64,000 bases of DNA from Isurus oxyrinchus (Eukaryota), in the NCBI GenBank assembly GCA_026770705.1, contig JANJGN010000026.1, forward strand, positions 36,518,001 through 36,582,000. Direction: 5' to 3'. Shown here piece after piece: positions 1 through 64,000 of this stretch. Each line of letters starts with the position of its first letter. The stretch's first letter is position 1. A model generated the notes under the pieces. The model made no database searches and was not told the origin of the DNA. It saw only the letters and a program-made list of their open reading frames with translations. Position numbers and translations under genes: made by a program.

Positions 1-151
1 ATAGGGATGGTTTCTTGAGTGATGTTGCAATGGCCCCAGCCCTCTGCAGTGTGCACGTGGAACAATGAACTGAACAGAGCCCGGGTTCCTTCTCCACTTC
101 TCAATCTCTGGATCGTTGAATTCACATTCACTGAGAAAGATTCAGTCAGAC

Positions 152-728
152 ATATTTCTGATAATACTGACAGCTGTCTTGGACTGTCAATGCTGGATTA
201 TGTTCATCATTAAAATAAACAAATTAACACATTGATCCAATTGCAGCTTGTACAGGTATTCAATGTTGTTAGCGATCCTGTATATGCATATTATGGACAG
301 TTTGGTAGGTGGGAATTTACATAAACTCATACAGCTAAACACAGGTTTAGATCGATCCGGTTTAACCTCCTGGATTTTGTTCCTCTAACTTCACAGGTGG
401 ACTATGTGCAGATGCAGTAACACAGTCTCTGGTGACACTGGCCGTGTCAGAAGGGGGTTTGGTGAAGTGAGACTGCGGATATAAAACCCTGTATTTATAC
501 ATCATGTAACAGTATTGGCAGAAACCGGCACAGCCTCCAAGCTGGATCATTAGCAAAGCAGCAGCACTGAAGGGATTGAAAATCTGAGAACGATATCTGG
601 CTGCTGCTGACGAGGCTGCACAGCCCGATTACCTCAATGTAAGCAGCCTGGGTGTGGAGGACCGGGCGGTCAACTCATGTGCAGCGAGACACAATGTCAG
701 ATAAAATCGAAGAACCCGGACAGTAAGC
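152..728 (+). pseudogene. TCR alpha/delta V pseudogene (family of the 52516-53014 and 55683 segments)
   Basis: Leader start is ATA where the paralog at 53014 has ATG. The V exon from 397 reads GLCADAVTQSLVTLAVSEGGLVK*DC with several stops. RSS is CACAATG(690)-23 bp-ACAGTAAGC(720-728). Confidence 0.88.
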
Positions 729-1510
729 TCAGCGAGTGTTCACAGCTCCATTAATTTCTCTTTGGCTCTTTCATCTGCGGGAAACAAAGCCGACTGAGAA
801 CAAAGATTAGCAGGTTTGTTTATCAAACAATTGCATTGCTGTTTTTGTCCTTCTCCACATCAACAGGGAACAGGTCTGGGAAATCTTGAGCCTTATCTTC
901 AAGTCCGGAGCTCTATCTACTCGGTAAATGTCTCGAAGTTCACCCGGAATATTGATGTGTGAACAGAGGTAGAGAAGGTTCTCAGATATTCAGTAACTAA
1001 AGCCTAACATTATGAAATGTTCTTCCAGGCCGTTAACTCAGGCAGACCAGAGGACATTCTTCGCCATTCATTCCTGTAACAAAATATAGAATTTATCCAA
1101 GTCTGGGACTAGATGTAACATATAAAATATACAACGCCGATTTTTACCTAGACTCAGCATATAACACGACAATTGTTACAATAAAGGGATGCGGAGAGCA
1201 TCTGATTTCGATTTCGACAGGGAATAACTGAACGTAGAAAGTTTTTTTAGGTATTTTTGCTCTGATATTAAAGAGTGATCACATGTCAGGGGCAGAATCA
1301 CTTATTGGGATATCGAGGGAGAGTGTTAATAAACATGCAGCTCTCTGATAATGGCACAGGCGACAAACGGTCGTAAGAACAAACATCACAGGCCTCGCGT
1401 TTGCCAGTCGCTGGCACTTCAAAACATTAAAATGTGAATCGAGCACCGATCCAGATGGTTTTCCAGGAAAAATATCCTGCTGGTATTTCAGAACCAATAT
1501 CTGAAATATA

Positions 1511-1930
1511 ATGCACCCTGCTGGGGCTTTCACCCTTATATTTCCATGGAGCTGTTCTGACTTAAGAAAAATAAGTTGGTTGATAACGATTGTTTTGCAT
1601 GATTAGTTTGCATTTACAGCGGCCTGTGGTGCAGATAGTATATCCTTAAGCGAGCAGGGGACGGCGCAGGTGGGGAAAGAGGCTCAAATCCGAATACCAG
1701 GAATGATTGGATTCCGTGGTGCCGGAAATTATCATTCCCCACAGCAGAATTCATAATCTCCCTCTATCAGGGCAGAGCAACCAAGGAAACCGAACGGTTT
1801 GGAAAGTGTCTTGACTGGAAAATGATTTTAACACTCTTTGTAGGTAAGAAACGGCAGTTTCAGACACCTGGGTGTATGATTGCAGGAAGAGGCACATGTG
1901 GAAAACGCTTACCGATCCTGTAGAACGACT
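1511..1930 (+). pseudogene. Highly degraded TCR V relic
   Basis: Leader-like MHPAGAFTLIFPW and an acceptor ending at 1619. Frameshifted fragments read ACGADSIS..QVGKEAQI, WCRK..AEFIISLY and SDTWVYDC. A decayed RSS CACATGT lies at 1893. Confidence 0.55.
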
Positions 1931-2160
1931 CTCATTCTTCTCAATCATCGAGTTAATTACTTTCATCCTCACCACCTCGAGTAACCCTTTGTCAGCACAA
2001 CAAAGAAAAATTATAGTATTGCCTTATAGTGTCATCTGACAAAGATCTGAAAGGTTAATGGCGTTGATGCTGTGGGCGGACACATTTGTTAGAACCCGAA
2101 AGGACCTGGGATTGATGTGTCCGTGATTTCACCCGGAAACATCAAATATGATGGGCTAAT

Positions 2161-2293
2161 NNNNNNNNNNNNNNNNNNNNNNNNNNNNNNNNNNNNNNNN
2201 NNNNNNNNNNNNNNNNNNNNNNNNNNNNNNNNNNNNNNNNNNNNNNNNNNNNNNNNNNNNNNNNNNNNNNNNNNNNNNNNNNNNNNNNNNNNN
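2161..2293. other. Assembly gap (133 N)
   Basis: Run of N. It corresponds to the (GT)n-containing stretch 60644-60744 in the duplicate copy. Confidence 0.99.
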
Positions 2294-2764
2294 GGGGTTG
2301 GATTGGTAAAGATGTGTGAGAAAACCAGGGATGCATTAGAGATTGATATAATATTTCTGCTGTTTAATTGTATACCTCTGGAAATTAGCAACAGCTCCCT
2401 TGTTATGTAATGGCCTCGTGAGCCTGGTGACTGTTGAAAATAACGTGTTAATCAATACATCTGGGATCAGCTGCTCCTATTGAATAATTCACCAGTTATC
2501 TCCTACGTTAAGTTTAAATACCTGAAGTGTATGTGAGGAATTTAATTTCTTATTGTCCAACGGTTAAGTTTGTATTATTGCAGTGAATGAAGTCAGTTAA
2601 AAGCAATCTATTGCTGTGAGCTTGTTGATGTTTTGTGCGAAATCACTAGATTCAACGTTTCAAATCAAGAATGAAACGGAGCTTAATTTCCACAGGATAA
2701 AGTAAGCGGTCTCTGTTTGTCTTTCATTCCTTGATCAATCTCCTCTAACAATACACTGAATGGC

Positions 2765-3005
2765 TTCAGAATGGTATCTACAAAACGCACTGCTGGAACT
2801 CACCAAGTCTCTTTCAACAGCACATTCCAAACCCGCGGCCACGGAATCTAGAAGGACAAGGGCAGCAGATAGATGGGAACACCATCACCTGGAAGTTCCC
2901 CTCCAAATCACTCACCATCCTGACTTGGAAATATATCGCCGTTCCTTCATTGTTGCCGCGTCAAAATCCTGGGTCTCCCTCCCTAATAGCACTGTGGGTG
3001 TACAC
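2765..3005 (+). mobile_element. 3' fragment of a common chondrichthyan LINE-derived repeat
   Basis: Matches the reverse complement of the copies at 3255-3495, 7230-7385, 31490-31860 and 36735-37110. Confidence 0.7.
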
Positions 3006-3204
3006 TGCTGCAATGAAAACTTCAAATTGATGAATGAGTCTCTAGTAGCGATATGAGGGAAATTGCGCTCTCGCAGTTTCTGAAACTTAACGAAAAAATA
3101 TCAGCAGCATCTTTTGTGGCCACCTAATGTGGCTATTTGAATGTATATGTATGTTTGCTCTTGTATGTTTATCTGTATGTACCCATGCGGTGTTCCGATG
3201 TTCT

Positions 3205-3219
3205 CCAGTGGAGGGCGCT
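3205..3219 (+). promoter_or_regulatory. Candidate CTCF site
   Basis: CCAGTGGAGGGCGCT matches the CTCF core, with a TGCGGTGTTCC upstream-motif-like sequence at 3186. Confidence 0.55.
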
Positions 3220-3254
3220 CGCTACTGACTTGACCAACTGCAGGATGAGTTTTT

Positions 3255-3495
3255 TCATTCATTTATGGGGTGTGGGAGCCGCTAGCTGGATGAGCATTTA
3301 TCGCCCTTCCCTTATTACTCTTGAGAAGGTGGTGGTGAGCTGCCTTCTTGAACCGCTGCTGAACTTGTGGTGTAGACAAACCGACAGTGCTGATAGTGGG
3401 GGAGTTCCTGGAACTTCACCCAGCGACAGTGCAGGAACGGCTGACATATTTCCAAGTTAGTTTGGTGTGTGGCTTGGAGGGGAACTTCCAGGAGG
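3255..3495 (-). mobile_element. LINE 3'-end repeat fragment
   Basis: Contains GAGAAGGTGGTGGTGAGCTGCCTTCTTGAACCGCTGC, shared with several other copies in the window. Confidence 0.7.
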
Positions 3496-3499
3496 TGTT

Positions 3500-3958
3500 G
3501 TATGTTTGTGTGGTTATGAAAGTGTCCAGCAGAGGACAGGTTGCTAAATGTCTGCATGTGTGCTTGTGTGTGTGATTATGTTAGTGTCCAGCAGAGGGTA
3601 AATTGCCAAAGATGTGCCTAAGGGTGATTATGACGGTGTCCAGCAGAGTGTAGATTGCTAAAATTGTGCATCCCTTTGTGCGTGTGTGTGTATGTGTGTG
3701 TGTGCGTGTGTGTGTGTATGTGTGATTATGGCAGTCGCAGCAGAGAGTAGATTGCTAAAGGTGTGTGAGGGTGTGTGTGTGTATGATCATGACAGTGCAC
3801 AGCAGAGGGAAGGGACTGAAGGGGTGTATGTGTCTGCATGTGAGTGTGTGTGAGAGAGTGCGTGTGATTGAGTGCGTGTGTGTGTGTTTGCGTGTGTGTG
3901 CGTGTGTATGTGATTGTGACAGTGTCCAGCAGAGTGTAGGTTGCTAAGGGTGTGTGTG

Positions 3959-4003
<45 letters not shown>

Positions 4004-4045
4004 GCGTGTGTGTGTGACTGTGTGATTCCGAAAGTGTCCAGCACA
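3500..4045. repeat. Compound minisatellite: GTGTCCAGCAGAG(T/G)GTAG(A/G)TTGCTAAA units separated by (GT)n
   Basis: About 7 copies of the core with variable GT tracts between them. This is the source of the spurious His/Thr and Cys/Val ORFs. Confidence 0.9.
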
Positions 4046-4429
4046 GCAGCAAATGGCGATGTCGAATTGAAGGGCCGCATATTAAGGGAACCATTTCGTT
4101 TTCATTGTGTAAAACAGCAGACGCCATGACTGGGACATGTGGAAGCATTTACCCCGTCACCGAGCTACAATACTCAGTGAACATCTTAGAGCTTCCAAGC
4201 GCTATTGGACATGGCAAAAGAGATTTCGCAGAGGTTGGCGAGTAACCACAGTGCAGTGATACCCAGGACAATTGACAATCTCTTCATTCTGAAAGGTGTT
4301 CAGAACCTGATTATTCGCCATTTTTTCCTGAAAGACAAAAGTAGAATATTTCAAAAGTCAGGGAGTAACCCTGGAAAACACGCTGGCTCTTCGAAACTGG
4401 GTTCACTGCGCAATTTGAGTTCTCTAAAT

Positions 4430-4672
4430 AATCTGTAAATAAAAGCCTAATGATGACCATGGAACCATTGCCGATTGCCATTAATAAGCCCATTTGGTTC
4501 ACTAATGTCCCTAAGGGACGTAAATCCGCTGCCCTTACCTGGACTGGCCTACATCCGACTCGTGGGCCACATCAATGTGGTTGACTCTTAAATGCCCTTG
4601 AACCAGGGCAATTGGAGCTAGGCACTAAATGCTGGCCTAATCAGCAATGCCAACATCCCAGGAACGAATAAA
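4430..4672 (+). mobile_element. HE1-like SINE 3' portion
   Basis: GGTTCACTAATGTCCC..CCTTACCTGG.CTGGCCTACAT body plus a LINE-like tail. Related copies lie at 7735-7960, 24390-24660 and 57960-58230. Confidence 0.6.
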
Positions 4673-5448
4673 AGCAAATGTTTAGAAGGTCTATTTTCTT
4701 CCAGACTCTAAGTACGAAGGACTTCCATGTGCAGTGTCCAATAAACAGTAGGCGTTAGAATCGATAAAATATAATCCCCACAGGATAGAGAGAAGTTAAA
4801 CACAGCAGGGGTTCCGTTCAAATCGCACACGAAAAGCTGAGAACCACAAATGCTGCGAATCTGAAATAAAAGAGCAGAAAATTCTGGAAAAGTAAAGGTT
4901 AGCCGGATAGGCAGCCTCCCAGTGGAGAGAGGATCAGAGCTAACGTTTCTGATTGGTGAAATTTTATCAGAACTACAAGATCTGGAAGTGCAGTAACTTT
5001 AGTGCAATATTTTGGTGTGACAAGGGATGTTTCATAGTACGGGATCCGGTTAATCTTTGTAGCAGTGCGTGGCTCATAGCGCGAGGACACTCCGGCGGGG
5101 CGGAGGGTAGTTCCCAGCGATGTTTAAAGCAATCCTTCTGATTTCCTTTGCAAAACAACAGATACTTGTCCGGAGTCACAAGAACCAGGCAAGTGTTTGA
5201 TCCGCAACACTAACTATAAATTAGGAACCATCCTGTCTGTGAGCAGAGTGCTTGCAGTCCAGCTCGGGGCGTATCCATTCACTAGCAGTCAGCTCCACAC
5301 CCAGCACCACTGGCGGCACAAAGGAGTGAGGCGGGACTATCCTGAGTCACGAGAGCAGATTATTGAGGATGGGCTTTAGAACAGGTTTTCTCAAATATCC
5401 GACTGCCCTTTTACAGAGCGACAATGCAGGGGTTAGAACGGGTGTCCT

Positions 5449-5713
5449 CACCTGAGGCACGTCATCAGGTTATTGAGGGCGGGGTTTAGAATTGGTGTTT
5501 TCACCTGAGGCACGTCATCAGATCATTGAGGGCGGGTTTCAGAATGGGTTCCTGCACGTGAGACACATCATCAGATTATTGAGGGTGAGGTTTTGAATGG
5601 GTATTTTCACGTGCGATTCATCATTAGATTGTTGAAGGCAGGGTTTAGATTGCGTGTTTTCACCTGAGATACGTCATCAGATTATTGAGGGCGGGGTTCA
5701 GAATGGGTGCCTT
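5449..5713 (+). promoter_or_regulatory. Five tandem 53-bp promoter repeats carrying E-box, CRE-like and GC-box motifs
   Basis: CACCTG/CACGTG at 5449, 5502, 5555, 5608 and 5661, followed by ACGTCA-like and GGGCGGGG-like motifs. The array lies directly upstream of TTTATA and the V leader ATG at 5753. Confidence 0.8.
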
Positions 5714-5752
5714 CAAATAGCCGACTGCCCTTTTATAGACCGGACAGCGACA

Positions 5753-6243
5753 ATGCATCTACTCGGCACTTTGGTTCTTTGGGGATTATTGATCACAGGC
5801 AATTGTGGACTTAACATCAAGTCAACTTTGCTCCCGTTTCCTCGTCATGGTTCAAGTCATGTTTTAATCAGCCACCGTTCATATATTGCCTGATTTTGTT
5901 TTGTTTTCAGATCTCTGCGATGGAGATTCAGTCACTCAGCCGCTGCCCCCGCGTGTTAAGGCAGAAGGAGAACCGGTGACACTGACCTGTAGCTTCGATC
6001 ATACAGCAAGCGAGTATAGTCTATTCTGGTACCAACAACACCCAGACACACATCTCTAGTATACGCTCAGAAAGGATAGTGATGGTGATGAATTTAAAGC
6101 AGATTTTGCTGAAACTCGCTTCTTTTCTGACCTTCAAATCTCCAACAAAATCATCTACTTATCCATCAGCGGGTCTGCAGTGTATTACTGCGCTTTCTGG
6201 CACTCATAGTGACAGAATGCAGCCTCACCCCTGTACAAGAACT
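5753..6243 (+). pseudogene. TCR Vdelta-like pseudogene
   Basis: Leader MHLLGTLVLWGLLIT (5753-5798, GC donor). The V exon from 5911 reads DSVTQ..VTLTC..WYQQHPDTHL*..KADFAETRF..SAVYYCAFW, with a TAG stop and an FR3 deletion. RSS is CATAGTG(6205)-23-ACAAGAACT. Confidence 0.93.
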
Positions 6244-7734
6244 GCGGAGGGGGATTCAATGACTGTTGCGCATTGTGGTGAATCTCGGGCACATTTAGCC
6301 GCTCAACACACACACCAGGAGGAAACCAAATGAACCTCTGATCGAACTGTCACACAGCAGTTTTCTAAGAGACGTTAAGAGAATAAATCTGCATCTTCGC
6401 ATCGGGCAGAGAGACACAGAAGGGAATCCTATTGGGAGAGAGCCATTCACATCCCCACCCTCACTAACTTGCTGCCAGGTGAGAATGGTCGATGCTGAGC
6501 TGCATGTCAGTGAACTGGAACACCTTGAGATCGGCTGCACTCAATGGCCTGTTTGGAGTAATGGTTCTGGTGTTCGAGACCTGGGTGGAAATGGGAACGC
6601 CTGGCTAATCAACTGGAAAGCAATGTTAATGGAGGAACAAATGTCCCAGCATTAGGAAGATGCCCTGAAGCACAATGGGCACTGAGGGCGGTCTATGCTT
6701 GGGTTTGTTTCAATGACCACAGTCACTAATTTGCAAGATCGTCTGACTGTGGAGAAACTGATTATGATCCAATAAGACACTTAGATTCACCATATCATGT
6801 GAACAGGCCTTGTTTCCCTAAAACTGTCAGGGGAGATGGAGATAGAGAAATAGCTGCTGACAGGGCAGGAAAAGATTTTTTTAAAAGACGTGGTGCATTT
6901 ATGACATTCAACTTTGGTTTATATTGCAAGTCGAAATAAACAAATATAAATCCAGAATTAATTCTCACCTGCATTCAATGGGCACAATATGCATAAAGGG
7001 AGAAGGCTGCGTGTAAGGAAAGGAATTTCCAAGATCTAACAAGTGTGAAAATCCTTCAGCATCTCACAACTCAGTGCTGCGCTGTTTACTGATATATCAG
7101 GCAGGTCTCCCTGACACTCGCTGTGGAGTTTGAATGACCCCTCCTCCTCATTGGTGTGAGGAAGCCCTCTAGTGGGCATTGACCTCAGTGTGAGGTCTTT
7201 TTACGGGCTCCTGGAAGGCACGTTCACTATTTATTTGTTATTCATTCGCGCGATGTGGGTGTCACTGGCTGGGCCAGCATTTATTGCCCATTCCTTGTTG
7301 CTCTTGAGAAGGTGGTGGTGAGCTGCCTTCTTGAACCGCTGCAGTCCATGTGGTGTAGGTATACCCACATTGCTGTTAGGAGGTAGGGCTGGGCGGAATT
7401 CAACGATTTTCACTGGCAGTTGAATATTTGCCTCGTTTTCAGGATAACCCCCAAACCCTCCCTTTTTTTCAAGTGCCACCCATGACATGTGCACCTAATC
7501 GAGCCAACTGGGTTCCTGCGTCCGCATCTCAAATGGAAGAGGGAACCTCCAGGAGCGTCAAACCTCTTTCAGTAACGGGACTGGCAGCAGCGCCCTAAAT
7601 TTTGAGCTCAAATCGCTGCAACAAGATTTAGAAACAGGCTCTACTGCCTCAGATGCCAGGGCCTTACCACTGAGGCAAATCTAAACCGCAGGATCTATAC
7701 TTTAGACCCGCTCCTGTTAATCACAGTGCATTCG

Positions 7735-7960
7735 AGGAGAGGCGTCGGCATAATGGTCTTGTAACTGGACTAACACCAGCGTGATGCTCTTTGTTCCCGG
7801 GTTCGACCCATGACACCTGATCAGGAAATTGCAATTCTAATGTTATCCTCATTCAATGGAAGTCTGCCGTAAAAAAGAGAATCTAATGCCACTTTAGGGA
7901 ATGAAATCTGTCGTTCTGGCCTGCATGTGGTTCAGTTATAGGTCAGGATGCCCCTCAGAT
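7735..7960 (+). mobile_element. tRNA-derived SINE (HE1-like), degraded
   Basis: A-box-like GGCATAATGG and B-box-like GGTTCGACCC, with a body similar to 4430-4672. Confidence 0.55.
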
Positions 7961-8210
7961 CAATTAGAGTTCCATCGGCTTTGTGTGCACATTTTATTTG
8001 GTTCTGATCAGCCGGTCACGGCCTTTATGTTTGGAGTCTATGAATTTAGCCCATGGAAGTGAGATCTGCCCACCCTCCCAGCTGTTTCTATTTGGTGTTC
8101 CGCAGGGAGCGACATCGGACCTGTAGGAAAGTGACGCCAGTGCTTTTTGATTGGATATACTGCAACTCTCTGAGACACAGAGAAGCCCCTGGGATTATGG
8201 AGCAGCAGCA

Positions 8211-9239
8211 ACGAGGCTCTCCGTTCTCGCTGTAGCCTGGGGGCATTCATTGTCGATAAGAGGATGAAACGTTTATAAAAAAGAATATTAATTTCTGGAT
8301 GAATCAATGTGAAAAGCAGAGAGTTAATGTAATCCTTTTACCGACCGGTTGTTGGACCACATTTGCAGTATTACCAAAAGGAGATAGAAAATCAGGAGGA
8401 ATAATTGGAGAGGATGGGGTTGTTCTTCCCAGTTAAGTCAGGACTGAGGGACAAGGTGGGAGAGATCTGTAAATGGCTGAAGGAGTTTGATGGGGTTGAA
8501 ATGGAAAATCTTTCCACATGTCACAGATCATAAAGCTACGAGCCACAAATACAGGAGTGGGAAAAGTTATCCAAAGGGGGATTCAGGAGAAGGTTTATTC
8601 CCATGGAACGGTTAAAGTGTTGAATTCACCTTCACAAAGAGGGTTTCGGGTGAATAGTATCCCTAATATAATTGGACAGGTGAAGGGGGAATGAAGAGAA
8701 GGATATGTTGAGAGAGAAAACGAAGAGTGATGGAAGGTACTCCTGGTGATTGTAAACACCCACAGACACCAGTTGTGCCCAATAACCTTTTCTATCATCT
8801 GAATTATATCTACATCAATATAACACTGTCTGTGAACTATTGCTGTCAGTTCAGTTCAATTGAAGTAATACTCTCTGATTTCCTCTTCCTTTGACCGTGT
8901 GTTCCAGATCTGAGCGATGGAGATTCTGTTACTCAGCGCGAATCCTCGCTCACACAGGCAGAGCGAGAAGATGTCGCTTTAACCTGCATCTTTACCGGCG
9001 ATGGTTATTACTTATCCTGGTGCTGTCAATACCCAGACAGACAGCCCGAGTTTGCACTCCAGAGACACATGCGCGGTGATTCTGAATTTAAGGCGGATTT
9101 TGCTGAGAGCCGGTTTTCTGATACATTCCAGCAGACAGACAGATTGTACCGACTGACCTTCTCGGAGCTGCGGCTGTCTGACACCGCAGTATATTACTGT
9201 GCACTGAGTCTCATAGCGATTGTTCCTCGTTCAATAACT
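8211..9239 (+). pseudogene. TCR Vdelta-like pseudogene with a 12-bp-spacer RSS (paralog of 56694-57622)
   Basis: The leader has ACG for ATG, a frameshift and a mutated donor. V exon 8908-9211 is open: DSVTQRESS..ALTC..WCCQ..KADFAESRF..SDTAVYYCALS. RSS is CATAGCG(9212)-12-TCAATAACT(9231-9239). Confidence 0.9.
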
Positions 9240-9394
9240 GCTGCAGCTTTCTGGGTTACAGCTTCTCTCTGTTGAGGGCTGTTTATCACAGCGGGTCAGA
9301 CACTGTCACGTGAATCCATTCCTCCTAGCAATAAAACAAGCACAGGAACAAGTACAACAAAAACTGCATCTGAAATCGGTCCCTTTGAATGCTG

Positions 9395-10230
9395 ACCCTC
9401 TTCCTGATGATTGCATTAACGTTATGGGGGCTGAATTGGCTGCTCGCCATTCCCCATTTCCCAAAACTATCTCCAGACCCTTTCTTGGAACCGTTCTACC
9501 AGTTTAGCTTCAGAGGCAGTTCGTGGCAAACAGAAAAGGAATAATTGTTCTGAAACATCAGTCTGCAGTGGAAACAGCAGTACTCCAAGCTATAAGGGCG
9601 TAATAATTATATGAACCAGTAAATGTTCCTAAATGTAAAAGAAATTTGGACATATTAAAACAGAGCATGTGTAATCTGAGCAGTTCCTGAAAGTGTGCTG
9701 CCATCTTGCGGGAGAAATCAGAATTTTCCCCGTCATTGTTTCCTTCAGTTCAGAGAACTGTTGTTCAGGAATTATCTTCCGAAGACACTCAAAGGGCACA
9801 AATCCCTAGGGCAATCCTCATAAGCACCATCTAATTACGTTCATGTTGAACAATGGCTCTCTCTTTGATGATTGTATGAACGGAATGAGGGCAGAATTGG
9901 CTGCTCCTTATTCCCATTAAGAAAACACACTCCCACCCGCTTTCCTGGTGCCAGTTCAGTTGGTTTCCCGCTTCTTCTGACATGGCTGCAATAATTGGTT
10001 GTTTCTACCGGCCTGCAGGGGAAGCAGAAGTCCGCCAGCTCGAGACGATTCGAATAATTTGATGAGCCTGTTTAAATGTCCCTCAGTGTTAAAGACTTTC
10101 GGACATATTGAAAAGAATTTTCTGAGGTGTTGCTGCCACCTAGTGGAAGCAATCAGAATGCCGCCGGCAATATTTTCTTCAATTCAGAGCGACTGCTTAG
10201 GAGTAATATTTCTAGGAGACTCAAAAGGTA
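9395..10230. repeat. Diverged ~450-bp tandem duplication, each unit with a CTCF-like motif
   Basis: GATGATTG..GAATTGGCTGCTC at ~9406 and ~9867. Minus-strand CCGCAAGATGGCAGCA at 9696-9711 and CCACTAGGTGGCAGCA at 10131-10146. Confidence 0.75.
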
Positions 10231-10509
10231 AGTAAGATCGATTGTTGTAATTCTATATCGTGATATTACTATAGTTGCTGCACTAGGGTGTACCTCTTTT
10301 TATATCACATTACACTGAGTGGTCAGCATTGATTGTTGCCTGAATATACAGTGTGTGAAGGCGTAAGTTTGGTGAGTGAGGGTGTTCAGTGAAGATACAA
10401 ATTAATTAATCAAAATAAATGTAATTCGCTCAGTAAAGATGGCAGGAGAGGTGATGTGTCTCGGCTGCAGCATGTGTGAGCTACTGGCTTGCACTGCAAT
10501 CCATGGCAA

Positions 10510-11044
10510 CCACATAAGACCATAAGACTTAGGAGCAGAAGTAGGCCATTCGGCCCATCGAGTCTAGGTCCGCCATTCAGTGAGATCATGGCTATTCTGA
10601 TAATCCTCAACTCCACTTTCCTGTCTTTCCACTATCACCCATGATTCACTTACTTACTGTATTTCTCAACCTTGGATATATTTAACGACCTAGCCTCTTT
10701 GGTAAACAATTCCACAGATTGACGACCCTCTGAGAGAATAGATTCCTCCTCATCTCTATTTTAAGTGGGGGGCCCCATTGCTCTGCGATTATGCCCACCC
10801 CCACCCCCACCCCCACCCCCCCATCCCACGTCTTAGCAAACCCTGTGCCAATCTGCGTAACATCTGTCGCTTGTAAAATGCTAGAGTCAATTATTAAGGA
10901 AGTAGTAACAACCTAACTAGTGTCTTACAAATGTTCAACATGACCTCATTACTCTTTTCCACAATGCCCCTATTAATAAAGCCTAACATACTGTATGCTT
11001 TATTAACTGCTCTCTCAACATGCTGTGCCATCTTCAATAGCTTA

Positions 11045-11050
<6 letters not shown>
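10510..11050 (-). mobile_element. CR1-type LINE fragments
   Basis: Typical CR1 3' end (CATAAGA..AGGCCATTCGGCCCATCGAG) and the RT-C-terminal-like translation AVNKAYSMLGFINRGI. Confidence 0.75.
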
Positions 11051-11076
<26 letters not shown>

Positions 11077-11933
11077 CATGCAGGTTCCTTTGTGCCTGCA
11101 TCTCCTTTAGAGTTTGTCCCTTTATTTTATACTATTTCTCCATATTCTTTCGGCCAAAATGAATCGCATCACACTTCTGTGGCATTGAAATTCTTCTGGC
11201 AAACTACCCACATCTCTATGTCCTTCTGAAGTTCAAATCTATCCCAAACAAAATTCACAAAGTTTCCAATCTTTGTATTATCTGCTAGTCTTGGAATCTA
11301 TCTCAGAATAGCACAATCTAGTTTTTTACCTCCAGGTCACCATAAGAAGACAAGTGTTATTCGTGGGAGCGTTGCTGAGCTGGAAGTCAGTGAACAGAAG
11401 CAGCTCGAGCTGCGCTGCAGCCAGTGTCCTCATTGTGGGAATAGTTCCGCTGCTAGAGACCGGGGTTGGGCATAAGAGTCCGGTACGTTCATTAGGGACT
11501 GTCTCGATGTCCTGGGCCCACATACCACCTTTAACAAACACCACGCAATACGAAAACATGCACCGACCTCCCGGTTCATCACTGTGGGGTAAGGAGGGCG
11601 GCAGCACAACTGGCAGAAAGAAAAGTTCCCTACCCCCAGCCCTGTACAACAGAGTATTGTGGGAGGGGATTTCACATCCGGGTCACAATCCCAATGTAGA
11701 GTCAGAAAATTGCAGCCTCCTTTTATCAACCTGCCTCTTATTCACAAAACATTTAGCCAGCGACCCGAGAACCGTGCGGCCCATCAATGATCTCAGCTAA
11801 GCTGCCCTTTGTAAATCAACTCGATCCCCTAAGGTATTTCAGTCCAGCCCTGAAGTCCGGTCTCCCAGTGCAGTCCAGGGCTGCAGTCTCCAGCTCCCCG
11901 TCACATAAACCCCCAGCTCTAGGCAGCAGAGCG

Positions 11934-12412
11934 ATGGGAATCCTCCTTGTTTTCACCCTGTGTGTCTGTATACCCCGTGAGTACCGATCAAACAAACCGA
12001 CATGTTGTGGGTTTAATATAAAGCTGCTCGAGTCCATCCCAATTACAGACAATGTCTGCGGGTTTAACCCCGCTCCGTGGTTCGGCTCTGATGGTCCATT
12101 ACACTCTCTCTGTTTAATTTCCAGGCTCTTTCAGTCAGTCAGTGACACAGACCCCAGCAGCGGTGACCAGGAAGGAGTGTCAGTCTCTCACCATCACCTG
12201 TGTTTATTATGGTTATTATTATTTACAAAATGAACATTTCTTCAAACAAACCCAGACCGGGACAGAGTGGGAACGGATCTCCAGCGGGGAGAGATTTGTT
12301 GTGTCGGTGAATAAAGCAGGAAAGACATTTTCACTGGAAATTCGGGATGTGAGAGTTGAAGACACCGCCAACTATTACTGTAAAGCTCAGTACAGGTACA
12401 ACATTGGTTAAT
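11934..12412 (+). CDS. NAR-TCR V gene segment (IgNAR-like V); leader exon 11934-11976, V exon 12125-12412
   Basis: Leader MGILLVFTLCVCIP ends at a GT donor with a phase-1 AG acceptor. The V reads QSVTQTPAAVTRKECQSLTITC..FFKQTQTGTEWERISSGERFVVSVNKAGKTFSLEIRDVRVEDTANYYCKA. This is an IgNAR-type framework lacking CDR2, with an extra FR1 Cys. Confidence 0.92.
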
Positions 12413-12440
12413 CACAGAGGAAAAGGCCTGAACAAATAGC
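12413..12440 (+). other. RSS of the NAR-TCR V, best read as 12-spacer
   Basis: CACAGAG-GAAAAGGCCTGA(12)-ACAAATAGC, a 7/9 match to ACAAAAACC. Confidence 0.65.
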
Positions 12441-12754
12441 TCCGTACAATTAAAATATATATTCTCCGGGCCCAGATAGTGAATTGTCGGGTTGATGTTA
12501 TCATCGCTGGAGTCTGATTACATTTTATTGTAATTTCCACCATTCCATTATCTTTCTTTGATATTTGTCTCGGTTAATATGAAGCGAACATCTCGTTCCC
12601 TGGACCAGTTACTCAGCGCTCAGGGCCTCACAAAGCACAGTGTGAGCCGGCAGACATTTTGAAACATTGAATATTGTTTATTTTTTTCAATCCGCTGAAT
12701 ATATGGCAGTTTCTACTGTCTGGTGATGATTTCCCGCCAGGTTAAGTTGTCGGT

Positions 12755-12793
12755 GGTTCTTGTGCCGGGGAGACTGAGAGCAGTGTTACTGTG
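12755..12793 (-). other. 23-RSS of the NAR-TCR J
   Basis: GGTTCTTGT(12755-12763)-23 bp-TACTGTG(12787-12793). Confidence 0.88.
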
Positions 12794-12846
12794 GTGGAAA
12801 TGTGATTCTGTGGATGGATCCGGTACGATGTTGACTGTCATAGCCG
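12794..12846 (+). CDS. NAR-TCR J gene segment
   Basis: WKCDSVDGSGTMLTVIA carries the IgNAR-type DGxGT motif and ends at a phase-1 G|GTAAGT donor. Confidence 0.9.
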
Positions 12847-13499
12847 GTAAGTGACTCCAGCCACCCTCCCCCTCACACCTGTTGCGGCCTGTCCTAGCTA
12901 ATGTTCACCCGCTGCTTTTTATTGTGATCAGTGTCAGTTCAGTCCCACGAAAAGGAAAACAGATGGTTTTCATAAGGAAACCTCTCTGTTGGCTTTTTCG
13001 ATTTGGGGGCAGAATATTATTCAGGAGCCAGGTCGAATGTCTAGGTGAAACTATGTGTGAGATCTGTCGGACTAGGCGGTCAACGGGATCAGGGTGGGTG
13101 GAGGATGGAGTGTGGGGACGTGGGGGACGGGATTTTAGGTTTGGAGGAGCATGAGGGTTCGCTGCATCTGAACCATTATTAGTTTCACTGGTACATCGGG
13201 GGCCATCAATCCCTCTGATTCACAATTCTAATCATTTGTAAGTTTGGAATTGCTGACATTTATCTCTTTTGAATGTAGATTTTTGAGATACTGGATTGCT
13301 TTAATTTATCTGTATCTGTGATTTCTGCAAATTAAAACAACACAGAGCAGTGGGAGAGTGAGGATGATGCACTAAACTGCTAGAAGGGAACAGGAACATA
13401 AGAGAACAATAATCATCGAAATCAAGAGAAAGGTTGGATGATTTCTGGGGGCCGTTCAAAATTCTTCCTGGCACGAGGGTGGGGGGTGAGGTTTATGGA

Positions 13500-14545
13500 G
13501 GGACAGGCTGCAATGGGTCCAGTCTGGAATGCTAGGTAAACGCTTGGCCTCTTTGTTAGGGAAAGATCTAAATCCTTTGGAGTGAGTGCAACAAAGTTTC
13601 ATCAGACTGATTGCTGAGATAAAGTCTTACGAGAAGAGATTGAGTTGTCTGGGTCTATATTGCCCCGGGTTTCGAGGAATTGAGATGTAATCTCATTTGA
13701 AACATGTAATATGGAAGACAGGGCAGATTCCCGGTGGATGTTTCCCAAGGCTGGTAAGTCTATAACTATGGGTCAAAGTTTCAGAATAAACATTCGGCCA
13801 TTAGAACTCAGAAGAGGAGAAGTCAAACCATTGTTGTGAGTCTGTACCTCAGAGAGCTTTGGATACTCAGTGCTGACTGTACTTAGGACGGTATTCGATA
13901 GATCTTTGGATACTAAAAGAATGAAGGGATATGGGGGCACTGCTGTAATGTGATTTTGAGGATGGAGATCAGCGACGATGTTATTGAATGGCAGAGCAGG
14001 TTTGAAAGGTGCTATTGCGGCCTCTCCATCTCTTTGTTAGGTTCTCTGCTTTGATTTCTTACATTCCTGAGAAATGCAATCAGCAACACTCCATGTCTCT
14101 CTAGAACGATTGAACAGGCTGGGCCACTTTTCATTGTAAAAGAGGAAACCGAGGAGATATCAGAGAAACCTTTTAATTATGAATGTGTTCAATCGGGTGG
14201 ATGTGGAGCAACTGGTAATTTGTGGCTGAGTCCAGAGCAATAGGAGATTATTATAAGGTAGCCACTAATTGAACATAAAGGCATTAAGAAAAATGCATTT
14301 GCATGAACACGTGTCAGAATGTGGAACTGGAGGTCACATGGAGTGGCTGGAGCAGAGAGCATTGATAGATTTATGGGAAGACTTCAAAATACAAGAGGAA
14401 GAGCGGAATAAACAGGCAGAAGGATGTGGACCGAATTGGTCATTTAGATTTCGGGCAGGAAGGGCTGGTTTGGAGTGTAAACATAGGCATCAATCAATTA
14501 GGCCGAATGGCCTGTTCCTCTTCTGCAGATTGTGTATAATGTAAA
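13500..14545 (+). mobile_element. Two degraded CR1-type LINE 3' fragments in the J to supporting-V intron
   Basis: Similar to the CR1 3' ends at 35810-36345 and 39390-40470. Confidence 0.65.
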
Positions 14546-15460
14546 ACCTTCGAGAATACTCCGCTCAGAGAACCAGGGACAGAATCAGTCAATGAGCGGA
14601 AAGAATTGAAATTGTCAGAGAGCCGGAAGAGACAGCTCCCAGTGAGTAACAGGGAAACCACTGCGGAAACTGAACAGACTGATCCCAACCGACAACTGAG
14701 AGAGATTGGGACAAGTTCCCACGATTGCAAAAAGCGCAAACAGCACATTAACGTAAAATAAAGTGAGAGTAACTGTAAATATTTCAAATTAAAAGGACAC
14801 GGAAAAATTTGGGCCCTCATGTTAGATGAATATAGAGAAACAGATCAAAAAGTTGATAGAAACTCCCGAGCAGTGGTCAACTCCAGCAAATGATTAACCT
14901 TTGACCACCTATGTTCACTATCGGTTTGGCCCAATCAGTGCTGATGAATCTCATCAAGTTATTATGGATCTTGCTTTGATGCTAAACAGTTCGGTTAGTC
15001 TCGGGCAATCATTTTGGAAACTGATTGCTTCGCTGATAATAAAATGTTCCTTCTGGAAAAATAGAAACAGAAATGTAATATACATTACATGCTGCACTGC
15101 TGTTGAAATCCGGTCCATCCTGTCGGTGCTGCCCCTCTAAAAATGCAACCCAATTATCCCCACTACTCTCTTTCCCCGTAGCCCTGTGTTTTTCCATGTT
15201 CCAACATTTATCCATTACTCGTTTGGAAAACACCCTTAACCAGTTTCACCGTCTGTTCAGACAATGCATGCCAAATAGTAAGAACTCGCTCTGAAACACA
15301 AAATAACACCTCATCCTTTCACTGCTTCATATTTCAATAACAGTGAATGAAGTTAAAGCAGGTTATAAATTAAACAAACTCACCCAAAACCAGAGCATCT
15401 ACTGCGATTAACAACTTTCCCAGTCTCTAAATAGATTAAGATCAAATTTTTCTCCTGCAG

Positions 15461-15766
15461 ATTCCAGTTCCATTGTATCCCAGAATCCGCCTGTCCAAAC
15501 CTCTGCTGTGGGTGACACCGTTACTTTAAGCTGTGAGTATTCAGGTGTCTGTCAGTACACAGTACACTGGTACCATCAGTCCCCAGGACAGGCTCCGGAT
15601 TATTTGCTTCAGAGACATGCTTCAGGAGAAGAGGATAAAGAAAACACTGTTGGGGGGAGAAGTTCTGCTTCTATCGATCCTGCCGAGAAAATCAGCCGGT
15701 TAAATATCTCCAAACTACAACTGAGCGATTCCGCTGGGTATTACTGTGCACTGAGTCAGCGCACAG
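15461..15766 (+). CDS. Leaderless supporting TCR Vdelta of the NAR-TCR cassette
   Basis: The acceptor TTTTCTCCTGCAG is in phase with the J donor. The open exon reads SSSIVSQNPP..TVTLSCEYSGVCQYTVHWYHQSPGQAP..SDSAGYYCALSQRT, with a CDR1 Cys. No leader exon was seen upstream. Confidence 0.92.
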
Positions 15767-15915
15767 CACAGTGATACAGAGCACGGAGGGTGCCATACAA
15801 AAACCTGAACATGGAGGGATTAGACACAGTGATAAAGAACAGGGAGAGAGCTGTACAAAACCTGAACATGGTGGGATTACAGACATACAATGACACAGAG
15901 TGCAGGGATATTGGG
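15767..15915 (+). other. Tandem 23-RSS array (two complete units and one degenerate)
   Basis: CACAGTG(15767)-23-ACAAAAACC, then CACAGTG(15825)-23-ACAAAACCT, then a degenerate TACAATG at 15886. The linker TGAACATGG(A/T)GGGATTA is repeated. Confidence 0.9.
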
Positions 15916-16055
15916 AACTCAAACATTATTCACGAACATTTTCTCAAAGGTTGTCCGCATTTTACCGCACAGGATAAAGTGCTTAAACTGATCAGGTCTG
16001 CATTTCCTTCTCGCTCCTCCCACCCTTGAATTTTCCTCTCTGCCCAATGCTCCTG

Positions 16056-17278
16056 TGAATATACTTCATGAAATTATTTCACATTCTCACACTCCATTAT
16101 TTCCCATGAATCGGTATTTTACCGATTCATAATAACTCAAGTGAGTTTATTGCCACCTTTTTCTACGGGGACCGGGAGATTTTTTTCTCTCTCTTGTTTG
16201 GTCCAGTCCGCCTTTTACCGATTGAGTTGATAAGAAGTCACCGCCTCCTGTGATTTCCCGGATTCTGCCTACGATCGGCTGAGAGATTCTCTCAACTCAA
16301 CAAGACATTTACTGTCTGTTGGAACCGAAAACTGGGGCACCTCTCGACTAGAAAGGATTTAGATCCAGACATGTAAGATAGCATCTCCCACAATTGAGCG
16401 TAGCTGGGAGTGGCCTCTATCTGTGACACGGACCGCTCTGCACTCGGGACAAACGGACCACACATGAGGACTGGAACAACACAGCCTCTTACAATCGGCC
16501 TGTTCTATTTCAATCAACCGCCGCAGCCGCGCAGCGGGTTACCGGCCTCAAACATGACCGAAATCAAGTTTTATGAAGCTGATCAATGATTTCCCCATAA
16601 TGGATGACGTCAAAATGCCTTCTATCAGTCACAGCCCATGTTTCACCCAATCAACCAGGGCCAGGGGGTCGGGGACCGGTGGGTGGGGGAACAGCCGGGT
16701 GTGGGGCGCCTCCAGCTCAGCTGATAGCCTGGGCATAAGAGTGGAGGCTATTTGACTAAAGGATGTAATCAGGAGCGAAATGGTGCTGGACAAATAAATT
16801 ACAACTGTTTCAAAGTCTGGATTTAGCTCAGTTTAGGGCCCCATTGTTCATAATTGATATTAGAACATGCCTGGAGGCCGGATGTTACGTCACTATCCGT
16901 GTTCTCCTCTGTCTCCCCTGAGCAATTAGAGCTGCTCCGTCTGGTCTCACGACCTTCTCCCATTCCTCACTTAGATCAAGGGGGCGCTAATAAGATGATT
17001 TTGACCAGGTTCTCTCTTTCACCTGGTGACTCCTGTAAAGGGTACAAAGATATGAAGTCGAGGTAACTCTTTTTAGGCGAGGCCCCCAGAAGAAGTCCAG
17101 AATAAGCGTTGTCCACAAGTTGTTCATGCCCTGACAAGGTGTCTCAGGGAGTCTCCCAATGTGGTTCACTTCACAGGTGCAGCAACAATGAGCATGAAAG
17201 GGTGACCCCCTGTCAGTGGCGAGCGTCCCTTTAAACTGCGCTTGCAATTAACACCAAGATCGTGTTTTTTCCCCATCA
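16056..17278 (-). mobile_element. Probable solo LTR
   Basis: TG..CA ends with CCTG on both sides (16052-16055 and 17279-17282) and a minus-strand AATAAA at 16146-16151. An alternative left boundary at 16251 is also preceded by CCTG. Confidence 0.6.
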
Positions 17279-17399
17279 CCTGGACTCTGTTGGAGAGTGC
17301 TTTACTTGAAGAATTTGCACCAACCGCTGTGCAGCATCTTTAAGTAAAGCGAGCAGGCATTTTTGCAGCCTCACTGCGGCTCCCAGCTCTGACTTCAAC

Positions 17400-18015
17400 T
17401 TCTTTATCGACATTACCTCGTGACCCCGAGTTCCATACTCCTCAGTCTGGAGAAACTTCCACCCAGTATCTGCCCTGTAAAGCCCCTGAAGAATACTATT
17501 TGTGTTCATGAGATCACCTCTCATCCTCTTAAACTCTAGGGATTATAGGCCCGGGCTACTCAATCTCTTCCCATTGGACAATCCATTCATCTCAGGAATC
17601 AGCCTGATGCACCTTTGCTGCACTCCTTCCAAAGCATCTTGATCTCTCTTCTGTAAGGACACCAAAACTTTACACAGTATTTCAGACTGGAGTCCATTTC
17701 AGTCCTCCCCTGCATAAAACTCACCCAGCATCCTGGGGTCGGATTGCACTTTGAAAGGCGGCCAGAGATCATCCAATCCTTTTCTCCCTTTGGACGAGCT
17801 ATTTCTTGCTGGTTGTCAATGATCATGCACCAGTTTCTAATTGTTCCCTTATGTTCATGTTCTCCTTTATAAGATTAATGCATCATCCTTATTCTCTCAC
17901 TGCACTATGTTGTTTCCATTAACATTAATCAGGGATACAGATAAATTACAGCAATCCCAACTCTCAACATCTGCTTTAAAATAGAGAGAAGTGTCTGCAG
18001 TTCCAAACTTTCACG
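17400..18015 (-). repeat. Diverged inverted copy of 13235-13800 (unique sequence plus CR1 fragment)
   Basis: For example, AAGTTTGGAA.TGC.GACA..GATTGCT.TAATTTATCTGTATC is shared in opposite orientation. Confidence 0.75.
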
Positions 18016-18294
18016 TTTCAGCCTGAGGGCTGAAAAGGAGGAGAGTGATTGGTTCTACGAAGACAATTGAAAGATATGGCGGGGACAATGTCGCTAATTT
18101 CAGTCATTGATTGTCCAATAATAAAATTCCATATTTACCCACATCAGGATCACTTATATCTGAAGTCCGTTGTGTCACTGTCCCGTTTTTCTCCCGGGTC
18201 AGGTATTGAACAAGCCACTGCAGGTATCCAAACTTGCCGCAAGTGTGTTGAGTTTATTCACCTGGTGCCTCATTCACATTGTACGGCTTGAGAG

Positions 18295-18600
18295 ACTTGC
18301 AGCTGTTAACCGTTTACACTGTTCAGTTTCTGAATTCCAAACAGAACGGTTAAACGAGTGGTTTCTGCAGTGCGGCCGCCGACAGCTCGAAGACCGTTGA
18401 TCAGCGGAACCGGTTTTAGTCACGTTGAAATCACACAATGGGACAAAATTAAAACACAATTTGCTGGAATTCAGAAATTGAACCGGATTTTATAGAATGA
18501 GCTGTTGGCTCTCCCTCTCTCTCTCTCTCTTTGCCTGTCTATTTCTCCCTGCCTCTATATGTTTCCTTCTTTCCCTGTCTCTGTCTGGGCCTCTCTCCCT
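18295..18600 (+). repeat. Non-coding block duplicated at 22865-23165
   Basis: GCAGCTGTTAACC..CACAATGGGACAAAATTAAAACACAATTTGCTGGAA..GGATTTTATAGAATGAGC occurs in both copies, followed by a CT-rich tract. Confidence 0.85.
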
Positions 18601-21600
18601 TTGTCTATTGCATTCTCCTACCCTTTCTAAATTTCTGTCTTTGTTGTTGTGTCTCTCAGTTGTCTCTCGCAATCTCTCTCTCTCTCTCTCTCTCCCTCTC
18701 TCTCTCCCTCTCTCCCTCTTTCTCTCTCAGCCCCTCCCGTCTCTCTCGCACACACACTTTCTGCTCTCTGCGTCAATCTTTGTCTCCATCCTGTGACTCT
18801 TTCTGAGTGTCTCGGCATATTTTCCTCCTTTTCTCTCCCTCATCTCTCACTTTCTCTCTTTCATTCTACTTTCCTTGGCTTTCATGCTCTACTTTCATTG
18901 GTTCCAATCGAAAGTGTCACTTTTCCCTTTTTTGTTCAGAATCCGAAATATTCGCAAACTTGACTTTCTGTCAATAAAACGTATTAACTTTGGATGCAAA
19001 TTTACAGCCGGAAAGCGTCAGTTTCTGATTCTCGTGCTGTCAGAGGTGAAGATTCAGTTTTCACAAAATGAACTCCCACCATTCAGGTTATATGGCAGCC
19101 TAGCGATATTTTCCGTACAGTGCCTATATCGGTTTGTATCACTGAATATTCAGCACACAATAAAACATCCCACTGTCACTCAGTTCTAAATCTTTCAGGA
19201 TTAAACTGAAAAAACGATCTGATACCCGGAGTGTTGAATAGATTCGGCCGCCCACACGCTCTGCTTACTGCCCTCCCTCTGAATTCATTTTGATTTTCAG
19301 TGTCAGCGCCTTCTCGTTTCTTTGGTGCCAGAAAAGATCATATCGGCGGCGACCTGTGGAGTTTCAACAGGGCAATACCATTCATCCTTTCTCCAAACAT
19401 GATACTGATGATGCAGGTTGCTTAATTGTATTTGAATAGTACAGACTTTCGAATAGTCAATGAACAGAAGACAAATGGATGTTTAGATACTGGAGGCAAC
19501 AATAAATCCTCGTTCCATTCCTTCATCGCACCAACATTGTATGAGGCCATTCAGCTCATCGTGTCAGTGTAGCCTCTTTGGCAGAGGCACCAAATTGTTC
19601 GCACTTCACTGTTCACCCTGCTTTGTCTTGCAAAGGTTTCCATTTCAAGTAGTTACCCAATTACGTTTTTGACATTTGTTATTGAAACTGCTTCCACCAA
19701 CCTATCCGGCAGTGCATTCCACAACTCAACAACTTAGAGTGCAAATAAATGGCTGCTCAGGTTGCCTTTGATTCTTTTGCGAATTAATTCAAATCCAAGT
19801 TCTCTGATTACCGAGATTTCCGCCGGTGGATGCAACTTCCCTTATTTATTCAACTAAAACAGTTCATAATTGTTAATATCTCCATCGCATGTCCTCTCAA
19901 TCGTTTCTGTTCAACACAGAACAACCGCAGATTCTCAAGTCGCTACACAAAGCTATAGCCTCTCATCAGTTGAAGCTTCCTAATAAATCTCTCCCGCACC
20001 TTCTGCAAGACCGTCAAATCATTCATCAGGTGTGGTTCACATATTTATACACAACAGTCCAACTGAGAACTTAACAGCTTTCTAGAAATGTTTAGCAAAG
20101 CATCCTAATCCTATTGATAAAATCAAGAATTTAAATTCTTTTTTACAGCAGTCCCAGCCTCCACTACCAACTTCAAACGTTTGTGCACTTTGCAAAGTCT
20201 CCATCTCTCTGTTCCGACAGCGCCAATGAACTTGCATCATTATGTTCATATCGGATATCCTCATCACCTTCAGGCATGAAGAAAGTCAAACAGATAGGTG
20301 AGCAAAAAGTATCTGGAGAGGTGCAGAAGGGCTAACTGCAAGATACAGAACCATATGTAGATAACTGTTGAATACCTTTAACAGAATGCACATCACTTAA
20401 CTTGCTGGGATTGGGGGGTCTGGTGGTTGGGGGTTCCAAACAATTACATATTGTGTGGAGTCAGGATGTCACATCGGAAAGACAGGGATAGTTTTTTTGT
20501 ACGGGCCTCTCGTTGTCTGGTGACGTTCTGTTTCCTAGAACCTAGCTATCCACAGTGCTGTCAGACAACTTCGCCTAGTGAATGGTTAAATGGACCGTTC
20601 TTGCAGCTTTATGTAAGGTAGCACATATCACATGCTTCCCAAAGATGTTTGTAATGACTTGGCAGGCCTGGATGTGTGCCAGACGGACCAAACCCACAAG
20701 GGAAACTTGGCCACGTTATCACAGTTTTGCAATTTGTTTTTATTCCGAGAAGTTTTGTGCACTGAATTCAGAAGTAATGAGCCTACTGGAACTTTTAGAG
20801 ATTTTTTAAAAACCATATTTAAACATATATTAACAACAGGAAATATTTCAAACACACACACATACGTTTAGAGTTGCTGAGTACTATAACAAATATCAAA
20901 CTTCCTAATTTACCTGATTTCAACCTGCACACACCTATTGGGGAAATATTCTAAAATAGATTTTAAATTAAAATAAATACAAGCAAGCAAGGTTAGCAAA
21001 GGACACACTCGACAGCAGAATTCCAAAGGCTTTTACCCAACTTTAGCTCCTCGACACAGTTGACGTTTGGTCACATGGTTAGAAGCTTCCCCAAGGCTAT
21101 TTCACACACTCCTGTTAAATCTTACATACTTCCTGAAACACGGGCCCCATTACCTCAGTGGGTTGAATGATTGTGAATATCGGTGTCAAGCAGATGAAAG
21201 GCAGCATGTTATCAGATTAAGAAACACACCAGCAACAGAGGCTCAGGCCCACAGCAAAAACTTCATAAATCCTGAACAATATGGTATTGGGCACAATCCA
21301 CCCTCCGAGTGAACAGTGGAGTTACATGAGTCAGCCACCTGAAAAATTCAAAGGAATTTAAATCTCTGCGATCCATGTGTGGAAATGGCAGCTTCGATGA
21401 CAGGCTGACAAGTTGTTCGACATATGTCAATTTCCATTACCCCCCGAATCAACATCACTGAAGCAGATCACCAGGTCATTATCACCTTGTTCTTTGTGGG
21501 AGCTTGAGGTGGTAAATTGCCTGCCATGTTTCCCACATAAAGACACTCCAAAGCCTTCTTTGGTTGTAAAGTGCTTTTTAAAGTTCTGATGTCATGAAAG

Positions 21601-23199
21601 GCACTGTATAAATACATGTTCTTCTTTCCTTATTGTTCTTGAGAGGCATTTTGAGAATCAGAGCCAGAAGATGGGGTTGAGTTCTTTATACTAAGTGCAG
21701 TGTTAAACGTTACAATAAAACTCACCATCTGGACTCTCTCTCCCTCTGTATTTTACTCTCTTTGTGTATCTTTGTGTCACTCTCTAGCTCTTTATTTCCA
21801 TAACTCTATCTCTGAATTGTTGTGTGTCTTGAAGGAAGTTGAAGAAAGAAATATGCAGACAAATTAAGGAATTTAGTAACAAACAGATTAATAATAATGG
21901 GGCTTGCGCAACGTAGTATTACGTCAGTAGAAGAAGTATGTAAAGGGGCTAAGGGAATTGAGTTCCCACAGTGTGCACTGTTGTCTTTATAAAGCAAAAT
22001 GCAAATAAAAAAGAAAGGCAAGGTAACGGCGAATGAAACTGATCAGGGTGAGAAGTAAAGGCAGTGGAGCATCTAGGCATTGATGACTATAACAAAATAT
22101 GCTCCAAGATGAGGATAGGGATTAATAAAATTTTGAGGGAAACCAACTAACCATCTGGTTGATTGAACGCTAGGCAATTCCAGTGAAGCGGGATGGTCGA
22201 GTGATTGAGGTAATGGGCATAAAATAGAATAAATGAATGCTCACGTGCAATTGAACTCCATTCCTGGGAGTTTGTTTATCAGTGCTGCTCCTACTTTTGT
22301 TGATTAAAGAAAATGGAGGTAAGGTACTGAAGTTGATGGACAGAGCAACAATTCTCTTAGTAAATGCGGAGCAAGCTCGAGGTGCTGAATAGCCTCCTTC
22401 TGTTCGTGTACGGAAATATTATGTCTTCAGATGCAGAGGTTAAGTTTGTCCCAGGGAGAGAGATGCAGAGAGGGGGACCGAAAAATAGAATGTTGGGCTG
22501 ACAGGGAAATAACAAGCAATTTATTTAAAGCAAAAAGAAATTTTGGCACAGCGTGTGACAATGACAGATAAGTTCAGGGGTTTAAAAGACGCTCTTGGAA
22601 AGTCAGTTGTTGAAGACGATTGGGATTTAATTGGGGCAACTGAAGGCAATTGGGATTAAAACCATTAAATACTGTAGTGATAAACAAAACAATGTTGTAG
22701 AATTGGCGGGTATATGAACTCCTCGTATTTCTGTCTTACATCTCCCCATCGTTTAGCAGATTAATAAAAACAACTAATAAATAGTGGAGGTGAGTGGGGA
22801 TGTTAGAGACTACCGCTCTGAACTACCACATTTTCTAACCACCTAGCCTCAATGCCTGAGGGACGTGCAGCTGTTAACCATTCTCACTGTTCAGTTTCCC
22901 CAGTTCTAAACAGCAGTTAAACGACCGGTTTCTGTACTGCGGTCGCTGACAGTTCGATGTCCGTTGCTCAGCAGAACCGGATTTAGTCAGACTGAAATTG
23001 CACAATGGGACAAAATTAAAACACAATTTGCTGGAAATCAGAAATTGAACCGAAGGATTTTATAGAATGAGCGGCGGGCTCTCTCTCTCTCTCTTTGACT
23101 GTCTCTGTTTCGCCCTGCCTCTATATCTTTCTGTCTCTGTCCTCGTCTGCCCCTCTCTCCCTTAGACTAACAGTTGCGTCAAATCTGGGTGTGATTTAC

Positions 23200-23430
23200 A
23201 GGGACATTATAGAGGGAGCTTTACTCTGGATCTAACCCCGTGCTGTACCTGTCCTGGGGGTATTTGATGGGGACAGTATGCAGGAAGCTTTACTCTGTAT
23301 CTAACCCCGTGCTTTACCTGCTCTGGGAGTGTTTGATGTGGATGTTATAGGGGAAGCTTTATTCTGTATCTTTCCCCGTGCTGTATCTGCCCTGGGCTTC
23401 TTTTTGACAACGTAGAGGGAGCTTTACTTC
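23200..23430. repeat. ~60-bp tandem repeat (AGAGGGAGCTTTACTCTGTATCTAACCCCGTGCTGTACCTG...)
   Basis: About 3.5 units here, and a more degraded array at 47075-47285. Confidence 0.85.
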
Positions 23431-24869
23431 GAGAGGGAATGAAATAGAGAAAGGACGCGCAGAGAGAGGACGAGAGAGAGATCGTGAGCATTAACTTTTC
23501 ATATGCAACTTTAAAAATTATATTATTGTTCTAAAATGAGTTGGTTTTGTAGTTAAACCGACTGTCTTTTTTTTCCAGACCTGTTTGGCCGGACATTCAG
23601 AAACACAAGATCGTTTTTAAGAAATTGCTTTTTTACTGAAATAATCCTTTTCGGTTCAATCAAAGAAGTTCCTCGGGGTGATTTTCCTGTCGAACTTTTT
23701 AGCTTTTGATCTTTTATGCACCCTGGCATTTGAAAACCAACTGCTAACTGAATCCTAACGGAAAGTTTTCTGCTCGTGTTTGCACCGACTGTATTACGTT
23801 CAATGTTACCGTGCATAACTTCGTTTCATCTAGTATGTTTCACTTTCAGTTAAGTTTAAACATCATTGCGTCAGATAGCTTGGAAATTGAAAATAAGATG
23901 ATTTTGAAAATAACTTGATTTCTTTCACTATGTTGTCTGCTATGTTCCATTCTATTGCAGTTTTAGCTCCTTACTTTGCTCAGGAGTATTATAACAAATT
24001 ATACGCATCTTGTGAAATTTATCAATCGGTTTACTTTGTCTGTTTCTCTCTGTCTAACTTCATTCGATTCCATGGATATGTTTTGTCCAAGTAGAGATTA
24101 ACACCATATCTCAGCAACTTTAATTTTGATGATTCATATTTGGCACTAATTCCGATGTGTCAATGAAGAGAAAATGTCCACTAAATGGAAGCAACATCCT
24201 GTTCAGTGGGGAATTTGTAATCAACATGAGAGATAAGAGTGACTGATGATTTAGTAGAAGTGCCAGCGAGATTTGATTTAATCACACGACACTTTTAAAT
24301 GCTGCGTTAAGAGGGCAGCAAAGAGACCAAATATATCAGGGAATATATGAATACAGCCAGAAGTTGCTTCCCAACACAAATTACCTTGCTAGGCCATTCT
24401 AGAGGGCACTTAAAGCTCAACTACATGGCTGGGGCTGTGGAGTCACATGCAGGCCAGACCACGTAAGGACTGCAGGTTCCCTTCTCGAAAGGACATTAGA
24501 GAATCAGGTTTTTTATGACAATAGATGATCGCCATTGGGACTAAGCTGTTTTCAATTCGAGATTGGTTTTATTAATTAATTGAACAGATTCAATTCCACT
24601 AGTTGCTGTGGGGGGGGGGGGGGGGGGGGGTGTGAGATTGAGCCCAGTCTCCACATCAGCACCGCCTGAGAGTTGGAGAAGTTTTGTAAAGCGGCGAGAA
24701 CAGAATAGAATCAGGAGGATAACAATCCTGGAAATATTGCACCACATCATAAAGTAATCACGATGTAATACAACGCAGTCAACATCTGTAAGTGACAGAC
24801 ACCGGCAGGTCAATGCGTTCCTAAGTGACCTAAGGCCTTACAGGGACCAGTGACATTGCAGCTACCCCA

Positions 24870-25500
24870 CCGTCTTCAGTGAAGCCCAATGCAAACTGGA
24901 GGAACAACACCTCATCTTCCGACTAGGCACCTTACAGCCTTCCGGTCTGAATATTGAGTTCAACAACTTTAGGTCGTGAGCTCCCTCCCCCATTCCCACC
25001 CCCTTTCTGTTTCCCCCTTTTTCCTTTTTTTCCCATAAATTATATAGATTTTTCTTTTCCCAGCTATTTCCATTATTTTTAAATATTTTAAAATCTCTTA
25101 TGCTCCCCCCACCCCCACTAGAGCTGTACCTTGAGTGCCCTACCATCCATTCTTAATTAGCACATTCGTTTAGATAATATCACCAACTTTAACTTTAACA
25201 CCTATGTGTTCTTTTGTACCATTGTCGCTGACATCTTTTGATGATCTGCTTGTATCACTGTTTGTCTACACAACCACCTCTCTCTCTCTCTATCTCTCCG
25301 CCCCCCACACACACACCTTAAACCAGCTTATATTTCAACTCTTTCTTGGACTCGAAATCAAGTTCTGTCGAAGGGTCATGAGGACTCGAAACGTCAACTC
25401 TTTTCTTCTCCGCCGATGCTGCCAGACCTGCTGAGTTTTTCCAGGTAATTCTGTTTTTGTTTTGGATTTCCAGCATCCGCAATTTTTTTTGTTTTTATCT
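24870..25500 (+). mobile_element. Penelope-like retroelement 3' end
   Basis: Translates as KLEEQHLIFRLGTLQPSGLNIEF (GIY-YIG C-terminus-like), followed by a terminal repeat with a hammerhead-like motif. Confidence 0.75.
25361..25399 (+). ncRNA. Minimal hammerhead-ribozyme-like motif (variant core CUGUCGA)
   Basis: AGTT-CTGTCGA-A-GGGTC-ATGAG-GACTC-GAAAC-GTC-AACT. Stems I and II and the palindromic stem III can all be drawn. Confidence 0.55.
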
Positions 25501-26029
25501 TGGTAGAAACATTTGCTCAAGTTTACAAACCGCCAGAAGAATTCGCTGGAATGCATATATTTCACTGTGGATTTTTTTTTCTGACTGGTATAACTGCCAT
25601 CCTGCGGTTTTTGTTTTTCAGCTCAAAAAATAAACTAGGTCATCAAAACCCTGTTGTCTCAGATATAGATAAAGGGAAGATGGAGGAGAGCAGATTAATG
25701 AGTCAAATTATCAGAAAAGTGAAGGCGAGCTGTTTTAAATCCAGTCCAATATTCTTAGTGTGGGAGTAGAGAGCCCTTTGAGGGGCTGCGCTCAATAACT
25801 GTTCGTGGATTGGTGCACAGAATATCCCATTTGCTTACGCAGCGCCGCAAAGGCCAGTCCTGAGGCCAAGTCGAGTTCCATACACCATTTGTACCAGTGT
25901 TGGGTGAAAAACAGAAAAAGATGTGGACAGGCCCACAAGTTGCTATAATTAATTTACTATTTCCATCAACAATTACAGAAATCAAAGGACGGCCCAGTCC
26001 ATCCAGACTGCCCCGTAGTAGGAATTAAG

Positions 26030-26410
26030 TAAATTGGAATTGCAGTCACTATGGTAATGTAGGAAATGGTCAAATTATGCACAGCAAGCTCCCACAAAGA
26101 GCAGTGTGATCATTTGTTTCATTGATATCGTTTGAGGTTTAAAAGCACGGGAGATTTGACCAGCTCTTTTGTGCAATAAGTGGTGGGGTGTTTAAGGTCC
26201 TCCTCGGGGAGGAGGGCGGGAGTGCGTGAGAGGCAGAATTTCCATTTAATAGCTCATCCGAAAAATGCCACCACGGACATTGCAGCACTCCCTTCATACT
26301 GGCAGAAGTGTCAGCCTGAGTTATGTGCTCACGCCTCTAGAGTGGGGCCTGAACACACACATTTCTGATAGAGAAGCAGAGTTGTGAGATGGAACAGTTA
26401 AACTGAGCCG
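26030..26410 (-). mobile_element. DeuSINE/SacSINE1-like SINE
   Basis: CTCATCCGAAA..GCAGCACTCCCT..GTCAGCCT..GTGGG..TGAAC motif. Related copies lie near 7070-7230, 38560-38870 and 49830-50290. Confidence 0.55.
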
Positions 26411-26470
26411 CGGATAGCACTTACCCACAAAGGGTGGGTTTCTATGAGCTGGTAGTTCTACATCACTGCG

Positions 26471-26942
26471 GGTTTTTTTACAGCGACAGATGAGTTTTAA
26501 ACCAGTGTGTTGCGGCTGTGTCCTGGATTTCCGCTCAAGTGATCGTTAGAGGAAACTTCTTTCCTTCGTTAGTCTGACCCGCCTCGGATTTCCCTTTGGT
26601 AAAATCTGCATCTCTTTTACTGCTTCTATCTCGATACAAAATAAAACGCAGAACCTGATTCGTGTGCTGTCTGTACCAGTACAGGCCGGGATTACTATGA
26701 TTTGTTGTGTAGCTACAGTCTATTTTCTTGCTGTCCCCTTCAGTAACATGCAGTGAGGTCTGAGGTTGGGACACAGAATCTGTCTGAATCAAACCTGAAA
26801 TAAAACGTAACGAAAAACGAATGCAATACTGAGTTTAAAAGTCTATTAACATCACATAACTGCAAACGGATAAAATGATCTGGCTGCACCTACCGAACAT
26901 CAGCCACAATAAAATCAGATGACGATGTGGCATAAGCCACAT
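26471..26942 (-). pseudogene. TCR V pseudogene (inverted)
   Basis: Leader 26942-26894 reads MWLMPHRHLILLWLMF. The V exon from 26794 reads DSVSQPQ..IDC..WYRQ..FPLTIT*AEIQDTA, with YYC deleted. RSS is CACACTG(26509-26503)-23-AAAAAAACC. Confidence 0.92.
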
Positions 26943-28314
26943 TATATCCTGAGCAACAATCTCTTCGAAAAGCAGATATATTTACTGTTGCAATCTGTTA
27001 CATTAAGAAACAGTTCTCCAGAGAGCTTTAACGGAAGGGGAGTAAGGGGCGGGGGCTTTTGTAATTCTTCTGTAATTCTTTTCCAATAAGAAGTAGCGAA
27101 TGAGTTAACTCGGTCACCACATTTTGACACGAGTGCTGACTGGCCAAATATAGTTCCTCTACTTCCTCCTACGCCATCTAATGCCATCACTCAGTAGATG
27201 GAAGGAGGAGGGGACAATGTTTGGCGGCTGGGGGGAACTATTCTGGATGGAGTTTGTGTTTGGCAATTCGCCCCTCCCTCCCCTCCTCAGACCTCTTGGT
27301 CAGGAGAGAAAATAATGAGGTCATTTAAAGAACAACTGTACATTCTTCATGTTGCAGGAGGAAAATAGCGAACCAGAGAAACTCGGAGAGAGAATAACAG
27401 GACTGAAAAAGACGGAAGAGACACAAATAAGGAAGGGAAGGGTGAATAAGAAACACTGAGGAAGAAATCACACGATGATTGCCATAAGGGAACAGCTGCT
27501 TTTCCTAGTGTTGTTCTAGCCATTGCCCAGTTATGGGCGATTTTGGCAAGATCGGCATTTATTGCCCATCCCTTGCTTCACATAAGGATCTTATGATGAG
27601 CCTTCTCCTCCAACCACCAGTGTGTGTATGGTGAAAGTGCTCCACAGTACAGCTTACACCGGAGTGAGAATTGACTGTGGTTTGTAGGATTAATTGATAA
27701 CACAGCACATAAAGAGGTCATGTGGTTAAGCGTGCATGTGCTTGAAGCCTGCAGGAGTTATCCAATAAACACGAGGCTATTTTCTTTTTCTGTAGACCTG
27801 CATGTTTCATTTTGAAACATTTATCCAATTGCTTAATATTGTATCTGCTACCATCATTCTTTCAGGAAGGCTTTCAAGATCACAATAACTCGCCATGAAA
27901 CAAATCATTAATCCCGCCCCCCCGCCCCCCCCCCCCCCCCACCCCCCCCCCCCCTCCCACCCCCCACCCCCCACCCCTCGTCCCCGCCCGCCCCGGAATG
28001 ATTAACTTGAATCGATACCATCTGTTTATCGACCCTCCTGCCAGAAGAAAAGGTTTCTCCTCATGTACTTTCTAAGGAAATTTTCATAAATTTGGTCACC
28101 TCAATTAAAATTCCCCTTACTTTCTCTGTTGCAAGGGAAAGAAAAGGTTTCTCGATTCACTCGAGCTAAATGATATCCGTAATCCTTGACACCATTGTGT
28201 TAGAACATGAAAAATGTGTTCTTCATCATTTTCTTAATGACAGATTTTATTTTTGAAGAGTTGCTCCGTGGCAGATGCCTTTGCTTATCTCTCCAGCTTT
28301 TCTCTGGTATAACG

Positions 28315-28889
28315 ATGATTTATACGGAGTAGAGCGGCTTTGAAACACTGTGACTTTCAATCCGCAGAAATAGATGGCGCTGTCTTTAGGCTCTGCTGCA
28401 GAAATTGACAAAGGAAAAACTTGATATTGACGGAAATCACGAGCATCGAATTTTCCGTTCGCAAACTCGCATCCCTGCGCCTGGTTTTATCATAGTACAA
28501 CAGAGACTGGGGTGCCTGGTTCGGGCACAGCCGGTACCAGCAGCAACCCGGATCATGAGAACTGGAGTTGTATTTACAGTTCAAAAACGGATTATCTCCC
28601 TCATGTACCTTCAACTCATATTGACTCTGCATTACCGAACTCCCTTGGGTTTTATCTGTAAAATAATATAGAAACTTCAGTTAACACACTTACTGGTTAC
28701 GAACATTCCAGTCCACAATTACGGTATAACTATTATAAGGGACATTTGGATAATTCACACTAGAGAAAGAAAGACATTTTAACATTTACAGATTACAAGG
28801 GGTAGAATGATAAGTCATATCAACACAGGGCTCACATGTCCCAGTATACCTATTACAAAGGAGATCAGGAACAGCTCAACAGCCGTCAT
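28315..28889 (-). pseudogene. TCR V pseudogene (inverted, frameshifted)
   Basis: Leader MTAVELFLISFVI (28889-28850). The V exon from 28655 reads SSVMQSQ..FLNC..WYRLCPNQAP, then after a frameshift FPLSISAAEPKDSAIYFCGLK. RSS is CACAGTG(28352-28346)-22-ATAAATCAT. A CRE-like AGTGACGTAA lies at 29118-29109. Confidence 0.9.
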
Positions 28890-29144
28890 CTCTAAAGTCC
28901 TGGCAAAATATTCCTGACTATAATGTTAAAGTCTTACCGGGCACGTGCTTAATCAAGGTTTGTTTCCTTGGCTCATGATCACCGCAATGATATCCCGAAA
29001 GTTGCTCTGTTACAAACAGCAGAAATGACCAGGTGATAGACGTGAGCAAGAAATAAACACAGTTAGCGGCAGTCTGGTTGGGCTAGCAAAGATCACTTGT
29101 GTGCATGGTTACGTCACTCTAGTGGAGTACTAGGTGCCACAAAA

Positions 29145-30930
29145 CCCACTGTAATATAAATAGACATATAATCTGGAGTATTATAAAAAATGTTTAGTTT
29201 CGTAATGCAATAACTGAGGCAGGCCTTGTGCAATATAAATGAAAGCAATGTTTCAGATATTTTAACCAGAGACATATTCTAAGTAAGTGCTAACTCAGTG
29301 CTTTGCGAGGTAAGCATGGCATACCGAAGTAAAAACTGAAACAAGCATCTAGTGTAATTCAAACGAAGACAAGATTTAGTGCTGATATAACTACACAACC
29401 AGTGGTGAAGTTTAAACACTGACGGATCGTGGTCTAACATAAAGAAACAATTTCTTAGGTGCAGTGATTCCTTCCTCTGATACAAGGTCTAGTGTAAAAT
29501 AAAGATAGAAATGGGCTACCGCGGTAATAACTGACGCAAGCCGATGGTAAACTAAAAGGATACACGTCTATTTTAAAATAAGCAATGACATTGACTTGTG
29601 CGATGAAACCTGAGATAGGGTCTTGCGTAATATAAGCAACCACGTGATTTGAAGCAGAGCATAGAGAAAGCGCTACGCATAAGATAAAGAGTTACATAGT
29701 ACAGTGCTAACAAAGAAAGGTCATCTAATGCAATAATTGCTTGGACACAGTCCAGCATAATACAAATGGCGACATGATCTACTGTCGCAAAAACAGAGGC
29801 AAGGCCGAGTTTTTAATAAGTTGAAACACACATTCCTGTGCATTAATATCTGTGGCAGAGTTTTGTGTAATATGAACAGAGATAATATTCGTACACCAAT
29901 AACTGAGATAGGATTAGTGTAACTTAAACAGTTGAACAGTGTAATGTAATATGTAGAACAGCATCTACTGCAATATAAACATGGCTGGGAGCTTGTGTAA
30001 TATGAACAAAGGCAGAGTCTAGAGTTGCAGTAACTGGGCAGGCCCTCAATTATTGTAAACAGTAACTTTATCCAGTCCAGTTATGACGAATACAGCGCCC
30101 AGAGCAACAAAGGAAGTGTCATGTTCTTGTGTAATATAAACAGGAACAGGGTCTCCTGGCATATAAACTGAAATATGGCCGACTGCACGATTAACTGAAT
30201 CATCCCCCAGTGTAATATAGCTGAAGCAGAATTTAATTCATTAATATCTAAGACCTGGCCGACTGTAATGTCAGAAGGGATGTGTTGGACGGCAATGATA
30301 AACTGACGCCGGTTCCGTCCGAAAGCAAACAGACACATGGTCGAATGGAGTAACAATTAAGAGATGGCCTAACACATGTTAAAGAGTAGAAGGAGCTGAG
30401 ATCGACACGGGTGCAAAGACGCAAGAGACGAGTCCAGTACAAAATAGAATAATATGTGATCTCGTGCAGCAACTACGGAATTGCACTGAGACCGAATCTG
30501 TAGGAGATAGAACAATGGCATGGTGTTCTGGGATATTGAGTCAGAAACATGATCTAGTGTGATATGAAATCAGATAAATGTCCGGGGTAATATGGAAAAA
30601 CAGAGCTCTAGTGTAATGAAAACTGAGATAAGGCCTAGAATAATCTGCAAAGGGACATTTCGCATTTTACAACAAACAAAGATAGGATGAAAGTTAACAG
30701 AACTATAGTCTGGTGCAGTATTAAATAAAATAGGACCTAGTGTGAAATAAGCAAGGGACGAATCTCATGCTGCAATAAAATGCCACTTAGTCCAATATAA
30801 ACAGAAACGTGATCTGGTTTAAAATTATCAGCGGCATGGTCTAGTGCATTAAAAACTGAGAGAGGACACCATTTAAAACCAGTGGCATCGTCTAAAGCAT
30901 TTTTTAACAAAGCCTGCTGTAATCGAAAGG
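29145..30930. repeat. Old degenerate ~27-bp tandem array (consensus approx. TCTAGTGTAATATAAACAGAGACA.GG)
   Basis: Recurrent TAGTGTAATAT.AAC.GAGA phasing. It resumes at ~32960-33130, 35390-35530, 36340-36440 and 44330-44700. Confidence 0.7.
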
Positions 30931-30942
30931 AAGGTATGGTCC

Positions 30943-30958
30943 TACTGCCACCAGGTGG
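30943..30958 (-). promoter_or_regulatory. Candidate CTCF site
   Basis: CCACCTGGTGGCAGTA with an upstream TGCATTCAG. Confidence 0.55.
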
Positions 30959-30999
30959 ATGCTGAATGCAATGTCCCCAGTTCGCCGATGCCAAAACGT

Positions 31000-31480
31000 T
31001 GATGGAAAAGATAGCTCTCAGGAGGACGCTAAGATTCTGAAAAGGAATACAAACTGGTTAAATGTGTGGAAGCACCATAGAAGACGGACTAAGCGTGAAT
31101 CCTGCACTTGGTGACGGTGTTGGATGGATGGGGGGGGTGGTGGTGGTGGGGGCGGGGGGGTGGTGGGTGGGGACAGGATACTACTTATAGATCACGGAAA
31201 GTTAAAATTCTGGCACAGTCTGCAGTTAGGAAATCAAATGGTATGTTAGCCGTTTTAGAAACGGATTAGAGTAAAAGAGTTTAGAAGCCTTACAGCAATT
31301 GTATAATTAATTGTATATATCCCAGTGAGATTTCCTAGGGTACTGTACACAGTTTTGGTTTTCAAACCTAAGGAAGGATGTATTTGCCTTAGAGAGGATA
31401 AAACAAAGGTTGACCACATTAATTCCTGGGATGAGGTGCTTGTCCCACGAGAAGAGGTTAAGTCGGCTTTGCACACGTTC
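31000..31480 (+). mobile_element. CR1-type LINE fragment
   Basis: Similar to 39540-40070; interrupted by the LINE starting at ~31490. Confidence 0.65.
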
Positions 31481-31489
31481 CACTGAAGT

Positions 31490-32640
31490 TTTTTTAATTC
31501 TTTTTTTAAGGTATGTGGGCTCCTCTGCCTGGGCCAGCATTTTTTGCCCATCCCTAATTGCCGTTGAGAAGGGGTTGGTGAGCTGCCTTCTTGAATCGCT
31601 GCAGTTCCGGTGCTGCAGGTACACCCAAAGTCCAATTACAGATGGGATTCCAGGATTTTGACACAGCGACAGTGAAAGAGCAGTGATATTTTCCCAAGTC
31701 AGGATGTTGGGTGGCTTGGAGAGCTGATTCCTGATGTTGGTAATCCCTTGTGTCTGCTAGTCGTGGTCCTGAGTTTGGAAGGTGCTGTCTAAGGCGCCTT
31801 GGTGAATTCCTGCCGTGCAGTTTGTAGATGGTACACACTGCTGCTATGTGCGTCGGTGGTGAAGGGAGTGAATGTTTGTGGATGGGGTGCCAAATAAGTG
31901 GGGTGTTTGATCATGGGCTGTGTCAAGCTCCTTGAGTGTTGCGCTCATCCAGACAAGTGGACATTATTCCACCACACCCGTGACTTGTGCCTTCTGGATA
32001 GTGAACAGGCTTTAGTGAGTCAGGAGGAGAGTGACTCGAAGCATGATTCCTAGCTTCTGGCCTGGTCTTGTAGGCATACTTTCATGTGCCTAGTCCAGTT
32101 CAGTTTCTGGTCAATGATAACACCCAGGATGTTGATATTGGGGGGATTCAGAGATGGCAATGCCATTGCACGTCAAGGGGCGATGGTCAAATTCTCTCTT
32201 GTTGGAGATGGCCATTGCCTGGTACCTGTAAGGCGTGAATATTACTTGCCACTTATCAGCCCAAGTCTGGACATTGGCTAGGTCTTGCTGCATTTGGACA
32301 TGGACTGCTTCAGTACCTGAGGAGTCGTGAATGGTGCTGAACATTGTGCAATCATCTGTGGACCTCGTCACTTCTAACCTTCTGATCTAAGGAAGGTCAG
32401 CAGCTGAAGATGGTGGGGCTAAGGGCACTACTCTGAGGAACTCCTGCAGTGATGTCCTAGAACTGAGATGATTGAGTTTTAACAGCCACAACGATCTTCT
32501 TTTGTGCTGTGTATGACTATAACCAGCGGAGATCTTTCCCCCAAATGCACATTGACTCCATTTTTGCCAGGGCTCCTTGACGCCACAGTCAGTCAAATGC
32601 TGCCTTGATGTCAAGGGCAGTCATTTTCAACTCCCCTCTG
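31490..32640 (-). mobile_element. LINE remnant with an RT fragment
   Basis: The minus-strand translation includes STDDCTMFSTI..MQQDLANVQTWADKWQVIFTP (the RT YADD region) and the common 3' end. Confidence 0.85.
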
Positions 32641-33669
32641 ATAATAACGAGAGAGGATCTCATATATAATTCTTAAGGGGCTGCAAGGATTTTGGCTTCA
32701 CCGTGGAATCTAGTACCAAGGCTCACAGTCTCAGCATACGGTGTCGACAATTTGGTACTGATTGTTCTGTACCCATTGAGCTGTGGGGCTTCTGGTGACA
32801 AAAAAGAATTAATGAATATGGGGATATTCCTGTAACATGGAATTGAGATAGAATATGAACCATGAATTCACTGCTTGGTGGTGAAGACTCGAATGGTCGG
32901 TTGCCTAATACATTCCTAGATCGTATATTTTTACGTTGAACCATCTCCTTATTTTTACATAAATAGAGAAACGTGGTCTAGTGCATTCATTCGTGTTCCA
33001 GTGTCTAGTGTAATATAAACAAAAATATGACTTGGTACAGTGCAACTGAGATAAGTTCGAGTGGACTAAAGACAATGACATGTTCTTGTACAGTAATGAC
33101 AGAGATAGGTCCTTGTGCACTATGAGCAGAATATCCGTTCAGCTGCCACTACGTGTCTACAGATTTCCAAAGCGCCACTACAACACTGCCTCTTTATTTC
33201 TATTGCACACTTTTATTTTCAGCACTGTTTGAAAGTTTGACATTGTAGTTAATGTAAAAATGGTGGGTGCAAGTTACTGATTCTCGTACTAGCAGGTCAG
33301 CAGACACTGATGACCACCTCATCACGTTCAGCAGGAGGTAAAATAGGTTTTATGTGCACTAATTGAAGATGAGCTTGTTTGATTTATGCACAGAAACATC
33401 AACGGCAGAGGAAAGTGGCTTGGACCCCAGCAATCTTTCTTCGGTTATTTAAGGTCAAGAGAGGGATATTGACCAATATATAGTGTAGGACCATGAGAAC
33501 TTTAAGTCCTCCCAGAACAGCCAAGGTTCATGATCTCCCCAAAAAGATAGCATCTTTTCAATAGCCCGATTAGAATTCTGATATTTATGCTCAGGTTCTG
33601 AATTTGAGGTGGAATCCACAATGTAATGACAATCAAATCAGAACAATCAGAAAGGAATAATTGGCATTC

Positions 33670-33900
33670 TAGTTGTGCGAGGCTTCTTGAGGATGAGTGA
33701 CCAGAATATGACAGAATTCTTCATCAAGATGGAGAGTGACATAGTTGATTCTGAGACTAGGGCCCTGAATCTTAATAAAGGAAACTACGATGGTTTGACG
33801 CGCGAGTTGGCTATGATGGATTGGGAAACGATACTTAAAGAGATGACGGTGGATAGGCAATGGCAAACGTTCGAAGAGCACATGGGTGAACTGAAACAAT
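33670..33900 (+). mobile_element. CR1 ORF2 fragment (end of the endonuclease region)
   Basis: SDQNMTEFFIKMESD..LNLNKGNYDGLTRELAMMDW. Confidence 0.8.
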
Positions 33901-34755
33901 GTCACTTTAGCTGAAAGGCTTGAGGTAATATCTTATATTTACAAATATACCATTGCATTCGCTAATGTAGTTCCTGTTAAGCTTCCCGATGCTAATATCA
34001 CATAAAGCAGCCTGAAGAATACAATTACTAAACTTAATTCATCCAATTCCAATTTATGGGCTCATCAAACCTAAAGGAAAGACGGGGCACACTCACCCCA
34101 TCTAAACTGTGCCCGGTCTCTGGAAAAAAGTGCCTATAATTAGTTGTTCTCTCTTTCTCTTTTTCCAAACTCCTGCACGTCTTCCACTTCCAAGCATCCG
34201 TACAATTTCCGTTTGAAGGTTACAACTGAATATGGTCCCATCTCCCTAAAGGAAATAAAGCCCAGCTCACAGCAATTCGCTGCAAAAAAAAAATCTACCT
34301 TTTCCTCTTTATTCCCCTACGAATTGTCTGAACGTTGGCTACCGATCCTTCTGCCAGTGGAATTAGCATCTCACTAACAATTCTGTAAAACAAACCTTCA
34401 GAAATTTAGAAACCTCTATTATAATCCCCCTGTAAGATTCTTGTCCTTTTTCTCTAATTTCTTCAGATACCCGAGGTGTCTCATCTCTGGTTCAATTTGA
34501 ATAAATATCTTCTGGGCCTGCTCCAAAACTATTGCATACTCCTGAAAGTGCAGTTTCAAATAAACTCAATACCTTTTTTACCCTTCAGATAAATTCTAGC
34601 GATATATGCTCGCTTACAACTAGTCTAAGCAATAATTTGCGTAATTCCAATCTCTAAGACTATTACTTTCGCCGACAGCGCACAGAATCATTTGTATGCT
34701 CAACAAAATTGGTTTGTTTAGAATCACCTGTATGCTCAACAAAATTGGTTTGTCT

Positions 34756-34895
34756 AGTTCTGTCGAAGGGTCATGAGGACGCGAAACGTCAACTCTTTTC
34801 TTCTCCGCCGATGCTGCCAGACCTGCTGAGTTTTTCCAGGTAATTCTGTTTTTGTTTTGGATTTCCAGCATCCGCAGTTTTTTTGTTTTTATGTT
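34756..34895 (+). mobile_element. Solo Penelope-type terminal repeat with a hammerhead-like motif
   Basis: Nearly identical to 25361-25498, and flanked by ATTGGTTTGT at 34744-34753 and 34896-34905. Confidence 0.75.
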
Positions 34896-35809
34896 ATTGG
34901 TTTGTTTTCAATGTCAGTTAGATCACTGCTTCCACCTGCTGACCAACACCTTCTACTACAGGCCCTGGAGTTTATCTAAAATGATTCAGAATTCTACTCG
35001 TAACATGTCCATTTGCTAATGAATTTCACTCAGTGAAGTTTTTCAGCGCAAACCACGAGAGACAAGAAATGAAAAGGATTTAAGACGGAAGTGCCAATAT
35101 TACTGTTATGAATTTCGAGTTTTCCGTGAGAAGGTGTGCAGTTACTGAGGAAGAGACTGGCAGTGAAGAAAGGTGGAGTGGGATGAACAGCTGCAGCTCA
35201 GTTTCTTCTGGCGGAGGCTCACTTGCACCCATTTTATAGCGCATTCCAAATGTCTGCAACGAGAACAGGGCGTATCGAAATTTTAGAGATATTTTCAGTG
35301 CACAGTTGCAACGCAGAGATGTTTGCGCCAAGAGATCGATACTCCCCGTTTACTTATACTTTCATTACGCTAGACAGACGTTCATGTGATAGAATCAGAG
35401 GCATGGCGTAATGAAATATAAACAGGGCCAGGGCCCAATATAATAAAAGTCCAGAGACAGCGTCTGATGTAATATAAACAAAGATATGCATTTATGCAGC
35501 AACATCTGACACATGGCCAAATGTAATATAAATTATTATATTATAACATAATGCATCGTATTATGAAATACTATAATATAATAACATTACATAATCAAAT
35601 GTAGCTACGTAGGACAATCCGTTGTGACTCTATTCTATGCATGAGTAAGGCATTCAAAGTTTGTGGGCTTGAATCCCACCAGGGTCAAATTTTGAAGGGA
35701 CGAATAGAGACAAACTCAGTTCTGATTCTGCAGCAGTGATAACTGCGACGGGGTTCTTGTGTAATGTCACGTGAAATAGATGCAATGCTGGAACAAACTA
35801 GACAGGTTC

Positions 35810-36345
35810 TTCTGTTGAGGCTACAGCTGGAGTACTGTGTGCAGTTCTGGTCGCCACATTATAAGAAGGATGTGATTGCACTGGAGGGGGTGCAGAGGAG
35901 ATTCACCAGAATGTTGCCTGGGATGAAACATTTAAGTTATGAAGAGAGGTTGGATAGATTTGGGTTGTTTTCGTTCGAGCAGAGAAGATTGATGAGCGAT
36001 CTCATCGAGGTGTACAAGATTATGAGGGTTAGCACCCCTTACTTGAAAGGTCAGTCATAAGGGGGCATAAGTTCACGGTGAGGGGCAAGAGTTTAAGGGG
36101 GATGTGAGGAAAGCTTTTTTTGCCCAGAGGGTGGTGACGGTCTGGAATGCACTGCCTGGGAGGGGGGTGGAAGCGGGTTGCCTCACATCCTGAAAAAGTA
36201 CCTGGATGAGCAGTGGGCACGTCATAACATTTAAGGCTATGGGCCAACTGCTGGTAAATGGGAGCAGTTAGATAAGTCAGGTGTTTCTCAGGTGTCGGTG
36301 CAGACTCGATGGGCCAAAGGGCCTCTTCTGCACTGTGATTCTGTG
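35810..36345 (+). mobile_element. CR1 LINE 3' end
   Basis: LEYCVQFWSPHYKKDVIALEGVQRRFTRMLPG..LSYEERL. Confidence 0.92.
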
Positions 36346-36734
36346 AATATAAACAGATGTTTCATCAGTCCAGCAATAACAGAAACAGTGTCTCATATTG
36401 TATAAATGGAGAAAGAGCTTCGTGTCACATACTCAGTGATAGAGAGCATATATATGGTTCTGAGCTAAGATGTCCATTTGCTTGAGGAATCGAATGACCT
36501 CAACTATCAATAATCTATGAAAATTCAGTCACCTCAGCTTACATTGATTAGACGCACAGTCACCTCCATTTGACCTTGCATGTCATGACCTATAGTCAAT
36601 TCGCCACCAACAACATCCTGAACACCTGCGGCTACAGCAGCCCAACAGAGTTTGAACATTATGCGGATTCCCAATCATAGCTGTTGCATGTGAAGCCCAT
36701 AGGATACACTGAGGCAGAGCACAAAGCCTCTATT

Positions 36735-37385
36735 TTATTAATTTATGGGATGTGGGCTTCGCTGGCAGGGGCAGCATTTATTGCCCACCACAAGTTGCCC
36801 TTTGGAACGTGGTGGTGAGCTTCCTTCTTTAACCACTGCAGTCTATGAGGTGTAGGTACACCCGCAGTGCTGTTAGGGAGTGCCAGGCTTTTGGCCCAGC
36901 GATAGTGGAGGAACAGCGATATATTTCCAAGTCAGGATGGTGAGTGACTTGGAGGAGAACTTCCAAGTAGAGATGTTCCTATCTCTCTGCTTCCCTTGTC
37001 CTTATAGGCTTTAGAGGTCGTGGGTTTGGAAGGTGCTGTCGATGGAGCCTTGGTGAGTTCCTGCAGTGCACCTTTAGATGGTACACACTGCTGCTTCTGT
37101 GCATCGGTAGTAAGTACCGCCCAAACCCATGATGTCAATCACTTAGAAGGGCAATTGAACATGGTAGAACCATCACATCCACTTTCCCCTCCAAGTCAAA
37201 CATCATTCCAACTTATTTATATCGCCGGTCTTTCATCGACCCTGGGTCTTAATTTTGTAAATCCTAGCTAACAGCATTGTGCAGACAACTTGCGCAGAGG
37301 GGCTGATGTGGTTCATGAAGGTTGCTCACCAGTGGGAAGTAGAAAACTGCATTAAATACCAGCCTTGATACTGATGTTCACATCA
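36735..37385. mobile_element. LINE 3'-end repeats in opposite orientations
   Basis: Same family as 2765-3005 and 3255-3495. Confidence 0.65.
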
Positions 37386-37960
37386 TGAGTATAGAGGCGA
37401 AATAATACGAGGAACAGCGGATACAGAATCACAAATACCTGGCGTTATCTTTCTTGCTTTTGTTAGTTCTTTCTTTCATTTTTACTGTATATTTGAATTC
37501 TTTCCTTTTTCTTCTTTCTCTATTTCAGATTTTGTCTCCTCTCCTCCCTCTTCCACTTTGATTCATTAATTCTCTTTCTGCTTTTGGAATATGATGAGTT
37601 ATCTTGCATCACAAGAGTATTACTTTTTTGAGCATGACGATAAGGCAGTGATGGAACGGCGAATTTTTAAACACAAACCCCGCCCAGCACGGTGTTCTAC
37701 GCAACCCGGGTCTCTCCTCCTCCTCTATGAATGACATTGTGAGCGATGCCGTCAAATGCGGTAGGAGGACGAGACAGTTCTCCTGTTCAAACCCAGATAA
37801 TTGATTCGTTACATTTTGATAACAGCAGAATTGCACGAGACGCTTCCTCCTCTCTAGCTCTACATATATGCAAACCCGTTTTTCCACGGCACTCTAACAG
37901 ATTACAACAACAAATAGAACTGCTCTTCCAAGGGGCTGTTTTTGCATCATAATAGATCCC

Positions 37961-38449
37961 ATGTCGTACCGCTGTCCCGTTATATTCTGATTGGTGTTCG
38001 GCAAGTATGGCCAGGCCTGGTATCTGTTTACACTTTTGTGGTGCCATGAGGCATTCTAACACAGTTAGAGTTATAGTTGCCCCTCAGTTCTGTTTTATTT
38101 CAAGGGAGATCCGGGCAGATTCGGTATAACAAGCTCAGATAACACTCTACGTGGCTGAATGAGATGGTGTGATAAAAGATTGTAGGTAATAGACACAACA
38201 AACCTCCGTGACCCCGATCTGTAGTGGCACTGACAGCGCACAAAGGCTCCCCGTTTTATTTTTCATCGGGATAACAACAGGAAAATTGACATGGATTTTG
38301 CCAAGAGAAGATTCGAGGCCAAGCAGACTAATGCAGAAAAAAAAGTTTCCTTTAGCGATCACTGGAGAGGAAATCTAGGACACCGCCGCATCTTTCTGTG
38401 TGCTGAGGATCACAATTGTTTCAAACTCATCTGTCGCTGTACAAAAACC
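37961..38449 (+). pseudogene. TCR V pseudogene (paralog of the inverted 26471-26942 segment)
   Basis: The leader has a TGA stop and a GC donor, and the V exon has many stops. RSS is CACAATT(38411)-23-ACAAAAACC, with a spacer almost identical to that at 26480-26502. Confidence 0.9.
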
Positions 38450-39389
38450 TCAGCGATATAGAACTGCCATACGCTTTCTCCCCAGGTCAAACGAACATGA
38501 CCTACTCTGTTAGTGCCATCCACTGCTCAGTCGGTCTGACTCCTGCATCTGAATTATAAGCTTATAAATTCAATTCTCACTCCAGAGAGTTCAGTCCACA
38601 ATCCAGGCTGATTCTCGGGTGCCAGAGGAGACGTTGAACCGAGGGTCCGGCGACTCTCTTAGATAAAAAGATTCCTGGCCTCCATTTGGTAGAATGATAG
38701 AGCATTTCTCTCAAGTTTCCTGGACCCATACTAATGTCTAAACCGACATCACTAAAAGAGCTTACCAAGTTGCCTTTTTGTGGGAGCTTGTTGTGTATAT
38801 ATTAGATACCGCACTTCCTACATTTCAACAGCGGCTGCCCTGCGAATTGCTGCATTAACGTTTTAAGGTGTGTAGGGGAGGCTGGATTTGCTCACTGCCA
38901 TTGTTCGTATGTGTAACATATTAAATATTGCAATTCCTGGAACTGTCTCAACTTCTAGAATCACTTCGATGATGTTAGTTACTTGACTGGATATCACACC
39001 TGCACAATGGTGCGCTGTGCCTTCAAAGGAGCTGAGAGGATTTGCAACAATCTGCAAAAAATATTTGAGCAGAGACCCGAAACAACTCTTTATATCTGAG
39101 CGATCAATGCAAGGGTGAACACAGAGCAGCTTACCGCTGATTTCAACGAGCTTCATTAACTTTCATCTGGCTTTCTCCTCCATGTTTTGTTTACATACAT
39201 CCTCCAAATCAAGATTTTGGATAACTCAGTGTTATTTGGGAAATTCAGATGGGAAACTCAGAATGGCAGCTATTTTCAGTAAAATGTTAAAAATATAATC
39301 CACTATATTAGTCGAAATTCTATTCTCTTGCTCTTTCTGAAGCAACGGTTTACTTCCAATGCTTGTTAAAGTCAAAGGTTAACTTCAGT

Positions 39390-40470
39390 TACCTGGATGG
39401 CTGGCGGACAGCAGAGAGCGTGGATAAATGGCTCTTCTTCGGTTTGGCAGAATGTAATGAGAGGAGTCTGTATGGGGCCTCATTTTTTTAACGATTTACA
39501 TCAAGGATATGGATGAGGTGAGTGAAGTCATGCTAGCTAAATTTGCAGATGACACAGAGATAGGTAGGAAAGTATGCTGCGAAGAGGGCATGAGGAGGTT
39601 GCAGGTGGAAATGGATAGGTTGAGTGAGTGGGCAGAGACCTGATAAATTGAGTGTAATGTGGGAAAATATGAAGGTGTTCACTTTGGCAGGGAGAAGAAA
39701 AAAGCAAAGTATTACTTAAATGGATAATGACTGCATAATTCTGAGGTGCAGATGGATCCACGTGTTCTAGCTCATGAGTCACAAAAAGTGATTTTGCAGA
39801 CACTGGAAATAAGTAAGAAGGCTAATGGAATGCTATGCTTTATTACGATAGGGATTGAATATAAAAGTATGAATGATATGCTTCAGTTATACAGGACATT
39901 GTTGAGACGGCACCTCGAATACTGTGTGCTGTTCTGTTCTACTTTTTCAGGGAAGGTTGTAAATGCATTACAGGTGGTTGAAAGGAGATTTACTAGATTG
40001 ATGTCTGGAATGAGTGGGTTGTCTTATGAGGAAAGGTTGGACAGACTGGGTTTGTTTCCACTGGAGTTTACAAGAGTGAGGGGTGATTTCGTTGATGTAT
40101 ACAAAATCCTGAACGGCCTTGACAAGGTGCACGTCAAAAGAATGTTCCCTCTTGTGGGTGAGCCCAGAACTAGGGGGCACTGTTTTAAAATAAGTGTTCA
40201 CCCTTTGAGAACAGAGATGAGGAGAATTTTCTTCTCTCAGAGGGTTGTGCGTCCTTGGAACTCTGCCTCAGAAGGCAGTGGAGGCGGGGTCATTGAATAG
40301 TTTTAAGCAGAGGTAGACAGATTCTTGTTAGGCAAGGGAATCACAGTTATCTGGGTTAGATAGGAATGTGGAAATCAAAACGCAAGAAGATCAGCCACAA
40401 TCTTATTGAATGGCGGAGCAGGCTCGAGGGGCCGAATGGTCCACTCCTGTTCCCAGTACTATGTTCTTAT
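39390..40470 (+). mobile_element. CR1 LINE, RT C-terminal half and 3' UTR
   Basis: KFADDT at ~39539, and ORF 39746-40300 (KKANGML..LYRTLLRRHLEYC..LSYEERLDRLGLFPLE). Confidence 0.93.
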
Positions 40471-40977
40471 GTAATCAGTTCTTATACCTTTGAAAGCCTT
40501 TTTTGTGCTCGCTGTGTGAGGGTCGGAGAAGATGTGTTGTTAAGCGCCAACAATGATTTCAACCAGTTCACTTGGATATCTCTTAACATATTTCGGGAAC
40601 ATTAAAGCATCAAAAAAGTTTTTAAAAAATACACAGACTAATCTGACACCAAAAAGCACGAAATAATGGGGCACGTGACAATGATTGGAAGAGACGGTCT
40701 TTGCTTCGGGATCGGTTAACAAGCTCAGTGTCTGCCATCATTGGCTGCTCTTGAGGAAGACCCAAAGACACAGTTGTGGGGAGGGGGAACCACATAATTT
40801 TCAGCAGTTAGCCCAGAGGAACAAATGGAAGAGAGAAACAGTGAGTCAATCTGTTTGTTCACTGACCTGTAACTAAGGTGCAGATTGTAATTTAATTGTC
40901 CCTCTGGAGACTGTCATTTAGAATAAATGAGGGGTGCTTTGATACACATCTTCGGTAATTCCTTGAGTTTCTGAGAG

Positions 40978-43431
40978 ATGATGCACGGGCCAGCGAAAGG
41001 CCTCTTCTTCGCTATTTGCTATCCCATTCTCGCTGTTATTGGTGTGCCTGGTAAGTGATGAATCCCGAATAAATGTTTGTGTTGATGTAAATCTCCAGAT
41101 GTTTAGTCTCTTCTCTTCAGAGTCTGCATTTAAGGGAGTTCAATCGAATTATATCGGTGCTCTGTATGTTATTATACTGTGTTATGTTGGATTATAGCTC
41201 TACTTGCGCTTGCATTATGGGGCATTGCAAAATATTATTCAATTTATTATGCTGCATATTTAGAGAAATGCTTTTTATTAGAATGCTGAGATATGAATTG
41301 TAATGTTTGCCTTTGCATAGACATTAACCTGTTATATTGTTGAACATTGTGTTTTATTCTAATCCAGTCAAATGCAATCTAGCATTTTGAGTATTGAGCG
41401 AGATCATTGCATATCATCATGTACTGACCTGCATTTTCGTGCGCTGGTCCTATCAATATATCAGAAAATTAATTGTTACAGTGCAATTATTCAATTAAAT
41501 GAATTGTAATATAAAATACTTTCAGTGATAATACACATATACAATGCAACCTCTAGAAGTATGTAAAATTTACAGTATGATTTCCCACTGGGCAGTCCTA
41601 ATTGTTAATCTGGCTTTGGGATTTAATTATGGAATCGTTTGAAAAAGGGGAGTGAGGTCTCAAGATTTTCAATGTGCTTTGCTTTGTGCTGGTAGGTCTT
41701 ATAAATTTTGGATAGTTATATTTTTAATCATCAGCGGGATGTGGGTGTCCGTGACAAGATCAACATTTATTGCTCTTCACTAGTTTCCACTTCAGAAAGT
41801 GGGGTTGCATTTGCTTCTTCAGCCGATCCTGTATGTATGGCACGGATGTTTCACAGGAACTTCACCTGATTAATTTCATACTGAACGGCGCAAGGGGATA
41901 TTTGACCAAAGGGTACTCACAGAGTTTACTTCTAAGGAACGTTCTAAAGAGGAAAGAAGAGCTGGAGCCGTAGAGGGAGGGGTTTTCAGAGATCAGAGCG
42001 TCGGCAGCTAAACGCTGAACCTCTACAAATGAAAAGATTAATGCCAGGGGCACGAAACTGCAGAATTGGAAGCATATGTTGGATCTCAGACAGTTGCAGT
42101 GTGTTACAGGAATTGAAGAAGGCGAGATAACAGAAGAAGTTAAAAATAGACGGACGAGGTTATTAAAACAGAGACGTTGCCATTCAGGGGGGCATTGGGC
42201 TGATGGATGGGCGGAACTTTTGCCGTTTTATGCCAATAAGGGCAGCGGTAGCAAATGTTTCAGATAATCTTAAATTGGATAGTTAGGCCTGAAGATTGCC
42301 TCAGTGTACAGAGAGTGAAGTTTGGAGTGAGAATGAGTGGATTGCCTCATGTTTTGACTAATAGTTAATCCAGCATTGGATGTCAGACAATTACCAAAGA
42401 CTTCACAGTAGTCGCAGCCTGGAGGTGGCAAAATGACGGGTAAGGAGGGTTTAATTAACAGATTCGATGAGGCAGTATCTCATGTTTGGAATCCGCTTGG
42501 TAACATCTCTACCCCTTTATCCCTCACAGCCAACTTGCTAGCGATCGTAATTCTATCTCGAGGGTGCTGCGGGCTCTCCCGCTGCACCACCTACTACCTG
42601 GTGGCAATCGCGGTGAGCGATTTCCTGGTCATCATCACCGCCGGCATCCTCAACCGGATAGGCCGCATCTACTTTCAGGACAGTGTCCTCTCCACCACTC
42701 CCGCATGCGCACTCAGCAATGTGCTGGTCTTTACCATCCGGGATGTGTCAGTCTGGCTTACGGTCGCCTTCACCATTGACCGTTTTGTGGCCATCTGCTG
42801 TCAGAGCCTGAAGAGCAGATATTGCACTGAGAAAACTGCGTTGCTGGTTATAGGACTGGTCAGCGCCCTGAGCTGCGTGAGGAATGCCCCTTTCTACTTC
42901 AGCTACCAGCCTTTGTACATCCTGGACGGAGTGTCCTGGTTCTGTGCCATTAAGCCTGCCTTTTATATTCTTACCGCCTGGCATGCCTTTGATTGGCTGG
43001 ACCGCATCTTAACCCCCTTTCTCCCATTCCTCCTCATTCTGCTTCTCAATGCCCTGACCGTAAGGCACATTCTAATGGCCAGCAGAGCCCGCAGGAGGCT
43101 CCGGGGCACCGAGAGTCACGGAGACCAGGAAATCATCAATCGCAAGCGGTCCATTGTCCTGCTTTTTGCCATCTCGCTCAGCTTCCTCCTCCTGTGGGCC
43201 ATCTTTGTTGCACATTTCCTCTATGTGCGGATTACAGGCGAGGGCTATCTCACCAGCCTGAATTTTAATGATCCAGATTACATCGTTCAGGAGACCACCA
43301 ACATGTTCCAGTTGTTCAGTTCCTGCAACAATGTCTTCATCTATGCCGTGACCCAGAACAAGTTCCGAGAACAGCTGAAGGAAGTCATGATGTGTCCCTT
43401 CACCACGGTCACTGTTTGCTTTAAATGGTAA
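40978..43431 (+). CDS. Two-exon class A GPCR of the GPR139/142-like type (exon 1 40978-41050, exon 2 42530-43431; about 324 aa)
   Basis: Exon 1 MMHGPAKGLFFAICYPILAVIGVP|gtaagt splices in phase to ANLLAIVILSRG. The product has seven hydrophobic segments, a TM2 AVSD, a TM3 DRFVAIC and a TM7 NVFIY, with no stops. Confidence 0.92.
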
Positions 43432-44114
43432 AAACAGGTTAAAACACCTTTGCGTTAATTCACTTCCATCAGAGTAGTTCAGTGTGTCGCTCTGTCCAGC
43501 ATAAAAAAGTCCTAGGCTCTGTCTCTCGGACTTGAGAGATGTAAGGCCCGTATTCCAATGGCGACAGTCCCCCTGTCTGAAGGGATTTTGAAATATCACA
43601 GTTGCTGCCTGCCTAGATGAGATACAAAGGCTGATTCTTCCTTTCTCTTTCTTTCTTTCCTTCTTTCTTCCTTTCTCAGTCATACCGCTAAGTCTCTAAC
43701 CCCTCGAAGTTTACACCGAATACAGAAAGGAAAGCATTTGAACAAATGGGAAATTCTTCCTTTCTCAGTGAATCGTGATCTGAAATTTGTTGCCTGAAAG
43801 GGCGCTGGGCGCACAGTGGATTAAAATTTTCAAATGTTCATTAATAAATACTGGAACAGGACGACATTTAGAAAAGAGCAAGGGAAACTAAGTAACTTGA
43901 TGGATCTATCAGAAACCCGGAATACACATCGTGGCCTACTGACCTCCTCCAAAACTCTATTGTTACACAACACTGCAGTGGTATTTCACACTGGATGAAG
44001 ACCCTTATAAGAAATGCTGCAGCTAATTGCTCAGCGTCAGATCCCCAATCTCATTCGGAACATTGAAGGCCACCTATCTGCTCATCGGTTGGTGAGAGAG
44101 TTTGGGTGGGAGCA

Positions 44115-44290
44115 AAATAAAGCAAATGCTGGAAATCAGAAATAAAAACAGAAAAGGTTGGAAAACTCAGCAGGCCTGACAGTGTCTGTGGAAGAGTCAT
44201 GAGGACATGAAACGTTAACTTTGTTCCTCTTTCCACAGATGCTGCCAGGCATATTGAGTTTTTCCAGTATTTTCCATTTTTATTTCAGAG
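44115..44290. mobile_element. Degraded Penelope-type terminal repeat / short inverted-repeat element
   Basis: AAATGCTGGAAATCAGAAATAAAAACAGAA..GTCATGAGGACATGAAACGTTAACT. A similar head occurs at 4830-4945. Confidence 0.6.
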
Positions 44291-44766
44291 TGTAGATGGA
44301 TGCGGGAGGATCAAAACACAGCAAAACAATGACATACCCTCTTATAATATTAACAGCGACAGTGGATGATCTAATGAAATGAAAACAAAACAGGTGTCTG
44401 CTGTCACATGAACAGAGTCGAAATATGTCATGATGTAATCACAAGATATGAACTAATCTCCTGAAGAGAACCGGTTTAATTTAATAGAGACATGTTCTCA
44501 TAAATTCATACCAGAGAAAGGAACTAATCAAATGTAAACGTGTATCTGTTTTACTTCATCAATAACTGAGCCAGAAATTCACGTTATATAAAAAGAGAAA
44601 CTCTGAAGTGTAAGCAAAGTTTAAACAGGGTCGCCTGTTATTTAAGCAATGGCATGTCCTTGCACAATGTTAAATGAGACCTGGTGTGTGTAAGATAACC
44701 AGTGACTTGCATTTGCAAACGGAATGATGTGTTTTGTACACACATGCGCTTTAGATAGTGTATATG

Positions 44767-46690
44767 TGTTGTGGTCACTTTGACAAACGGACCACAGGAG
44801 TCTCAGGTGCAGGTCACGATCGTTTATTCGAGCAATTGCAAGGAGAGAACCATCTCAATACAGCTTGAGATAGCACTCTGCTAAATTACAAGTGTTCAAC
44901 ATATTAATACATTATTGGTCACATACAAGAACAGTTTCCAGATTCCGATCTCGTCAACATGTAGGTTTACATTAAACATAAATCTCTGGTAACAGGTACA
45001 TGCATTGCATGTCCCTATTTTCACCCAGGCAGAGACTTTCCCTCCCATCTAAACTGGGACCATCTGTCCTACCCCTATCTGTTGAAGAGCACACATAAAC
45101 TTCGTTGTTTTCCAACCTAAGTCTCCAGTCTAACTCCCAGGACCTTGCTAGTGATTGCAAACCCTGAGGGTGGACAAAGTTTGAGAGTGTGTCAGGTTCA
45201 TCCGGTTTAACTGTTTAATTGTTGATTTACTGGTTTGTGCTGGCCTGCCTATAGATTCTAATTTAAATAATTCATTCCCTTATAATGAATTCTCCCTTAC
45301 CATAAATTCTCATTTACTTTCTTCCCCCTAACAGGCCCTTTTGGCCCATGGACTAGCCCAAGGCAGCCAACAATAGTGATACTGTCCGTCCCTTTACACA
45401 CCGTTGCCCATTGATGCTGGCCAGTCGTCCAGCTTTGGATTGTAATGGCTACTGCCAGGTCACCTGTGTCATCTGGCCCTCCAATTCAAGCCTCTGGCTT
45501 CAAAAACTCCCCCAGCACCACCTCTTTTGCCACTTTTGGGTACAATGTATCAAGTATCTTAAATATGTAACTAGTATCAGCTGAATCACAACCAGTGCAT
45601 AGGAGGTCGTCCGAATCCACTGCTGTATTTGTACATTTGAGCCCCAATTCCTCCACCACCATGTGGAGGAAGCTATTTGCTCGATATCCTCTTTTAATGC
45701 TCCACCCTGTTGCTGTAGTTTATAATATGTTTTGCATATCTGCTGAGCCTGTCTCCGAATTTTGGTTAGGTGCTCGGGTAAAGTGGGAGTTTCATGGGAC
45801 CACTGGTTGAAATACTGTGCCTCGTTATCCTTACGGCTTTCCTTGACCTGAATAGTAGTCGTTCTTCTCTTGTACATTTCAACCAGTTCCACTTACCCTA
45901 CCCTTGCTGGCGCCTGTGAGTGTTGGCACACTGAATGATTATGTATGGTCACATTGGTTGTTCCCGTATTGGATCTTCTGCTGCCACGTGGTAATACAAT
46001 CTCTCCCATTCCCCATGTATGCAACATGGGTCGGTTCTTTTGCAGCCCATATTGTTTCCATTGTACAATGTTGTTGCTGCTTTAAATCAGCACTTAGCTT
46101 CACCTGTCTCTTTTATTGGGTGTGCATACCACTGCGTTGGCCTCTATCCTGCACTCTTCTAACGTGGTCCTAACTATATTCCTTTCAATGTCTACTGCAT
46201 ATGGTAGAATGTCATGATACCTAATGAAGTAATTCTCCCATATAACGCCAATAATTTCTACTCTATGTCCTGCCGAGTGTTGAAATAGGAATGACAGGTA
46301 TTACTAATACAATACCTATTAGCATATTACTATTCACTATACATTCAACATTCATTCTATATACGCATTTTAAGCCTCTGAGCAGGCAATGGTCAAGTCA
46401 AGACCCTTGTATCGTGAAAGGTTAAATAAATGCTCATTAGTTACCCATAAAGGATCTACGCCTTCATTAATCTGTCTTAAGTTCCCTCGTGCTTGTTCCA
46501 GTGCCCAGGATCTATAAGTGCTGCAAACATCACTTCTGCCTGCTTCGTCCGATATATTTTTCCCCATTGCAGTGAGTTTGTTGATAGTCCCCGCTTGACT
46601 TTCGAGCATGGTAGCCAGACTTCGGATTAATCGTGTCATGCCCTGGCCTGTATTTAATTGGGTGTTATGAATTATGATAGTCGTCAGGTG
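44767..46690 (-). mobile_element. Truncated endogenous retrovirus-like element: decayed env plus 3' LTR (45333-44767)
   Basis: LTR runs TGTTAG..CAACA with AATAAA at 44828-44823, and a purine-rich tract GGGCCAAAAGGGCC precedes it. Upstream ORF pieces show heptad-like, Cys-rich, Trp-rich and TM (YALVVIQLILVTYL) segments. Confidence 0.7.
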
Positions 46691-47938
46691 TTCAATGCAA
46701 TTAATGATCTAAAGTAAAATAGCAAAACGTGCCATTTCTATTTGCCTCATGCAAAAAAAAACTAAAATGTAAAATCGACGAGAAGCGAAAGCAACTTACA
46801 AATAAGTATTAATTGAAACGAGTAAAGGAGGAGAAAGAAATCAGTGTTGAGTGCAAGAAGTGAGGAATAAGTTGTTGATGCTGTTCAAACGGACTTCAGA
46901 AGTGAAAGCGAGACAAGAAACTTTTGATAAAATGTAACTAAAATGTGCAACGTACACACTCAGCGTAATTCAATAGAATAAAATGTTATTTGTTTAATTA
47001 CATTTTGTATGCATGCTTCTTTCACAATGTCACAGTTAATCGCCCCTGATTGAACCAGAATCTCAGTATTTTATTCCGTGCTGTGCCTGCTCTGGGGAGC
47101 ATTTGATGGTACAGCATGGGAGGGCTTTACCCTGTACCTGTTCCTTGCTCCATCTACCCTGAAAGTGTTTTCTGGGGAGTTGCAGAGGGATTTGTATCTA
47201 ACCCATGCGGTTAGTCTGGAAATGAGAGGCTGGGCAGAGTAGAGGGAGATTTGTTCTGCATCATACCTGTGCTGTTCCTGTCCTTGCAGTCTTTCGTTCG
47301 GCCGTATCGAGACAGAATTTCTCGGCATCTAATTGACACGTTTAGATGATGATCAATATAGATCGAAATAAAATTTGTAAGGAACTGACATATATAAATT
47401 ACAAAATGTTTATCAACCTTGATTGAATAACTTTAATTTTGATTGATGTCCATTCTTGATGAAGAGGCAAGACGTAACAAAAGGCTTCTGTCCTTAGGAA
47501 ATGAACACTGCAACTTTATCAACCGTGGAATTAGTAATGCAAAGTTTATGTCGTTAATGCAAATGAACATGGTTTGTGTTAGTGACTTGGGCATACCAGG
47601 GAACTGAGGCCATAATCTCAGAAATGATGTAGAGAATAATCTTTAGCAACTAGAAAACAATAAAAACGAGATTTACAGTGCTAATAAAATCAACGTAATA
47701 GCATCTGTAATGAACTGGCATAATAATAATACAGGAAAATCATAAAGCAATATTTGAGAAGAAATGGAGAATCCGTGATTCACAGGCGGGATTCCACTGG
47801 ATGGCTCTCCAGACCTCATCTTTGCCCCAAACTTACAGAACTCTCAGTTCTCTGTTGCCACACGTGGTGCCTTTGCTTTGTGACATCACACGGAACATGG
47901 TGGTGCATTAAAAGCAAGAGTTTATGATTAAACCGCAG

Positions 47939-48210
47939 GTGTTATGGCACAGGAGACTTACAGTGACCTCTACGAATCATTGTTTCCATGGCCCAATCAC
48001 ACATGGAGATCTGAAGAAGATGGCTAACAACGCTTTCAGCCAAAATATCTCCTCAATGTGTCCTATTCAGACAGCGAGTTTTGTAAATCATTTTTTGACT
48101 GAATGTCGTTTTATTGGCGACAAATTGAAATTGTCTGGAAAATACCGACTCCCACTGTAACTGGAATCCTACTCTTCCACAACATCCCCGCCTCCTTCTG
48201 CGCAAGTAAT
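47939..48210 (+). pseudogene. Highly degraded Vdelta-like relic without RSS
   Basis: Frameshifted pieces QPKYLLNVSYSDSEF, TECRFIGDKLKLSGKYRL and TVTGILL..SFCAS align with the 8908 V (QPEF..DSEFKADFAESRF..YRLT). TGTGACATCA lies upstream. Confidence 0.45.
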
Positions 48211-48254
48211 ATTTACCGTAATAAAATAATGACGACATTGCATATAGAGTGCAT

Positions 48255-48600
48255 ACGGAGATACAAATTAGGAGCAGGAGTAGCCCTATCGGCCTCTCGA
48301 GCTCACTTTGCCATTCACTAAGATCATGGCTGACATGATTGTGGCCTCAACTTCATTTTTCTTTCGACCCGTGATAATCTTTTACTCCTTTGTCAATCAA
48401 GAATCTATTTAAATCAGCTTTTATAATATTCAATGGCCCAGACTCCACCGCTTTCTGGGGAAGAGACTGTAAAGACTCACGACCCTCTGAGCGACAAAAA
48501 AAATCTCCTTATCTTAAATTGGAGACCACATATTTTTTAAACCCTGTCCCCTAGTTATGGTCTCCCTCAAAAGGGAAAACATATTTTCCACATCCACCTT
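48255..48600 (-). mobile_element. CR1 LINE 3' fragment
   Basis: Reverse complement of the CR1 3' end seen at 40120-40470. Confidence 0.75.
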
Positions 48601-50339
48601 ATGGAGATAATAAATAGAGTGCACGTCTGTGTGAAGCACATCATTATTAATGTTTGCTAATGCATGCCCCTGGTTATCTTGAACTAAACGCTGTCTCATT
48701 TATTACTGCAGGCGACCATGCCTTTGTTTAATTTACATAAGATCATGCTGCCATTGTTATTGTCCTTGAGCATGAGACATAACGGAAATCCCAGTCTCAG
48801 TTAGCAATGCAGTGCACCGTGCCTTTGTTCATGTTACCGTAGTTGCTGGCTCTAGTATTAATCAACTACACATTGTCTCCATCGCATTAAACCGCATCTC
48901 CTTTTATCAAATTAAATACCATCCCAGTGATTATGTCATGGCACCTTTTATCTCTATTCATATTACGTTAGAAACAGTTTTTCTTTCTGTAGCATTAGTC
49001 CTTCCCTGTCGCTCTTCATATACACTAGACCATGCTAATGTGCAAATATATGTAATGGAAGCAGGAACAGATCACTCGAACCCTCGAGTTCGTTCCACCA
49101 GTCAATAACATCCTGACTGATCTGATTGTAACATCGACCTCACATTCCCGCCAACCTCCGATAACCTTTCGCGCCACCTCGGCCACCATGACACACTTTT
49201 GGGTTGGCCTGAGGTCACGAAAAGCGCGGTTGACACCCACACAGCACTGGGCGATGTCAGTCGAACACTGCTCCCATGCTGGGTTTCTTAAAGAACTATT
49301 CAGTTAGCAAGAGAGGAGCTTCAACTCAGCGAACAAGGCGAAGACATCGGACTACAATGTTTGGAAGGGAGGGTGGGGGTGTTGGGGGTGGGAGTCCGGG
49401 GGTAAAAACAAAAACTGCCGGCTTTTTATAAAGAAGGAGCTGAAAGCCGGCCATGTTTGTATTGATGAGTAAACTGCAAATTTGTTTCCACTTTCCAGTA
49501 AATGACGTTATTCATTCTGAAAGGAAACGATTGTGTCCATTACTCCAGCCGTATTTCCCTTTAGAAATAGTAGATAACTGCCAGTTCGTTACACTCTCCT
49601 GCTCTTTTCACTTTGCCCCTCTTTTCCAGTATTTATCCAATTCCCATTTGGAAGTTACTGTTTAATCCGTGCCCAGCTTCCTTCCAGGCAGCACATTCGG
49701 GGCCAAAATTCACGTCTCAAAAATAACTCCTCATGTTATCAAATACGTTATTTTAAGTGTAAGGGCTAAACGTGGAGATCGAGTCTCTGAGGTGTGCAGT
49801 TGTTGCTGAGAAAGAATGAATGAAAGAAAGAAAAATAATCAGGCATTTATATAGCGCCCTTCCCGGCCTCAGGGCGCCCAAAGGGCTTTACAGCCAATTA
49901 GAAACTGTTGTAACGCAGGAAACGCGGCAACAAAATGTGGGCAGAGCAAGATTCCACAAAAAGTAATGTGATAAATGAGCATAAAACTGGTCCCACTGGT
50001 GCTAAATGAAGGATAAATATTGGCCAAGCGAACTGGGGGGAACACTTTGCTATTTTTTTTAAATTGTTGAATAGAGACAATGAGACATTTTGCAATTCAC
50101 CTGAGGGCGTAAACATAGGCCATCGTTCATCATCTCACCCAGAAAGACAGCATGTTCGATGACTCAGGGTTCCTTCAGTACAGACAACAAGAGACTGTCG
50201 GCGATGGAATATGAGATTTACATACCTCGAGTGAGGGAGCTTGAGTGGATGATTTGTTATTAAGGTGACAGAGAGTTTTATGCACTGAGAGACTCTGATG
50301 GAAGAGGAATACCATGAGGGGATTTTATTATTTTTCACC

Positions 50340-51392
50340 AGTTAAGGATGTGATCTTACCTGTTTGTCCGGGGCGGGCAGAGGCGGAGGATGACAAGCAC
50401 AGAATGCCCTGGGGGTTTCAGCATGAGCTTGGAATGTGCCAGTCTGCGCATACTCAGCCCAGTGATCTGCAGTGGGGAGCATTGCAGTCATCACCAAGGC
50501 GCCTGCGTGGTGATGGTGGCTCACAAACACGACAATGGGACACGGGCATGGTTACAGGTGGCGGGAAAAGATAAACCCAGGTTACTGTGTGAGTTGATCA
50601 GCAAGAAAGAGGGACCAGGCAGCAAACAGGATGCTGTTAGCTGGCTATGTAGAGCTGGGGCTCAGGAGAAGTCACAGATGCCGTTTGATAGCTCCGTGCA
50701 CTTAGAGTTCAGAAGCCCTGGGCAGTAGAGAAAGGCAGCAGAAGGTGGCAGTCTCCATGCTGCTAAGAGGGTTAGGGCTCAGTGGAAGCTGTGGGAGCCA
50801 CTGATAGCTTGGTGCAGATGGGGAGATTGGAGCTCAGTAAAATGCCCGGGCAGTGGCAGCAGTGAAGCTAGCTGTATGTTCAAGAGCTGAAATTGTGCCA
50901 ATGATTAGAGATTGATGTGGAAACTCGGCATATAAGATCAAACCACCGGGAGGTGAACAGCCGTGAGGCAGTCCAAGTCAGAGCAGCTTTCGAGAGGATT
51001 CAGAGGGTTGTTCTTTGAAAATGAAGAGAGGAATCCCTCGTGAGGGAGACAAAGATTCTGTGGCTCACTGTGCTCACTGACGTCTTGGTGGTTTGCTGAG
51101 AAATCCATGGAATCTGTCTTGGTCTCATCTGCCTTTCAATATGCAATGAGGTCCGTTCAACCACAATTTGCTCACTATTTCATATTTACCTTATGTTAAT
51201 TATGAATATTAGAGTATCAGGTTGATATTGCAAATTGTTTTACATTGTTCCATTTGCATGGTGCTGCCAAAGCTTATTTTGTTTATTCGAAACTGTGAAA
51301 TATTGTGGCTGTATTCTGATATTAAGCAACCGGGATTTCGAACTTTGTCTACTTTAAACAAAACATTAGTGGTCCCTAACTGCTTGATAACA
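50340..51392. mobile_element. Possible solo LTR abutting the stop codon of the GPCR pseudogene
   Basis: (A)GTTAAG..ATAACA ends, imperfect CACC/CACT flanks and a compositional shift. Confidence 0.35.
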
Positions 51393-51394
51393 CA

Positions 51395-52286
51395 CTATTT
51401 AAAGCAAAAGGCAAGGGTCGCAAAGGGACATTTCAGCACCTTCTGCAGCTCATCCCTGAACTTGGTCTGGGCAACTGCGAAGATGAAGATGTTATTGCAG
51501 GAACTGAATAACAGGAGCATGTTGGCTGTCTCCTGAAGGATGAAGTGCGGGTCATTGAAATCTAGGCCGGTGAAATAGGCATCATCCACAACCTGCACGT
51601 AGAGGAAATGTCCGACATAGGTGACCACCAGGAGGAGGAAGCTGAAGGAGGTGGCGAAGAGCAGGACAATGGACCTCTTGCAGTTGGCAATCTCCGGGTC
51701 TCCATGACCCTCGATGTCCCGGAGCATCCTGCGTGTTCTGCTAAGATGTGCCTTACAGTCAGGGTATTGAGCAGCTGAATGAGGTGGAACGGGAAGAAAG
51801 GGATCAAGATGTGATCTAGCCAGTCGTAGGCCTGCCAGGTGGGCAAAATGTAGTAGCTGGACTTAATGTCGCAGAACGAAAACACCCCGTCCAGAATATA
51901 CAAGGGCTGGTAGGTGAAGTAGAAAGGGACGTTCTTGGTGCAGCCCAGGGCACTGACCAGTCCTATAACCAATAACGCAGCTTTCTCGGTGCAGTATCTG
52001 GTCTTTGGGCCCTGATTGCAGATGGACACAAAACGGTCAAAAATTAAGGTCACTGTCAGCCAGACTGAGACATCCCGGGTGGCATAGACAAGCACGGTGC
52101 TGACAGCGCACCCTGGAGTGGTAGATAGGACACTATACCTAAAGTAAATGCCACCAATCCGGTTGAGGATAATGGCATCGCTCATGACAAGGACATCAGT
52201 CACCGCTATCGCCACCAGGTAGTTAGTGATGCATCGGGAGAGCCCGCACCGCCCTCGGGATAGGATTATGATCACCACCAAGTTGG
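51395..52286 (-). pseudogene. GPR139-like GPCR pseudogene (exon 2 only), inverted paralog of 42530-43431
   Basis: ORFs 51562-52404 and 51395-51727 together match the intact paralog. There is a frameshifting deletion near 51730, the acceptor is AT instead of AG, and exon 1 is absent. Confidence 0.93.
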
Positions 52287-52515
52287 ATGTAAGAAATAAA
52301 AAGAGAGAAAAAAAACTGAGAGAACTCCAGACACCATCTTCTGCCTCATCCAATCTATTGCTGAAACTCTGATGATCAGTCCCTTCACCACCTCCAGACT
52401 CCAATTATTCCAAATTAGTTGCTAACTGTTCGACATCCAATGTTGCATTGAACATTTGTCAACACAGAGGACATTACAATCAGTTCTGGTCACAAACTCT
52501 GCCCTCTATCCACTG

Positions 52516-53014
52516 CGCCTCGTCTTCCACACTCAGGCCGCTTATATTGAGATAACCGGACTGTTTAGACTTGTCAGCAGCCGCCAGATATCGTCCTGAG
52601 ATTTCATCTTTTCTCAGTCCTACTACTTTGGTAATTATCCAGCTTGGAGGCTGTGCCGATTTATGCCGATACCATTGCATAATGTCTATAGCCTGGTCTG
52701 TATATTCGCAATCTAACTGCACCAAACCCCCTTCTGACACGGTTAACATCACTGGGGTCTGAGTTACTGGATCGGCACACAGTCCGCCTGTGAAAATAGA
52801 GAAACAGAAGAGTATACGGTTAAAGAGGATCCATCTAAACATCTAAATAACTGCGCAAATTCCCATGAACAAAGCTGTTCATAATATGTATACATCTGCT
52901 CGTTAATCCTATTAATTGCTAGTGCAAACCCTTTGCCTCAATCTGCTAATATGTTTTGATTAACATAATCCAGTACTTACTGCCCCAGACAGCCGCCAGT
53001 ATAATCAGAAACAT
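52516..53014 (-). pseudogene. TCR V with intact leader, truncated before YYC and RSS
   Basis: Leader MFLIILAAVWG (53014-52981, GT donor). The exon from 52787 reads GLCADPVTQTP..QLDC..WYRH..LSVEDEA, then switches abruptly to GPCR-intron-like sequence. Confidence 0.92.
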
Positions 53015-53096
53015 GTCTGTCCGAATCTCTTTCAGAGAATGTGAATGGAATGAGCCAGAGATTGAAGAGGAGAGAGGGAACACCGGATTTGTTCCG

Positions 53097-53192
53097 CTCA
53101 TTGTTCCACCCACACACTGCAGGGGGCCAGGCCCGTTGTGATCTCATTGTTCCACCCACACACTGCAGGGAGCCAGGCCCGTTGTGATCTCA
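53097..53192. repeat. 46-bp tandem duplication in a V promoter/5' UTR
   Basis: CTCATTGTTCCACCCACACACTGCAGGG..GGCCCGTTGTGAT at 53097 and 53143. Confidence 0.9.
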
Positions 53193-53260
53193 CTCAGGAA
53201 ACCATCTCTATTGGTCTTGACGTTGGCCACACGTGACTTTCTAATTAGCATGCTTGGGCT

Positions 53261-53276
53261 TGGCGCCCTCTGCTGG
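53261..53276 (-). promoter_or_regulatory. Candidate CTCF site upstream of a V promoter
   Basis: CCAGCAGAGGGCGCCA. A paralogous CCAGTAGAGGGCGTC at 58429-58443 lies upstream of the 58635 V. Confidence 0.7.
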
Positions 53277-54328
53277 TGGATTCTGTTTTCATCCGGTTAA
53301 GGGGGCCATTGATTGGATTTGGGGTTTATTGATTTACATATCAAAATATGAATGTCATTTTTTTCCCAGAAGTCTAAATGGGAGCTGATCAGAATCAATC
53401 TTTTTTTCGTTGGTGTTTATGCAATATTTAAATAATATTAAACGTTTATAACTCGCTGTTTAGGGATCAGGGAACCACCATTTACATTGAATGTCAAGAT
53501 ATTGGAGGTAATACACCAGAATGGTACCAGGAATGACGGCCTCCAATAATGGACGAAGGAAATTGGTAATACTATTCCTATGTCAAAGAATTAAAGGAAG
53601 TACTTAATTGAAGTACTCAAAATTATGAGAGGTTTGATGAACCAGATCGTGTACTGTTGTTTCCACTGGGAGAAAATTCGATAATCCAAGTACCCAAGTT
53701 TAAGAGAAAAGAGACAGGGAAAGTTTATATTCACGTATCACACTACCATGTGTTCAAATCTGAATTGTACTGTCTAAAGGGATGGCAAAATATTCATTAG
53801 AAACTTAGAGAAGAAAAGTATATGTAAGTTAGAAGAAAATTACATGCAACTTCAAAGAAGAAACAAACTGCCGACCTTCGTGGAAAATGTGGGGTTGAAA
53901 GATGAATTGATAACTCTTCCCATGAGGCATAGACATGATAGGCCGAATTGCCTCAATTTCTTGCTCTAAGATTCGATGATTCTAGTTCCTTCATGTCCCT
54001 CCCACTTTACTTGTTGTCAGTCACTTGAACAGTCAGCAGGTGAGGGATAGTCATTGACCTTGAAGGTTCAACAGTCACTATTTCCGCTCCATCAGTTCCG
54101 AGTGCAGATGAGAGTCACCGCACACTTCACAATATTGAGTCTACGGTATCCCCTCCCACAGTTTCCGTTTGCTGCTCTCGCTCTGACTCGAGTTTGTTAT
54201 TGGAGAAATTGCTGCCGCTGGTCCACTCCTGTCATTGGTTGGATCAGTAGTGCAGTGGGGTGGGGATTTGTATTTCTGCTCCGACAAAAGCCTCCTCGCA
54301 CTGCAGAGTTACAGACTCAGGAACTGTC

Positions 54329-54872
54329 ATGGGGAACCGTTTCGCTTTTTCCTCATCATTATGTCACTTCTCAGTAAATATTTCCTTCCCCATGAATAAT
54401 CCGTTTCTTCTAATTACTGTAACACAGATGTTGTTCTTGACAAAGAAATATTGATGGTGATGGTGATGATTATGTTGATCAATATGAGGCTGATACTGAT
54501 TGTTGTTATTGCTATTGTCTTATGTTAGACTGGAGCCACCAAGACATAGCGGAACTGCCGGTTGCTGCAATAACGTTTGACGAGAAAAGTAATATTACAG
54601 TAGCTTGCACATTGAAAACAAGCACTTCTAACCGTTATGTGTACTGGTACAGTCAGCGCCCCGAGCAGCCTCCACAGTACATGCTTTATATTCTGGGAGG
54701 GAAACCATTCAGAAATAAGGACATCAGTGATCGGTTTTCAGCAATGTTTAATGAAACTGTAAAGATTACCGAACTCATGATCAGTAACATCCTGATCTCT
54801 GACAGCGCGGTATATTTCTGTGCGATGGACCCCACACTGCTGCAGAGATATAGCGGATACCGTACAAAAACC
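54329..54872 (+). pseudogene. TCR V with an open V exon (54529-54832) but an out-of-phase leader
   Basis: The V reads ITVACTLK..YVYWYSQRPEQPPQY..SDSAVYFCAMDP. RSS is CACACTG(54833)-24-ACAAAAACC. The leader exon is 45 nt (phase 0) but the acceptor needs phase 1. Confidence 0.85.
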
Positions 54873-54896
54873 CACACTGAGAGTTCCAGTTAGTGG

Positions 54897-54911
54897 TCAG
54901 CAGAGGGCGTT
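54897..54911 (+). promoter_or_regulatory. Candidate RSS-proximal CTCF site
   Basis: TCAGCAGAGGGCGTT, 24 bp after the nonamer. Confidence 0.55.
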
Positions 54912-55682
54912 CTCAAACCGAAAAACAGGAGCAATAATCCCGCCTCCACAGTGAGAAAAGTTGCAAAAAAACACAGCCTTCTACAAGAATAAAAAATGAC
55001 AATTTCAACAGTAATATTAATTTGCGATTTCAAATTACACATGTAATAACATTAACATTACGGACCAATTTGTGGTGCCTTACGTCACTTCTTTCTCTTT
55101 GGATGCCTTTCCTGCCGATTTGATCCTTCTCCCGCCCTGTCTCCACGCGTTATCCATATTTTCAGACATCTCCTTCATCGGACTTTCGTTTAAAGGTTTC
55201 AAACCTTTGATACTTCGTTGAACATTAACTCAGAACTATGCTAACCCAGCCGTCCATAGGCTCTGTCCCAGTTTTAAACGGTTTAGCCAATGAAAACTCA
55301 ATTTATTATTGAATTATTTACTAATGCTGACACACGTGTTCACCCTGCTCGCCTCCAATTTGGAATAAATCTGAAAGAACAGCAGTTATTATCGAGAGGC
55401 AGAGATATATCACTTTCGAAGGGGACATTATTATTGAATTCAGCTCCTTACAAATGGGTCCGATGTGTGACAACATTTACTGCTCTAGCGCCGCCCACAC
55501 ATTCCGTTTGCTGCCGTCGCTCTGACCCGCCTTGCCTCCCCTGTTATTGAGCAGTTTGATGCCGCTGCTCTCTGTTTGGCATTGTTTGGATCAGCAGTTC
55601 AGCGGGACGGGGCTCACACAGCACAAACAAATTTTGATCAACACAGTTTAACCGCTTGATATTTCGTTCCTCTACCTTGAAG

Positions 55683-56003
55683 GCAGACTATGCGCACATC
55701 CAGTAACTGAGGCACCGGTTGCAATAACGGTGTCAGAAGGGGGTTCGTTGCAGTTAGACTGTGAATATAGAGAACGGAATATGTACTACATGCAATGGTA
55801 TCGGCAGCAGACGGCACAGCCTGCAAACTGGATTATTACCAATATCATAGCACTGAAGAAAGATGAAATTTCAGGACGATATCTGGCGGCTGCTGACCAG
55901 TCTCAAAAGAACGGTTACCTCAAAATCAGCCAACTGAGTGTGGAGGACGAGGCGGTTTATTACTGTGCAGTGAGGCACAGAGTTAGAATCTTGTAAAACA
56001 ACC
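55683..56003 (+). pseudogene. Leaderless open TCR V exon with a 12-bp-spacer RSS
   Basis: The acceptor ends at 55682. The exon reads RLCAHPVTEAP..QLDC..WYRQ..LSVEDEAVYYCAVR with no stops. RSS is CACAGAG(55976)-TTAGAATCTTGT-AAAACAACC. No leader exon is present. Confidence 0.88.
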
Positions 56004-56589
56004 TCAGCGGCTTTTGATCCCCGGTTCCAGAGGAGCAAAACAGACAGATCTATTTACCGCTGTTTTATTGTTCTGTTTGTCCTTGTCCAAATCCACAGAG
56101 AAGCAGATTTGGGAAATATATAAACTTATCTTCATCCGCCTTTTATAGGGTAAATAGCTCCCAAATTACGCGGATATCGATTTGCCAACAGAGGCAAAGA
56201 AAGCTCTCAGAAGTGGAGTTCCTATAACTGATAATTCTGGGTTGCCTTACAGTACCGTTAACTCAGGTGGACCCAGGATGGATTGGTGGATGGGTGGATT
56301 GATTAGTTTTTATTGGGGAAAAATAATTCTATTATTTCGTTGGACGGGGGCGTGAATATCTTCATTCACATTGAGCAAGTGCACTTTTTGAGACGATGGT
56401 CAATTAGATATCAAGCAATCTCTCAGATCAATTAGTCATCAAGGGTCTATATTTACTGGCCTCTCTGCTCAGCAGAATGCGCCGTTAAAGTCTTAGTTCT
56501 CAGAAATCAATAGATTTGTGGTTATGGAATTGACATCAGACCAATGAGATCCAGTGATCTCAGCTCTTCCTTTGGCAGGTTCTGCAGGG

Positions 56590-56599
56590 AGTGACATCA
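56590..56599 (+). promoter_or_regulatory. TCR V promoter CRE-like decamer
   Basis: AGTGACATCA about 100 bp upstream of the leader ATG at 56694, with a second TGACATCA near 56532. Confidence 0.7.
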
Positions 56600-56693
56600 G
56601 ATCAGAAGCAGCCAGTGTTCTCAGCTTTTTCTTGTTTCATATTCTGCGGGTTTCTGACGCACAAATTGTCCCCCGAACCCCGGAGCAGCTGCA

Positions 56694-57622
56694 ATGCGAA
56701 TCTCCGTTCTCGCTGTGATCTGGATGACATTCGTTGTCGGCAAGAAATTTAAAACATTTTTAAAGAAGGCTTCAGTTTCTGGAGGGATAAATATGAAGAA
56801 AAAGACTGGGGAATTCATGTTAATCAAGCGCTGGACCTACGTTAGAGTGCACTTAAGTTATTGCCTGCAGACTTGGTATCTTCCTTATAAGAAGAATAAA
56901 GAGACATAAAACTCAATGTAAAAATTAATTACAATGCTGATGCCAGAATTGAGAGATAACTCTCGAAGAACACTGAAGAGACTGGGCGTATTTCCTCGAG
57001 TAATCAGAAGACTGATGGGTAACCAGATAGAGCTCTTTAACATGAGGAGGGGTTTCGATCGGGAAGATATGGGAAAGATGCATACAGTTGAGGAGAATTC
57101 CAAAACTTTGGCTCATAAGTAAGAGTCACAGAAAGACCCAAAGGGGAATTCATGAGAAACTTCTTTCTCCTTTAGAATATGGAATTCACTGTCAGAAGGA
57201 GGAGATGAGCAAAATTTTCAGTGTCAGTTCTTTTTAGTCGAACTTTTAGTCGATGGTTTCCGTTTTCATTAACCGTGTCTTCCAGATCTGATCCATGGAG
57301 ATTCTGTTACTCATGCCGAATCCTCACAGGCAGTGGGAAAAGATGTCATTTTAACCTGCAGCTATACTGACGATGTTTATTACTATTTCTGGTACCAACA
57401 AGGCCCAGGCAGACAGTCCGAGTTTGCAATCTGCAGGCACAAGAGCGGCAGTTGTGAACTGAAGGCAGATTTCGCTCAGGACCGGTTTTCTGATACAGTC
57501 CACCAGTTAGGCAAGTTGTATCGATTGACCATCTCGGAGCTGCAGCTGTCTGACACCACGGTCTATTAGTGTGCACAGAGTCTCACAGCGATGGAACCGA
57601 GCGGAACCCTCATACAACAACT
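56694..57622 (+). pseudogene. TCR Vdelta-like pseudogene
   Basis: Leader MRISVLAVIWMTFVV (GC donor). The V exon from 57286 reads DSVTH..ILTC..WYQQ..KADFAQDRF..SDTTVY*C. RSS is CACAGCG(57584)-23-ACAACAACT. Confidence 0.93.
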
Positions 57623-58634
57623 GCTGCAGCTTTCTGGGTCGCAGTTGCTATCTGCTGAGGGCTGTTTATAACAACGGGTCAGACACTGGCACGTGAATCC
57701 ATTCTGTGCCCGCAGACCCCGAGCACAATCCACATAAACACCATCTAAAATTACTCACATCGAATACTGATTCAGTCTGATTAGTGTATTCATTTTGTGA
57801 GGTCAAAATTGGCTTTTGTTTGATTGGGCTCTCTGGAAATGCGCAACTCCCATTGAGAATACAAACCCCTGTAGGCCGCCTGTAATCAGGTTTTTCCCTG
57901 TACCGCTGTTATGGAAAGAACCCAGGGAAAAAGAACAAATAATGTTTGTTTTGAAATATCAGTCTATAGTGGGTCTTCGGTCACGTGTTGGTCAGACAAG
58001 ACAAGGATGCCAAATTTCCTTCCCAAAAGGCATTGGTGAACTAGGTATTCGGTGTCAATCGATGTCATCACTTCATTATCACCATTACCGAGATTAGTTT
58101 TATACTCTAGATTTATTAATTGAATTTAAGTTCCATCAGCTGTCGTGGTGTGATTTGAACCCGTGTTCCCCAAAGTGTTGGCCTGGATCCTGGATTACTA
58201 GTCCCGTGATATTGCCAACACTCCAACATCTCCTCACATTTAGCATCAATTCCTGTCAGTAACATCAAAAACAATACAGACAACGACTACTCAGGTCCAA
58301 ATTCGATTCCTGTGAGAGATTGTCTGACATTGGCCCTTTAATATGAAAACCAAGAAGCCCTAGATCCTATCAATGACCACATTCCACTTATCAATGGCCC
58401 CATTCTAAACAGGTCCGAACACTCTTCGCCAGTAGAGGGCGTCCAGGGCATCACCAAGTCTCGTGAAACGAACACCAAAGCCAATATGGATGGTTTCTTG
58501 AGTGATGTTGCAATGGCCCCAGCCCTCTGCAGTGTGCACGTGGAACAATGAACTGAACAGAGCCCGGGTTCCTTCTCCACTTCTCAATCACTGGATCGTT
58601 GAATTCACATTCACTGAGAAAGATTCAGTCAGAC

Positions 58635-59211
58635 ATATTTCTGATAATACTGACAGCTGTCTTGGACTGTCAATGCTGGATTATGTTCATCATTAAAATA
58701 AACAAATTAACACATTGATCCAATTGCAGCTTGTACAGGTATTCAATGTTGTTAGCGATCCTGTATATGCATATTATGGACAGTTTGGTAGGTGGGAATT
58801 TACATAAACTCATACAGCTAAACACAGGTTTAGATCGATCCGGTTTAACCTCCTGGATTTTGTTCCTCTAACTTCACAGGTGGACTATGTGCAGATGCAG
58901 TAACACAGTCTCTGGTGACACTGGCCGTGTCAGAAGGGGATTTGGTGAAGTGAGACTGCGGATATAAAACCCTGTATTTATACATCATGTAATAGTATTG
59001 GCAGAAACCGGCACAGCCTCCAAGCTGGATCATTAGCAAAGCAGCAGCACTGAAGGGATTGAAAATCTGAGAACGATATCTGGCTGCTGCTGACCAGGCT
59101 GCACAGCCCGATTACCTCAATGTAAGCAGCCTGGGTGTGGAGGACCGGGCGGTCAACTCATGTGCAGCGAGACACAATGTCAGATAAAATCGAAGAACCC
59201 GGACAGTAAGC
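58635..59211 (+). pseudogene. Duplicate of V pseudogene 152-728
   Basis: Same lesions; heptamer CACAATG at 59173. Confidence 0.88.
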
Positions 59212-59993
59212 TCAACGAGTGTTCACAGCTCCATTAATTTCTCTTTGGCTCTTTCATCTGCGGGAAACAAAGCCGACTGAGAACAAAGATTAGCAGGTTT
59301 GTTTATCAAACAATTGCATTGCTGTTTTTGTCCTTCTCCACATCAACAGGGAACAGGTCTGGGAAATCTTGAGCCTTATCTTCATGTCCGGAGCTCTATC
59401 TACTCAGTAAATGTCTCGAAGTTCACCCGGAATATTGATGTGTGAACAGAGGTAGAGAAGGTTCTCAGATATTCAGTAACTAAAGCCTAACATTATGAAA
59501 TGTTCTTCCAGGCCGTTAACTCAGGCAGACCGGAGGACATTCTTCGCCATTCATTCCTGTAACAAAATATAGAATTTATCCAAGTCTGGGACTAGATGTA
59601 ACATATGAAATATACAACGGCGATTTTTACCTAGACTCAGCATATAACACGACAATTGTTACAATAAAGGGACGCGGAGAGCATCTGATTTCGATTTCGA
59701 CAGGGAATAACTGAATGTAGAAAGTTTTTTCAGGTATTTTTGCTCTGATATTAAAGAGTGATCACATGTCAGGGGCAGAATCACTTATTGGGATACCGAG
59801 GGAGAGTGTTAATAAACATGCAGCTCTCTGATAATGGCACAAGCGACAAACGGTCGTAAGAACAAACATCACAGGCCTCGCGTTTGCCAGTCGCTGGCAC
59901 TTCAAAACATTAATATGTGAATCGAGCACCGATCCAGATGGTTTTCCAGGAAAAATATCCTGCTGGTATTTCAGAACCAATATCTGAAATATA

Positions 59994-60413
59994 ATGCACG
60001 CTGCTGGGGCTTTCACCCTTATATTTCCATGGAGCTGTTCTGACTTAAGAAAAATAAGTTGGATGATAACGATTGTTTTGCATGATTAGTTTGCATTTAC
60101 AGCGGCCTGTGGTGCAGATAGTATATCCCTAAGCGAGCAGGGGACGGCGCAGGTGGGGAAAGAGGCTCAAATCCGAATACCAGGAATGATTGGATTCCGT
60201 GGTGCTGGAAATTATCATTCCCCACAGCAGAATTCATAATCTCCCTCTATCAGGGCAGAGCAACCAAGGAAACCGAACGGTTTGGAAAGTGTCTTGACTG
60301 GAAAATGATTTTAACACTCTTTGTAGGTAAGAAACGGCAGTTTCAGACACCTGGGTGTATGACTGCAGGAAGAGGCACATGTGGAAAACGGTTACCGATC
60401 CTGTAGAACGACT
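59994..60413 (+). pseudogene. Duplicate of V relic 1511-1930
   Basis: Near-identical sequence. Confidence 0.55.
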
Positions 60414-60660
60414 CTCATTCTTCTCAATCATCGAGTTAATTACTTTCATCCTCACCACCTCGAGTAACCCTTTGTCAGTAGAACAAAGAAAAATTATAGT
60501 ATTGCCTTATAGTGTCATCTGACAAAGATCTGAAAGGTTAATGGCGTTGATGCTGTGGGCGGACACACTTGTTAGAACCCGAAAGGACCTGGGATTGATG
60601 TGTCCGTGATTTCACCCGGAAACATCAAATATGATGGGCTAATTGTGGCAAAGGCAGTAA

Positions 60661-60710
<50 letters not shown>

Positions 60711-62418
60711 GTGTGTGTGTGTGTGATTTTGATAGTGTCCAACAGGGGTTGGATTGGTAAAGATGTGTGAGAAAACCAGGGATGCATTAGAGATTGATAT
60801 AATATTTCTGCTGTTTAATTGTATACCTCTGGAAATTAGCAACAGCTCCCTTGTTATGTAATGGCCTCGTGAGCCTGGTGACTGTTGAAAATAACGTGTT
60901 AATCAATACATCTGGGATCAGCTGCTCCTATTGAATAATTCACCAGTTATCTCCTACGTTAAGTTTAAATACCTGAAGTGTATGTGAGGAATTTAATTTC
61001 TTATTGTCCAACGGTTAAGTTTGTATTATTGCAGTGAATGAAGTCAGTTAAAAGCAATCTATTGCTGTGAGCTTGTTGATGTTTTGTGCGAAATCACTAG
61101 ATTCAACGTTTCAAATCAAGAATGAAACGGAGCTTAATTTCCACAGGATAAAGTAAGCGGTCTCTGTTTGTCTTTCATTCCTTGATCAATCTCCTCTAAC
61201 AATACACTGAATGGCTTCAGAATGGTATCTACAAAACGCACTGCTGGAACTCACCAAGTCTCTTTCGACAGCACATTCCAAACCCGCGGCCACGGAATCT
61301 AGAAGGACAAGGGCAGCAGATAGATGGGAACACCATCACTTGGAAGTTCCCCTCCAAATCACTCACCATCCTGACTTGGAAATATATCGCCGTTCCTTCA
61401 TTGTTGCTACGTCAAAATCCTGGGTCTCCCTCCCTAATAGCACTGTGGGTGTACACTGCTGCAATGAAAACTTCAAATTGATGAATGAGTCTCTAGTAGC
61501 GATATGAGGGAATTGCGCTCTCGCAGTTTCTGAAACTTAACGAAAAAATATCAGCAGCATCTTTTGTGGCCACCTAATGTGGCTATTTGAATGTATATGT
61601 ATGTTTGCTCTTGTATGTTTATCTGTATGTACCCGTGCGGTGTTCCGATGTTCTCCAGTGGAGGGCGCTCGCTGCTGACTTGACCAACTGCAGGATGAGT
61701 TTTTTCATTCATTTATGGGGTGTGGGAGCCGCTAGCTGGATGATCATTTATCGCCCTTCCCTTATTGCTCTTGAGAAGGTGGTGGTGAGCTGCCTTCTTG
61801 AACCGCTGCTGAACTTGTGGTGTAGACAAACCGACAGTGCTGATAGTGGGGGAGTTCCTGGAACTTCACCCAGCGACAGTGCAGGAACGGCTGACATATT
61901 TCCAAGTTAGTTTGGTGTGTGGCTTGGAGGGGAACTTCCAGGAGGTGTTGTATGTTTGTGTGGTTATGAAAGTGTCCAGCAGAGGACAGGTTGCTAAATG
62001 TCTGCATGTGTGCTTGTGTGTTTGATTATGTTAGTGTCCAGCAGAGGGTAAATTGCCAAAGATGTGCCTAAGGGTGATTATGACGGTGTCCAGCAGAGTG
62101 TAGATTGCTAAAATTGTGCATCCCTTTGTGCGTGTGTGTGTATGTGTGTGTGTGCGTGTGTGTGTGTGTATGTGTATGTGTGATTATGGCAGTCGCAGCA
62201 GAGAGTAGATTGCTAAAGGTGTGTGAGGGTGTGTGTGTGTATGATCATGACAGTGCACAGCAGAGGGAAGGGACTGAAGGGGTGTATGTGTCTGCATGTG
62301 AGTGTGTGTGTGAGAGAGTGCGTGTGATTGAGTGCGTGTGTGTGTGTTTGCGTGTGTGTGCGTGTGTATGTGATTGTGACAGTGTCCAGCAGAGTGTAGG
62401 TTGCTAAGGGTGTGTGTG

Positions 62419-62491
<73 letters not shown>

Positions 62492-64000
62492 GCGTGTGTG
62501 TGTGACTGTGTGATTCCGAAAGTGTCCAGCACAGCAGCAAATGGCGATGTCGAATTGAAGGGCCGCATATTAAGGGAACCATTTCGTTTTCATTGTGTAA
62601 AACAGCAGACGCCATGACTGGGACATGTGGAAGCATTTACCCCGTCACCGAGCTACAATACTCAGTGAACATCTTAGAGCTTCCAAGCGCTATTGGACAT
62701 GGCAAAAGAGATTTGGCAGAGGTTGGCGAGTAACCACAGTGCAGTGATACCCAGGACAATTGACAATCTCTTCATTCTGAAAGGTGTTCAGAACCTGATT
62801 ATTCGCCATTTTTTCCTGAAAGACAAAAGTAGAATATTTCAAAAGTCAGGGAGTAACCCTGGAAAACACGCTGGCTCTTCGAAACTGGGTTCACTGCGCA
62901 ATTTGAGTTCTCTAAATAATCTGTAAATAAAAACCTAATGATGACCATGGAACCATTGCCGATTGCCATTAATAAGCCCATTTGGTTCACTAATGTCCCT
63001 AGGGGACGTAAATCCGCTGCCCTTACCTGGACTGGCCTACATCCGACTCGTGGGCCACATCAATGTGGTTGACTCTTAAATGCCCTTGAACCAGGGCAAT
63101 TGGAGCTAGGCACTAAATGCTGGCCTAATCAGCGATGCCAACATCCCAGGAACGAATAAAAGCAAATGTTTAGAAGGTCTATTTTCTTCCAGACTCTAAA
63201 TACGAAGGATTTCCATGTGCAGTGTCCAATAAACAGTAGGCGTTAGAATCGATAAAATATAATCCCCACAGGATAGAGAGAAGTTAAACACAGCAGGGGT
63301 TCCGTTCAAATCGCACACGAAAAGCTGAGAACCACAAATGCTGCGAATCTGAAATAAAAGAGCAGAAAATTCTGGAAAAGTAAAGGTTAGCCGGATAGGC
63401 TGCCTCCCAGTGGAGAGAGGATCAGAGCTAACGTTTCTGATTGGTGAAATTTTATCCGAACTACAAGATCTGGAAGTGCAGTAACTTTAGTTCAATATTT
63501 GGGTGTGACAAGGGATGTTTCATTGTACGGGATCCGGTTAATCTTTGTAGCAGTGCGTGGCTCATAGCGCGAGGACACACCGGCGGGCCGGAGGGTAGTT
63601 CCCAGCGATATTTAAAGCAATCCTTCTGATTTCCTTTGCAAAACAACAGATACTTGTCCGGAGTCACAAGAACCAGGCAAGTGTTTGATCCGCAACACTA
63701 ACTATAAATTAGGAACCATCCTGTCTGTGAGCAGAGTGCTTGCAGTCCAGCTCGGGGCGTTTCCATTCACTAGCAGTCAGCTCCACACCCAGCACCACTG
63801 GCGGCACAAAGGAGTGAGGCGGGACTATCCTGAGTCACGAGAGCAGATTATTGAGGATGGGCTTTAGAACAGGTTTTCTCAAATATCCGACTGCCCTTTT
63901 ACAGAGCGACAATGCAGGGGTTAGAACGGGTGTCCTCACCTGAGGCACGTCATCAGGTTATTGAGGGCGGGGTTTAGAATTGGTGTTTTCACCTGAGGCA

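Follow-up and report, generated by a model that had tools for sequence, protein, structure and literature searches.

The V exon at 55683–55975 of the window, by which is meant the whole 64,000-nucleotide stretch of Isurus oxyrinchus DNA that was analysed, is best explained as a TCR alpha/delta V pseudogene that results from two germline deletions and was copied along with a duplicating NAR-TCR cassette (probability about 0.85). The larger deletion, of 1.7 kb, fused what remained of the promoter of an already dead leader upstream with the 3' part of the intron belonging to the next V. The smaller one took 11 bp from the 23-bp spacer of the RSS, leaving a spacer of 12 bp. The chimeric V and its immediate upstream neighbour are composed of the following elements:

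54329–54872 (+): upstream neighbour V of another family, with frameshifted leader, open exon and 24-bp spacer
55490–55612 (+): what is left of the promoter of a dead V54-family leader, truncated 60 nt ahead of where the ATG of that leader used to be; colinear with L061/L062
55613–55615 (+): junction of the 1.7-kb deletion, with CTC common to both sides (2–3 bp microhomology)
55613–55682 (+): 3' remainder of the leader intron of the chimeric V, ending with an AAG acceptor
55683–55975 (+): leaderless V exon of TCR alpha/delta type, open here and with no CDR1 cysteine; V-set match with Cys/Trp/Cys
55976–56003 (+): degenerate RSS composed of CACAGAG, a 12-bp spacer (11 bp shorter than in the paralogs) and AAAACAACC

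The V exon and its genomic setting

The exon matches the Pfam V-set model with an E-value of 5.6e-18, has Cys, Trp and Cys in place and is preceded by an AAG acceptor (55680–55682; CAG in most paralogs), in agreement with the sequence-only reading, which had described exon and acceptor as intact. An open V-set exon with the three residues is found in this copy and in two others, i.e. in three of the six copies. The CDR1 reads RERNMYY and has no cysteine. The best database protein match is a catshark V-set fragment (60%; one match of two candidates, without context), matches in the PDB were confined to generic V domains of antibodies, and a tree of 22 rows does not settle the sister lineage of the chimeric V. 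Its alpha/delta assignment rests on the context provided by the window, a cartilaginous-fish TCR alpha/delta region in which V-set exons followed by 23-spacer RSSs occur together with a V and a DGSGT J of NAR-TCR type and with a supporting-type V that has the CDR1 Cys. The ends of the window repeat at 58.5 kb with about 98–99% identity and define a tandem amplicon.

A genome search, in which 40 of 242 candidates were scored and 30 loci fetched, identified among the scored candidates at least six full-length chimeric copies and at least 24 paralogs that match from 55613 onward only. As judged from the 10 paralogs that were read (of 24), each has a promoter of its own and a leader in phase 1. 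The family members at 690 and 59173, to which the RSS had been compared in the sequence-only reading, do have the 23-bp family spacer, but both are multiply stopped pseudogenes with decayed nonamers. The V genes neighbouring the chimeric V are likewise broken. The family of the upstream neighbour (54833–54872; L031–L058) combines a 24-bp spacer with a consensus nonamer in seven distinct open exons. An inverted paralog of the chimeric V family, found on the minus strand at 52516–53239, ends before the second cysteine and adjoins a repeat that recurs at 42302–43429.

The large deletion and the promoter relic

The region 55490–55612 had been described as another family's promoter, resembling that of the V at 54150, which runs into the intron of a gene that lost its leader. 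The resemblance (70% match between 55491–55612 and 54152–54265) and the leader deletion both stand, but the element is not the 54150 promoter: it is a separate, dead paralogous one. Its best matches precede paralogous V genes by 1.7 kb and have the same orientation as these genes. The L061 and L062 cassettes are colinear with window 52.5–55.6 kb at 87%, the relic itself being colinear and 13–15% different, then carry extra bases (1,714 bp in L061, 1,718 bp in L062), and resume at 55613. Long-range promoter capture from the 54150 V was rejected, the relic being a separate adjacent element in these undeleted cassettes.

The missing piece comprises a leader with an already mutated splice donor, an insert, and the promoter, leader and 5' intron of the V itself. 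A 1.7-kb deletion that took out the dead upstream leader together with these V-proper elements explains the chimera. None of the 24 non-chimeric promoter copies read by eye has both an ATG and a GT donor in the leader. The CT/CTC shared at the junction is consistent with a microhomology-mediated deletion.

The RSS and the loss of 11 bp

The RSS of the chimeric V has the heptamer CACAGAG (55976–55982) and the nonamer AAAACAACC (55995–56003); the intact paralog RSS is CACAGCG-23-ACAAAAACC. A 23-bp spacer and ACAAAAACC precede the common flank in 13 of the 24 paralog loci, giving a net loss of exactly 11 bp and bearing out the 12-bp spacer that had been read from the sequence. That this loss is real follows from the RSS tally of the 24 paralogs: CAC-23-ACAAAAACC in 12, a 23-bp spacer with mutated heptamer in one, a 22-bp spacer in one, heptamer lost in three and nonamer lost in seven. 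RSS deletions are present at 11 of the 24 loci and have struck this V family at least three other times. The CAC start, whose retention had also been noted, and the exact 12-bp spacer are found in all six chimeric copies. The other spacer registers of the chimeric V (11, 13, 22–24) have no nonamer within the scan thresholds.

AGA/TAGA repeats spaced by 11 bp are found in the spacer of several paralogs and would explain the exact 23-to-12 change; an alternative placement of the 11-bp deletion, without microhomology, scores equally. Both deletions would have proceeded via short microhomology, at CT/CTC in the large junction and at the AGA/TAGA repeats in the spacer. A germline RAG scar was considered unlikely, the coding end and CAC being intact and the large deletion lying far from any RSS. 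Note that in three paralog loci (L012, L017, L019) the heptamer is gone and a spacer-internal CACAGCT is left 10 bp from an intact nonamer. The 23-bp spacer of the V family contains a second heptamer-like word.

Copies, germline status and age

Short-read contigs bridge the large junction in three of the four runs examined (X1, X5 and X18), which shows that the deletion is no assembly artefact. Contigs of X1, which may be the assembly's own sample, cross it with no mismatches, while X5 (22 differences in about 652 bases) and X18 carry a second species label (organism B), diverged by ~3.4%. Contigs of X1, X19 and X15 likewise read through the 12-bp spacer. The contig sequences place both deletions before the ~3.4% split, in common with the second species label. 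The six copies in this genome diverge from each other by 0.85–1.53%, and the same sequence comparison dates their amplification after both deletions. Since the deletion predates amplification, the invariant spacer reflects inheritance and is no evidence of selection.

Stops or variable spacers in other copies had been named as observations that would speak against a used segment. The 12-bp spacer proved invariant, but three of the six copies have lesions (a +1 frameshift, Cys23Tyr and a 12-bp FR3 deletion), bearing in mind that the L004 frameshift could be an assembly error and that the two small-contig copies (C301, C2529) could be alleles. The organism-B copy, assigned as orthologue by near identity and matching depth, has a 4-bp deletion at 55930 in three of four runs (X5, X18 and X6; it is absent from X15, 65% of which was read). 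At window position 55981, the 12-spacer copy in organism-B run X15 has the consensus heptamer CACAGTG; X5 and X6 have CACAGAG. Near-identical NAR V-J units number 13 among 40 candidates scored for them, versus six chimeric V copies, which suggests that the V is a passenger of the amplification.

Tests of selection on the exon

Changes on the stem leading to the chimeric copies, whose length is 0.08, amount to four synonymous and 11 nonsynonymous, under a crude majority-rule polarisation, and match the neutral ratio. The exon differs from L061/L062 by 13–15%, as much as the flanks do. Among the six copies there are nine synonymous variants, where the spectrum of the flanks predicts 2.9, and five nonsynonymous ones, where it predicts 7.6 (P=0.005; P about 0.02 for the synonymous excess over four exons). 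Nonsynonymous variants are not significantly depleted (P=0.23), seven of the nine synonymous variants sit in the three broken copies, and the three neighbouring V exons used as controls show no synonymous excess. Simulated survival of an open frame, under an assumed indel rate, is 54–70% at a distance of 0.017, 28–48% at 0.035 and 9–26% at 0.065; the frame is open in three of the six copies. The synonymous excess, the open frames and the consensus heptamer in one organism-B run leave a past or rare function a small probability.

Potential NAR-TCR partners and recombination geometry

Two further features of the window are relevant to the pairing of the chimeric V:

12755–12850 (+): NAR-TCR J (DGSGT) that has a 23-spacer RSS and is the closest such J to the chimeric V copy of the preceding tandem unit
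15461–15805 (+): NAR-TCR supporting-type V with CDR1 Cys and consensus 23-RSS, given for comparison

The CDR1 of the supporting-type V (at 15463) contains GVCQY. Its 23-RSS is tandemly duplicated (15767–15863).

J-alpha segments carry 12-RSSs. TCR D segments have a 5' 12-RSS, as described in platypus (PMC3457774), and the normal partners would therefore be excluded for a V with a 12-RSS. The sequence-only reading had proposed a NAR-TCR J as permitted partner instead. The geometry holds, since the 23-spacer RSS of this J faces upstream and a 12-RSS V could pair with it by deletion, but the implied function finds no support, given the missing leader, the disfavoured RSS bases and the lesions. 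Nor does the J of the next repeat unit, in which it had been predicted, lie about 15 kb away: this unit is interrupted after window position 66451 by ~28 kb of unrelated sequence, which puts the next NAR-TCR J 43 kb downstream of this copy. The distance of about 15 kb applies to the other five copies. The replacing sequence spans about 36,584,450–36,613,000 of C26, beyond the window end. On the upstream side, too, 43 kb separate the chimeric V from the closest DGSGT J of the window, whose own supporting V lies in between.

All NAR units that were read contain, ~380 bp from the J, a NAR V that is itself equipped with a 12-spacer RSS, and this local V would probably outcompete the chimeric V. 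The NAR-TCR V exons (window 12140–12440; L070–L089) terminate in a D-like tail of variable sequence, after which comes a 12-spacer RSS whose nonamers are degenerate. Judged by this arrangement, they look like germline-joined V-D. In 13 near-identical NAR units the tail ends with TAA just before the heptamer.

The preferences against which the RSS was assessed derive from mammalian RAG assays. A pyrimidine is preferred more than tenfold at heptamer position 6 (PMC9723617), where the chimeric V has A, a disfavoured purine (T in one organism-B run). A top-strand C at nonamer position 5 is predicted to clash with RAG1 R391, while a change at position 2 may be compensated (PMC12711392). The chimeric V has C at nonamer position 5, so that with heptamer A6 it lacks the bases that characterise active 12-RSSs. 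The distinct open-V RSSs of the fetched loci (n=16, many related) have C2 in 16/16, A5 in 15/16 and C5 in 0/16. The three nonamer variants of the chimeric copies are not in the top-1000 table of PMC12711392, a strict cut that is no proof of inactivity. Note that the NAR-TCR 12-RSSs of the amplicon also read CACAGAG. The RSS of the chimeric V would have drifted after the spacer deletion, making it a weak RAG substrate at best.

Capacity to encode a protein

The own promoter and in-frame leader exon of the chimeric V are deleted. An in-frame TAA stop precedes the acceptor, so that there is no in-frame start. The exon requires phase 1, but the one upstream leader that was checked, that of the neighbour V, has phase 0 in five copies and phase 2 in the sixth, and thus fits in none of them. 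At 55559 the chimera has an ATG of its own whose frame agrees with that of the exon. A cryptic leader starting there was rejected: it is blocked by the TAA before the acceptor, and all five following GT sites are without donor consensus. Any join of the chimeric V would yield no surface receptor, as no signal peptide can be added. The organism-A runs guessed to be RNA (n=4, tissue unspecified) have next to no matching words, and X21 gave 0 contigs, which speaks neither for nor against expression.

Alternative explanations

The 12-RSS could be a weak but real RAG substrate whose occasional joins to the NAR-TCR J delete the intervening NAR V and generate non-productive alleles, a by-product without protein. 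This is unlikely. The CAC and exact 12-bp spacer of all six copies, the presence, about 15 kb downstream of five of them, of a 23-RSS J oriented for joining by deletion, and reports that cryptic nonamers can support recombination (PMC12711392; PMC9723617) argue for it, but it has to accommodate the disfavoured bases at heptamer position 6 and nonamer position 5, the competing 12-RSS of the NAR V ~380 bp from the J, and a truncated promoter that probably leaves accessibility low. An artefact of assembly or consensus in a highly repetitive locus has a negligible probability: tandem repetition at 58.5 kb and the existence of unplaced contigs, possibly haplotigs, would favour such errors, but short-read contigs bridge both the junction (X1 with 0 mismatches; X5 and X18 of organism B) and the spacer (X1, X19 and X15).

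A functional novelty, in which a conventional TCR V joins the NAR-TCR J, obtains a leader via alternative splicing and replaces the IgNAR-like domain of a two-V delta chain, is very improbable. The exon open in half of the copies, the synonymous excess, the consensus heptamer of one organism-B run and the in-frame, chimera-specific ATG at 55559 point in its direction, but this ATG meets the TAA before the acceptor and is followed by five GT sites without donor consensus, the phase of the upstream leader does not fit, three of four organism-B runs show a frameshifted copy, and a conventional V probably does not have the unpaired-domain features of the NAR V. The same low probability is given to its boldest form, according to which the microhomology deletion flipped the V from 23-RSS to 12-RSS and at least one haplotype, e.g. 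that of organism B with the consensus heptamer, is rearranged and, with a leader taken from elsewhere, expressed as a delta chain of two V domains carrying a conventional TCR V at its tip. The pseudogene formed by two germline deletions is thus the preferred reading.

Significance and comparison with known systems

As a pseudogene the segment matters little by itself, and it warns annotators that leaderless shark TCR V exons are not all NAR-TCR supporting V segments. The repeat of 3–4 bp spaced by 11 bp in the spacer makes a 23-to-12 change possible in one step, which would be a plausible natural route to differences in RSS polarity between loci. If the segment were used, it would represent new V-J partnerships arising via a spacer change and RSS polarity switching in progress. 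The literature consulted (titles and abstract openings) holds no paper on this segment or on a 23-to-12 switch in shark TCR V genes; the key papers of the field, supplements included, may qualify both this novelty and what has been published on how NAR-TCR RSSs are laid out.

The chimeric V resembles the TCR alpha/delta V pseudogenes of birth-and-death clusters in its open or nearly open exon, lost leader, damaged RSS and broken neighbours. It differs from them in a spacer deletion that falls exactly on the other legal length, 12. A related case is the potential pseudogene "Vc" of sterlet IgL, described as having no leader exon and a disrupted RSS (PMC5985310). NAR-TCR supporting V-delta segments are leaderless and have a CDR1 cysteine (PMC1845163; for NAR-TCR background see PMC12227049, PMC5931798 and PMC12205992). 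The chimeric V shares with them the missing leader and its location in a NAR-TCR-bearing amplicon, but has no CDR1 cysteine, for which reason it is not considered a supporting V-delta; in addition, its spacer is 12 rather than the 23 that joining to D-delta requires, no NAR J lies immediately upstream, and its family does have leaders, the absence here being due to a deletion that could be mapped. Its 12-bp spacer is also reminiscent of Ig light chains, in which kappa-type V12/J23 and lambda-type V23/J12 RSS polarities are distinguished (PMC5985310), the V carrying the 12-bp spacer in the kappa type. In the light-chain loci, however, V and J are matched and functional, whereas here one decayed V lineage alone changed.
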